Positions 1 through 40,148 of a stretch of DNA of 40,148 nucleotides are shown piece by piece. The notes beneath the pieces are model-generated. The model had not been told where the DNA came from. It saw nothing but the letters and a program-made list of their open reading frames with translations, and made no database searches. Position 1 is the first letter of the stretch. Each line of letters begins with the position of its first letter. Position numbers and translations under genes: made by a program. This DNA is from Burkholderiales bacterium. Its GTDB lineage: Bacteria > Pseudomonadota > Gammaproteobacteria > Burkholderiales > JAEUOS01. The stretch is from the NCBI GenBank assembly GCA_031362905.1, contig JANLTL010000540.1, positions 1 through 40,148 of the forward strand, in the 5' to 3' direction.

Positions 1-647
1 ATCCGATCCGTCAGCTCGATGACGTGAACGGTGAACAACGCCAGTTGATCAACTGGATCGCCGAGCTGACGTTCGACTCGACCAGCCTCCATGCACCCGA
101 AGACTGGAACCGCCTCGGCAAGCTCGAAGATTTCATGCCCGATTTCGAGAAATGGAACTTCGGCTGGATGCACGTCGGCAAGACGATCCGTGACGCGCAG
201 GCCGTCTACGAATATCCGATGAGCGATCGCAACCCGGCGCCGACCTGGGTGCAGGGGCGCTGCGTGCTGCTCGGTGATGCCGCCCACGCGATGTATCCAA
301 TCGGCTCGAATGGCGCGTCCCAGGCCATTCTCGATGCGCGCAAGCTGGCCTATGAGCTGGCGACACAATGCAGCATCGACATCGCGCTGGCCGCCTACGA
401 AGCCGAGCGCTTGCCCGCCACTGCCAAATTGCTAGAGTTGACCCGCGCCGAAGGGCCGGACGCGGTGATGCAACGGGTTGAAGAGCGCGCACCGGACGGA
501 TTTGACGATCTCGAAAAAGTGCTGCCGCTGGCCGAGCGTGAGGCAATTGCGGTGCGCTACAAGCAGGCCGCCGGGTTTGACATGCAAACGCTCAACAACA
601 AGCTCTCTCTCACGCCGGCAACGCGGGCGCGCTCCATTGATCCGTAG
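1..647 (+). CDS. FAD-dependent aromatic-ring monooxygenase, C-terminal part (the 5' end lies left of the window)
   Basis: Frame 3 is open from nt 3 to the TAG at 645-647. The motif GRCVLLGDAAHAMYPIGSNGASQAILDARKLA is the GDAAH FAD-contact signature of class A flavoprotein hydroxylases (salicylate / 3-hydroxybenzoate hydroxylase type). Confidence 0.7.
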   Translation, partial: PIRQLDDVNGEQRQLINWIAELTFDSTSLHAPEDWNRLGKLEDFMPDFEKWNFGWMHVGKTIRDAQAVYEYPMSDRNPAPTWVQGRCVLLGDAAHAMYPIGSNGASQAILDARKLAYELATQCSIDIALAAYEAERLPATAKLLELTRAEGPDAVMQRVEERAPDGFDDLEKVLPLAEREAIAVRYKQAAGFDMQTLNNKLSLTPATRARSIDP

Positions 648-875
648 CAATTACCCCGCTGATTCACGTTTTGGCCGCGTTCTACTCGAGGTACCATCGG
701 GCCAATACGCTTGCCGCTGCGACGAGATTGCAGCCCGTCCGGCCTGACATGACTGACTCCATACCTCACGGCGATACATACATTGGCGCGACCGGTCGAG
801 GCGGAGCGCCTGCGGCTGCACCGCGCCATTTCTGCCAGTTCGGTGATCTTCAGCGCCGGCTTAAGAGCGCTGGTC

Positions 876-1257
876 GCGATTCTCCTGGCGGACTCTGCGA
901 ACGGGTTGCACTTGCTGCTGTGGCTGGTCGCGCCAAGCGTGTCATGGAACAGCGCGGCTGGCGGGTCAGCGCCCATGTCATCAAGCGCGATGCGCTCGAC
1001 GCCTTGCGGGCCAATCCGGTTGGTTTGCCCTGTTGGTCACCGACTACAACATGCCCGGCATGTCCGGGCTTGACGTGGCGCGCGCCGCATACGCGATTCG
1101 GCTCAACTTGCCGGTCATGATCGCTTCGGGCTTCATTGATGATGAACAGCGCGCCCATGCTGCTGTTGCAGGCGTACGGGAACTGATTTTCAAAACCGAC
1201 GCGCTGGAAGACTTCTGCGGAGCGATACAGGCGCTGGTCGGACCAAAGCGCGCTTGA
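876..1257 (+). pseudogene. Response-regulator receiver (REC) domain gene remnant with two frameshifts
   Basis: One REC domain can be read only by switching frames. Frame 3 gives AILLADSANGLHLLLWLV, frame 2 gives AKRVMEQRGWRVSAHVIKRDALDALRANPVG, and frame 1 gives FALLVTDYNMPGMSGLDVARA...IASGFIDDEQRAHAAVAGVRELIFKTDALEDFCGAIQALV. The frame switches fall near nt 930 and nt 1022. The order of segments is collinear with the REC domain at the C-terminus of the 994-aa kinase downstream. Confidence 0.7.
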
Positions 1258-1394
1258 GCGATGCGAAATGGAAGACGCAGGAGGCGTCAGCCTATGTGGT
1301 CGCAACCCGAAGGTTTATAGTGGTGGCGTCGATACGATCGGAATGCGCTTGAACCAGTTCAGCTCGGCATTTCTGTAGCGGGCACATAGAGAAA

Positions 1395-4379
1395 ATGAGT
1401 GTTGCGTCCAGGCAAGCCATGATCGACATGAAAAAGGGTGCGAACCACAGCAGCGCCGTCGCGGCGCACGACCGCGACAACCCGATTTTCTGGGAACCCT
1501 CGCTCGCCTACGTCAAGATCGCCAGCGCGATCCTGTTCACCGGCGCACTGGTGTTCATGCTCGTCATCCGCATCACGGCGCCGGAGCAGACCACCCGCTA
1601 CTTCGGACCACTGCTCGCGATAGCGGTTTCTGTAGCCACCTTGTTCCTGCTCTGGCGCGGACGAATTCAGGCCGCTGTTTATGTGCTGACAGCGGGGACC
1701 TGGATCACGGTTACGGTAATCGCCGCCTTCGTGGGCGGGGTGCGGTCAGTGGTCGTCTATGCTTACCCGGTCAGCATTATCCTGATTGGATGGCTGGTCG
1801 GCACCCGCGCTGCATTGGTGATTGCTGGTCTCACGGTGGCTGCTCTCACCGGTTTTGTGCTGGCCGACGCATCCGGTGCATTGCCGCCGCTGCCGCGTAC
1901 GCCGGCGATCATGTTCGGCGTCGTACAGATACTCATCGTGACCCTTTCAACGGCGCTGATCGTGTATCTCGTGCGTGCCTACGGCAACCGGCATGCCGAG
2001 CTCAGCCAGATGGGCGATGCCCTCGCCTTGCGCACCGCCGAACTCGAGGCGCGCACCGTCGAATTGCACCGCGCCCAGGCCATCGCCAAAACGGGCAGCT
2101 GGGTGGCGGACTACGTTAACGGTACGACTCGCCTGTCGGCAGAAGCTTGCCGCATTTTTGGCGTGCCTGAAGGCACGCCAGGCAATCATGCCGCCTATCT
2201 TTCGCGCGTGCATTCGGCAGACCGGGCTCTGGCCGAACACACGCGCGAAACCGCCTTGAACACCGGTGCCGGACTGGAACCGCATGAAGTGCGCCTGCTG
2301 GTGCAGGGCGAAACGCGATGGATACGGCAGACCGCCGAGCACGAACTGGCGGCGGATGGCAAGCTGTTGCGCGCCGTCGGCACGGTCCAGGACATCACTG
2401 ATCGCAAGTTGGCCCAAGCTGCGCTGCACGAGAGCGAACAGCGCTACCGCACCCTGCTTGAATGGACGCCCGAGGCCGTCGCGGTCCACCGTGATGGCCT
2501 AGTGATCTATGTCAATCCAGCCGCCGTCACGATGATGGGTGCGACATCGTCACATGACCTGATCGGCAGGCCGATCATCCATAGCGTGCATCCGGACTAT
2601 CGTGACCTGGTGCTGGCACGCGTGAAGCAGGCCGGCACACAGGGCTTGGCGACGCCGCTGATTGAAGAGAAATTCATCAAGCTCGATGGCACCCCGATCG
2701 ATGTGGAGGTGCAGACGACGCCGATTATTTACGACGGCAAGGCAGCCATCCATGTCGCCATGCGCGACATCAGCGAGCGCAAACGTGCCGACGCGGCATT
2801 ACTGGAAGGCGAGAAGCGCTATCGCGATGCTGCCGAAGCAGCCGGAGGATATATCTGGGAGATGGGCCTTGACTTCCGGTATACCTTTGTGTCGGAACGT
2901 GCCGAAACGCTACTCGGTTTTGCTTCGGATGAATTGATTGGTCATAGGCCCGCCGAATTTATGCCGTCGGGCGAAGTCAACACTGTCAACGACTGGTTCG
3001 AAAACAACCCAATCGGGGACGGATCCATTCGCGGCCTTGAACACCGGATTGTCACGAAATCAGGTGCAATATTCTGGGCACAGGTTTCGAGAATTCCCCT
3101 CCTCGACAACATAGGTGCGATTGCCGGCTATCGCGGCACGACCTTTGACATTACCGCGCGCAAGCAGGCTGAGGCCGCGCATACCGAGCTTGAGTCGCAG
3201 CTGCGCGAATCGCAGAAAATGGAAGCCATCGGCACGCTCGCCGGCGGCATTGCGCACGACTTCAACAACATCATTGCCACCATTCTCGGTAATGCTGAGC
3301 TGGCGCGTCAGGATGCAGGCGCCAATGGGCCGGTGCTGGAGAGCCTGGAAGAAATTCGCAAATCGGGCAATCGGGCGCGTGACCTGGTGCAACAGATACT
3401 GTCATTCAGCCGTCGCGAACCCACCAGGCGCCGCTTGCTGGTATTGGCGCCGGTCATTGAAGAGTCAGTGCGACTGCTACGCGCCACGCTACCTGCGCGC
3501 ATCGCGCTTGAGATGCGCTGCGACGCTGACGTGCCGGCAGTGTTGGGGGACAATACCCAGATCGAGCAGGTGCTCATCAACCTGGCTACCAACGCCATGC
3601 AGGCGATGCGCGATGCCTCGGGGCACATCGACATACGGCTCGATACCGTGATGCTCGATAGATCGCTGGCGGAACAGCACCCGGCGCTGCAGGCCTTGTT
3701 GGCCCATCACCCTGGCCGTACCGTACGCCTAAGCGTCAACGACGATGGCCCCGGCATGGCCGCGGACACGCTGGCGAGAATTTTCGAACCGTTCTTCACC
3801 ACCAAACCCTTCGGCGAGGGAACCGGGCTCGGCTTGTCCGTGGTGCACGGCATTGTGCGAGCGCACGAAGGCGCGATCGTGGTCGAAAGTGCCGTTGGCC
3901 AGGGAACCACGTTCACGCTGTTTCTGCCGCCGGCGACCGCGCCGTCTGGCGCACCGGCAAACGATCAAGATGCTGCACCTGCCAGCAGCGCAGCGCCGAT
4001 CGGCGCAGGCCGCCAGATTCTCTATCTTGATGACGATGCCGCACTGGTATTCCTGGTCAAGCGCCTGCTCGAACGGCACGGCATTCGCGTCAGCGCCCAC
4101 ACCAACCAGCAGGCGGCGCTCAAGGCGCTGCGCGCCGATCCGGCCGCCTTTGACCTGGTGCTGACCGACTACAACATGCCCGAGATGTCGGGACTGGATG
4201 TCGCGCGCGAAGTGCAACTGATCCGCGCCACGCTGCCGGTGGTCGTGGCCACCGGTTTCATCGACGAGCGTCTGCGCGCACAAGCGGTAGGTGCGGGCGT
4301 TCGCGAGGTGATTCTCAAGGCCAGCGCGGTCGAGGATTTTTGCCGCACCATCGAGGCGCTGCTCCCGACGACTGGTTGA
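1395..4379 (+). CDS. Hybrid sensor histidine kinase (multi-TM N-terminus, three PAS domains, HisKA, HATPase_c, C-terminal REC)
   Basis: 994-aa ORF. About six hydrophobic helices lie in roughly the first 200 aa. Three PAS-like blocks each end in DITDRK / DISERK / DITARK. The H-box is GGIAHDFNNII. The ATPase N/G boxes are INLATNAMQAM, NDDGPGM and GTGLGLS. The REC domain has ILYLDDD and LVLTDYNMP. The exact start is ambiguous (ATG 1395 or the downstream ATGs at 1422/1431). Confidence 0.9.
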   Translation: MSVASRQAMIDMKKGANHSSAVAAHDRDNPIFWEPSLAYVKIASAILFTGALVFMLVIRITAPEQTTRYFGPLLAIAVSVATLFLLWRGRIQAAVYVLTAGTWITVTVIAAFVGGVRSVVVYAYPVSIILIGWLVGTRAALVIAGLTVAALTGFVLADASGALPPLPRTPAIMFGVVQILIVTLSTALIVYLVRAYGNRHAELSQMGDALALRTAELEARTVELHRAQAIAKTGSWVADYVNGTTRLSAEACRIFGVPEGTPGNHAAYLSRVHSADRALAEHTRETALNTGAGLEPHEVRLLVQGETRWIRQTAEHELAADGKLLRAVGTVQDITDRKLAQAALHESEQRYRTLLEWTPEAVAVHRDGLVIYVNPAAVTMMGATSSHDLIGRPIIHSVHPDYRDLVLARVKQAGTQGLATPLIEEKFIKLDGTPIDVEVQTTPIIYDGKAAIHVAMRDISERKRADAALLEGEKRYRDAAEAAGGYIWEMGLDFRYTFVSERAETLLGFASDELIGHRPAEFMPSGEVNTVNDWFENNPIGDGSIRGLEHRIVTKSGAIFWAQVSRIPLLDNIGAIAGYRGTTFDITARKQAEAAHTELESQLRESQKMEAIGTLAGGIAHDFNNIIATILGNAELARQDAGANGPVLESLEEIRKSGNRARDLVQQILSFSRREPTRRRLLVLAPVIEESVRLLRATLPARIALEMRCDADVPAVLGDNTQIEQVLINLATNAMQAMRDASGHIDIRLDTVMLDRSLAEQHPALQALLAHHPGRTVRLSVNDDGPGMAADTLARIFEPFFTTKPFGEGTGLGLSVVHGIVRAHEGAIVVESAVGQGTTFTLFLPPATAPSGAPANDQDAAPASSAAPIGAGRQILYLDDDAALVFLVKRLLERHGIRVSAHTNQQAALKALRADPAAFDLVLTDYNMPEMSGLDVAREVQLIRATLPVVVATGFIDERLRAQAVGAGVREVILKASAVEDFCRTIEALLPTTG

Positions 4380-4384
4380 CCGCA

Positions 4385-4407
4385 GTGGCGGCGCTCAGCG
4401 CCGCCAC
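4385..4407. terminator. GC-rich hairpin between convergent genes (terminator-like, no clear U-tract)
   Basis: GTGGCGGCGC-tca-GCGCCGCCAC is a perfect 10-bp stem with a 3-nt loop. It lies in the 89-nt gap between the kinase stop (4379) and the ttcA stop (4469). Neither strand has a T-run after it. Confidence 0.4.
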
Positions 4408-4468
4408 ATCCAGGTGCTTCGCCGGGCTTCGCCACGGCCCGATCACGTCGACTGGACGCGAGGCTGCG

Positions 4469-5395
4469 TCACTGCGCCGTCGGAGACCAACGCAGCGCGG
4501 CGGGCGCGCAGCAGGGCTCTTCATCGAAGGCAATGTCGCCGGCCGCATCCGGTGCGCCACTGGCAACGAGGTCGCGAAATCCAAACAGTTGCGCATCCAT
4601 CAGGTGCGACGGCTTGACGCTGGCGAGACTGGACGCAATCGATTCGATGCGTCCGGGAAAGCGCTTCTCCCAGTCGGCCAGCATGTGCTTGATCTCGCGC
4701 CGCTGCAATGTCTCCTGCGCGCCGCACAGGTTGCACGGAATGATCGGAAACGCGCGCACGGCGGCAAAACGTTCGAGATCGGCTTCCTTGACATAGGCGA
4801 GCGGGCGGATCACCACATGCTTGCCGTCGTCGGACACCAGCTTGGGCGGCATTGATTTGAGCTGACCGTTGAAAAACATGTTGAGGAACAACGTCTCGAG
4901 GATGTCACCGCGATGGTGCCCGAGTGCAATCTTGGTGGCACCGAGTTCGTCGGCGACGCGATACAGGATGCCGCGGCGCAGGCGCGAACACAGGCCGCAG
5001 GTGGTCTTGCCCTCGGGGATGACGCGCTTGACGATCGAGTAAGTATCCTGCTCTTCAATATGGAACTTGACGCCGCGCCGGGTCAGGTAGTCGGGCAGCA
5101 CGTGCTCGGGAAAACCCGGCTGCTTCTGGTCGAGATTGACGGCGATGATGTCAAAGTCGATTGGCGCGCGCTGGCGCAGCAACAGCAGGATGTCGAGCAG
5201 GCCGTAACTGTCCTTGCCGCCCGACAGGCACACCATGACGCGGTCGCCGGGGACGATCATGTTGAAATCGCCGATGGCGCGCCCGACTTCGCGGCAGAGA
5301 CGCTTCTCCAGCTTGTTGTCGCTGTAGGCGCGCTTCTGGTCGCGCTGGGTGAGCGGAATCATGGCAACCGTGGTCATCGTCATTTCCGTCTTCAC
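4469..5395 (-). CDS. ttcA: tRNA 2-thiocytidine(32) synthetase TtcA
   Basis: PP-loop motif [17 protein letters not shown]. Cys motifs [12 protein letters not shown] and IIPCNLCG. The protein is collinear with my recollection of E. coli TtcA ([41 protein letters not shown]). The GTG at 5395 overlaps the upstream stop; internal ATGs a few codons downstream are alternative starts. Confidence 0.9.
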
Positions 5396-6150
5396 AGGTA
5401 AATCGAACGCCCGCCATCGACCGCAAGAATCTGGCCGCTGACATAGCTCGTGCCGGCGAGCAAATAGGCGACGGCCCCGGCAATTTCCGCATTGCCGCCC
5501 TCACGCCCGAGCGGAGTGGTGGAGAGGATGCGCGCGCGCTCGGCGGCGGGAAACTGTCCGCCATTGGTGGCGTCGTCGGGCCAATTGATCGCACCGGGCG
5601 AGACGCCATTGACACGCACCTCGGGCGCCAGTTCCAGCGCGAGCGAACGCGTGAGACCGGCCAGACCGGCTTTGGCAATCGAATAGGCCACGTAATCTTT
5701 GAGCGGCCGTTCGGCGTGAATGTCGATGATGTTGACGATCGCACCGCACGTTTTCTTCAATTCGGGCGCAGCAGCCTTGGCGAGAAACAGCGGCGCCTTC
5801 AGATTGCTCGCCAACAGTTCATCCCATTGCGCCGGCGTGATGGAGTCAAGCGGGGTGGGGAAAAAACCGGAAGCATTGTTGACCAGGCCATCGAGGCGAC
5901 CAAAGGCCGCAACAGCCGCTCCCACCAAGCCTTGCAGGCCATCGACCGCGGACAAGTCCAATCCATGCGCCTGTGCGGAGCGCGGCCGCTTGGCATTGAG
6001 CTCATCCGCCAGCGCCTCCGCTTCGCTGTGCGCGCTGCGATAGTGAATCAGCACGTTGCCACCATCGGCATGCAAACGCCGCACAATGGCCGCGCCGACG
6101 CGACGCGCGGCGCCGGTGACAAGATAGACCTTGGGTGACGGGATGATCAT
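5392..6150 (-). CDS. Short-chain dehydrogenase of the pteridine reductase / FolM-like type
   Basis: I trimmed the 640-aa ORF to the ATG at 6150 ([23 protein letters not shown]..., 252 aa). Rossmann motif TGAARRVG, catalytic YSIAKAGL, and [14 protein letters not shown] with the [11 protein letters not shown] tail resemble PTR1/FolM reductases. The part of the ORF upstream of 6150 is antisense to the MidA-like gene. Confidence 0.75.
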
Positions 6151-6255
6151 GGATGAACGCAATCGGAGTCGAGCGGCAGCTGCGCCAGGCCTGCCAGCGG
6201 CGCTACACGCTGTGACGGTGCCGCTACACACTGCCGGTAAGATGCCGATTTTACA

Positions 6256-7464
6256 GTGACGATCCGCACGCCCTTGCGTCAATCCGCCCATTTGCCGGCA
6301 CCCGATGCCCACGCCAGCGCCGCGAGCGCAGCCCTGAGCGCACGCGTGCGCGCTGAAATCCTTGTCGCGGGCGGGTCGATTTCGTTCGTGCGCTACATGG
6401 AGCTCGTGCTCTACACACCACAATTGGGTTATTACAGCGGCGGGGCGGCAAAGTTTGGCGCCGCGGGCGACTTTGTCACCGCGCCGGAGCTCTCTGCGCT
6501 GTTTGGACGTACCCTCGCGCGCCAGGTGGCCGACGTGATGGCAGCAGGCAGTGCCGAGATACTTGAATTTGGTGCCGGCGGCGGTGCACTCGCTGCAGTC
6601 CTGTTGAACGAACTCGAACAGATCGGCGCGCCCTGCCGGCGCTATCGCATCATCGAAGTCTCCGGTAGCCTGCGCGCGCAGCAGGAGGCGACGCTGCAAG
6701 CGCAAGTGCCGCATCTGGCGCACTGCGTCGAGTGGCTCGATGCATTGCCGGCTGCGATCAATGGCTGCGTGATCGCCAACGAGGTGCTTGACGCGATGCC
6801 GGCGCATTGGGTTACCTGGCGCGATGGCGCGCTGCTGGAGCGCTGCGTGGCCTGCGACACCAGCGACGCCAGCGGTTTCATCGTCACGGAACGGGCAGCG
6901 ACCGGCGCGCTGCGCGCAGCGATGACGGCGCTGGCAAGTACGCACAACCTGGCCGACGGCTACACCAGCGAAATCAATCTGGCGGCAAACGCCTGGATCA
7001 ACACCCTCGCACCGCATCTGCAGCAGGCCATGGTGCTTTTGGTCGACTACGGCTTCCCGGCGCACGAGTTTTATCACCCGCAGCGCAATGGCGGCACCCT
7101 GCGCGCGCACTACCGGCATCATGCGCTCGATGACCCGTTCTACCTGCCGGGATTGTGCGATCTCACCACCCACGTTGATTTCAGCACCGTCGCCCTCACG
7201 GCACAGCAAGCGGGCCTCGATGTGGATGGCTACACCAACCAAGCGCAGTTCCTCATCAACTGCGGTATTACCGAACTGCTGGCACAGAGCGATCCGCAAG
7301 ACGCCAGACGCCACGGCGCGCTCACGCAGCAGGCTAACGCATTGCTCTCACCCGCCGAGATGGGCGAGTTGTTCAAGGTGTTGGCGCTGTCACGCGGCCT
7401 GTCGCGCCAGACAGCAGCGGGTTGGCGCGGATTTGCCAGCGGCAATCGCGTACAAACGCTCTGA
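6256..7464 (+). CDS. Class I SAM-dependent methyltransferase, MidA/NDUFAF7 family (DUF185)
   Basis: 402-aa ORF with a GTG start. It carries FVRYMELVLYTPQLGYYSGG...KFGAAGDFVTAPELSALFG and the EFGAGGGALA SAM-binding loop typical of this family. Confidence 0.8.
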   Translation: MTIRTPLRQSAHLPAPDAHASAASAALSARVRAEILVAGGSISFVRYMELVLYTPQLGYYSGGAAKFGAAGDFVTAPELSALFGRTLARQVADVMAAGSAEILEFGAGGGALAAVLLNELEQIGAPCRRYRIIEVSGSLRAQQEATLQAQVPHLAHCVEWLDALPAAINGCVIANEVLDAMPAHWVTWRDGALLERCVACDTSDASGFIVTERAATGALRAAMTALASTHNLADGYTSEINLAANAWINTLAPHLQQAMVLLVDYGFPAHEFYHPQRNGGTLRAHYRHHALDDPFYLPGLCDLTTHVDFSTVALTAQQAGLDVDGYTNQAQFLINCGITELLAQSDPQDARRHGALTQQANALLSPAEMGELFKVLALSRGLSRQTAAGWRGFASGNRVQTL

Positions 7465-7470
7465 CGCAAC

Positions 7471-8175
7471 GTGCTCGTCCCCGTGAACACAGCAGCGCGC
7501 ACCCCGACCCGTATTGCCTTGTTTGCGATTGCCGGTGCGCTCGCCTTGACGCTGGTGCCGGCACAGGCGGGCGACGCCGACGCGCTCGTCAATGCTTCGC
7601 GCACACGCTGGGAGCAAAGCCCGCATGGCGAGATGTTGCGCCGGATCATTCCCCCGGTGATCAGCCCGGCGCAATTGCCGGAACCGAAATCGCGGGGCGC
7701 GCGCCTGACCGCGCAATATTGCGTGCAGTGTCACAACCTCGCACCTCCCGCCATGCATCATGCCGCCAAGTGGCCAGCCATCGTGCAACGCATGACCCCG
7801 CGCATGGAAGGCCGTGGCAACATGGGCGTGATGATGAAGGAGCTGATGGCCGATGTGCGCGCGCCAGACCCGGAGCAAACGCGCGTCATCACCGCCTACC
7901 TGCAAAAGCATGCGCAAAAGTTCGTAGAGCAAGCGGCGCTCCCCGAAGCCGGCAAGACGCGTGCCTGGACGAGTTATGTGCAGGCCTGCGCGCAATGCCA
8001 CATTGCGCCCGACCCGAAGCGCCATCGCGCGGCGGACTGGCCACGTGTGGTGACGAGAATGGAACAGCACATGACCTGGATGAATCGCGTCGTCGGATCA
8101 CGCAGCAACCCGGTGGAGCCGCAATACCGCAGCGAGGAAATCAACGCCTATCTGCAGCGCTACGCGCGCAAGTGA
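7471..8175 (+). CDS. Secreted diheme cytochrome c (internally duplicated)
   Basis: Signal peptide TRIALFAIAGALALTLVPAQA. Two CxxCH sites (CVQCH, CAQCH). Each site is followed by the same module: H-x-AA-x-WP-x-(I/V)V-x-RM ... I-x-AYLQ-x-(H/Y)A-x-K. The start could be the GTG at 7471 or the GTG at 7483. Confidence 0.75.
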   Translation: MLVPVNTAARTPTRIALFAIAGALALTLVPAQAGDADALVNASRTRWEQSPHGEMLRRIIPPVISPAQLPEPKSRGARLTAQYCVQCHNLAPPAMHHAAKWPAIVQRMTPRMEGRGNMGVMMKELMADVRAPDPEQTRVITAYLQKHAQKFVEQAALPEAGKTRAWTSYVQACAQCHIAPDPKRHRAADWPRVVTRMEQHMTWMNRVVGSRSNPVEPQYRSEEINAYLQRYARK

Positions 8176-8196
8176 TGAGCGCCTCGCGATGGCGCG

Positions 8197-8826
8197 CTAG
8201 ACCTTCGGTGCCGGCACGTTCATGCCGCGCCCCACTGCCGGCCGCTTGCTGATGGTGTCGAACCAGCGCTTGACGTTCGGGAACGCGTTCAGGTCCACCT
8301 GATGCCACTCGTGGCGCGACACCCACGGGAAGGTGGCGATGTCGGCCACGGTGTATTCGCCGGCCGCAAGATAAGGCGTAGCGGCCAGATGCTTGTCCAT
8401 CACGCCATACAGGCGGCGCGTTTCGTTGTGGTAACGCTTGATGCCGTATTCGATCTTCTCGGGCGCAGCGCGCATGAAATGGTGGGTCTGGCCGAACATC
8501 GGCCCCACCCCGCCCATCTGGAACATCAACCACTGCAGCGCATCGTATTTGCCGCGCACCGAGGCGGGCAGAAACTTGCCGGTCTTGCCGGCGAGATAAA
8601 TCAGGATCGCACCCGACTCCATCAGGTTGATCGGTTTGCCGTCCGGTCCATCCGGATCCGTGATCGCGGGAATCTTGCCGTTCGGGTTGAGCGCCAAGAA
8701 CTCCGGGGTGAACTGGCCGTTCTTGCCGATGTTGATCTCGTGGGTGCGGTAGCGCAGCGCGCACTCCTCGAGCATGATGGAAACCTTGCGGCCATTGGGG
8801 GTGCCCCATGTGTACAGATCAATCAC
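8197..8826 (-). CDS. Nu-class glutathione S-transferase (YfcG-like disulfide reductase)
   Basis: MIDLYTWGTPNGRKVSIMLEE...GQFTPEFLALNPNGKIPAI...ESGAILIYLAGKTGKF...LQWLMFQMGGVGPMFGQTHHF is collinear with my recollection of E. coli YfcG. Confidence 0.85.
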   Translation of the reverse strand: MIDLYTWGTPNGRKVSIMLEECALRYRTHEINIGKNGQFTPEFLALNPNGKIPAITDPDGPDGKPINLMESGAILIYLAGKTGKFLPASVRGKYDALQWLMFQMGGVGPMFGQTHHFMRAAPEKIEYGIKRYHNETRRLYGVMDKHLAATPYLAAGEYTVADIATFPWVSRHEWHQVDLNAFPNVKRWFDTISKRPAVGRGMNVPAPKV

Positions 8827-8871
8827 GACGGACTCCTGGTCAAGTGGAAAACGAAACGGGCGCTTACGCTA

Positions 8872-10002
8872 TCACATCGCGCGCGGTGCATAGCCGGCCT
8901 TGTGAAGGGCGGCGGCGACAGCCGCCACCCGCGCTGCCTTGACTGCCGCAGCGATCGATTGCGCATCGGCATGCTGGCGCGCGACGGCGCCGGCGTCGAC
9001 GCCGCGCGCCGCATGGAGGGCAGCGAGCAGACGTTTGGCCGTCCCCTTGGCGTCATCGGCAGAATCGGTCGCGTAAAGTTGTGCGACGGCGATGAGCGAG
9101 AGAAAGCGCGCTTCCTGGCGCAAGCCATCGGCACTGTGGATCAACTCGGCAAGTGCTGCTGCGTCAAGCGCAGAGGCTTGCGCAAACGGCCCGGCGTGCC
9201 GCAGGTAAACCAGCACGAGATCACGACAGTCGTTGGGCACGCGCTGGCGCTCGGCCAGTTGCGCTGCCTGCGCCGCATCGAGCGTGCCGCACAGCGCGGC
9301 AAAGCGCGCGGCAAGCGAGAGCTGCAAAGCAGCCGCCTCGCGCAACGCGGCAAGATTTCTGGCATTGGCATCAAACGGCGCAAACTCCGGCAACACCTTC
9401 ACGAGTGCGCCGCAGGCATCGAGCACACGCAACATTTCGACCGGGTCTGCTTCCATCAGGCCTCGCGCGAGTTCCTGCCAGACGCGTTCCGCTACCAGGG
9501 CATCGACCTCGCCACTGTCTGCCATCGCACGCATGAGTGTCAGCGTCTCCGGCGCAATAGCAAAGCCGAACCGAGCAGCAAAGCGCGCGCCGCGCAGGAT
9601 ACGCACCGGATCTTCGGCGAAGGCCGGGCCGACGTGGCGCAGCAGCCCGGCCTTGAGATCATCCGCGCCGAGATAGGGGTCGATCAGCGTGCCCGCATCG
9701 TCAACCGCCATCGCGTTGATCGTGAAATCGCGGCGCGCGAGGTCTTGCTCCAGTGTCACGTCGGGCGCGGCATGAAAGGCAAAGCCCCGGTAGCCCGGCG
9801 CAGTCTTGCGCTCGGTGCGCGCGAGCGCGTACTCCTCTTGCGTCACCGGGTGCAGAAACACCGGAAAGTCCTTGCCCACCGGCCGGAAACCCTTGTCTAC
9901 CAAGGCTTCTGGCGTGGCGCCGACCACGACGTAGTCGCGGTCGATGATGGTGATGCCGAGCAACTCGTCGCGAACGGAGCCGCCGACGCGATAGATTTTC
10001 AC
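8872..10002 (-). CDS. cca: CCA tRNA nucleotidyltransferase (C-terminal half lacks an HD signature)
   Basis: [16 protein letters not shown]...DRDYVVVG...[10 protein letters not shown]...[10 protein letters not shown]...[10 protein letters not shown] is the class II nucleotidyltransferase head domain. The GTG start at 10002 overlaps the stop of the upstream GST. Confidence 0.9.
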
Positions 10003-10661
10003 GCGTACTTGTCGTCGTAGCGCGGCGTGGCATGCCCTTCCGCTGCTGCCAGTTGCGCAAGATTGACCAGCGCGGGCGCAGCGAGCATGTGCCGCATGTA
10101 GGCCGCAGCGTTGCCCTGCATCGCCACGTTATAGGTTTGCAGGCGAAATACCACCGGCGCGAACATCGCGTCGGCAATGCAGAACTCGCCAAACAGAAAC
10201 GGTCCACCCGAGGCTTCGATGCATTCGCTCCATAGTGCTTGTAGGCGCGCAATATCGGCCGCGACGTCGGCGTTCATGCCCTTGCCGGGATAGCGGTTGC
10301 GAATGTTCATCGGCATGTGGGTGCGCAACACCGTGAATCCCGAATGCATTTCGGCGGACGCAGAGCGCGCCCGCGCGCGCAACGCAGAATCGGCCGGCCA
10401 CAGTTTTTTGTGCGGGAATTTCTCGGCCAGATATTCGGCGATGGCGAGCGAGTCCCACACCTTGATCGTGCCCGCGCCATCCTCGTCGAGCAACACCGGC
10501 ACTGTGCCTGAGGGTGAATGGCGCGCAATATTCGCGGCGGTATCGGGCTCGGCAAGCCAAACCTGGATTTCCTCGAACACAATGCCGGCCTGGGTCATCA
10601 GCACCCATGGGCGCATCGACCAGGACGAATAGTTCTTGTTGCCGATGACGAGCCGGAGCAT
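9999..10661 (-). CDS. Glutathione S-transferase family protein (YfcF-like)
   Basis: [52 protein letters not shown] and [19 protein letters not shown] match the thioredoxin-fold N-domain plus helical C-domain of YfcF-type GSTs. Confidence 0.8.
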
Positions 10662-10674
10662 GTTGGTCCGGCGC

Positions 10675-11667
10675 CTAGCGCCCCGCGTGATCGCGAAACA
10701 GCATGTAGCGCTCCCTGGGCGACTTGCCGGCCAGATAGGCGGGCACCACGGCTTCCATCGCCGCCGGCGTCACGCCCAGTTCACTTCCGACCGGGCCCTG
10801 CATCACGTTGTCCACTCTGGTCGAATCCAGGTTGTCGCGCGACAGCATCTCGACCGGCGAGAACTCCATGGCCCACGCCTGCAGATAGGCCAGTGCGTCA
10901 GGCAGACCGATGACTTTGCGTGGGTGGCCACTGACGGTCCCGGCATATTCCATCAACTGCTTCAGGGTATAGACGGCTGGACCGGCAATGTCGTAGGCAT
11001 TACCGAAGGTACGCGGTTCATCGAGGGCATTGACGAAAGCCTGGGCCAGATCTTCAACCCACACCGGCTGCAGCTTCGCGTCCGGCTTGCCCAATAACAC
11101 AAAGGGCGCGAACTTCTGCATCCATGCAAACAGGTTGATGAACTTGTCGTTGCGACCAAACACCACCGACGTGCGGAAGATCGTCAGTGCGGTTTGCTGC
11201 ACCCCGCTCGCCCCGTGCGCCGCGCTTCCCGCCACGGCATCGCGCACCGCGGCTTCGCCGGCGGCCTTGGAGCGCAAATACATCGATGGCCCGTTCGCGT
11301 CCGCGCGCAGCGAGCTCATGTGCAGGAGGCGCGGCACACGAGCTGCGACGCAAGCTTCGGCGACCTTGCGGGCGAGATCGACATGCACCGCCTGGAAGCG
11401 CCGGCCATAGGGCGTGCCCGTGTCGCTGTGCAGCACGCCGGCCAGATTGATCACGGCGTCGACGCCCTGCACCAATCCGGCGAGGGTCTCGGGCTCGCTA
11501 ACGTCGGCTTCGACCACATCCGCCGTAGGCAGCAGGATCAAATGTTTGGCGCGCTCACGGCGGCGCGTGGGGACGATGACGCGTTTACCGAGTGCGCAAA
11601 GTCTGGCGACGATGGCGGAGCCGATGAAGCCGCTGCCGCCGATAACGAGGATGGTGCGCGAACTCAT
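10675..11667 (-). CDS. NAD(P)-binding SDR, complex I NDUFA9-like family
   Basis: Rossmann motif ILVIGGSGFIGSAIVARL close to the N-terminus. The protein length and the C-terminal DNLDS...GVTP region are typical of this family. I chose the ATG at 11667 (MSSRTILVIGG); the track start at 11703 would add 12 aa. Confidence 0.8.
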   Translation of the reverse strand: MSSRTILVIGGSGFIGSAIVARLCALGKRVIVPTRRRERAKHLILLPTADVVEADVSEPETLAGLVQGVDAVINLAGVLHSDTGTPYGRRFQAVHVDLARKVAEACVAARVPRLLHMSSLRADANGPSMYLRSKAAGEAAVRDAVAGSAAHGASGVQQTALTIFRTSVVFGRNDKFINLFAWMQKFAPFVLLGKPDAKLQPVWVEDLAQAFVNALDEPRTFGNAYDIAGPAVYTLKQLMEYAGTVSGHPRKVIGLPDALAYLQAWAMEFSPVEMLSRDNLDSTRVDNVMQGPVGSELGVTPAAMEAVVPAYLAGKSPRERYMLFRDHAGR

Positions 11668-11738
11668 GTCAATTACCTGATTCAGGACGGGAAGAGGCGT
11701 CATTTTAGCTTCGCAGCCGCCCTATCCCCCACTCAAGG

Positions 11739-13706
11739 TCAAGGTGTATCGCTGGCCTTCTCGTCGCCACGTCTTGGCGGAATCATCGCGAGCCGCTCCT
11801 TGAGCGACTGCGGCTTGCCGCTGAACAGTGCCGCGTAATAGGTGGCATTGCTCATCACCTTCTTGACGTAATCACGCGTCTCGTTAAAGGGAATCGACTC
11901 GGCGAAGATCGCCGCTTCCATCGGCTTGATGTCGCGCCAGCGGCGCGGACGGCCGGGCCCTGCGTTATAGGCGGCCGAGGCCAGCACCGGGTGGTTGTAC
12001 AGGTCGTCCTGCACGATCTTGAGGTAATTGGTGCCGAGCGTGATGTTGGTTTCGAGGTCGTTGACCTGGCCGTGGTGATAGTTCTTGATGCCGACTTTTT
12101 TGGCAACCCAGCGTGCGGTGGCGGGCATCAATTGCATCAGCCCTGAAGCGCCCACCACGGATTTGGCATTGGTCATGAAACGGCTTTCCTGGCGCATCAG
12201 GCCATAGACCCAGGCGTCGTCGAGGCCGAGATCCTTCGCCTTGGGGCGCACCTGATCAGCGTGCGGACTCAAGAAGCGCAGGTTGAAGTCGTGGATCGCG
12301 GCGGTCTTGTCTGCCGTGTTGATGGCGCGATCCGGCAGGTCGTTCTGGCGCGCGAGGGTGGCGGCGGCGATCAACTGTTTGTCGTCCATGCCGCGAATGG
12401 TCCAGACCCATTCGCGCGTGGCCTCGGTGCGCATGCCGAGTCGGTACAGCGTGAGGGCGCGCTGCAATCCGGGCGTCGCGGTGATGGTGTCGAGGTCTGA
12501 ACTGAGGGGCTTAAAGCCCACCGGCGGAATCACCGTCGCACGGCCGAGTTCTTCGGCAGCAAGCTGGCCGTAAAAACTGAAATCGCCGGCGATGGTTTCA
12601 AACAGCGACTTGGCGTCCTCCGGCTTGCCCTCTTCGCGCAGGGCGCGGCCTTGCCAGTAGGTCCAGGCCGGGTCGCGGCGCGCGACCGGGGTCATGTCCT
12701 TGACCGCCCGCAGCACCAGTTTCCAGTCGCGCGCGCGCAGGGCGGCACGCACCATCCATTGCAGGTATTCGTCGGAGAGCTGGATATCTTCAGCTTCACG
12801 GAACCATTCATCGGCCTCATTCATCAGCTTGCGTGAGGCCTGATAGCCGATTTGCGCCCAGCCCCACTGGCGCTCGGTTTCATTAAAGGGCTTTTTGCTG
12901 TGCCTGGTCCAGAACACAGCAGCTTCGCCTGGATCACTGCGCGCCCAGCGGCCGATGGCGATCAGTACCAGTTCGCGCTGCGCGCGCGTGCGGCCATCGA
13001 TGCCTCTTTTCAGAAAGCCCTCAGGCCGGCCGTATGCGGCATCGAACTGTTTGTGATCCATCGCCTGGCTGTCAGGCAAATATTCGGCTGCGCGCCGTGC
13101 CGCGTTCGGCAAGCCGGCATCAACCAGTGTACGCACGCGCTCCCAGACGTGGCGGTCGAGAATGCGGCTGTCCGCCAGAAGCGCTTCGCTCATGCTCACG
13201 CAGCCTTCGGGCAATTCGCGCGGCGTCAGCCACAAGGCCAGCGCTTCGCGCGCGGCTGTTTCGTCCTTTTTCTGATGGCGGCGCTGCAGCGTGAGGCAGT
13301 TCACCTCGAGATCATCAGCGCTAATTTTGGCGCGTTCGGCGTCAAAAACATCCCACGCATCGCGCCGCGCCAGCGCTTTGACCAATTCAATGCGTACGCG
13401 CTCTGACAGATAGCTCTTGTCGTATTGCGCCAAAAACGCGGTTTGCGCGGCTTCGGCGGCGTCGCCCCTCAATTGCAGGGATTGCCAATAAGGGCCATAC
13501 ATTTCGAGCGGATGGCCCTTGAAACGCTCGCTCATCGCAATCAGCTTTTCGCGCTGGCCAAGCTTGACGGCATCACGCGCGGCAAGAAAGGCATCCTCCG
13601 GGCTTGGCTCGGGACGCTTTTGCGCGAGCGCGGCAGACAACATCAGCGTACTCGCGCAAAGCAGTGCGGCGAGGCGGGCAGAGGGAAAAAGGCGCATCGT
13701 AGTCAT
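11739..13706 (-). CDS. slt: Soluble lytic murein transglycosylase (Slt70-like)
   Basis: Signal peptide MTTMRLFPSARLAALLCASTLMLSAALA. A long helical superhelix domain is followed by the catalytic C-domain: ESRF, GASGLMQLMPATA, AAYNAGPGR. The start could be 13706, 13697 or the GTG at 13724. Confidence 0.85.
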   Translation of the reverse strand: MTTMRLFPSARLAALLCASTLMLSAALAQKRPEPSPEDAFLAARDAVKLGQREKLIAMSERFKGHPLEMYGPYWQSLQLRGDAAEAAQTAFLAQYDKSYLSERVRIELVKALARRDAWDVFDAERAKISADDLEVNCLTLQRRHQKKDETAAREALALWLTPRELPEGCVSMSEALLADSRILDRHVWERVRTLVDAGLPNAARRAAEYLPDSQAMDHKQFDAAYGRPEGFLKRGIDGRTRAQRELVLIAIGRWARSDPGEAAVFWTRHSKKPFNETERQWGWAQIGYQASRKLMNEADEWFREAEDIQLSDEYLQWMVRAALRARDWKLVLRAVKDMTPVARRDPAWTYWQGRALREEGKPEDAKSLFETIAGDFSFYGQLAAEELGRATVIPPVGFKPLSSDLDTITATPGLQRALTLYRLGMRTEATREWVWTIRGMDDKQLIAAATLARQNDLPDRAINTADKTAAIHDFNLRFLSPHADQVRPKAKDLGLDDAWVYGLMRQESRFMTNAKSVVGASGLMQLMPATARWVAKKVGIKNYHHGQVNDLETNITLGTNYLKIVQDDLYNHPVLASAAYNAGPGRPRRWRDIKPMEAAIFAESIPFNETRDYVKKVMSNATYYAALFSGKPQSLKERLAMIPPRRGDEKASDTP

Positions 13707-13854
13707 CCGATTCGAGAATAGCACAACGCTTGATGTTCACTTTTCGCCGACGCCCTCTGCCTTCCCGCGCATGCGAGCGGCGCGATTTTGCGCGGCCGCC
13801 TGGCAGTCAGATTCGGCGGAAAATGCAGTCGCTATGATAAAATTTAGTGTTAAA

Positions 13855-13890
13855 CGCTTGTTTCTAAAACAAAAGTTGGGAAAACAAGCG
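13855..13890 (+). promoter_or_regulatory. Nested inverted repeat in the slt / aminotransferase intergenic region
   Basis: CGCTTGTTT (13855-13863) is the exact reverse complement of AAACAAGCG (13882-13890). Its TTGTTT core can instead pair with AAACAA at 13867-13872 across a 3-nt loop. The repeat lies 17 nt downstream of a TATGAT -10-like hexamer (13833-13838), in a locally AT-rich stretch. Confidence 0.35.
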
Positions 13891-13975
13891 GCTCCAGACG
13901 TCGTGCAGGCGACGCACTGGCAAACACTTCCCGACGCCTCAAGCACCATTTATTCCGCACACCAAGGTGATCTCA

Positions 13976-15235
13976 ATGAACTCCTCCTCTTTCGCTCCCA
14001 GCAAAAAAATCAGCTCCTTCCATCCGCCCCAGCGCACCCTGCTTGGCCCCGGCCCATCAGAAATCAACCCGCGTGTGCTGGCCGCTTCCAGCCTGCCCTC
14101 AATCGGCTATCTCGACCCGATTTTTGTCGACATGATGGATGAGTTGAAGCAACTGCTGCGCTACGCCTACCAGACCAACAACCAACTCACTTTTCCCTTG
14201 TCCGGCCCCGGTTCGGTCGGCATGGAGTCGTGCTTCGTCAACATGGTCGAGCCCGGCGAAAAAGTCGTCGTGATGAAAAACGGTGTGTTCGGCGGCCGCA
14301 TGGTGGAAAACGTGCAGCGTTGCGGCGGTGTGGCCGTGGTGGTCGAAGACGCCTGGGGCGAGCCGTGCGACCCGCAAAAACTCGAGGACGCGCTCAAGAA
14401 GAATCCCGACACCAAAGTGGTGGCGTTCGTCCATGCCGAAACCTCGACCGGCGCGCAATCCGACGCCAAAACCCTGGTCGCCATCGCGCACAAATACGGC
14501 GCGCTGACCATCGTTGACGCGGTCACCTCGCTGGCCGGCACGCCGGTCAAGACCGATGAATGGAACATCGATGCCATTTATTCCGGCTCGCAAAAATGTC
14601 TCTCGTGCGTACCGGGCCTGTCACCGGTGTCCTACAACGAGGAAGTCATCGCCAAGGTCAAAAAGCGCAAAGACACCAATCGCGTGCAAAGCTGGTTCAT
14701 GGATTTGAACCTGGTGCTTGGCTATTGGGGTGACACCACCCGCACCTATCACCACACCGCTCCGATCAACAGTCTGTTCGCCCTGCACGAAGCGCTGCTG
14801 ATGCTCAAGGAAGAGGGTCTGGAGAACTCGTGGGCGCGCCACCAGCGCCACCACACCGCATTCAAGGCCGGCATGGAAGCCATGGGCCTCAAGTTCCTGG
14901 TCAAGGAAGCCTACCGCCTGCCGCAGATGAATGCGATCTGCATTCCCGAATCGATCCAGGCGCGTGAAGCCGAAGTGCGCAAGACCTTGCTCAACGAATT
15001 CAACATGGAAATCGGCGCCGGCCTCGGCCCGCTCGCCGGCAAGATCTGGCGCTTCGGCTTGATGGGTTACTCGTGCAAGCCGGAGAACGTCATGCTGTGT
15101 CTCTCAGCGCTGGGTTCCGTATTGATGGATATGGGCCACACGGTCAAGGTCGGCGAGGCCGAAGCGGCGGCCCACTCGGCCTATGCCTCAATGCATGCCT
15201 CGGCCGCCCAGGCCAAGCTGCGCGCAGCGGCGTGA
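13976..15235 (+). CDS. Class V PLP aminotransferase (serine/alanine--glyoxylate aminotransferase family)
   Basis: LLGPGPSEINPRVLAA near the N-terminus and the PLP-lysine motif YSGSQKCLS. I chose the ATG at 13976, which has AAGG 8 nt upstream; the track start is the GTG at 13967. Confidence 0.85.
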   Translation: MNSSSFAPSKKISSFHPPQRTLLGPGPSEINPRVLAASSLPSIGYLDPIFVDMMDELKQLLRYAYQTNNQLTFPLSGPGSVGMESCFVNMVEPGEKVVVMKNGVFGGRMVENVQRCGGVAVVVEDAWGEPCDPQKLEDALKKNPDTKVVAFVHAETSTGAQSDAKTLVAIAHKYGALTIVDAVTSLAGTPVKTDEWNIDAIYSGSQKCLSCVPGLSPVSYNEEVIAKVKKRKDTNRVQSWFMDLNLVLGYWGDTTRTYHHTAPINSLFALHEALLMLKEEGLENSWARHQRHHTAFKAGMEAMGLKFLVKEAYRLPQMNAICIPESIQAREAEVRKTLLNEFNMEIGAGLGPLAGKIWRFGLMGYSCKPENVMLCLSALGSVLMDMGHTVKVGEAEAAAHSAYASMHASAAQAKLRAAA

Positions 15236-15308
15236 TGGCGGCACGGCTCCCCTTGCCACGCTGCACCTTGCCGCCACGCGCGCAATGCGCGCTCCGCGCT
15301 GACTGAAC

Positions 15309-16259
15309 ATGGCAAGCAGCGGCGACCGCACCAAGGAGCCAACGCAGCATGTGCCGCAAGGCGCTGCTGCGGAAGACTGTGTGGTGTTGTTCGCTGATGT
15401 CGCCGGCAGTACCAAGCTCTATGAGGCTTTCGGCGATGCGGTCGCCAAGAAATTGGTCGACGAGGTATTGGCTGCACTCACCATCATCACGCGCCGTCAC
15501 AGCGGCCGCGTGGTCAAGACCATTGGTGATGAAGTGATGTGTGTCTTCACCGACGCTGCGCGCGGCTTTTACGCTGCAGCCGACATGCAGCAGAAGATCG
15601 ACTCGATGCCGGTGGTGGGTGGCAGCAAACGGCGCATTCGCATCGGCTTTCATTCCGGGCCGGTGATCGAGGAAAAAGGCGACGTATTCGGTGACACCGT
15701 CAATACCGCCGCGCGCATGTCGGGCCTCGCACGCGGCATGCAAATCATGACTTCGCGCGCCACGGTCGATGCGCTGCCGTCGAACCTGCGCGGCCGCACG
15801 CGCAGTATTGCCTCGGTCTCGGTCAAGGGCAAGACCGATGACGTAGCGGTCTGCGAAGTGCTATGGCAGGATGAGGACGACCTGACAATGACGGTGGCCG
15901 CACTGTCGGCGACCACGATCCAGGCCGAGCTCGCCCACCAGATCGTCCTGCGGCACGAGGGTACCGAAATCACCCTCGATGCCGGCCGCACCAGCGCGGG
16001 GATGGGGCGTGACCCGGGCAGCGACATCGTGATCGCCGATGCCAAGGCGTCACGCCACCATGCCCGCATCGAAAAGCGCCGTGACAAGTTTTTTCTCGCC
16101 GACCAAAGCACCAACGGCACTTTCGTGACCTTCAATGGCGAGCGCGAAATCGCCCTGCGGCGCGAGGAAATCATGCTGCGCGGTACCGGGCAAATCCGCT
16201 TCGGCCACAGTGCCACCGAGGGCTCCGGTGAAACAGTTGACTTCACCCTCGGGGCCTGA
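15309..16259 (+). CDS. Class III adenylate/guanylate cyclase fused to a C-terminal FHA domain
   Basis: Cyclase motifs VVLFADVAGSTKLYE, GRVVKTIGDEVMCVF and GDVFGDTVNTAARM supply the metal-binding Asp residues, the Lys next to the second Asp, and the transition-state Asn/Arg. FHA signature: GRDPGSDIVI ... ASRHHARI ... DQSTNGTFV. There is no TM segment and no other sensor domain. Confidence 0.85.
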   Translation: MASSGDRTKEPTQHVPQGAAAEDCVVLFADVAGSTKLYEAFGDAVAKKLVDEVLAALTIITRRHSGRVVKTIGDEVMCVFTDAARGFYAAADMQQKIDSMPVVGGSKRRIRIGFHSGPVIEEKGDVFGDTVNTAARMSGLARGMQIMTSRATVDALPSNLRGRTRSIASVSVKGKTDDVAVCEVLWQDEDDLTMTVAALSATTIQAELAHQIVLRHEGTEITLDAGRTSAGMGRDPGSDIVIADAKASRHHARIEKRRDKFFLADQSTNGTFVTFNGEREIALRREEIMLRGTGQIRFGHSATEGSGETVDFTLGA

Positions 16260-16330
16260 GGCTCGGTACCCGGGCACGCGCCGCGCTGCCCCGTGACGCG
16301 CCTGCTCGCGCATTCCATCGCACCGCCACC

Positions 16331-19300
16331 ATGTCATCACCGCCACCCGCTGCCGTGCCCGACAACCCGCGCGAAGAGTTATCGGTTGAACTCAAGCGCC
16401 AAACGTCCGAGTTTCTGGCGCGGGTGCAGGTCAAGCGCACCGAGTCGATCAACTTGCAAAAAGCGCATGCCGAGGAGTTGAAGACGGCCGTGCTGGCCGA
16501 GGCGCAGGCGCGGCGAGCACGTGATTTGGCAGTGGCGCGCGTAGAAAAAACCCGGAGTGAGCGTGCCGCCGCGGAGGAAGCAGCAACCCGCGCTGACGCG
16601 GAACTTGCGCAATTGCGCGCCAGATTGGCGGAGACCGAGCGGCGCATCCAGACCGCGGGCACGGCGCCGGTGGTCAATCCGGTAGCGGCAACCGGCACTC
16701 CCTCTGCGACAGCAGCGCCCGCCCCCCTGGACCGTCAGGTGCAGGCTGCGGAATTGCGCCGCGCCACCCTCCAAGTGAACGAACTCGAAGCACGCCTGCG
16801 CGAGCTGACCAGCCAACGCGAGCAAGTCGAGCATGAGCGTGACCAGTTGGCCCAGGCCGCGCAGGCAGCCGCACGAGAACGCGCCCAGATGCAAGAGGCC
16901 AAGATCCAGATGGAACGCGAGCACGCGCAGCTCGCTGCAGCGTACGCACAGTCGGGGCCGGCGCAAGAACAGCTTGCCGCCACCTTGCGCGCGGCAGAGG
17001 CGGAGCGTGACCGGTTGGCCGCTGACCTGCGCGCCGCTCAGGCAGAACGTGCCGAGATCACTTCTGCCATGCGCAACGTCGAGCAACAGCGCGACCGCTG
17101 GGTCGTGGACAAGCTCCGGGCCGAGACCGAGGGTGCGCGCCTGGCTGCCGCCCTGGGCAGCGCCGAACAAGAACGCGACGCAGCCCAGGCCGCGCGCATC
17201 GAAGCTCTCGCCGCTGCGTCTGCCCCCGCTGCAGTGGCAGATGACGCTGTCGCCGCTGGCGCGTCCTCCGGCTCCACGGCGCAGCAGGCGGCCGCGGCCC
17301 CTGCCACGCTTGGCGTGACCCAAAGTCTCCAGGTCATCGCCGAGAGCTATCAACCCGGCGCGCCTTCTGCATTGGGCGGCCTTAGCCTCGCGTTCCCCAC
17401 TGCACAAGGGACCGCCGAATTGCAGCAAACGGAAGCAGCCATCGAAGCCGAGCGTGCCAAGGTTGCGGCAGCAGCGAAGAAGCTTGAAGAAGCTGTGCGC
17501 GCGCGCCTTGCCACCGAGCAACGGGTGCGTAACGAAACGCAAAAACTTGAACTGGCAGAGCACGAACTGGCAAAGGCCGAACAGGAGCAGCTAAGGATCG
17601 CCGAAGAGGTGGAGCAGGAAAAATCCCAGCGCACAAGCCTGGAACAGCAACTTGCCGATGCGCGCACTGGCCGCGCGGAGCTGGACCAATTCCTGACCGA
17701 CACCGCCGCCGAGCACGATCGCAAAAAGCGAGAACTTCAAAGCCTGCGGGCACAGACTGACGCCACACTGGTCGATCTTGCGCGCGCCAACGGCGAACTC
17801 AGGGAAACCGGCGTGCGCCTGCTGGAAGCCCGCACCGCGCAGGAGACACACGCACCTGCCTTCGGTGCGGCGAAAGGGGCATTGGCCGATACGCTTGCGC
17901 AAGTCGCTTCTCTGGAGAGCGATATCAAGCGCGAGCGCACCGCCCTGAGCGCTGCGCAAGAAGACCTAAGCAAGGTGCGCAGTGAAGCCGCGCAGCAACA
18001 GGACGAACTGGCGGCGGCCAGGATAGAGCAAGACCGTGCGGCGGTGTCGCTCACTGCGGCGCGTACCGACGCCGCTGCGGCTGCGCGCGACGCTGCCACA
18101 GTGCGCAGTCAGGTGGAAGCGAGCCGTGTTGCACTTGCCGCTTACGAGGCGCAAGCGGCCGATCATCAAACCCGGCTGACCGAGGCGCAAACGCAGGCTG
18201 CCGCGCTCGAATCGGGCTTGCGCCGTCAACGCGCCGCACTGGACACGATGCGCAGTCACGTGGTGGCCGTACGCGCCGAGCGCGCGCAGGCGGAGCAGGA
18301 ACTGGCGGATGCAGCAGCGGCAAAGCAAGGCGCCAAAGCCATACTGGATGCTGCCCGCGAACAGACCGCCCAAACGGCACGCGAAGCAGCAGCGGCGCGC
18401 GCGCGCCTTGACGCAGACCGCGGCGTGCTGAACGACCATGAAACCAAGGCCGGCGCGCTGAAGGCGGCACTGGCCACGGCGCTGGCCACCTTATCGGGCC
18501 TTGAGGCCGACACTGCGCGTGAACGCGAGGCCCTCACTGCCGCAGAGCAGGCGCTCGATGCGGTCAAGGCGCGCCGCGCCGACGCTGAAACGCGCCGCGG
18601 CGAAGCCGATGCGCGGCGCGCCGAGTTGCAATCGCAAGTACTCGTCGAGCAACGCGCGCTGGACGAGCTGACACGCCAGATCAATGGCTTGACCGCGCGC
18701 AAAGCGGAGCAGCAGGCGATCCTGGACGCCGGCGAGAGCACGCTCAAGGAAACCGCTGAGCGTACCAGCATGATTGAGGCGGCGCGCCGTCAACGCGAAG
18801 CACAGCTCGTCGCGGCAGCGGAACAGAACGCAGCAATGGCGCGCGACATGCGCGCTGCCATCAGCGAAAGGGACGAAGCACAGCGGCAGTTGGATGGCTT
18901 GCGCGCAGAGCGGCAGACACTGGAAGAAAACGCGGCACGCGAGCGCGGCGCGGCGGCGCGCGAGCACAGCGCAGTGCAAACCGGACGCGCTGGCCGCAAG
19001 CGCGCCGAGATCGAGTTTGCCGCGCTGCGACAGGAACATGCGGACGGAGCAGCGCGCCTGGCCGCCGCCAATGCGGCGCTGGAGGATCTGCGCGCCGCCG
19101 TCACAGCGATAGAGCAGCAGCAAGCGGCCGCCGGCAGCGAACTGGCAGCCCGCGAGTCTGCCCTCGACACCCAAGCGCAGCAATTACGCGCCCTGGAACA
19201 AGAACACGCACAATCAGAGCAGGCAACTGCGGCAGAACACGAGCGCGCAGCCCTGGCCCGCACGCTACTCACCACGGCCCAACAGGCGCTCGCCGAAACC

Positions 19301-20953
19301 GAGGAGGCCACCCGGAACGCCATCAGCGAACGGACCAGCGTCAGCCACGCCTTGCGTGCAGCACAGGGGCAGCGCGACAGCCTGCTTGCGCAAATCGCCG
19401 CCGCCAAGGCCGAGAGTGACGCTGCACAAGCCGCTTGGCAGTCAGCGCGATATGATGCGGCGGCCCTGGCACGCCGCGTCACACTGGAACAGGAGGAGAG
19501 CGCCCATCTGGACACGCTGCTGCAATTGTCGGCAGCGGAACGGCGTGCACTCGATGCTGATTACGCGCGCGCGCGACTGGCACAAGCGGCGTTGCGTGCA
19601 CAGTTGGCTGCGACGGCTGCCGAGGCGGCGGCGGCGGCAACCACCGCGACGCTCAATGCAGCGAGCGCAGCGCGCACGAGCGATGCGCTGCTGGCAGAGC
19701 ATGCCGCTGCCGCAGAATCAGCCGAACGTGCGCTTGCCGAAGCACTGCTGCGCGTGCAAACTGCCGAAGCAGCGCGTCAACAGGCAATTGCACAAGCTGA
19801 ACACATCGCGTCTGCGCCACCGGACACCTCCGCTCTCGACGCAGCACACAAGGCCGCTGCCGAAACCGCCGCCACGGCGGCGCAACAGACCGCCAACAGT
19901 CTCGCCGAAGCCGCTCTGGAGGCCCTCAAAGAACGCGAAGACACGCTCCGGTCAGAACTGCGTACGCGCGAGCAAGCGCTGCAACAGCAACATGCCGACA
20001 CCGAATCGGCGCTGCAATCGGCTGCCGCAGACTTCGCCCAAATCGAGGCGCGCCTGATCGAAACCGAAGCCGCTCAACAGGATGCCCAGACACGTCTCGA
20101 TACGGCGCGTACGCGCGGTGCAGCCGCGCTGGACGTGCTCAATCACGAAGAAGCCGCCGCCGCCGAGATCGAGAAAGACCTGGCGGCTGCCAGGGCGCGC
20201 ACCATCGAAGCACGTGCCACTTTGCAAATGGCGAGCGAGCAGACGGCTCTCAGTGAGGAAGAGGCGCGCGAATTTGCCGCCGCCGCGCATGCCCGCGTAG
20301 CCGAAGCCACAGAGGCGGGAGAAGCGGCGGAGGCGGCACGATCGGCAGCCGCACAGGCCGTTGCCGAGGCTGCCCGGATCGCCGCAGCCGACGCCGCACA
20401 GATTGCCTCGGCAGAGGCCGCTCATCAAGCCGCCAAGGCCGAACTTGAACGCTTGCAGCGCGAAATCGAACTTGCCACCCTTGACTCTGCCGCCGCGCGC
20501 AACCGGCTTGCACTCGAACGCTCTGACGAAACCACCGCCCGTGTGGAACTGAAGCAAACACTCCAACGCAAGCCGGTCCGTGTCCGTGCCGCGTCAGCGG
20601 AACGCCGCTGGGCACGCTATGGCGTGCCCGCAGCGCTGGCGGCCCTGCTGGCCGCCGTCTATTTCATCCCGCGTGTGCTGCAGCCGCCGCAAGATGTCCC
20701 ACAGGCGCAGTCCACACCCCGCGACGCCGCAACTGCGGCTTCGCGCCCAAGCCCCCCCGCTTCTGCGGCCCCCGCAACCGCCATGGCCACGCCCGTCGTG
20801 ACACCAGCGGCGGCTCCCGGATCGAACCCGGCATCGAACCCTTTGGCTGCGCCTGCAGCGGCAGTAGTCACGCCGCTCTATTCAGTCGACGCCAACGCGC
20901 GCCGCGACCTCAAACTCACCTATGAGTTGAAACCACGTCAGCGCAAGCCTTAG
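16331..20953 (+). CDS. Giant (1540 aa) tail-anchored coiled-coil protein of unknown function
   Basis: Uninterrupted 4.6-kb ORF dominated by Ala/Glu/Arg/Gln/Leu/Thr/Asp with very few Pro or Gly. The exceptions are two Pro/Ala/Gly linkers (about nt 16652-16729 and 17213-17416). One hydrophobic helix, GVPAALAALLAAVYFIPRVL (20621-20680), is preceded by the basic stretch RKPVRVRAASAERRWARY. A 90-aa Pro/Ala/Thr-rich tail follows. No N-terminal signal peptide. Confidence 0.8.
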   Translation: MSSPPPAAVPDNPREELSVELKRQTSEFLARVQVKRTESINLQKAHAEELKTAVLAEAQARRARDLAVARVEKTRSERAAAEEAATRADAELAQLRARLAETERRIQTAGTAPVVNPVAATGTPSATAAPAPLDRQVQAAELRRATLQVNELEARLRELTSQREQVEHERDQLAQAAQAAARERAQMQEAKIQMEREHAQLAAAYAQSGPAQEQLAATLRAAEAERDRLAADLRAAQAERAEITSAMRNVEQQRDRWVVDKLRAETEGARLAAALGSAEQERDAAQAARIEALAAASAPAAVADDAVAAGASSGSTAQQAAAAPATLGVTQSLQVIAESYQPGAPSALGGLSLAFPTAQGTAELQQTEAAIEAERAKVAAAAKKLEEAVRARLATEQRVRNETQKLELAEHELAKAEQEQLRIAEEVEQEKSQRTSLEQQLADARTGRAELDQFLTDTAAEHDRKKRELQSLRAQTDATLVDLARANGELRETGVRLLEARTAQETHAPAFGAAKGALADTLAQVASLESDIKRERTALSAAQEDLSKVRSEAAQQQDELAAARIEQDRAAVSLTAARTDAAAAARDAATVRSQVEASRVALAAYEAQAADHQTRLTEAQTQAAALESGLRRQRAALDTMRSHVVAVRAERAQAEQELADAAAAKQGAKAILDAAREQTAQTAREAAAARARLDADRGVLNDHETKAGALKAALATALATLSGLEADTAREREALTAAEQALDAVKARRADAETRRGEADARRAELQSQVLVEQRALDELTRQINGLTARKAEQQAILDAGESTLKETAERTSMIEAARRQREAQLVAAAEQNAAMARDMRAAISERDEAQRQLDGLRAERQTLEENAARERGAAAREHSAVQTGRAGRKRAEIEFAALRQEHADGAARLAAANAALEDLRAAVTAIEQQQAAAGSELAARESALDTQAQQLRALEQEHAQSEQATAAEHERAALARTLLTTAQQALAETEEATRNAISERTSVSHALRAAQGQRDSLLAQIAAAKAESDAAQAAWQSARYDAAALARRVTLEQEESAHLDTLLQLSAAERRALDADYARARLAQAALRAQLAATAAEAAAAATTATLNAASAARTSDALLAEHAAAAESAERALAEALLRVQTAEAARQQAIAQAEHIASAPPDTSALDAAHKAAAETAATAAQQTANSLAEAALEALKEREDTLRSELRTREQALQQQHADTESALQSAAADFAQIEARLIETEAAQQDAQTRLDTARTRGAAALDVLNHEEAAAAEIEKDLAAARARTIEARATLQMASEQTALSEEEAREFAAAAHARVAEATEAGEAAEAARSAAAQAVAEAARIAAADAAQIASAEAAHQAAKAELERLQREIELATLDSAAARNRLALERSDETTARVELKQTLQRKPVRVRAASAERRWARYGVPAALAALLAAVYFIPRVLQPPQDVPQAQSTPRDAATAASRPSPPASAAPATAMATPVVTPAAAPGSNPASNPLAAPAAAVVTPLYSVDANARRDLKLTYELKPRQRKP

Positions 20954-20988
20954 CACGGATCGTCCGGCCCCGCTAGCAGCGTACCCAC

Positions 20989-21013
20989 AAGAACCGCTTC
21001 AGGAGCGGTTCTT
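20989..21013. terminator. Hairpin between convergent genes (probable bidirectional terminator)
   Basis: AAGAACCGCT-tcagg-AGCGGTTCTT is a perfect 10-bp stem. It lies in the 85-nt gap between the stop of the giant ORF (20953) and the stop of the oxidoreductase gene (21039). The T-tracts are only short (TTCTT). Confidence 0.45.
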
Positions 21014-21038
21014 CACGACATCCCCCTGCAGCCACATG

Positions 21039-24000
21039 CTACGCTACCGCTGCACGCAGCAACCGGCCCGCATGATATTGCTGAAGCAACTCTTGCTCAT
21101 GCGCACGCGCCACCGCCAGATGCCGCTCTTTCACATGCCCATAGCCCCGAATCTCCTCGGGCACCAACGCGATTGCAATCGCCGTCGCCATGTTGTCCGT
21201 CGACAGCGTCGGAAGCAGCCCCGATACCGTCTCCTGATAGGCCCCGATCAAGGCGCGCTCGCCGCGGCGCTCCGCGGTGTAACCGAAGACGTCAAGCGCG
21301 GTACCGCGCAGGCCCTTGAACTTCGCCAGCACGCCAAAGGCCTTCATCATCCAGGCGCCATAGGGCTGCTTGACCAGTTCTCCCTTGTCATTGCGTGACG
21401 CCAGCAGCGGCGGGGCAAGATGAAAGCGCAATTGGTAGTCACCTTCGAACTGCGCGCGGATTTTTTCCATGAATGCCGGGTCAGCGTGGAGTCGCGCCAC
21501 TTCGTATTCATCCTTGTAGGCCATCAGCTTGTAGAAATAGCGCGCGACCGCTTCAGTCAATTTGGTGCCGCCCACCTTGGCCGCTTCCGCCTGCCGCACT
21601 TGCTCGACAAAATCGCTGTAGCGCCTGGCGTAAGCGGCGTCCTGATAAGCGGCGAGAAATTCCACGCGCCGCGCGATGACCTCATCGACGTTGCGTGACA
21701 GGCCCGCAGATTGACTGCGCGGCGTGATCATGACGACCTGCGCCGGGGTGGCAATGCGCTCCACGGCAGCCGCATCGACTGCGGCATAGCGGCCCCAGCC
21801 AAAGGCCTTTTTGTTGAAATCGATCGACACGCCGTTGAGTTCAATCGCGCGCATCAAGGCAGCTTCCCCCACCGGCAGCAGACCTTGCTGGAATGCGTAA
21901 CCGAGCAGGAACATGTTGGTGGCAATCGCATCACCCATCAGAGCGGTGGCCAGACGGTTGGCCGCCACCAGGGTGAGCGCGGGTTTGCCGGCGGCGGCGT
22001 TGCCTGTCGCTTCAGCAAGCGCTTGCTCAAGCGCGATGGCAGGCAGCTTCCAGTTCGGATCTTTTACAAACGCTGCAGTGGGCGCGAGTGTGCTGTTGAC
22101 CAGCACGCGCGTGCGCCCGGCACCGATGCGCGAGAGCACATCCTTGCCGGCGGTGACCACCAGGTCGGCACCAACGACAAGGTCGGCCGCCGCGGTACCG
22201 ACGCGCGTGGCGTGGAGGTCTTCATTGCGCGCGGCGATTTGCACGTGACTCGTCACCTGGCCGCCTTTTTGCGCCAGGCCTGACATGTCGAGAACCTGTG
22301 CGCTCTTGCCTTCGAGATGCGCGGCCACCGCAACGATCTGGCCGATGGTGATGACGCCGGTACCACCGATGCCGGTCACCAGCATGTTGTAGGGTTGCAC
22401 GACGGCGGGAATCGCCGGATTGGGAAAATCCGGAAACGCCGTCGCGTCTGCGCCAGCCTTGGCGCTGGCACTGGGAGCGCCGACCTTGGCGGACTTTCTT
22501 AAGGTACCGCCTTCCACCGTCACAAAGCTCGGACAGAATCCGTTGACGCAGGAGTAGTCCTTGTTGCACGCCGATTGGTTGATTTTGCGTTTGCGGCCGA
22601 ATTCGGTTTCGAGCGGTTCGACCGAAATGCAGTTCGACTTCACCGAGCAATCGCCACAGCCTTCGCACACCGCGTCGTTGATGAAGGCGCGTTTGGCCGG
22701 GTCGGGAAACTGGCCGATCTTGCGGCGGCGGCGCTTTTCGGAAGCACAGGTCTGGTCGTATATCACTGCCGAGATACCGGGCATCTCGCGCAATTGCTTT
22801 TGCACGGCGTCAAGCTGGTCGCGATGATGCACCGTGGTGCCGGGCGCCCACGCTGTACCCGCTGCGTATTTCTCCGGCTCGTCGGTCACCACCATGATCG
22901 GTGTGACGCCTTCTGCGTGCAGTTGTTGCGAAATCAGCCACGGGTTGAGCGGGCCATCGTGGCGCTGGCCGCCGGTCATGGCGACGGCGTCGTTGAACAG
23001 CACCTTGTAGGTAGCGTTAACCCTGGACGCCACCGCCGCGCGAATCGCCAGCAGCCCGGAGTGGAAGTAGGTGCCATCACCAATGTTGACGAACACATGC
23101 TTCTCGTCGGTGAAGTGCGCCGCCCCGGCCCAGGTGACGCCCTCGGCACCCATGTGCGTGAAGGTCGAGGTCTCGCGATCCATCCACTGCGCCATGTAAT
23201 GGCAGCCGATACCGGCCAGCGCGCGCGAGCCTTCCGGCACTTTGGTGGACGTATTGTGCGGACAACCGGAGCAAAAATACGGTGTGCGCACCGCTATCGG
23301 CAGGGTTTTGGCAAGCGCCCCTTCCTTGGCATCGAGAAACGCAATGCGTGCGTCGAAACGGGTCTGAAGATCGGCTCCCACCAAGGGTTTCAGGCGCATA
23401 ACCAGTGCGCGCGCAATGATCGAGGGGGTTAGTTCGCCGTGCAGCGGCAGCAGCGGCAGACCTGCGCCATCGGTCTTGCCGGCAACGCGTGGTGCGCCCG
23501 GCAAGCCAAACAAGATTTCCTTGGTTTGCGATTCGATCAGCGCGCGCTTTTCTTCGACGACAAAAATCTCGTCAAGCCCCTGCGCGAAGTCACGTATACC
23601 GGTTTCTTCCAGCGGCCAGGTCACCGCAATCTTGTAAAGGCGGATGCCGAGGTCTGCTGCCACCTTCTGGTCAATGCCGAGGTCCGCTAGCGCCTGCCGC
23701 GTGTCGGCGTAGGCCTTGCCCGCCGACGCGATGCCCAGCCTGGGCTTGACACTCGCGCCCTCACGCCACAACACCTGGTTGAGTTTGTTCGCGCGCACAT
23801 AGGCCTTGACGGCAGGCAGCTTGAAATTGAGCAGGCGCGCTTCTTCACCGATGAAATCGATGTAGTTGAAGCGAATCGACAGGCCATCGGGCGGCAACAC
23901 AAAATCCGTGGGTATGACCGGCGCGATGCGCCCCGCGCCCAACTCGACTGTCGCGCCCGATTCGACAATATCGGTCACGCACTTGATGCCGCTCCACAAC

Positions 24001-24602
24001 GACGCATAACGCGACATCGCAAAACCATGCAGGCCGTAGTCGAGAATGTCCTGCACACTGGCCGGGTAAAACACCGGCGTCGAACACGCGATCAAAATCT
24101 GCTCGGACTGATGCGCGGTGGTGGACGACTTCGCGCCGTGATCGTCGCCCGCCAGCGCCAGCACGCCGCCCCAGGGCGACGTACCAGCCATGTTGGCGTG
24201 CTTGAACACATCGCCGGAGCGATCCACCCCCGGCCCCTTGCCGTACCAGATGCCGAACACGCCGTCGTAGCGGGCACCGGCAAACAGGTTCACCTGCTGC
24301 GTGCCCCAGATCGAAGTGGCGGCAAGGTCTTCATTCACACCGGGCTGAAACACGATGTGATGCTCCTTCAAATGCTTTTTCGCCTTGGCGAGCGATTGGT
24401 CGTAGCTGCCCAGGGGCGAGCCGCGATAACCGGAGATGAAGCCGGCGGTGTTCTTGCCCAGCCTCGCATCAGCCTGCCGCTGCAACATCGGCAAGCGCAC
24501 CAGCGCCTGGGTGCCGGTCATGAACGCGGCACCATTGTCGAGGGTGTATTTGTCGTCGAGGGAAATCGACTCGAGCAGCTTGGGATCAACCGGGGCATTC
24601 AT
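21039..24602 (-). CDS. Indolepyruvate:ferredoxin oxidoreductase family protein (fused alpha/beta, 1187 aa)
   Basis: I trimmed the ORF to the ATG at 24602 (MNAPVDPKLLESISLDDKYTLDNGAAFMTGTQALVRLPMLQ...GFISGYRGSPLG). TPP-binding motif GDGTYFHSG. Fe-S cluster motif CEGCGDCSVKSNC. The 96 codons upstream of 24602 run through the AT-rich promoter region and are not credible coding sequence. Confidence 0.9.
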   Translation of the reverse strand: MNAPVDPKLLESISLDDKYTLDNGAAFMTGTQALVRLPMLQRQADARLGKNTAGFISGYRGSPLGSYDQSLAKAKKHLKEHHIVFQPGVNEDLAATSIWGTQQVNLFAGARYDGVFGIWYGKGPGVDRSGDVFKHANMAGTSPWGGVLALAGDDHGAKSSTTAHQSEQILIACSTPVFYPASVQDILDYGLHGFAMSRYASLWSGIKCVTDIVESGATVELGAGRIAPVIPTDFVLPPDGLSIRFNYIDFIGEEARLLNFKLPAVKAYVRANKLNQVLWREGASVKPRLGIASAGKAYADTRQALADLGIDQKVAADLGIRLYKIAVTWPLEETGIRDFAQGLDEIFVVEEKRALIESQTKEILFGLPGAPRVAGKTDGAGLPLLPLHGELTPSIIARALVMRLKPLVGADLQTRFDARIAFLDAKEGALAKTLPIAVRTPYFCSGCPHNTSTKVPEGSRALAGIGCHYMAQWMDRETSTFTHMGAEGVTWAGAAHFTDEKHVFVNIGDGTYFHSGLLAIRAAVASRVNATYKVLFNDAVAMTGGQRHDGPLNPWLISQQLHAEGVTPIMVVTDEPEKYAAGTAWAPGTTVHHRDQLDAVQKQLREMPGISAVIYDQTCASEKRRRRKIGQFPDPAKRAFINDAVCEGCGDCSVKSNCISVEPLETEFGRKRKINQSACNKDYSCVNGFCPSFVTVEGGTLRKSAKVGAPSASAKAGADATAFPDFPNPAIPAVVQPYNMLVTGIGGTGVITIGQIVAVAAHLEGKSAQVLDMSGLAQKGGQVTSHVQIAARNEDLHATRVGTAAADLVVGADLVVTAGKDVLSRIGAGRTRVLVNSTLAPTAAFVKDPNWKLPAIALEQALAEATGNAAAGKPALTLVAANRLATALMGDAIATNMFLLGYAFQQGLLPVGEAALMRAIELNGVSIDFNKKAFGWGRYAAVDAAAVERIATPAQVVMITPRSQSAGLSRNVDEVIARRVEFLAAYQDAAYARRYSDFVEQVRQAEAAKVGGTKLTEAVARYFYKLMAYKDEYEVARLHADPAFMEKIRAQFEGDYQLRFHLAPPLLASRNDKGELVKQPYGAWMMKAFGVLAKFKGLRGTALDVFGYTAERRGERALIGAYQETVSGLLPTLSTDNMATAIAIALVPEEIRGYGHVKERHLAVARAHEQELLQQYHAGRLLRAAVA

Positions 24603-24695
24603 GGCGGGTTCCAGTGAGTACAAGGTGGTGGTGGTGAAAACGCAGGGAAGCGCGGGGAGTAGTGAGTATAGACAAGCGCGTGCGAAAAGTTTTTC

Positions 24696-24755
24696 CCATT
24701 TTTGCGTGAAATGGCAGACTTGCGATACATTTTGCGTTGCACAAACCTGCATTTT
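24696..24755. promoter_or_regulatory. Candidate Lrp operator / divergent promoter region
   Basis: Inverted repeat CCATTT-ttgcgtg-AAATGG (24696-24714). The motif CATTTT(T)GCGT occurs as a direct repeat at 24697 and 24728, 31 nt apart. A third CATTTT sits at 24750. All lie in the AT-rich gap between the divergent oxidoreductase and lrp-type genes. Confidence 0.4.
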
Positions 24756-24765
24756 AGGAAAAAAC

Positions 24766-25290
24766 ATGTCGCGAATCGCAAACAGGCCTCCCGGCCCTGC
24801 ACTCAACCCCGAACTCGATCGCACTGATCTGAAAATTCTCGACGCCCTGCAACGCAACGGGCGGCTCACCAATGCCGAGCTTGCCGACAAAGCAGGCTTG
24901 TCTTTATCACCCTGCTGGCGGCGCTTGAAGCGCCTCGAAGAATCCGGCGTGATCGAAGGCTATCAAGCAGTGCTCAACCACCGCGCGCTCGGCCTTGGCG
25001 TCACCGCCTTCGTGCGCGTTGACATCGAGCGCCACACCCCGGCGATGGAACGCCGCTTCGAAGACGCGATTGCCGACCTCCCCGAGATCGTCTCGTGCCA
25101 TGTGATCTCGGGCGAGGGCGCGTTCATGCTGATGGTGATGACCGAGTCGCTTGAAAGCTTTTCAACATTTGCCCTCAACACTTTGATGGCCTTACCCGGT
25201 GTCAAGGACACGCAGACCAGCTTTTCTCTCAAGGAAGTGAAGAAGTCGTCGCAACTGCCGCTGCGCCAGCTTGAACGCAGGCTGCGCTAG
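24766..25290 (+). CDS. Lrp/AsnC family transcriptional regulator
   Basis: I trimmed the ORF to the ATG at 24766. The HTH region is LDRTDLKILDALQRNGRLTNAELADKAGLSLSPCWRRLKRLEESGVI, followed by the RAM/AsnC_trans_reg effector domain (AFVRVDIERH...VSCHVISGEGAFMLMV). Confidence 0.9.
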   Translation: MSRIANRPPGPALNPELDRTDLKILDALQRNGRLTNAELADKAGLSLSPCWRRLKRLEESGVIEGYQAVLNHRALGLGVTAFVRVDIERHTPAMERRFEDAIADLPEIVSCHVISGEGAFMLMVMTESLESFSTFALNTLMALPGVKDTQTSFSLKEVKKSSQLPLRQLERRLR

Positions 25291-25302
25291 CAGCCGTTCT
25301 GC

Positions 25303-26148
25303 TCAGCGCCGCCGCGCGCGATGGTAAGTGCCATCACCCGGATGCAGCAGAGTATCGCTTGCAAGCAACTGACCCGGTTCGATGGTCGCGCTGCCCTCAG
25401 CGCCTGAATAGAGCGGCGCAAAATCGATCCTGGCCAGCGCCAGCAGATCGTCAAGGCTGTCGAGCACAAAGTAGGTTTCCTGAAAATCGTCGATGCGATA
25501 CCGCGTGCGCATCACGCGCGCCAGATCAAAGCGCACGCGGTTGGGTGACGCATCATCGAGCGCAAACACGGTTTCCGTGAACGACGAAGCGATCCCCGCG
25601 CCGTAAAGGCGCAAGCCATCGGCCTGCTGCACCAGCCCAAACTCCACGGTGTACCAATACACGCGCGCCAGTTTGTCGAGCATGCCGAGTCGTTGGGCAC
25701 GCAGCCCGCCTTCTCCGTAGGCCTGGATGAAATCGGCCATCACCGGATTCATCAGCATCGGCACGTGGCCAAACACGTCGTGGAACACGTCCGGCTCTTC
25801 GAGATAGTCGAGTTGATGCGCTTGCCGAATGAAGTTGCCGGCCGGGAAGCGCCGCTGCGCCAGATGCGCAAAGAACACGGCGTCAGGCACCAGGCCCGGC
25901 ACGGCCACCAGTTGCCAACCGGTGTGGCGCATCAGTACGTCATTGAGGGCACGAAAATCAGGCATCGCCTCGCGCCCCATCGGCAGCGCGCGCATGCCGT
26001 CGACAAAAGCCTCGCACGCGCGCCCCGGCAAGAGCTTGGCCTGGCGGTCAAACAGGGTCTGCCATACAGCGTGTTGCGCGGCGGTGTAATCCGCCCAGCC
26101 TTGGTCGATGGTCCAGTCTGCGCGCCGCGGCGCAGGTAAGCCGCTCAT
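25303..26148 (-). CDS. phhA: Phenylalanine 4-hydroxylase
   Basis: Iron-ligand region [15 protein letters not shown], plus [13 protein letters not shown] and [11 protein letters not shown], typical of bacterial PhhA. The ATG overlaps the phhB stop as ATGA. Confidence 0.9.
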
Positions 26149-26447
26149 GTCTGCGCACCGGCGCCATCGGCAAAGCGCGCGAGGTCAATGTCGCGTCGCG
26201 TCAGCCCGCCCGCATCGTGGGTGGTGAGCAGGATGTCCACGCGGTTGTAGACGTTGCTCCACTCCGGGTGATGGTCATGGCGCTCCGCATACAGGGCGAC
26301 GCGCGTCATGAAGGTAAAGGCCTGGTTGAAGTCGGCGAAGCGGAAGCTGCGGTGAATCGCCCCGCGCGCGGCATCGTGCGTCCAGTCCGGCAACGACTGC
26401 AGTGCCTGCGTGAGCGCGATAGAGTCGAGTTTGGTGGCCATGTTCAC
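26145..26447 (-). CDS. phhB: Pterin-4a-carbinolamine dehydratase
   Basis: [36 protein letters not shown] is the PCD/DCoH signature. The start is either the GTG at 26447 (which overlaps the hppD stop) or the ATG at 26441. Confidence 0.9.
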
Positions 26448-27559
26448 GCACTCTTGAGAACGCCGCGGCGCATCTGATCGAGTTCGATCGATTCAAACAG
26501 CGCCTTGAAATTGCCTTCGCCGAAACCCTGGTCACCCTTGCGCTGGATGAACTCGAAAAAGATTGGCCCGAGCTGGTTTTCGCTGAAGATTTGCAGCAAC
26601 AGCGCACCTGCCTTGCCATCGACCAGAATCTTGCGGCGGTGCAGTTCTGCCAGCGGTTCGCCGTGGCCAGGGATGCGCTGGTCCACCAGTTCGTAATAGG
26701 TGTCGACGGTATCGAGCAGTGCGATCTGATTGGCGCGCATTGCGTCCACCGTGGCGAATATGTCGGATGCCCCCAGCGCAACGTGCTGGATGCCCTCGCC
26801 GTGATACGCCGAGAGATACTCCTGGATCTGCCCTTCCTTGTCGTTGCCCTCCTCGTTGATCGGAATGCGGATCATGCCGCAGGGGCTGCTCATGGCCTTC
26901 GACTTGACGCCGGTCACCTGGCCTTCAATGTCGAAATAGCGGTTCTCGCGGAAATTGAACAGGCGCTCGTAAAAACCGGCCCACTCATCCATGCGGCCGC
27001 GGTAGACGTTGTGCGTGAGATGGTCAATGTAGGTCAGGCCATTGCCTTTCGGGTTTAGATCGGCGCTCGAATCTTGCGAACCGTGCGCGCCAAGAGATTC
27101 GAAATCAACATCGAAAAATCCGATATTGCCGATGTCGCCCTCGCGCGCGCCATTCTTGCCCCGCCAGCGGTCGATCAGGTAAATGAGTGAATCGCCGATG
27201 CCTTTGATCGCCGGAATGTTGAGTTCACCGGGCCCGCTGCCGCCATCGAAACCCCAGGCACCCAGATCAAGCGCACGCCGGTACGCCTGCGCCGCATCCT
27301 GCACGCGGAAGGCGATGGCGCAGATCGATGGCCCGTGCATCCGCGCGAAGCGTTGCGCGAACGAGTCTGGCTCGGCATTGACGATAAAGTTGATTTCACC
27401 CTGCCGGTACAGCGTGACATTTTTGCGCCGGTGCCGGGCAATCGGTTTGAAGCCCATGCGCATGAACAATGCGCCCATTGCCACCGGGTCGGGGGCGGCA
27501 TATTCGATGAATTCAAACCCGGCAGTGCCCATCGGGTTGTCCCACAGATCGGTGTTCAT
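26444..27559 (-). CDS. hppD: 4-hydroxyphenylpyruvate dioxygenase
   Basis: [25 protein letters not shown] matches the HppD N-terminus. GIQHVAL and the [27 protein letters not shown]-terminus also fit. I chose the ATG at 27559, which has GGAG 8 nt upstream, over the TTG at 27586. Confidence 0.9.
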
Positions 27560-27733
27560 GCCATGACTCCGTGCGATCAAGAACAATCATTGTAGGCAAG
27601 ATTCTTCGAGCTTCATGTTGAACTCGCGATTGATGCTAGCTGGCGTGATCGGCTCGAACGCCGGTTTCGCGCCAGCGCACCTCAGCGAGACTAGCGCGTT
27701 GCCGTTGCCGAAACTATGGAGAGTTGCTTGAAC

Positions 27734-27776
27734 CATGACAAAAAACATACCTCTTTCGAGGCTGTCATGTTTTTTG
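27734..27776. terminator. Composite palindrome downstream of the molybdoenzyme operon (possible bidirectional terminator)
   Basis: CAAAAAACAT (27739-27748) pairs with ATGTTTTTTG (27767-27776). These arms flank an inner hairpin, CCTC-tttc-GAGG. CATGACA (27734-27740) and TGTCATG (27763-27769) give an alternative pairing. An A-run and a T-run flank the core on both strands. Confidence 0.35.
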
Positions 27777-27808
27777 GAAAGATCAGTAAGCCGGGTAAAC
27801 CTGCAGGA

Positions 27809-30067
27809 TCAATCTGGGTTGTCGATCCATTTTTCGGCTTCGATCAAAATCGACAACGCACTTGGCCCCTGCGTCAACTGCGAGGTACCAATATCTGCGG
27901 AGAGCACATTGGGGTTGCCATTGCGCTCGATTCCATCCGGCGCAAGATCGAGCCACGCACCGGTCGCCATCATCACTACGCCCGGGATCAACGCATCGTC
28001 GATGACCACGCCGGCGAGGCACGCACCACGGTCGTTGCTCAGGCGCGCGATGTCACCAGCGGCAAGTCGGCGTGCCGCTGCATCATTTGGATGCATGTAC
28101 AAGGCTTCGCGACCCGCCACCTTGTTGGCCTGGGCGACCGGGCCCGGGTCCATTTGGCTGTGCAAACGATCCGGCGGCTGGATCGTGATCAGGTGCAGCG
28201 GATGGCGCTTTGCGGCGGCTGCGCCGAGCCATTCAGCCGGTGGCAGCCATGCCGGATGCGGCGGGCAATCGGCGTAGCCGAACGCGGCGATGGTGTGCGA
28301 GAACAGCTCGATCTTTCCTGACGGCGTTTGCAGCGGATGCGCGGCAGGGTTGTTGCGGAAGGCTTCGAACAGCACGTAGTCGCCGCCGCCCGGCGCGGGG
28401 CGCGGCAGTTCGACCCAGCCTTGCGCAAAGAACGCATCAAAATCCGGCAGCGCCACGCCTTTGGCTGCGGCGCCGTCGCGCACGCGCTGCCAGATCGCCT
28501 GCAACCAAGTCTGCGTGTCGCGGCCTTCGGTGTAGGCCTGCTCGTGACCGGCGCGCGCCGCCAGCTCGCGAAAAATGTCGAAGTCATCGCGGCTTTGATG
28601 CACCGGTGCAATCGCGCGCTGCATCGCGAAGATGAAGTTGTCGCGCGACGAGCCGCCGATGTCGTTGCGCTCAAGCGGCGTGGTGGCGGGCAGCACGATG
28701 TCGGCGCGCTTTGCGGTCGCGGTCCACCAACTGTCATGCACGATCACGGTGGCCGGTTTGGCCCAGGCGCGCGCGAGACGGTTGAGGTCTTGATGGTGAT
28801 GGAAGGGATTGCCGCCGGCCCAGTAGATGAGATCAACATCGGGGTAGACATGCTGCGCGCCGTTGAACGCATACTCTTCGCCCGGCTTCTCCAGCATGTC
28901 AGTAAGGCGCGCGGCCGGAATCGTTCGCTTCGCGGGGTTGGCGCCGGCGTCGAATTCAGGTGAAGGCAAATCCGCGCGCGGCTCGCCCACCGCATTCATC
29001 GAGCCGTGACCAAACGCGAAGCCGCCGCCGGGCAGGCCGATCTGGCCGAGCATGGCCGCCAGCGCTATCGCCATCCAGTAGGGCTGCTCGCCGTGGTGCG
29101 CCCGTTGCAGCGACCAGGTGAGCGTCATCATGGTGCGCGTCGATGCGGCGCGGCGCGCGAGGGTGCGAATGAGGTCTGCATTCACACCGCAAATCTGCGC
29201 GGCCCAGGCTGCGGTTTTCGCCACGCCATCATCAGTGCCGGTGATGTAGCGCTCCAGCGCTTCGAACCCGGTGCAGTGACTGTGCAGAAACGCGCGGTCG
29301 TGGCGGGCTTCAGAGAGCAGCGTGTGCGCCATGCCGAGCATCAGCGCGGAGTCGGTGGTGGGGCGCACGCCGATCCATTCGGCGTCAAGCAATGCGGGCG
29401 CATCGCTACGGTTTGGGCTGATCACGACAAACTCAACACCGGCAGCGCGCGCGTGTGTGAGCCACTGCGCCATCGTGTGCGCACCCGCTCCGCCCGAAGT
29501 CACCTGACCGTTCTTCAACGCGAGGCCGCCGAAACAGATCATCAACTTGGTATGGCCCACCACGCTGGCCCAGTCGGTGACCCGCCCCGACACTGGTGCG
29601 TGGGTGCCGATCACATGCGGCAACAAAAATTGCGCCGCGCCCCAACTGTAGTTGCCGGTTTGATCGACACAGCCGCCGCCGGAGAAGAGAAAGCGCCGCA
29701 CCTGGGTGCGTGCGTGATGAAAGCGCCCCGCTGACGACCAGCCATACGAGCCGCCAAAGATGCCCTGTGCGCCACGCTCGGCGCGCACCCGGGCGAGTTC
29801 GTCCGCGACCAGCTTGAGTGCCTCGTCCCACGAGACCTCGACATAGTCATCGCGGCCCCGCTGCGAGCGATCACGCGTTGCCAGCCACCCGCGCCTTACG
29901 GCAGGGCGTTGGATGCGCAGCGGCGAGTAGGTCATTGCGGCAATCGCGTCCAGCATCGGCGAGGGCGCCGGGTCGTGCGCGAACGGCTCGCAACGAACCA
30001 GGCGGCCGTCTTCCACGACGGCGGTATACGCGCCCCAGTGGACTAACTGTGAAAAGCGTTGTGCCAC
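27809..30067 (-). CDS. Molybdopterin (bis-MGD) S-/N-oxide reductase, BisC/TorZ-like, cytoplasmic
   Basis: 752 aa. The N-terminus HWGAYTAVVEDGRLV...PSPMLDAIAAMTYSPLRIQRPAVRRGWL is typical of biotin-sulfoxide-reductase-type enzymes. There is no twin-arginine signal and no N-terminal Cys cluster. Confidence 0.85.
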   Translation of the reverse strand: MAQRFSQLVHWGAYTAVVEDGRLVRCEPFAHDPAPSPMLDAIAAMTYSPLRIQRPAVRRGWLATRDRSQRGRDDYVEVSWDEALKLVADELARVRAERGAQGIFGGSYGWSSAGRFHHARTQVRRFLFSGGGCVDQTGNYSWGAAQFLLPHVIGTHAPVSGRVTDWASVVGHTKLMICFGGLALKNGQVTSGGAGAHTMAQWLTHARAAGVEFVVISPNRSDAPALLDAEWIGVRPTTDSALMLGMAHTLLSEARHDRAFLHSHCTGFEALERYITGTDDGVAKTAAWAAQICGVNADLIRTLARRAASTRTMMTLTWSLQRAHHGEQPYWMAIALAAMLGQIGLPGGGFAFGHGSMNAVGEPRADLPSPEFDAGANPAKRTIPAARLTDMLEKPGEEYAFNGAQHVYPDVDLIYWAGGNPFHHHQDLNRLARAWAKPATVIVHDSWWTATAKRADIVLPATTPLERNDIGGSSRDNFIFAMQRAIAPVHQSRDDFDIFRELAARAGHEQAYTEGRDTQTWLQAIWQRVRDGAAAKGVALPDFDAFFAQGWVELPRPAPGGGDYVLFEAFRNNPAAHPLQTPSGKIELFSHTIAAFGYADCPPHPAWLPPAEWLGAAAAKRHPLHLITIQPPDRLHSQMDPGPVAQANKVAGREALYMHPNDAAARRLAAGDIARLSNDRGACLAGVVIDDALIPGVVMMATGAWLDLAPDGIERNGNPNVLSADIGTSQLTQGPSALSILIEAEKWIDNPD

Positions 30068-30085
30068 AAGGCTTTGCAGCGTGCT

Positions 30086-30880
30086 CTACAAGGTGCCGGG
30101 ATAACCGCCGCCATCGATCAGCAGATTCTGCCCGGTGATGAAGCCGGCATGCTGCGAGCACAGAAAGGCGCACAAGGCACCGGCTTCTTCGGCGCGGCCA
30201 TAGCGTTCGGCCGGGTTGCTGCGCCCACGCGCTTCCCACAGTTGGTCAAAGGTTTTGCCATCGCCGTTTTTTCCGTCGGCAGCGAGCATGCCGAGGATGT
30301 GGTTCTTCTGCGCGTCGGTCGCGAACACGCCGGGCAGCACGTTGTTGACAGTCACGTTGTGTTTCACGGTCTGGCGGGCGAGACCGGCGGTAAAACCGAT
30401 CAACCCCATGCGCGAGCCGTTCGAGAGCGGCATCTCGCCCTGCGGCGATTTCACCGAGCGCGAGCTGATGTTGATGATGCGACCAAACTTGCGCTCGATC
30501 ATGCCGTCCACCACCGCGCGCATCATCGCAATCGGCCCCAACATCATCGAGTCCAGTGCGGCAATCCACGCAGCACGGTCGAGGTCACGAAAGTCTCCGG
30601 GCGCCGGCCCGTCCGCGTTGTTAATCAGGATGTCCGGCGCGGGGCAAGCGGCGAGCGCGGCGGCACGCCCTTCCTCACGCGTAAGGTCAGCCGCCACATA
30701 CGACACCTGGTGACCGCTATGTGCCGTCAGCTCTGCCGCCGCCGCGTGCATGGTCTCCAGATTGCGCGCGGCAATGGTAACGAGCGCGCCTTCGCTGGAA
30801 AGCATTTGCGCTGCCGCGCGGCCCATGCCACGACTGCCGCCAAACACCAGTGCGCGTTTACCGCGAAGTCCCAAGTCCAT
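30086..30880 (-). CDS. SDR family oxidoreductase
   Basis: I trimmed the ORF to the ATG at 30880 (MDLGLRGKRALVFGGSRGMGRAAA, 264 aa). Motifs NNAD, NISS and the tail GQNLLIDGGGY. The stop lies 18 nt upstream of the molybdoenzyme start, so the two genes probably share an operon. Confidence 0.8.
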   Translation of the reverse strand: MDLGLRGKRALVFGGSRGMGRAAAQMLSSEGALVTIAARNLETMHAAAAELTAHSGHQVSYVAADLTREEGRAAALAACPAPDILINNADGPAPGDFRDLDRAAWIAALDSMMLGPIAMMRAVVDGMIERKFGRIINISSRSVKSPQGEMPLSNGSRMGLIGFTAGLARQTVKHNVTVNNVLPGVFATDAQKNHILGMLAADGKNGDGKTFDQLWEARGRSNPAERYGRAEEAGALCAFLCSQHAGFITGQNLLIDGGGYPGTL

Positions 30881-31088
30881 GATGATCCTGAAAAATTGGC
30901 GAACCCCAAGTGTAGCAATCAGTGCGGCAATGATAACGACACGCGCCAGGATGAGACTTGCCCTGAAGGGTCTTTGTGATACTTTGCGGTGCCATGAGGG
31001 CTGCAGTCTTTGCTGACCCGTCTGGCCGCGCGCCAGAATCCGCTGTGCCTGATCGATCAAAGATTCCCCCATTGCCCCACGCCCCTGC

Positions 31089-32504
31089 ATGACCTGCGCC
31101 GCTGACTCGCTCCGGCGCGCCGACGCCACCGCCCAGGCCGCCGCACTCGCTGCCGGGCAGGTCAGCGCTGCCGTGTTGACGCGCGCCACGCTCGACGCGA
31201 TTGCGCGCGACAACCCGATGCTCAACTGCTATCTGCATGTCGCTGCCGACACAGCGATGGCAGCGGCGCACGCCGCAGACGCGCGGCGGCAACAGGGCCG
31301 CGTCATCGGCTCGCTCGACGGCATCACCGTAGCGATCAAAGACAACATTGATGTGGCCGGCATGCCCACCACGGCGGGCATCGGCCTGCGCGCCGGGCGC
31401 ATTGCCGCGACCGATGCCTTTGCGGTCGCGCGCCTGCGCGCCGCCGGTGCGGTGCTGACCGGCAAGCTCAATCTGCATGCTGCGGCGATGGGTGCCACCA
31501 GCCACAATCCGTATTTTGGTGACTGCCACAACCCGCACCGCCACGGCTTCACGCCGGGCGGCTCCAGCGGCGGCTCTGCAGCGGCAGTGGCCGCAGGTCT
31601 GTGCGCGCTGGCGCTGGGCAGTGACACCATGGGTTCCGTGCGCATTCCGGCCTCGTATTGCGGCGTGGTCGGCCTCAAGGCCACCTATGGCCTCATCAGC
31701 ACGCGCGGCGCGGTGGTGTGCAGCCACCGGCTCGATCATCTCGGGCCGCTGACGCGCAGTGTGCGCGACATGCAGCTCGCGCTTGATGCTCTAGCGGTGT
31801 TTGATCCGGCGTGTGGTGATGGGGCCGCCGCCGCGCACGCCGCCCCGCTGGCCCCGCCGCTGTCTGCGCCCAGACTCGCCGCACCGTTGGCGGCGGATTT
31901 GCGCGCTGCCGGCTGCGAGCCGGCCATGCTGACGCTGTTCGAGGCGCAACTGGAGCGGCTCGCCACACTCGGCATGCCATCGGTGCGCGTGGCATTGACG
32001 GACTATGACTTCGGCCGCGCACGCCGCGCCGGGCTGGTGCTCTGCCTGGCCGACCTGCTCATGGAGTATGGCGACGAGTGGGCGGTGAGCCCGGTGGCCT
32101 TTGAGCCGGAACTCGCGCCGCTGTTGCGCTACGGCGAAACCAGAGATGCCACCGCACGCGCCGCTGCACGCGAACGCGTCGACGCCGCGCGCGCGTTGGC
32201 CAATGCGTGGCTGGCGCAGGCCGATGTTTTTGTGATGCCGGTGGCCGCACAGCGCGCGTTTGCGTTCGCTGATCCGGTGCCCGTCCATCAGGCCGACTGG
32301 TGCGCGGTCGCCAACATGGCGGGGGTGCCGGCGCTCGCAGTGCCGATGCCGGTGCAAGCCGGTGAGCTCCCGGCGGGCTTGCAACTGCTGGCTCGGGCCG
32401 GATACGAGCACACCTTGCTGGCGGTGGCGCAGCGTTATGCGGCGGCGGCAGTACCCGCAGTGACCCCCGCAGCGGCTTCGATGATCCAACACCCCATTCC
32501 CTGA
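31089..32504 (+). CDS. Amidase (amidase-signature family)
   Basis: Catalytic Lys region ITVAIKDNIDVAG and the signature GGSSGGSAAAVAAGLCALALGSDTMGSVRIPASYCG. Confidence 0.85.
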   Translation: MTCAADSLRRADATAQAAALAAGQVSAAVLTRATLDAIARDNPMLNCYLHVAADTAMAAAHAADARRQQGRVIGSLDGITVAIKDNIDVAGMPTTAGIGLRAGRIAATDAFAVARLRAAGAVLTGKLNLHAAAMGATSHNPYFGDCHNPHRHGFTPGGSSGGSAAAVAAGLCALALGSDTMGSVRIPASYCGVVGLKATYGLISTRGAVVCSHRLDHLGPLTRSVRDMQLALDALAVFDPACGDGAAAAHAAPLAPPLSAPRLAAPLAADLRAAGCEPAMLTLFEAQLERLATLGMPSVRVALTDYDFGRARRAGLVLCLADLLMEYGDEWAVSPVAFEPELAPLLRYGETRDATARAAARERVDAARALANAWLAQADVFVMPVAAQRAFAFADPVPVHQADWCAVANMAGVPALAVPMPVQAGELPAGLQLLARAGYEHTLLAVAQRYAAAAVPAVTPAAASMIQHPIP

Positions 32505-32554
32505 AATCCTTGCCCTGAAACCCCTGCCCTGAAACCCCTGCCCTGAAACCTTTG
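32499..32554. repeat. Tandem repeat, 14 bp x 4 (CCCTGAAACCCCTG consensus)
   Basis: The units are 32499-32512 CCCTGAAATCCTTG, 32513-32526 and 32527-32540 CCCTGAAACCCCTG (identical to each other), and 32541-32554 CCCTGAAACCTTTG. The amidase TGA stop (32502-32504) lies inside unit 1. Confidence 0.9.
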
Positions 32555-32604
32555 GTGGGAGCGGCTTCCCGCAATCAATGTCCGATAAGCCTTGGTGGGA
32601 GCGG
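32552..32604. repeat. Direct repeat of a 13-mer, TTGGTGGGAGCGG, 40 nt apart
   Basis: Exact copies at 32552-32564 and 32592-32604. They lie just after the tandem repeat and about 110 nt upstream of the DapA-like gene. Confidence 0.85.
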
Positions 32605-32710
32605 TTCTTGACGATGCGGCCTGGTGCGTTTTCTGGCGGTACCGGCACACAGGGTGCCGTAGACGGATACAATTGTGCGCAATCAATCTCCCCGCCCACC
32701 GGAGCACATC

Positions 32711-33652
32711 ATGTCCAAGCTGCGCATCGAAGGTTCATTCGTCGCGTCCGTCACGCCGTTCAACCAGAATGGCGAAATCGATTTTGGCGCGTTTCGCACG
32801 CTGATCGATTTTCAGCAAAAACACGGCACCGCGGCCATGCTGTTCATGGGATCAACCGGCGAGCCCTCGCTGTTGTCGCCCGAAGAAAAGAAACGCCTGG
32901 TGGTCGAGACCGCGAAGATGAAGCCGGCCGGCATGCACTTTTTTTATGGCTGCACCGGCAACACTGCGGACCTGGTGATCGACAACATCAAATGGGTCAA
33001 AGCCAATGGCGGCGATGGCGCGGTGATTGCGGCACCGCCCTACATCTGCGCTGCGGAAGACGACATTGAAGCCTTCTATCTGGAAGTGGCCGACGCCACC
33101 GACCTGCCGCTTGGCATCTACAACAACCCGCCGCGCATCAAGACCGATTTGCACTGGGATCACCTGCTGCGTCTGTTCAAGCACCCGAACATCGTGATCC
33201 ACAAGGAATCGACCACGCGCGTGGGCCAGGTGGCGCAAATTCTCGCGGCCAAACCCGATGTCACCGTGATGTGCTGCGACTCGCCCAACTTAGGCCTCGT
33301 GGTACCGACCATGTCGCTTGGTGGGCACGGCACCGCCAACATGGGTGGCAACATCATCCCCGCCGAGATGGCCGTGATCTCGACGCCGTGGACCAGTTAT
33401 GCCCAGGCCGACGCATTCAAGGAAACCTATCTGCGCATGCTGCCGGTGCTGCATTACAACTACTCGGCGATCAACCCGGTGGCGATCAAGAGCCTGATGC
33501 GCGCTGTCGGCCTGCCGGTTGGAGCGCTGCGCAAGCCCCTGAAAAACTATGAAGGCGAAGCGCTCGCGAAAGGTATTCGCATCGTGCGCGAGCTGGGCCT
33601 GGACAAAAAGTACGGCTACACGGTTGAACCGAAGCTGGCGCGGGCGGCGTAG
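32711..33652 (+). CDS. Dihydrodipicolinate synthase / N-acetylneuraminate lyase family protein
   Basis: I chose the ATG at 32711, preceded by GGAG at 32701. SVTPFNQNGEIDFGAFRTLIDF and MGSTGEPSLLSPEEKKRL match the class I aldolase DapA family. The candidate Schiff-base Lys is in IVIHKEST. Confidence 0.85.
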   Translation: MSKLRIEGSFVASVTPFNQNGEIDFGAFRTLIDFQQKHGTAAMLFMGSTGEPSLLSPEEKKRLVVETAKMKPAGMHFFYGCTGNTADLVIDNIKWVKANGGDGAVIAAPPYICAAEDDIEAFYLEVADATDLPLGIYNNPPRIKTDLHWDHLLRLFKHPNIVIHKESTTRVGQVAQILAAKPDVTVMCCDSPNLGLVVPTMSLGGHGTANMGGNIIPAEMAVISTPWTSYAQADAFKETYLRMLPVLHYNYSAINPVAIKSLMRAVGLPVGALRKPLKNYEGEALAKGIRIVRELGLDKKYGYTVEPKLARAA

Positions 33653-33746
33653 TAGCTGAACTGCGGTGCAACGCCAACGCGGCACCGGGCCCCGGCGCTG
33701 CTTGGGTGCCGTGGTCCGATGGCGCGCTGCACCATTGAAATACACA

Positions 33747-33773
33747 GGCTGCCCGATCCGGGCAGCCTTTTTT
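33747..33773 (+). terminator. Rho-independent terminator
   Basis: GGCTGCCCG-atc-CGGGCAGCC is a perfect 9-bp GC-rich stem, followed immediately by TTTTTT. Confidence 0.8.
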
Positions 33774-33785
33774 GACTCTGGAGAC

Positions 33786-34754
33786 ATGATGAAGCAACTT
33801 GCCAAGGCGTTTTTCGCACTCGTTGCGCTCACAGCGGCGTTTGCCGCCCACGCGCAATACCCGGCGCGCCCGGTGCGCGTGATCGTGCCCTATCCGCCGG
33901 GCGGCACGGTCGATGTGGTGGCGCGCGTGGTGGCGCAGCGCCTGTCGGAGCAAATGGGGCAACAGTTCGTGGTCGAGAACCGCGCCGGGGCCAACGGTGT
34001 GCTCGGCAGCGACATGGTGGCCAAGGCCGCGCCCGATGGTTACACGCTGCTGGTGCAGGCATCGATCTTCGCGGCCAATCCGCTGTTCCTGCCCAACGTG
34101 CCGTATGACGTGCAAAAGGATTTCACGCCCGTCTCCAACCTGGGTGCCGTGCCGCTGCTGGTGAGTGCGCATCCGGGTGTACCAGCGGCCAACCTGCGTG
34201 AATTCATTGCGCTGGTCAAGGCGGACAGCAAGAAGTATTCGTTCGCCACCTCGGGCTTGGGCTCGGCGGGACATCTGTCTGAAGAAACCATCAAGCGCCA
34301 GGCCGGCATTCCCGATCTGCTGATCGTTCCCTACAAAGGGTCCGGGCCGGCGCTTACCGATTTGATGGGCGGGCAGGTGAGCGCGATGATTGATCCGCTG
34401 CCCTCGTCCTATCCTCTGGTCAAGGGCGGCAAGTTGAAGGCGTTGGCGGTCACCAGCAGCAAGCGCGTACCCTTCATGCCTGCCGTGCCGACGGTGGCAG
34501 AGTCGGGCCTGCCGGGCTTCGAGATGGTGTCATGGTATGGCCTGTGGGCGCCGGCCGGATTGCCGCGCGAGATCACCGCACGCTTGACCGCCGAAGCAGC
34601 AAAAGCGGTGCGCTCACCCCAAGCCGCTGAGCGTCTCGGCGAACAAGGGTTCGAGGCCTCGGGCGACGGACCGGAAGCCTTCGCGGCCTACATACGCGAC
34701 GAGATTGCACGCTACGCCAGGATCATCAAGGAAGCCAATATCAAGGCTGAATAG
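33786..34754 (+). CDS. Bug family (TctC-like) tripartite tricarboxylate transporter substrate-binding protein
   Basis: I chose the ATG at 33786, preceded by GGAG. Signal peptide MMKQLAKAFFALVALTAAFAAHA. Next comes the hallmark QYPARPVRVIVPYPPGGTVDVVAR...ENRAGANG...PDGYTLLV. Confidence 0.9.
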   Translation: MMKQLAKAFFALVALTAAFAAHAQYPARPVRVIVPYPPGGTVDVVARVVAQRLSEQMGQQFVVENRAGANGVLGSDMVAKAAPDGYTLLVQASIFAANPLFLPNVPYDVQKDFTPVSNLGAVPLLVSAHPGVPAANLREFIALVKADSKKYSFATSGLGSAGHLSEETIKRQAGIPDLLIVPYKGSGPALTDLMGGQVSAMIDPLPSSYPLVKGGKLKALAVTSSKRVPFMPAVPTVAESGLPGFEMVSWYGLWAPAGLPREITARLTAEAAKAVRSPQAAERLGEQGFEASGDGPEAFAAYIRDEIARYARIIKEANIKAE

Positions 34755-34772
34755 GCCGCAACCGGCAACGCC

Positions 34773-35975
34773 GTGTCATCGCGCTACGCATTCCTCATGC
34801 TGCGGCGCCGCTTTCTGGGTCACGCCGTCTTGAGCATTTGCGCGGCGCCGCACCTGGCCGGCGCGCAAAGCGGCACACACCAAGGCGCTGCGCTTGGCGC
34901 CAACTCGGTGCCGGCCACGGGTGTCGCAGCGGGAAGCACTCGCGCCAGTGCCGTGCGGATGACGCTGGCGGCCGCTGCGTTGGTGCGCACCCTGAGTGCG
35001 CCCAACGCCCGCCGTGCACTGCTGGCGATTGACGCTCCCGAGCGTACCCGTTGGCGCTACACGCCGGGCCATCGCGCCGGCCTGACACTGGGCGAGATGA
35101 ACGCTGCCGAGCGCGCTGCGGTACAGGACTTGCTCGCTGCGGCGCTGTCCGCAGTGGGCCGCGAAAAGGTAACCAACATCATCGAACTTGAGCTCGTGTT
35201 GCGCGAACTGCAAGGTGATTTTCGCGACCCGGATCGCTACACACTGGCGCTATTCGGCACGCCCGGCGCAACACTCTGAGGCTGGCGCTTTGAAGGGCAT
35301 CATCTGTCGCTCAACTTCACGCTGGCGGGAGACCGCGTTGCGCTTGATGCGCCCAGTTTTCTGGGTGCCACACCGGCCACCGTCGCCGGTGGCCCGAAGC
35401 GTGGCCTGCGTGTGCTCGGGGAGGAGGAGGACCGCGCCTGGGCTCTGCTGCACGCGCTCGATGCAACCCAGCGTGACCAGGCAGTGATCGATTCACGCAC
35501 TTACGGCGATATCGTTAGCGGTACCCCGGCCCGGCTCGATCCGATGAAGCCGGAGGGCCTGCGCGCGGATCGCTTGAACCCTGCACAGTTTGCACTGCTC
35601 CAGGAACTAATCGCCGTATTCGCCGGCACGTTTAGCGCCGACTTGCGCGACGCAAGGCTGGCGCGCGCCCAAGCCGGCGCGGCGGACACCCTGTATTTTT
35701 CGTGGGCCGGGTCCACCCGGAGGGGCGGACGCTACTACTACCGGATTCAGGGTGCGCAATTTTTGATCGAGTTTGACGCGTCTCAAGACGGCGGCAATCA
35801 CTTGCACTCGGTGTGGCGGGATTTTGCGAGGGATTTCGGCGCACACCTGCAAGGAGCGAACCAAACCAGTGACGCCACCAAGTCTCGGCCGGGTACGCCA
35901 TTTGGACGCGACCTGCTGCGTGACCACTACGCTGCGTTTGACCGGCCAGGGCTGCGTGCAGCGCACCGGCACTGA
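34773..35975 (+). pseudogene. DUF3500 family protein with a Tat-type signal, interrupted by one in-frame TGA
   Basis: The ORFs at 34773-35279 and 35412-35975 are in the same frame, and the only stop between them is the TGA at 35277-35279. Reading through gives ...RDPDRYTLALFGTPGATL*GWRFEGHHLSLNFTLAG...YYYRIQGAQFLIEFDASQDGGNHLHSVWRDF..., the DUF3500 core as I recall it. The N-terminus MLRRRFLGHAVLSICAAPHLAGA has an RRxFL twin-arginine motif. Confidence 0.7.
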
Positions 35976-36034
35976 TTGGCCCCCTGCAGGTCCGTCGGCA
36001 GAGGTTGCCCGCCTGGCGCTGCGGTAAACCGGGG

Positions 36035-36235
36035 TTATTTGGCCCGCTCAGGGCTGTAACCGGCCTCGCGGATCGCTGTTTGCAATAACGCGGCATCCAC
36101 GTGCGACGCCACCTGCACGCGATGTGCCGTCAGGTCAATCTCGACTTCGGCTGCGCCATCGACGGCTTTGACCGCCTTGGTGATGGTGGCGGCGCAATGG
36201 CCGCAGGTCATGTCGCTGACTTGAAACTGGATCAT
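36035..36235 (-). CDS. copZ: Copper chaperone, heavy-metal-associated domain (CopZ-like)
   Basis: 66 aa with the MTCGHCAATITKAV (MxCxxC) motif. GAGGAG Shine-Dalgarno 7 nt upstream of the ATG. Confidence 0.85.
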   Translation of the reverse strand: MIQFQVSDMTCGHCAATITKAVKAVDGAAEVEIDLTAHRVQVASHVDAALLQTAIREAGYSPERAK

Positions 36236-36270
36236 GAAGGGCTCCTCTATCAGGATGGAACGAAAAAATC

Positions 36271-36301
36271 AGTATGAACCTTCCCACGATGGCAAAGTCA
36301 A
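36271..36301 (-). promoter_or_regulatory. MerR/CueR-type promoter of copZ (19-bp spacer)
   Basis: The minus strand reads TTGACT-TTGCCATCGTGGGAAGGTT-CATACT: a -35 hexamer, a 19-nt spacer holding an imperfect dyad (TTGCCA/TGGGAA), and a -10 hexamer. The element ends about 35 nt upstream of the copZ ATG. Confidence 0.6.
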
Positions 36302-36348
36302 GCCTTTGATCCTGATCAAGCCCTCTACTGCAGATTGACGCAAACTGC

Positions 36349-36379
36349 TTGACATTCCCACCATGGGAAGCTTCAAGCT
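36349..36379 (+). promoter_or_regulatory. MerR/CueR-type promoter of copA (19-bp spacer)
   Basis: TTGACA-TTCCCACCATGGGAAGCTT-CAAGCT: a consensus -35 hexamer, a 19-nt spacer holding the perfect dyad TTCCCA-cca-TGGGAA, and a weak -10 hexamer. The layout is the same as I recall for E. coli PcopA. Confidence 0.6.
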
Positions 36380-36411
36380 GCTTGTCATCCACTCCATCCA
36401 CGCGTGCCGAC

Positions 36412-38829
36412 ATGAGCAACACCCTGACCCTGTCGATTGAAGGCATGACCTGCGCCTCCTGTGTGGCGCGCGTCGAGAAGGCGATCGCCAAGGTGCCGGG
36501 CGTCGAGCAGGCAAGCGTCAACCTCGCCACCGAAGCCGCCACCATTACCTCTGCAGGCGCGCCCCCGGCCGCTGCCGTCGCACAGGCCATCGTCGACGCC
36601 GGTTACGAAGTGGGCCATCAGGACATCACGCTCGACATCCACGGCATGACCTGCGCCTCCTGCGTCAGCCGGGTGGAGAAGGCGCTCAAGGCGGTACCGG
36701 GTGTGACTGCTGCGGAAGTCAACCTCGCGACAGAGCGCGCAACCGTGCAGCTGCTCAAGTCAGCCACCAGCGGCGCGGCGCTGGTCGCTGCCGTGTCGCG
36801 TGCTGGCTATGAGGCAGCAGTGCATGCGGAGGATCAAGCCGTGACCGTAGGTGAGGAGCAGCGCGACCTGTGGCGCGAGCGGATGCCGGTGATCGCCGGC
36901 GTGCTGCTCTCGGCGCCGCTGGCGCTGCCGATGTTTGGCGACTTGTTCGGCAAACACTGGATGCTGCCGGCGTGGATGCAATTTGTACTTGCCACTCCGG
37001 TGCAGTTCTGGCTCGGAGCACGCTTTTACCGCGCCGGCTGGGGGGCACTCAAGGCCGGCACCGGCAACATGGATTTGCTGGTGGCACTCGGCACGTCCGC
37101 CGCCTATGGCCTCTCGATGTATATGTGGCTTGACGGTGTGAAAAATGCGCCGGAAGCCATGGTGCACCTGTACTTTGAAGGGTCGGCCGTCGTGATCACG
37201 CTGGTGCTGCTCGGCAAATACCTCGAAGTGCGCGCCAAACGCCAGACCACCGGTGCGATCCGCGCCTTGCAGGCCTTGAAAGCACCGACCGCGCGCGTGT
37301 TGCGCGATGGTGTCGAATCCGAAGTGCCGCTTGATGCCGTGATCGTCGGCGATCTGGTCGTGGTGCGGCCGGGCGAGCGCGTTCCGGTCGATGGCGATAT
37401 TGCGGTGGGGGCCACCCATGCGGATGAATCCCTGATCACCGGCGAGAGCCTGCCGGTTGCGAAGAATGTCGGCAGCCGCGTCACCGGCGGCGCGGTCAAC
37501 GGCGAAGGATTGATCCAGGTGCGCACCACCGCCATTGGCGCCGAAACCGCGCTGGCGCGCATCATCCGCCTGGTCGAATCGGCACAGGCCAAGAAGGCGC
37601 CGATCCAGCGCCTGGTCGATCAGGTCAGCGCCGTGTTCGTTCCCGTCGTGCTGGCAATTGCGGCCATCACCTTGCTTGCGTGGGGCTTGTCAGATGGCAA
37701 CTGGGAACGCGCCGTCATCAACGCGGTGTCCGTGCTGGTGATCGCCTGTCCGTGTGCGCTGGGCCTGGCCACGCCCACCGCCATCATGGCCGGCACCGGC
37801 GTTGCCGCCAAATACGGCATCCTGATCAAGGACGCCGAAGCGCTTGAAGTAGCCCACGCGATCAACGTGGTGGCTTTCGACAAGACCGGCACGCTCACCG
37901 AAGGCCGCCCCACCATCACGGCCCTTCAGGCGGCAGACGGCGATGAAGCGACACTGCTGAAGATGGCAGCAAGTCTGCAGGCGGGCAGCGAACATCCGCT
38001 GGCGCGTGCTGTCGGCGCTGCCGCTCAAGCGCGCGGCATCACGCTTCTCGCGGCCACCGATTTCAAGGCCCTGCCGGGTCGTGGCGTGGAAGCGCGCGTG
38101 GACGGGCGCACCCTCAAGCTCGGTAGCGCGCGCATGCTTGAAGAAACGGGTCTAGACCAGGGCAGCTTGCGGGGCCGTGCCATTGAACTCGCTGCACAAG
38201 GCAACACGGTCTCGTGGCTGATTGAATGCGCGCCGAATCGCGTGCTCGGCCTGCTCGCCTTCGGTGACACACTCAAGGCCACCGCGGCCCTTGCGGTATC
38301 GCGCCTGCACGCCCAGGGCATTCATACGGTGCTGCTATCGGGCGACAACCAGGGCGCCGCACAAGCAGCGGCAAGCAAACTGGGCATTGAATCGGTGCGT
38401 GCCGAAGTGCTGCCCGGCGACAAGGCCGAGGTGGTGGCTGAGCTCAAGCTGCAGCCGGCAAGCAGCCAGGGCAACGCGAAGCCCTACAAGGTCGCGATGG
38501 TCGGTGACGGCATCAACGATGCCCCCGCACTCGCCGCCGCCGATGTCGGCATCGCCATGGGCACCGGCACCGATGCGGCGATGCACGCCGCCGGCATCAC
38601 GTTGATGCGCGGCAACCCGGCGCTGGTGGCCGATGCCATCGCGATTTCGCGGCGCACCTATTCGAAGATTCGCCAGAACCTGTTCTGGGCCTTCATTTAC
38701 AACTTGATCGGCGTGCCATTGGCCGCATTTGGCTTGTTGAACCCGGTGATTGCCGGTGCGGCGATGGCGTTTTCCAGCGTGAGCGTCGTCGGCAACGCGC
38801 TGCTGCTCAAACGCTGGAAACCGGAATGA
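36412..38829 (+). CDS. copA: Cu(I)-translocating P1B-type ATPase
   Basis: Two N-terminal HMA domains ([14 protein letters not shown] and [14 protein letters not shown]). Also TGES, the membrane CPC motif ([13 protein letters not shown]), the phosphorylation site DKTGTLT, and the hinge [10 protein letters not shown] chose the ATG at 36412; the track start at 36349 is the promoter's -35 TTGACA. Confidence 0.92.
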
Positions 38830-38917
38830 TGTTCTCGAACAACTATTTTGAGAATCCTGGAAAGTCAGCCACATGAAACCCGTCCCCAGCAGTACCGTCA
38901 ACACTGGCACCATCCAC

Positions 38918-39346
38918 ATGGGCACCGTCAACATTGGCGACGCCGCCAAAGCGTCGGGTGTATCGGCCAAGATGATTCGCCACTACGAATCGATCGGCTT
39001 GATCCCATCGGCCGGGCGCACCGAATCGGGCTATCGCACCTATGCCGAGACCGATCTGCATCGCCTGCGCTTCGTCAAGCGCGCCCGCGCCCTGGGGTTT
39101 TCGATCAAACAGATCGAGGCGCTGCTGGCGCTGTGGGGTGATCGGCGCCGCTCCAGCGCCAAGGTGAAAGCGCTGACGCAAAAGCACATCGACGAGCTGG
39201 AAGGGAAGATTGCCGAAATGCAGGCGATGAAGCAGGCCCTGCAGCAACTGGCGCAGCAATGTCATGGCGACGACCGGCCGGATTGCCCCATCCTCGATGA
39301 TCTGGCGGCGGAACAAAACAAGTCCAAAACGGGTCACAGGTGTTGA
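38918..39346 (+). CDS. cueR: Cu(I)-responsive MerR family regulator (CueR)
   Basis: HTH region VNIGDAAKASGVSAKMIRHYESIGLI...GYRTY. Dimerisation helix. Metal loop CHGDDRPDC (Cys-x7-Cys). The start is ambiguous: ATG 38918 gives a typical CueR N-terminus, while ATG 38873 adds 15 aa. Confidence 0.88.
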   Translation: MGTVNIGDAAKASGVSAKMIRHYESIGLIPSAGRTESGYRTYAETDLHRLRFVKRARALGFSIKQIEALLALWGDRRRSSAKVKALTQKHIDELEGKIAEMQAMKQALQQLAQQCHGDDRPDCPILDDLAAEQNKSKTGHRC

Positions 39347-39387
39347 TCGCGCGGCTGATTCAAGCAGCGTAGATAACAAAGTTGTAA

Positions 39388-39416
39388 TTGCAAACGTCTT
39401 TTAAACCCACTATAGT
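39388..39416 (+). promoter_or_regulatory. Near-consensus sigma-70 promoter positioned for a leaderless transcript
   Basis: TTGCAA (39388-39393), a 17-nt spacer, then TATAGT (39411-39416). The ATG of the next ORF starts at 39423, the seventh nt after the -10 hexamer. No Shine-Dalgarno sequence lies in between. Confidence 0.55.
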
Positions 39417-39422
39417 CGCCAG

Positions 39423-39842
39423 ATGATTCGATCCAAGACACTTCGAAGTGCCGCCCGGCTTTTGCTGGGTGCCTTCATCGCTGCATATGCGATGGTGTCG
39501 ATGCCTGTTTACGCCAAGGCACCGCAGCCGGGGCAACCGGCAACTCCTGAGACAGCGGTGTTGGTCGAATTGGCTCCCGAGAAGCACTGCCAGGAACATG
39601 CGCAGCCGCAGGTTGACCCGGCACTGCTCCTGTGTAAGTTCCATTGCCTGAGCGAAATCCAGACTCTGGATCACCCTGAAGCGAGTGTGCCCGCACTGGC
39701 CGATGTATTAGTGCTGCTGGTTCCCGTAGAAGATTCGCACACTACTCGGAAACCGTTGGTAGGTAATGCTCTCCGGTCTGAAGCCAACCATCACGGCGGC
39801 TCCCCGCCGCTGTATGTAAGCACTGCGCGCCTGCGCATTTGA
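39423..39842 (+). CDS. Hypothetical secreted protein with Cys/His motifs
   Basis: 139-aa ORF. Signal-peptide-like N-terminus MIRSKTLRSAARLLLGAFIAAYAMVSMPVYA-KA. Motifs HCQEH and CKFHC. GC content is visibly lower than the window average. I do not recognise a family. Confidence 0.5.
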   Translation: MIRSKTLRSAARLLLGAFIAAYAMVSMPVYAKAPQPGQPATPETAVLVELAPEKHCQEHAQPQVDPALLLCKFHCLSEIQTLDHPEASVPALADVLVLLVPVEDSHTTRKPLVGNALRSEANHHGGSPPLYVSTARLRI

Positions 39843-39864
39843 TTCCTTGACGCTAGTGAATTGC

Positions 39865-39894
39865 CGTGTCCTCATGAGAGGACGCGGAGGTTTT
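39865..39894 (+). terminator. Hairpin plus short T-run (weak terminator or attenuator)
   Basis: CGTGTCCTC-atga-GAGGACGCG forms a 9-bp stem with one G-U pair, followed by gaggTTTT. It lies between the 139-aa ORF and the next ORF. Confidence 0.3.
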
Positions 39895-39916
39895 CATTCA
39901 TCGTCAAGGAGTCATC

Positions 39917-40148
39917 ATGTTTTCCAAAAGTCTCTGCACTGCGGCGGCGCTCGTCACCGCTGGCGCTGCATCGGCGCAATCGCCTCACTCGAACCACTCG
40001 TCTCCTCCAGCCGCATCCGCAAAATACGAATCGGCGTTCGGCGGCTACCAATCATATATCAACGAAAAGCGCGCTAACTGGCGCGATGTCAACGACACCG
40101 CTGGTCTGCTCGGCGGCCACAACGCGCATTTGCGCGAGATTGAAAAAA
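39917..40148 (+). CDS. Partial ORF (the 3' end lies right of the window): secreted protein, possibly the N-terminus of a heavy-metal efflux component
   Basis: AGGAG lies 6 nt upstream of the ATG at 39917, and the frame stays open to the window end. My own translation is MFSKSLCTAAALVTAGAASAQSPHSNHSSPPAASAKYESAFGGYQSYINEKRANWRDVNDTAGLLGGHNAHLREIEK. It has a signal peptide. The W-x-x-(A/V)ND...GGH pattern reminds me of the N-termini of CusC/CzcC-type outer membrane factors; that assignment rests on memory only. This ORF is not in the supplied track because it has no stop codon. Confidence 0.45.
   Translation, partial: MFSKSLCTAAALVTAGAASAQSPHSNHSSPPAASAKYESAFGGYQSYINEKRANWRDVNDTAGLLGGHNAHLREIEK

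Follow-up and report, generated by a model that had tools for sequence, protein, structure and literature searches.

The window, by which we mean the whole 40,148-nt stretch of DNA analysed here, carries a gene for a soluble class III cyclase with a C-terminal FHA domain (gene 1), followed on the same strand by a gene for a coiled-coil protein (gene 2, hereafter the giant; Table 1). Both ORFs are real, with the coordinates, lengths and spacing given in the original prediction. The aminotransferase gene directly 5' of gene 1, which occupies the same position in the giant clade and at several kinase-type Burkholderiales loci, is 98% identical to its L081 orthologue (dN/dS 0.024) and may be transcribed together with gene 1.

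Table 1. Features of the cyclase-FHA locus and their positions in the window
Feature	Position	Strand	Remarks
Class V aminotransferase gene	13967-15235	+	Pfam Aminotran_5, E 4e-23
Gene 1, soluble class III cyclase (predicted adenylate type) with C-terminal FHA domain	15309-16259	+	316 aa, ATG start
Disordered N-terminal tail of gene 1	15309-15368	+	Conserved Thr8, plus Thr12 in T-Q-H-V; candidate phospho-acceptor or self-ligand
Cyclase catalytic domain, aa 21-176	15369-15836	+	Pfam PF00211, invariant residues, Foldseek
FHA domain core, aa 232-299 (fold ~aa 208-316)	16002-16205	+	Pfam PF00498, invariant phosphothreonine-binding residues
Gap between genes 1 and 2	16260-16330	+	71 nt, without terminator-like structure
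Gene 2, clade-restricted coiled-coil giant	16331-20953	+	1540 aa, ATG start
Conserved N-terminal helix of the giant, aa 13-111	16367-16663	+	Most conserved part of the giant family; AF2 helix
Conserved ~230-aa unit, aa 326-560	17306-18010	+	One copy here, 2-3 in relatives
Unit leader motif GVTQSLQVIAESYQPGAPS	17312-17368	+	Disordered linker; Thr330 with Leu at +3; candidate kinase site or FHA docking motif
Single membrane helix, aa ~1430-1450, YGVPAALAALLAAVYFIPRVL	20618-20680	+	From hydrophobicity; N-terminal bulk predicted cytoplasmic
Pro/Ala-rich tail, ~90 residues	20681-20950	+	Predicted periplasmic; ends in conserved motif
Perfect hairpin, 11-bp stem	20989-21013	.	Between convergent gene 2 and indolepyruvate-oxidoreductase-family gene

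Genes 1 and 2 are probably co-transcribed, judging from their arrangement. The gap folds unremarkably (RNA fold z +0.53), a consensus scan found neither promoter nor terminator consensus in it, and the operon-like appearance noted originally holds for all ten known pairs, which have short gaps. No clear Shine-Dalgarno sequence is visible in the gap ahead of gene 2. The hairpin beyond gene 2 (z -2.13, MFE structure) is a possible bidirectional terminator. It is real as predicted, but it lies between convergent genes and lacks a proper T-run, so the T-run terminator scan did not pick it up; nor is it the only terminator-like site, since the consensus scan listed other weak ones, no more than expected by chance.

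The cyclase, its FHA domain and the linked kinase

Gene 1 encodes a complete class III cyclase, as its match to PF00211 (Guanylate_cyc; E 8e-19, 68 bits against a cut-off of 21.9) and its motifs FADVAGST, KTIGDEVM and GDTVNTAARM indicate. The metal-binding residues D30 and D74, the substrate-specifying K70 and D125 (adenine type) and the transition-state residues N132 and R136 are the same in all 22 sequences of a family alignment, as are the phosphothreonine-binding residues of the FHA domain (G233 R234, S248 R249 H251, N269 G270), which bears out the motifs originally claimed for both domains. D30, D74 and R136 align directly with those of Ma1120, and N132 falls inside the canonical GDTVN motif. 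K70 and D125 are matched in Ma1120 by Lys and Asp, the adenine-specifying pair and not the Glu/Cys type for guanine, and we predict an adenylate cyclase from them. The Ma1120 profile matched gene 1 with E 1.6e-19 in a PDB profile search, and the modelled cyclase domain superposes on Ma1120 with TM 0.83-0.87 (Foldseek, AF2 model). The AF2 model (pLDDT 75) has two domains with a disordered linker, aa 187-207, between them.

The FHA domain (PF00498, E 2e-13), modelled by AF2 as a beta-sandwich at pLDDT 81-93 over aa 211-316, appears intact and functional and is a predicted phosphothreonine reader; it scored below the cut-offs of the NCBIfam models for FhaB/FipA, TagH and OdhI. Because the binding residues stay intact within the giant clade, a phosphothreonine ligand would still be needed there.

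Gene 1 belongs to a large Beta/Gammaproteobacterial family (7396 matches at E<=1e-10). From 80 species loci of this family we defined a kinase-linked cyclase-FHA module: a Hanks Ser/Thr kinase lies within ~3 kb of the cyclase-FHA gene at 54 of them, comprising 51 loci where it was found at that distance and 3 short contigs showing the kinase C-terminus only. A u233-u262-kinase operon occurs at 21 of the 80 loci and also at L084, L089 and L090. The kinase is of the receptor type, with a large periplasmic domain, and is often accompanied by two secreted proteins. Since the kinase adjoins the cyclase-FHA gene at so many loci, a route from kinase through phosphothreonine and FHA domain to cAMP would be the conserved logic of the family. 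No Hanks kinase was found beside the cyclase-FHA gene at any giant-clade locus, or anywhere in the 40-kb window (tblastn with a kinase query; Pfam scans). The claim that the window holds no kinase, PP2C, cNMP-binding or phosphodiesterase gene stands for the larger ORFs scanned with Pfam.

The giant and its clade

The giant is composed of 28% Ala, with A+E+R+Q+L making up 67%, and its acidic and basic residues nearly balance (233 and 194). It matched no Pfam, NCBIfam, PADLOC or PDB family beyond sub-threshold SMC coiled-coil matches, in agreement with the original statement that it could be placed in no characterised family. An AF2 model of aa 1-700 has helices at 13-111, 132-206, 212-296, 358-501 and 509-699, with disordered linkers between. 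The N-terminal helix is 43-86% identical over the clade and its RRxRDLA is invariant. The ~230-aa unit, detected in all giants by phmmer, has the consensus ELQxTEAAxxAERxKxAAAAKKLEEAVRARLAxEQR ... LKRERxAL. Its leader motif, (V/L)TQ(S/I)(L/M), sits inside a segment of pLDDT<50 (297-357) and is kept in 8 of 10 aligned units; one repeat copy (L083a) lacks the threonine and another (L083b) has Ala at +3.

Described originally as tail-anchored, the giant indeed has one C-terminal membrane helix, but strictly it is not a tail anchor, for ~90 residues follow. The best Kyte-Doolittle window is 1.94 at aa 1432, the 17 residues preceding the helix contain eight Arg/Lys against one Arg just after it, and the pattern RW..G-hydrophobic-VPR is kept in all giant orthologues. 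The last 99 residues (aa 1442-1540) include 18 Pro and 23 Ala, and no PDB relative of this tail was found; its end motif PLYxxDxxARRDLKLTYELK (aa 1515-1534, nt 20873-20932) is kept in 7/7 full-length giants.

Relatives of the giant are confined to one clade, with orthologues of 1248-1522 aa (L001, L081-L083, L086, L087). Every giant with visible context, ten out of ten (the window, L001, L081-83, L086, L087, L091, L092 and L093), lies directly 3' of a cyclase-FHA gene on the same strand at a gap of 23-182 nt, and none turned up in any other context when 1.84 billion representative proteins were searched exhaustively. The predicted synteny of cyclase-FHA gene and coiled-coil ORF thus holds for every giant found, but fails family-wide, because at 79 of the 80 species loci no coiled-coil ORF comes next. 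In the tree the giant clade forms one monophyletic group that lies amid convergent-kinase clades, and so the giant took over the place of the kinase operon at this locus a single time. Synteny with kinase-type relatives breaks off exactly at the end of the cyclase gene. Adjacency of cyclase and giant alone is no proof of a functional link, because synteny in the giant clade extends to the entire neighbourhood (SLT, aminotransferase, cyclase, giant, IOR). With a dN of 0.18, where its neighbours have 0.01-0.06, the giant evolves at three to fifteen times their rate, and its length differs between near-identical strains, whose indels are in frame; such fast evolution and length change are as compatible with a structural or surface-exposed protein as with a scaffold.

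Possible roles of the giant

Our best overall explanation, tentative and with a probability of about 0.4, is that the giant serves as a membrane-anchored docking scaffold for a kinase-controlled FHA cyclase. Gene 1 would supply the output of a Ser/Thr-kinase pathway in the form of cAMP, with its activity or location set by the FHA domain binding a phosphothreonine peptide. The giant would form a cytoplasmic rod of ~1,400 residues in helical segments, anchored in the inner membrane by its one C-terminal helix, with the short Pro/Ala tail reaching into the periplasm. The T-Q-x-L in the disordered linker would serve as substrate for a kinase whose gene lies elsewhere, and the cyclase FHA domain would dock at the phosphorylated site, so that cyclase monomers are concentrated on the rod. 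Class III cyclases are active only as dimers, and such concentration would therefore switch on or localise cAMP synthesis. A phosphothreonine-FHA scaffold, as originally proposed, remains plausible in that the conserved T-Q-x-L in a disordered linker offers a candidate ligand, while the N-terminal Thr of the cyclase is a rival one; giant Thr330 and cyclase Thr8 and Thr12 are all plausible FHA ligands. As counterpoints to the scaffold, not every repeat copy has the T-Q-x-L threonine, shared ancestry could explain an adjacency seen in one syntenic clade only, and the window has no kinase or phosphatase.

Two other readings deserve serious weight. It is quite conceivable, at somewhat less than even odds, that cyclase and giant are neighbours by descent only, the giant being a lineage-specific structural coiled-coil protein (e.g., a cytoskeletal, envelope-tethering or polar-organising element) with no role in cAMP signalling, which landed at a rearrangement breakpoint after the cyclase as the kinase operon moved away or disappeared, leaving the cyclase under the control of a kinase encoded elsewhere. 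The whole-region synteny, which deprives the linkage of independent weight, and the position of the synteny break are what such a history predicts, and the fast evolution and variable repeats of the giant, its lack of a signalling domain (Pfam, NCBIfam) and a predicted periplasmic tail whose conserved end motif points to envelope contact agree with it. Unbroken co-orientation at short gaps in ten out of ten giants, the failure to find a giant elsewhere, its position exactly where the FHA domain's partner is usually encoded and the conserved Thr motif of its disordered linker speak for a connection with the cyclase instead. Possible, though we are inclined to doubt it, is that the FHA domain reads the cyclase's own N-terminal tail: a kinase would phosphorylate Thr8 (or Thr12), and the FHA domain would bind the tail of the other subunit and stabilise an active head-to-tail dimer. 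The giant would then not be the FHA ligand and may act downstream or in parallel, or have no connection with the cyclase, although self-binding can coexist with a scaffold role. The tail is disordered (pLDDT 33 in the AF2 model), the flexible linker between the two domains would permit docking, a kinase is adjacent in most of the family, and 108 of 120 family members have Thr among their first 14 residues, in the kinase clade within a motif (D/E)xTQx(I/V/A)(E/D)P. Pro at +3 is unusual for FHA ligands, yet giant-clade tails have Pro there (TKEP, TQEP, TIEP), and several giant-clade cyclases have lost the Thr (P0018, P0019, P0021, P0022). The giant's (V/L)TQx(L/M) resembles the TQx(I/V) of the kinase-clade tail, and the self-tail may be degenerating in the giant clade while the giant carries TQxL motifs. 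There is a direct precedent for self-binding in DgcB of Bdellovibrio bacteriovorus, an FHA-GGDEF diguanylate cyclase which its FHA domain switches through a phosphopeptide, the ligand being the phosphorylated disordered tail of DgcB itself (PMC6733907).

We give very little credence to two further readings. Gene 2 might be a chance long ORF in GC-rich, compositionally skewed DNA: high-GC DNA yields many long spurious ORFs, dozens of which overlap this region on both strands, and gene 2 has neither database families nor an obvious Shine-Dalgarno sequence. This is effectively refuted by the in-frame conservation of the 4.6-kb frame in at least 7 relatives, with N-terminus, unit, membrane helix and C-terminal motif, by a dN/dS of 0.18 against the 1522-aa orthologue and by strain-level indels that stay in frame; because of this conservation and this ratio gene 2 is a real gene, under purifying selection. 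It is also highly improbable that the pair is a Pycsar-like anti-phage system of cyclase and membrane effector, to which the membrane helix of gene 2 and weak partial PycC matches on the cyclase domain (best 40.8 bits over aa 19-87, PADLOC) might point. Those matches amount to no more than the class III fold common to both, Pfam found no cNMP-binding domain in the giant and PADLOC no match to it, K70 and D125 predict ATP as substrate in place of the pyrimidine specificity of Pycsar, and the stable housekeeping neighbourhood, syntenic across genera and kinase-linked family-wide, is unlike a mobile defence island; we rejected the assignment.

Comparison with known systems

Among known systems, the cyclase domain is closest to the minimal mycobacterial class III cyclases of the Ma1120/Rv1900c type (PDB 4wp3, 4wp9, 5d0e, 1ybu), which have the same catalytic fold at ~30% identity, the same metal, Lys/Asp substrate and transition-state residues and a ~160-residue domain that must homodimerise. 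The window cyclase adds a C-terminal FHA domain and a Thr-bearing N-terminal tail, and it comes from a Hanks-kinase-linked family. With DgcB it shares the plan of a second-messenger cyclase whose only sensory domain is an FHA phosphopeptide reader, in a family with Thr in a disordered tail. It differs in being a class III cyclase for cAMP and not a GGDEF enzyme for c-di-GMP and in having the FHA domain at the C-terminus instead of the N-terminus, and in the giant clade the coiled-coil neighbour offers a further candidate ligand.

The original comparison with FimV holds at the functional level only. FimV of Pseudomonas aeruginosa and HubP-type hub proteins are reported to promote CyaB adenylate cyclase activity (bioRxiv 10.1101/116954). 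Like these large inner-membrane-anchored proteins with a long cytoplasmic region, the giant is proposed to act on a class III cyclase, by activating it or determining its location; CyaB, in contrast, has no FHA domain. FimV has a periplasmic N-terminal LysM domain and a cytoplasmic part C-terminal to its membrane helix, whereas the predicted topology of the giant is the opposite, with an N-terminal cytoplasmic rod and only ~90 periplasmic residues. We rejected the giant as a FimV/HubP hub, as it has no sequence relationship to FimV and no match to LysM or FimV C-terminal motif models (Pfam, NCBIfam), its membrane helix leaves the bulk N-terminal, and its charge is near balance. It resembles SMC and other long coiled-coil proteins in its long, antiparallel-capable helical rods, but the SMC match is confined to the coiled-coil stretch aa 646-923 (45.8 bits against a cut-off of 567, NCBIfam). 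The giant has no ATPase head or hinge and no SMC_N or hinge Pfam match, by which SMC was rejected, and unlike SMC it has a membrane helix and a predicted periplasmic tail.

FHA proteins whose genes adjoin that of a membrane Ser/Thr kinase and which phosphothreonine recruits are familiar from mycobacterial PknB with FhaA, FipA and GarA and from T6SS PpkA with Fha1/TagH. The cyclase-FHA family as a whole fits this pattern, except that its output is a nucleotide cyclase and that in the window's clade the giant replaces the adjacent kinase.

The cyclase-FHA protein and its kinase-linked family

Both open reading frames of the pair were confirmed where the original prediction had placed them, 71 nt apart, and the product of gene 1 passed every sequence and fold test for class III cyclases and FHA domains. 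Pfam assigned Guanylate_cyc to aa 21-176 (E 8e-19) and FHA to aa 232-299 (E 2e-13). The metal-binding residues D30 and D74, the substrate residues K70 and D125, and the transition-state residues N132 and R136 of the cyclase were invariant in an alignment of 22 family sequences (60-88% identity), as were the phosphothreonine (pThr)-binding residues G233 R234, S248 R249 H251, and N269 G270 of the FHA domain. The top PDB profile match was the minimal mycobacterial adenylate cyclase Ma1120 (E 1.6e-19), with the catalytic motifs aligned. In the AF2 model (mean pLDDT 75), 20 disordered N-terminal residues precede the cyclase domain, which is connected through a disordered stretch (aa 187-207) to a confidently modelled FHA beta-sandwich; the cyclase domain superposed on those of Ma1120 and Rv1900c with TM 0.83-0.87 (Foldseek). 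Judging from the Pfam matches, the invariant residues, the Ma1120 alignment, and the fold superposition, gene 1 is predicted with confidence to encode a class III cyclase of the adenine type, complete and joined to an intact FHA reader, in agreement with its earlier assignment.

The cyclase-FHA family is very large and well conserved, with 7396 matches at E<=1e-10, the 120th best of which is 64% identical. A locus scan with one genome per species yielded at least 564 cyclase-FHA loci; the best 80, analyzed here as L001-L080, come from Burkholderiales, Rhodocyclales, Gallionellaceae, Accumulibacter, and some Gammaproteobacteria. Their neighbors were classified by homology (tblastn, with the kinase adjoining the orthologue on the further contig L084 as query). 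A Hanks kinase is linked to the cyclase gene in 54 of the 80 loci, lying convergently downstream in 25, downstream on the same strand in 14, and upstream in 12, while in three only its C-terminal domain is present on a short contig. Four loci have a low-identity kinase match 3.5-5.9 kb away, 16 lack a kinase and have flanks of 3 kb or more on each side, five lie on contigs too short for judgement, and one (L001) adjoins a giant coiled-coil ORF.

The typical linked kinase (~795 aa) combines a kinase domain with a juxtamembrane linker rich in Thr and Pro, a single membrane helix, and a ~420-aa periplasmic domain. In 21 of the 80 loci, and also in L084 and two other further contigs (L089 and L090), it closes an operon that opens with u233 (~230 aa) and u262 (262 aa), both of which carry signal peptides and fall in no family, u262 having a faint CsgG-like match (E 4e-4). 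The kinase linkage, the receptor-type architecture, and this operon together suggest that the conserved logic of the family would be periplasmic sensing by a Ser/Thr kinase, whose pThr product is read by the FHA domain and converted to a cAMP signal. The kinase linkage strongly reinforces the premise of pThr-FHA recognition in the original prediction. The same prediction noted that kinase, PP2C, cNMP-binding, and PDE genes are missing from the window, and no such domain was found in its larger ORFs.

The cyclase-FHA/kinase module is widespread and conserved in Beta- and Gammaproteobacteria, and its carriers include the environmentally important Rhodoferax, Accumulibacter, Dechloromonas, Gallionella, and Methyloversatilis. 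Our literature search found no paper on a kinase-coupled FHA-adenylate cyclase in Proteobacteria or on the four-gene u233-u262-kinase-cyclase module. To our knowledge, cross-talk of eukaryote-like Ser/Thr kinases with cyclic-nucleotide signaling is little characterized in bacteria.

Other arrangements were also seen. One Burkholderiales MAG (L005) carries tandem cyclase-FHA paralogues with an ankyrin-repeat protein downstream and no adjacent kinase. At the kinase-free loci L014 and L039, a GGDEF-EAL protein is encoded convergently downstream, directly adjacent in L039 and one gene further in L014, which hints at cAMP/c-di-GMP signaling links in those lineages.

Features of the window and of related loci (prefix L, other contigs).
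Feature	Location	Strand	Description
Gene 1, cyclase-FHA	15309-16259	+	ORF, 316 aa
Disordered tail of gene 1	15309-15368		
Gene 2, coiled-coil giant	16331-20953	+	ORF, 1540 aa
Stem-loops	15236-15308		aminotransferase/cyclase gap
Hairpin	20989-21013		11-bp stem, z -2.1
DUF3500 ORFs	34773-35279; 35412-35975		profile positions 3-103 and 153-296
u233-u262-kinase operon	L084:11042-15075; L089:8962-12891		convergent to or beside cyclase-FHA, Beta/Gammaproteobacteria
Tandem cyclase-FHA paralogues	L005:8870-9811; L005:9956-10903		
GGDEF-EAL proteins	L014:11798-14161; L039:6241-9417		
Giant orthologue	L001		Burkholderiales MAG, 1248 aa
Giant orthologues	L081; L082; L083; L086; L087		1522; 1450; 1495; 1328; 1508 aa
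Giants compared between strains	L082:11028-15380; L083:11028-15515		
Giants on cut contigs	L091; L092; L093		

The coiled-coil giant and its place at the locus

Gene 2 is a real gene, since its reading frame is conserved among relatives and its dN/dS is 0.18 against the 1522-aa orthologue, with a dN 3-15 times that of neighboring genes. Its product, the giant, is 28% Ala and 67% A+E+R+Q+L. Over window positions 16000-21000 the AT skew is strongly positive (0.20-0.36) and the GC content is raised (0.66-0.69); both are due to this Ala/Glu/Gln/Arg-rich codon content, with a codon-position-1 GC of 0.79 in gene 2, and not to a replication signal. All database matches of the giant were sub-threshold coiled-coil ones (SMC, 45.8 bits vs a cut-off of 567; Fez1, below cut-off); PADLOC gave nothing, and PDB sequence searches with aa 1-560 and the C-terminal 160 aa gave nothing meaningful. 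An SMC protein was rejected, as heads and hinge are absent.

Single-sequence AF2 of aa 1-700 predicted helices at 13-111, 132-206, 212-296, 358-501, and 509-699, and disordered linkers at 112-131 and 297-357. Because eight Arg/Lys occupy the 17 residues before the only hydrophobic segment (~aa 1430-1450), the predicted rod should be cytoplasmic; a ~90-residue Pro/Ala-rich tail follows the segment. Four elements are conserved among the giants, namely the N-terminal helix (aa 13-111, 43-86% identity, invariant RRxRDLA), a ~230-aa unit (aa 326-560 in the window), the membrane helix (RW..G-hydrophobic-VPR), and, past a variable Pro/Ala spacer, the C-terminal motif PLYxPDxxARRDLxLSYELK. The unit is present once in the giants of the window, L081, L001, and L086, twice in L087, and three times in L082 and L083. 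It opens with G-(V/L)-T-Q-(S/I)-(L/M)-x-V-L-A-x-S-Y-x-P, lying in the window within the disordered linker 297-357, and a very strongly conserved helix (ELQxTEAAxxAERxKxAAAAKKLEEAVRARLAxEQR) follows. Thr330 has Leu at +3, and the motif around it resembles the TQx(I/V) of the N-terminal tails of kinase-clade cyclases; Thr with Leu at +3 is a motif type favored by many FHA domains and bacterial Hanks kinases. L082 and L083 have identical cyclases. Apart from six substitutions in 1450 aa, their giants are distinguished by two repeats expanded in frame, namely (AVPS)3 and an 11-unit (QAA/QTA) tract, so that the length of the rod is quick to change even between near-identical strains. No significant tandem DNA repeats were found in gene 2 of the window.

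A long Ala/Glu/Arg/Gln-rich ORF next to cyclase-FHA is confined to the clade of the window, where the giant starts 23-182 nt past the cyclase-FHA stop codon on the same strand in 10 of 10 cases, the window included. A tblastn search with the giant against the 80 species loci gave no match besides L001. Thus the expected synteny of cyclase-FHA with a coiled-coil gene holds in this clade but fails for the family at large. In a neighbor-joining tree the giant-clade cyclases are monophyletic and nested among convergent-kinase clades, nearest to L002/L003/L089 and L084. The giant clade and the kinase-type L084 have the upstream genes in common (SDR, methyltransferase, GST, poly(A) polymerase, epimerase, SLT, aminotransferase, and cyclase), and synteny breaks exactly past the cyclase gene, L084 continuing with the kinase operon and the window with the giant, an indolepyruvate-oxidoreductase-family gene, and Lrp. 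The nested monophyly and the position of this break argue that the giant took the place of the kinase operon at this locus once. Its derivation from the kinase, u233, or u262 is not supported, as it showed no significant similarity to them.

A phmmer search with aa 1-560 of the giant against 1.84 billion representative proteins found seven matches, all fragments (76-274 aa), and the two with retrievable context both follow a cyclase-FHA gene; family size may be underestimated by this search, which missed the full-length orthologues known from contigs, perhaps through the HMMER composition filter. A profile search with the N-terminus found two short fragments and nothing else, a word-indexed search of proteins with the whole giant as query gave no match, its candidate lists being saturated by low-complexity proteins, and N-terminal patterns scanned against JGI metagenomes turned up no relative. 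These few fragments, with every context seen following cyclase-FHA, suggest that the giant is an orphan family tied to the cyclase-FHA context alone.

The ligand of the FHA domain

The anatomy, the kinase link across the family, the replacement with its single origin, the strict adjacency, and the purifying selection are shown by the analysis, and the best-supported reading is an FHA-gated adenylate cyclase docked on a phosphorylated rod. The giant, probably co-transcribed with its co-oriented neighbor gene 1, would be a membrane-anchored cytoplasmic rod presenting docking motifs, a kinase encoded elsewhere in the genome would phosphorylate them, and FHA binding would concentrate and dimerize the cyclase at the membrane and activate it. 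The 71-nt gap between the genes has no unusual structure. The hairpin past gene 2, described as terminator-like in the original prediction, is real; it lacks a T-run and sits between convergent genes.

We put at about 0.2 the probability that the giant clade has seen its FHA domain re-targeted to the new rod, which would act as a phospho-switchable filament compartmentalizing cAMP synthesis. The former ligand would have been the receptor kinase or the cyclase's own tail. The rod would display one to three phosphorylatable T-Q-x-L units, unit number and rod length varying among strains, and would set the number and place of cyclase dimers assembled at the membrane, while its conserved tail may link cAMP synthesis to the periplasm. 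If true, such a mechanism for compartmentalizing bacterial cAMP synthesis would be one not described before.

Two alternatives are serious. Because the entire region is syntenic within the giant clade, the strict adjacency may reflect shared ancestry alone, the giant being an unrelated structural protein; even so, it would represent an uncharacterized, fast-evolving family of membrane-anchored coiled-coil proteins. Alternatively, the FHA domain may bind the cyclase's own disordered N-terminal tail, as 108 of 120 family members (P0001-P0120) have a Thr among their first 14 residues, the conserved one lying at about position 8 in the motif (D/E)xTQx(I/V/A)(E/D)P. This reminds us of Bdellovibrio DgcB, in which the phosphorylated N-terminus of the enzyme is itself the ligand of the FHA domain (PMC6733907). 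In the giant clade, Pro occupies the +3 position of the tail motif and the Thr is lost in some members, which would fit, weakly, a ligand shift towards the giant. The exchange of kinase for giant in one clade is a direct, testable handle on whether the ligand is the kinase, the cyclase's own tail, or a scaffold, and also bears on the localization of bacterial cAMP production.

DgcB and the Hanks-kinase/FHA partner pairs are the closest mechanistic precedents for the gene 1 system. FimV is reported to activate CyaB (bioRxiv 10.1101/116954); the likeness of that pair to ours, drawn in the original prediction, is functional only, and a FimV-type protein was rejected because LysM and FimV motifs are absent from the giant, whose layout on either side of the membrane helix is the reverse. 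Membership in the Pycsar systems was also rejected. The pair is an FHA-regulated nucleotide cyclase beside an orphan scaffold-like neighbor, and the original interpretation, a membrane-anchored scaffold docking the cyclase, is partly supported.

Two observations concern other parts of the window. The gap between the aminotransferase and cyclase genes holds two stem-loops, among them the palindrome GCGCGCAATGCGCGC (MFE -28.9 kcal/mol, z -1.5), which could serve for attenuation or for protein binding. The Pfam DUF3500 profile is matched by two consecutive ORFs on one strand, its first half by one and its second half by the other, which suggests that the gene is frameshifted or split or that the sequence contains an error.

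Follow-up and report, generated by a model that had tools for sequence, protein, structure and literature searches.

Long coiled-coil scaffolds organize polarity, division and signaling in the few bacterial species in which they have been studied, and, to our knowledge, almost all of the known ones are far shorter than the protein described here or are interrupted. In Caulobacter crescentus, PodJ consists of cytoplasmic coiled coils, a transmembrane (TM) anchor and a periplasmic part, and serves as the polar scaffold of the signaling enzyme PleC; it is 974 aa long, with six separate coiled coils and folded TPR and peptidoglycan-binding domains in the periplasm (PMC8980812). An FHA protein that recognizes a membrane protein is known from type VI secretion, where Fha is reported to bind a phosphothreonine of the membrane protein TssL (PMC3953482). 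TolA, FimV and HubP are long bitopic proteins of the envelope, either helical or repetitive, that contain Pro/Ala-rich spacers; all are anchored at the N-terminus, and FimV and HubP have periplasmic LysM domains. In eukaryotes, the golgins giantin and golgin-84 and the KASH nesprins combine a giant cytoplasmic rod with a C-terminal TM segment and an N-terminal capture element; nesprin rods are made of spectrin repeats and golgin lumenal tails are minimal, while KASH proteins place a short conserved peptide across the membrane from the rod.

Here we analyzed a window of 40,148 nucleotides, the whole stretch of Burkholderiales DNA under study, which encodes a giant protein of 1540 residues downstream of a nucleotide cyclase fused to an FHA domain (cyclase-FHA). 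Like PodJ, the giant protein is predicted to have, in this order, cytoplasmic coiled coils at the N-terminus, a region of disorder, one TM segment and a periplasmic C-terminal part; unlike PodJ, it has a single ~1050-residue rod and no more than a short motif in the periplasm, and its putative partner is the cyclase-FHA rather than a histidine kinase. It resembles TolA, FimV and HubP in general build, but its predicted orientation is the opposite. The original prediction had singled out this reversal, correctly, although PodJ provides a precedent for it (PMC8980812). No sequence relation links the giant protein to golgins or nesprins, with which it may be compared by analogy only, including the short peptide across the membrane from the rod.

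Results

A conserved gene of a narrow family

The giant gene occupies positions 16331 to 20953 of the window on the forward (+) strand, as an open frame uninterrupted across 1540 codons and followed by a stop. Its product contains 28% Ala, 11% Glu, 10% Arg, 9.5% Leu and 8% Gln. The richness in Ala, Arg and Glu, together with the absence of database domains and of a clear Shine-Dalgarno sequence, could point to an artefactual frame in GC-rich DNA or to disordered low-complexity filler. Against this stand a dN/dS of 0.18-0.19 (comparison with L018/L019), a heptad signal with z = 39 (see below), AlphaFold2 (AF2) helices with pLDDT ~90, and the conservation of the start, head, TM segment and C-terminal motifs across 12 genomes or contigs. 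Twelve full-length orthologues, 1248-1693 aa long, were found and all are intact. DNA tandem repeats in the gene are trivial. Thus, the open frame is a real gene under selection, the chance that it is an artefact or filler being negligible and the artefactual-frame reading already refuted for practical purposes; the view that such an artefact was unlikely, taken earlier from the sequence alone, is borne out by the dN/dS of 0.18 and the 12 full-length orthologues.

Two genera of uncultured Burkholderiales carry the family, and a third has a short form of 446 aa; the carriers of the giant gene are uncultured MAGs. Searches against Pfam and NCBIfam identified no domain in the family. Pfam gave sub-threshold matches of the giant protein to Fez1 and A-type-inclusion models only, and NCBIfam only matches to SMC arms, far below the cut-off. 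An SMC or ASRP identity was rejected: the TIGR02168 match reached 45.8 bits, where the cut-off is 567, and was limited to model positions 676-946, in the coiled-coil arm, and the ATPase heads and hinge of SMC are missing. A profile of the N-terminal head produced only weak matches to tropomyosin, which shares the Ala-rich core; these and the SMC-arm matches are owed to coiled-coil composition. Word-indexed homology searches with aa 1390-1540 and aa 1-110 returned no matches, nor did a phmmer search of the PDB with the whole protein. Against 1.84e9 representative proteins, the head profile recovered six fragments of the giant's own family and nothing else, and a metagenome scan with the head alignment added six further contigs. 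In the literature, we found no description of a tail-anchored giant bacterial coiled coil or of a module combining an FHA-cyclase with a coiled coil.

The 446-aa short form (loci L030 and L031; G017/G018) matches the head with 46% identity over 56 aa (E 3e-7) but is without the ELS.ELKRQ start. Its rod is ~300 residues long, and the protein ends with the TM helix, lacking a periplasmic tail; the ...IYLVPRYL end of this helix is present in both the short form and the giant protein.

Head, linkers and a candidate FHA-docking motif

AF2 models, built with an 8-sequence alignment, place helices at aa 13-110, 131-297, 329-339 and 359-399 of the N-terminal part, with disorder (pLDDT <50) at aa 112-130, 298-328 and 340-357. 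The segment layout originally read from the translation was thereby reproduced almost to the residue, and the peptides and coordinates quoted for it all proved accurate (TESI, 16439-16450; linker 1, 16652-16729; linker 2, 17213-17416; TM helix, 20621-20680). The helical head (aa 13-110; 16367-16660, +; pLDDT ~90) is the best-conserved region of the protein, with 22 invariant positions in 12 sequences and the consensus ELS.ELKRQ ... KR[TS]E.I.L ... Q.RRA+DLA. It is followed by the disordered, Pro/Ala/Thr-rich linker 1 (aa 111-130; 16661-16720, +; pLDDT <50), the length of which differs between orthologues, and by a heptad-patterned helical segment 2 (aa 131-297; 16721-17221, +; pLDDT 85-97). 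The latter is mostly deleted in L020, L021 and L022, and is dispensable.

Linker 2 (aa 298-358; 17222-17404, +) is disordered in the AF2 model save for one short conserved element, the linear motif LGVTQSLQVIAESYQP (aa 327-342; 17309-17356, +), in which T330, Q331, A337 and P342 are invariant in 12/12 sequences. Within T330-Q-S-L, T and Q never vary and the +3 position is L or M in all 12, even though the surrounding disordered linker is otherwise unconserved. AF2 models the T330 element as a short helix with low confidence. Judging by this conservation, the motif is a candidate phosphothreonine site for FHA docking, with a putative role in phosphorylation. Attention had earlier been drawn instead to FHA-type T-x-x-I/F motifs in the head, but their threonines, T25 and T37, are not kept: that of KRTESI is Ser in 3/8 orthologues and that of RQTSEF is Ala in 4/8. 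The invariant T330-Q-x-[L/M] of linker 2 is thus the better candidate ligand.

A regular coiled-coil rod

The rod extends over aa 359-1412 (17405-20566, +), as delimited by AF2 and heptad analysis; the AF2 helix continues to aa 1412 and is broken at 1413-1422. Its strictly regular part (aa 365-1092; 17423-19606, +) comprises ~104 heptads in one frame, and the single frame can be followed from aa 365 to ~1100 (~105 consecutive heptads). The period-3.5 power of the rod has z = 39 against shuffled sequences. In each 70-aa block between aa 365 and ~1064, 64-91% of the large hydrophobic residues fall on the same two of the seven positions, where 29% is expected; 57% and 31% of the residues at the core positions are large hydrophobics, compared with 6-8% elsewhere. 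In the regular part, Leu accounts for 40% of the residues at one core position, and the other has 35% Ala and 20% Leu. Heptad periodicity is likewise present in the orthologues. The rod is therefore a canonical left-handed coiled coil and not low-complexity disorder, as the original prediction held, and the AF2 helices agree. That prediction also described the rod as nearly uninterrupted, which is true of its helicity (only three prolines, at 509, 1163 and 1164, lie within aa 363-1425), whereas the single heptad frame covers about two thirds of it; several frame shifts occur in the last third, aa 1100-1425. Because the single frame ends near aa 1100, the length of ~150 nm proposed earlier is an upper bound; at 0.1485 nm per residue, the strictly regular part would measure ~105 nm.

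A 98-aa module is present three times in the regular part (aa 512-546, 624-658 and 708-742), and rod length varies among orthologues by whole modules of this size. Of 28 indels of at least five residues in the regular rod, 17 have a length of 7n or 7n+4, with ~8 expected by chance; a 98-aa deletion and several 11-residue insertions are among these 17. The pattern further supports a gene under selection.

Membrane anchor and predicted periplasmic tail

The rod leads through a basic juxtamembrane stretch, RKPVRVRAASAERRWARY (aa 1413-1430; 20567-20620, +; R1426 invariant), into the TM helix (aa 1431-1450; 20621-20680, +), which is kept in all orthologues and in the short form and ends in a conserved Y..PR (Y1444, P1447 and R1448 invariant). 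The Kyte-Doolittle score over 19 residues peaks at 1.94 (aa 1432) and does not exceed 1.17 elsewhere in the protein, and an AF2 helix at 1423-1449 covers the segment. The flanking charge is +6 N-terminal and -1 C-terminal to the helix, and the hydropathy scan revealed no N-terminal hydrophobic segment or signal peptide. Because of this charge bias, the missing signal peptide and the improbability that 1430 residues would be exported in its absence, the giant protein is predicted to be a bitopic inner-membrane protein with ~1430 N-terminal residues in the cytoplasm and the C-terminus outside. Hydropathy and flank charge thus support computationally the topology proposed at the outset, with one C-terminal TM helix, a cytoplasmic rod and a periplasmic tail. 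A surface fibril like the M protein of Gram-positive bacteria was ruled out, the protein having no signal peptide and no LPXTG and the host being diderm.

Beyond the membrane lies a tail of 90 aa (52-90 aa across orthologues, spacer included). It consists of a Pro/Ala-rich spacer (aa 1451-1513; 20681-20869, +) and a C-terminal motif, TPLYSVDANARRDLKLTYELK (aa 1514-1534; 20870-20932, +), both predicted to be periplasmic. The motif (consensus PLY..D..A.RDL.L; P1515, L1516, D1520, A1523, R1525, D1526, L1527 and L1529 invariant) is conserved across orthologues and is the second-best conserved part of the protein, whereas the spacer is free to vary. AF2 models the tail as disordered, with a short low-confidence helix at 1521-1532. 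Pfam and NCBIfam revealed no TPR/Sel1 or peptidoglycan-binding domain of the PodJ type in the tail, and LysM, FimV and TolA models found no match in the protein, whose sole TM segment is that at aa 1431-1450. Proteins of the strict tail-anchored class have no N-terminal signal and at most ~30-40 residues beyond the TM segment; with 90 residues (52-80 in orthologues) after it, the giant protein falls outside this class, to which the 446-aa homologue in G018 belongs.

The upstream cyclase-FHA gene and its linkage

Directly upstream, on the same strand, lies a gene for a 316-aa class III nucleotide cyclase with an FHA domain (15309-16259, +; Pfam Guanylate_cyc, E 8e-19, aa 21-176; FHA, E 2e-13, aa 232-299). 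All signature motifs of both domains are present (FADVAGST, KTIGD, GDTVNTAAR, GR, SRHH and NG), and FADVAGST, KTIGD and G-D-x5-N-x3-R (GDVFGDTVNTAAR) mark the enzyme as a class III adenylate cyclase. These supply what we take to be the two metal-binding Asp, the Lys/Asp substrate pair and the transition-state Asn and Arg. The FHA part also gives sub-threshold matches to the TagH and FhaB models. Within the 71-nt gap between the two genes (16260-16330, +), where no clear Shine-Dalgarno sequence is seen, a scan for promoters and terminators found no site resembling either; we infer that the two genes are co-transcribed.

The giant gene follows a same-strand cyclase-FHA gene in 13/13 loci that could be judged, and the linked cyclase-FHA copies form two strongly supported clades, apart from a kinase-linked paralogue that g2 genomes also carry. 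The 446-aa homologue (G017/G018), too, is encoded within a cluster for a cyclase-FHA and a Ser/Thr kinase; the cluster at L030/L031 comprises the kinase, two helper lipoproteins, an FHA-cyclase of the same family as the giant's neighbor, and the short tail-anchored protein. Neither the kinase nor the helper genes of this cluster turned up in G000 or most g1 genomes, and the giant's own locus encodes no kinase or phosphatase; G000 encodes 15 or more Hanks kinases, one of them on contig C438. An orthologue of the cyclase-FHA is present in 21/21 family genomes, including 9/11 g4 genomes without any rod form, so that the cyclase can do without the rod protein. At g2-type loci, the gene between the cyclase-FHA and the giant encodes a lipoprotein that carries a domain resembling the TonB C-terminus (Pfam TonB_2, E 6e-6). 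This lipoprotein occurs in 18/21 family genomes regardless of the giant gene, and on a separate contig in g1; in G000 it is encoded on contig C650. It was accordingly dismissed as a dedicated periplasmic partner.

Discussion

The giant protein is probably a signaling scaffold or tether, a role predicted from its architecture and its neighbor. The best reading, which we hold tentatively, is that it resembles PodJ and, anchored C-terminally, scaffolds the cyclase-FHA enzyme whose gene lies directly upstream. The rod would be a parallel homo-oligomer, probably a dimer, reaching ~100-150 nm from the membrane and keeping the head and the T-Q linker off it. One of the many Hanks-type Ser/Thr kinases of the host would phosphorylate a conserved threonine, T330 being the best candidate; the FHA domain would dock on it, and docking would localize or switch cyclic-nucleotide synthesis, while the periplasmic motif may fasten the anchor to an envelope partner. 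By analogy, this logic would be that of PodJ scaffolding PleC or of Fha binding phospho-TssL. In the Fha/PpkA/TssL switch, an FHA protein is likewise reported to read a phosphothreonine on a protein anchored in the inner membrane (PMC3953482); the giant locus differs in having no type VI secretion genes and no kinase or phosphatase and in the fusion of FHA to a cyclase, and phosphorylation of the giant protein is itself a prediction. The 13/13 linkage, the separate clades of the linked cyclase-FHA copies, the similar setting of the 446-aa homologue, the 71-nt gap free of terminator-like sites, the intact signature residues of cyclase and FHA, the wealth of Hanks kinases in G000 and the invariant T330-Q331 count in favor of a scaffold. 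Against it count the adjacency in only two to three related genera, which shared ancestry could explain, the low-confidence helix at T330, the lack of a kinase at the locus, and the presence of the cyclase-FHA in all 21 family genomes, with most g4 genomes devoid of the rod protein.

The occurrence of the cyclase-FHA gene without the rod protein in most of the family speaks for a membrane-attached cytoskeletal element in the manner of intermediate filaments (cf. crescentin, FilP/Scy and Helicobacter Ccrp). Such a protein would assemble beneath the inner membrane, as filaments or as a lattice, and contribute to cell shape, polarity or division, the cyclase-FHA neighbor being incidental or merely regulatory. 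The great length and regularity of the rod, its Ala/Leu core, the variation of its length by whole 98-aa modules and the weak tropomyosin-like matches of the head profile all suit such an element. However, Pfam, NCBIfam and PDB searches uncovered no sequence relation to described filament formers, the conserved head, T-Q linker and periplasmic motif suggest specific docking rather than bulk polymerization, and so narrow and patchy a distribution would be unexpected in a core shape determinant; we consider this reading a serious contender, if a rather doubtful one. The conservation of the end motif across a variable spacer, and the TonB_2-type lipoprotein gene between cyclase-FHA and giant in g2-type loci, could instead indicate a trans-envelope tether of KASH- or TonB-type design, in which the motif attaches to peptidoglycan or to a protein of the periplasm or outer membrane and mechanically couples a site in the envelope to a cytoplasmic structure that the head holds. 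Such a tether is unlikely: the lipoprotein is found with or without the giant, the short homologue lacks a periplasmic tail altogether, and the structure of the motif is not confidently predicted.

A bolder version of the scaffold would make the giant protein a bacterial golgin- or KASH-type tether that spatially organizes cyclic-nucleotide signaling far into the cell interior. The periplasmic peptide would pin the rod at a fixed site of the envelope, and the rod, a rigid molecular ruler of ~100-150 nm with its length set by the 98-aa (14-heptad) modules and differing by species, would set how far from the membrane the phospho-regulated cyclase, or some other cytoplasmic body that the head captures, is kept; we regard this as a long shot. 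Very improbable is an antiparallel fold-back hairpin of the rod resembling SMC/Rad50 arms, which would halve its reach and bring the head beside the membrane. SMC coiled-coil arms are the sole family-model matches and a conserved Gly-containing patch lies near the rod midpoint (~aa 873-888), yet the SMC match covers the coil only, the heptad frame is unbroken through aa 855-924, and the indels of L021 remove ~100 residues from the first half and almost none from the second, which would leave the arms unbalanced. An SMC-like hairpin was rejected as very unlikely on the strength of indel asymmetry and frame continuity.

The family is unusual in combining ~105 heptads in one frame with a C-terminal anchor, a conserved periplasmic peptide and an FHA-cyclase partner of its own. 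Provided that this partnership exists, the natural series of rod lengths (1248-1693 aa) would lend itself to testing the effects of length, and the system would represent a new way to place cAMP/cGMP synthesis spatially under the control of Ser/Thr phosphorylation in a proteobacterium.

A genuine gene confined to one lineage

The open reading frame at 16331-20953 (+) consists of 1540 stop-free codons, and its product, hereafter the giant protein, is rich in Ala (28%), Glu (11%), Arg (10%), Leu (9.5%) and Gln (8%). Among the genomes searched, intact orthologues of 1248-1693 aa occur throughout the window's own genus (g1; all 6 further species) and a sister genus (g2; all 3 species), and metagenome contigs add 4 full-length copies. 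Comparison with the two closest orthologues gives a dN/dS ratio of 0.18; between these two it is 0.19, at dS 0.09. Given the intact orthologues and these ratios, which argue against an artefact, the chance that the frame is spurious is negligible. Thus, the gene is genuine, as the original prediction held, and the peptides and coordinates assigned to it were all verified.

The giant protein yielded no significant Pfam match, nothing in a phmmer search of the PDB, and only SMC coiled-coil arms in NCBIfam (45.8 bits versus a cut-off of 567). A profile of its head retrieved only weak matches to tropomyosin, and in 1.84 billion representative proteins it matched six sequences, all of them fragments of the giant's own family. 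A head-pattern scan of 185,579 GTDB species matched only seven uncultured "Burkholderiales bacterium" MAGs. The giant protein represents an undescribed family restricted to one lineage.

A 446-aa protein is encoded at L031:9364-10704 (+) in G018 and at G017:C5:2287-3636 (-), 2 of 11 species in a third genus of the family, g4, which lacks the giant. Its head segment is 46% identical to that of the giant over 56 aa (E 3e-7), and its transmembrane (TM) helix likewise ends in ...IYLVPRYLP. The stop codon comes immediately afterwards and leaves no periplasmic tail; the protein is a short relative, tail-anchored in the strict sense. A second, weaker match to the TM and C-terminal profile (E 6e-6) lies at G004:C5:9800-10060 (+) in a g1 genome, within a 494-aa open frame that may be a further relative or a mere chance TM match.

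Domain layout and conserved positions

AlphaFold2 modelling of aa 1-400 with an eight-orthologue alignment (mean pLDDT 77) placed helices at 13-110, 131-297, 329-339 and 359-399, separated by stretches with pLDDT <50 (112-130, 298-328 and 340-357), which agrees within a few residues with the segment layout proposed from the sequence. In the model of aa 1360-1540, a helix extends to aa 1412, is broken at the basic stretch, resumes at 1423-1449 and gives way to a disordered Pro/Ala region, with a low-confidence short helix at the last conserved motif. A single segment, aa 1431-1450, is hydrophobic (Kyte-Doolittle 19-residue mean 1.94 versus 1.17 for the next best) and is flanked by charges of +6 on its N side and -1 on its C side; the N-terminus has no such segment. 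Computationally, the giant protein is bitopic (N-in/C-out): its head, two hinges and 100-150 nm rod precede the TM helix, which is followed on the periplasmic side by the spacer and the C-terminal motif.

Comparison of 12 full-length proteins revealed 95 invariant positions, which cluster at five sites: the head (among others, L17, S18, E20-Q24, K35, R36); a short element of linker 2 with the consensus [VL]-T-Q-[ST]-[LM] (T330, Q331, A337, P342); the first rod turns (a cluster from E386 to R398); the juxtamembrane Arg and TM helix end (R1426, Y1444, P1447, R1448); and the C-terminal motif P-L-Y-x-x-D-x-x-A-x-R-D-L-x-L (P1515, L1516, D1520, A1523, R1525, D1526, L1527, L1529). Linker 1, helical segment 2 (mostly absent in three orthologues) and the Pro/Ala spacer vary freely. 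FHA domains are specific for phosphothreonine, and T-x-x-I/F motifs in the head had been noted as candidate FHA motifs that could be chance occurrences; conservation does not bear them out, T37 being replaced by Ser in three orthologues and T25 by Ala in four.

A long coiled coil in a single heptad frame

Between aa 363 and 1425, which contain only three prolines (509, 1163 and 1164), the period-3.5 power of large hydrophobics exceeds that of shuffles by 39 standard deviations. Over exactly 100 heptads (aa 393-1092), the first core position carries 57% large hydrophobics, including 40% Leu, and the second, three or four residues away, 31% plus 35% Ala, versus 6-8% at each of the remaining five; positions flanking the core are rich in Arg, Glu and Gln. 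The same two positions hold 64-91% of the hydrophobics in each 70-residue block from aa 365 to ~1064, and the frame is therefore unbroken for ~105 heptads, a strictly regular part that would measure ~105 nm from the rise per residue. Several frame shifts follow beyond ~aa 1100. Thus, the predicted ~1060-aa rod is indeed a coiled coil, but not in one frame throughout, and the ~150 nm originally estimated is an upper bound. Long heptad runs likewise occur in the orthologues.

A 98-residue (14-heptad) module is present in three copies, at aa 512-546, 624-658 and 708-742 (17864-18556), with self-scores of 85 and 71 versus at most 64 in 20 shuffles. Of 28 indels of at least 5 residues in the regular part, 17 are 7n or 7n+4 long, versus ~8 by chance, an excess that we regard as no more than suggestive because the sequences are related and the counts non-independent. 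Among these indels is a 98-residue deletion in the orthologue at locus L021, which lacks exactly this number within aa 512-742; this suggests that rod length changes by whole modules. They also include several 11-residue insertions in g2-type proteins; in L022, L023 and L024, such hendecad-sized insertions recur at positions equivalent to aa 562-595 and 649 and move the frame by four positions, a classic coiled-coil stutter.

A dedicated cyclase-FHA neighbour

Directly upstream on the same strand, at 15309-16259 (+), lies the gene for a 316-aa class III nucleotide cyclase with an FHA domain (cyclase-FHA), separated from the giant gene by 71 nt in which no terminator-like site was found. The product retains the cyclase motifs that we take to serve metal binding, substrate binding and transition-state stabilization, as well as the FHA GR, SxxH and NG motifs. 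Other neighbours (Slt, a class V aminotransferase and a convergent indolepyruvate oxidoreductase) have no evident link to the giant.

All 21 other genomes of the family carry a cyclase-FHA orthologue. In g4, it is followed by a convergent ~800-aa Hanks kinase and two secreted helper proteins, and the gene for the 446-aa relative lies just past this kinase-helper block on the cyclase strand; removal of the block gives the g1 arrangement, and no helper gene was found in the window's own genome or in four other g1 genomes. In g2 genomes, one cyclase-FHA paralogue adjoins the helper genes and a second the giant. Such pairs are found in G007 (C61 and C487), G010 (C89 and C65) and G005 (C90 and C360), each paralogue with its own neighbours, which are kinase and helper lipoproteins in one case and the giant in the other. 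A maximum-likelihood tree groups the giant-linked copies into two strongly supported clades (g1, 100/99; g2 plus metagenome, 100/100), both apart from the helper-linked g2 copies (100/100); the tree allows, but does not demonstrate, that the giant-linked lineage arose only once (68/15). At L028:3652-5718 (G008), tandem cyclase-FHA genes, 59% and 48% identical to the one described here, follow the aminotransferase gene, and no rod protein is encoded downstream of them. The window's own genome encodes at least 15 Hanks-type Ser/Thr kinases (for example, C438:1449-2276, C210:7053-7979 and C675:24550-25635), many for a Burkholderiales genome of ~5 Mb.

Possible function of the giant protein

We tentatively propose, as plausible yet short of probable, that the rod is a parallel oligomer that scaffolds or tethers its dedicated cyclase-FHA. 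Within the flexible hinge, the invariant T330-Q-x-[L/M] would be the most plausible candidate for a kinase target and FHA docking site, and binding of the periplasmic motif to an envelope partner would hold the anchor in place. There are precedents: PodJ, which scaffolds the kinase PleC, combines cytoplasmic coiled coils and a disordered region with a TM anchor and periplasmic domains (PMC8980812), and Fha is reported to bind a phosphothreonine of the inner-membrane protein TssL (PMC3953482). The main weaknesses of the proposal are its narrow phylogenetic base and the fact that most relatives have cyclase-FHA without a rod.

That the giant is instead a filament-forming cytoskeletal element is possible but unlikely. 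A trans-envelope tether, which we consider rather improbable, would fit the divergent gene for a TonB C-terminal-like lipoprotein (170-206 aa; Pfam TonB_2, E 6e-6) between the cyclase-FHA and giant genes in g2-type loci (L050:5951-6460 (-), L051:6235-6855 (-), and about 3050-3700 in L012 and L014); however, this family occurs irrespective of the giant, in 18 of 21 genomes, and in the window's own genome lies on contig C650. An SMC-like fold-back of the rod into a hairpin is very improbable, because the heptad frame continues through the rod midpoint and the indels are unbalanced.

Membrane-anchored coiled-coil scaffolds are already known as a kind. What is new in the giant protein is that it combines an unbroken heptad run of exceptional length with an anchor at the C-terminus, a conserved periplasmic peptide and an FHA-cyclase encoded next door as its dedicated neighbour.
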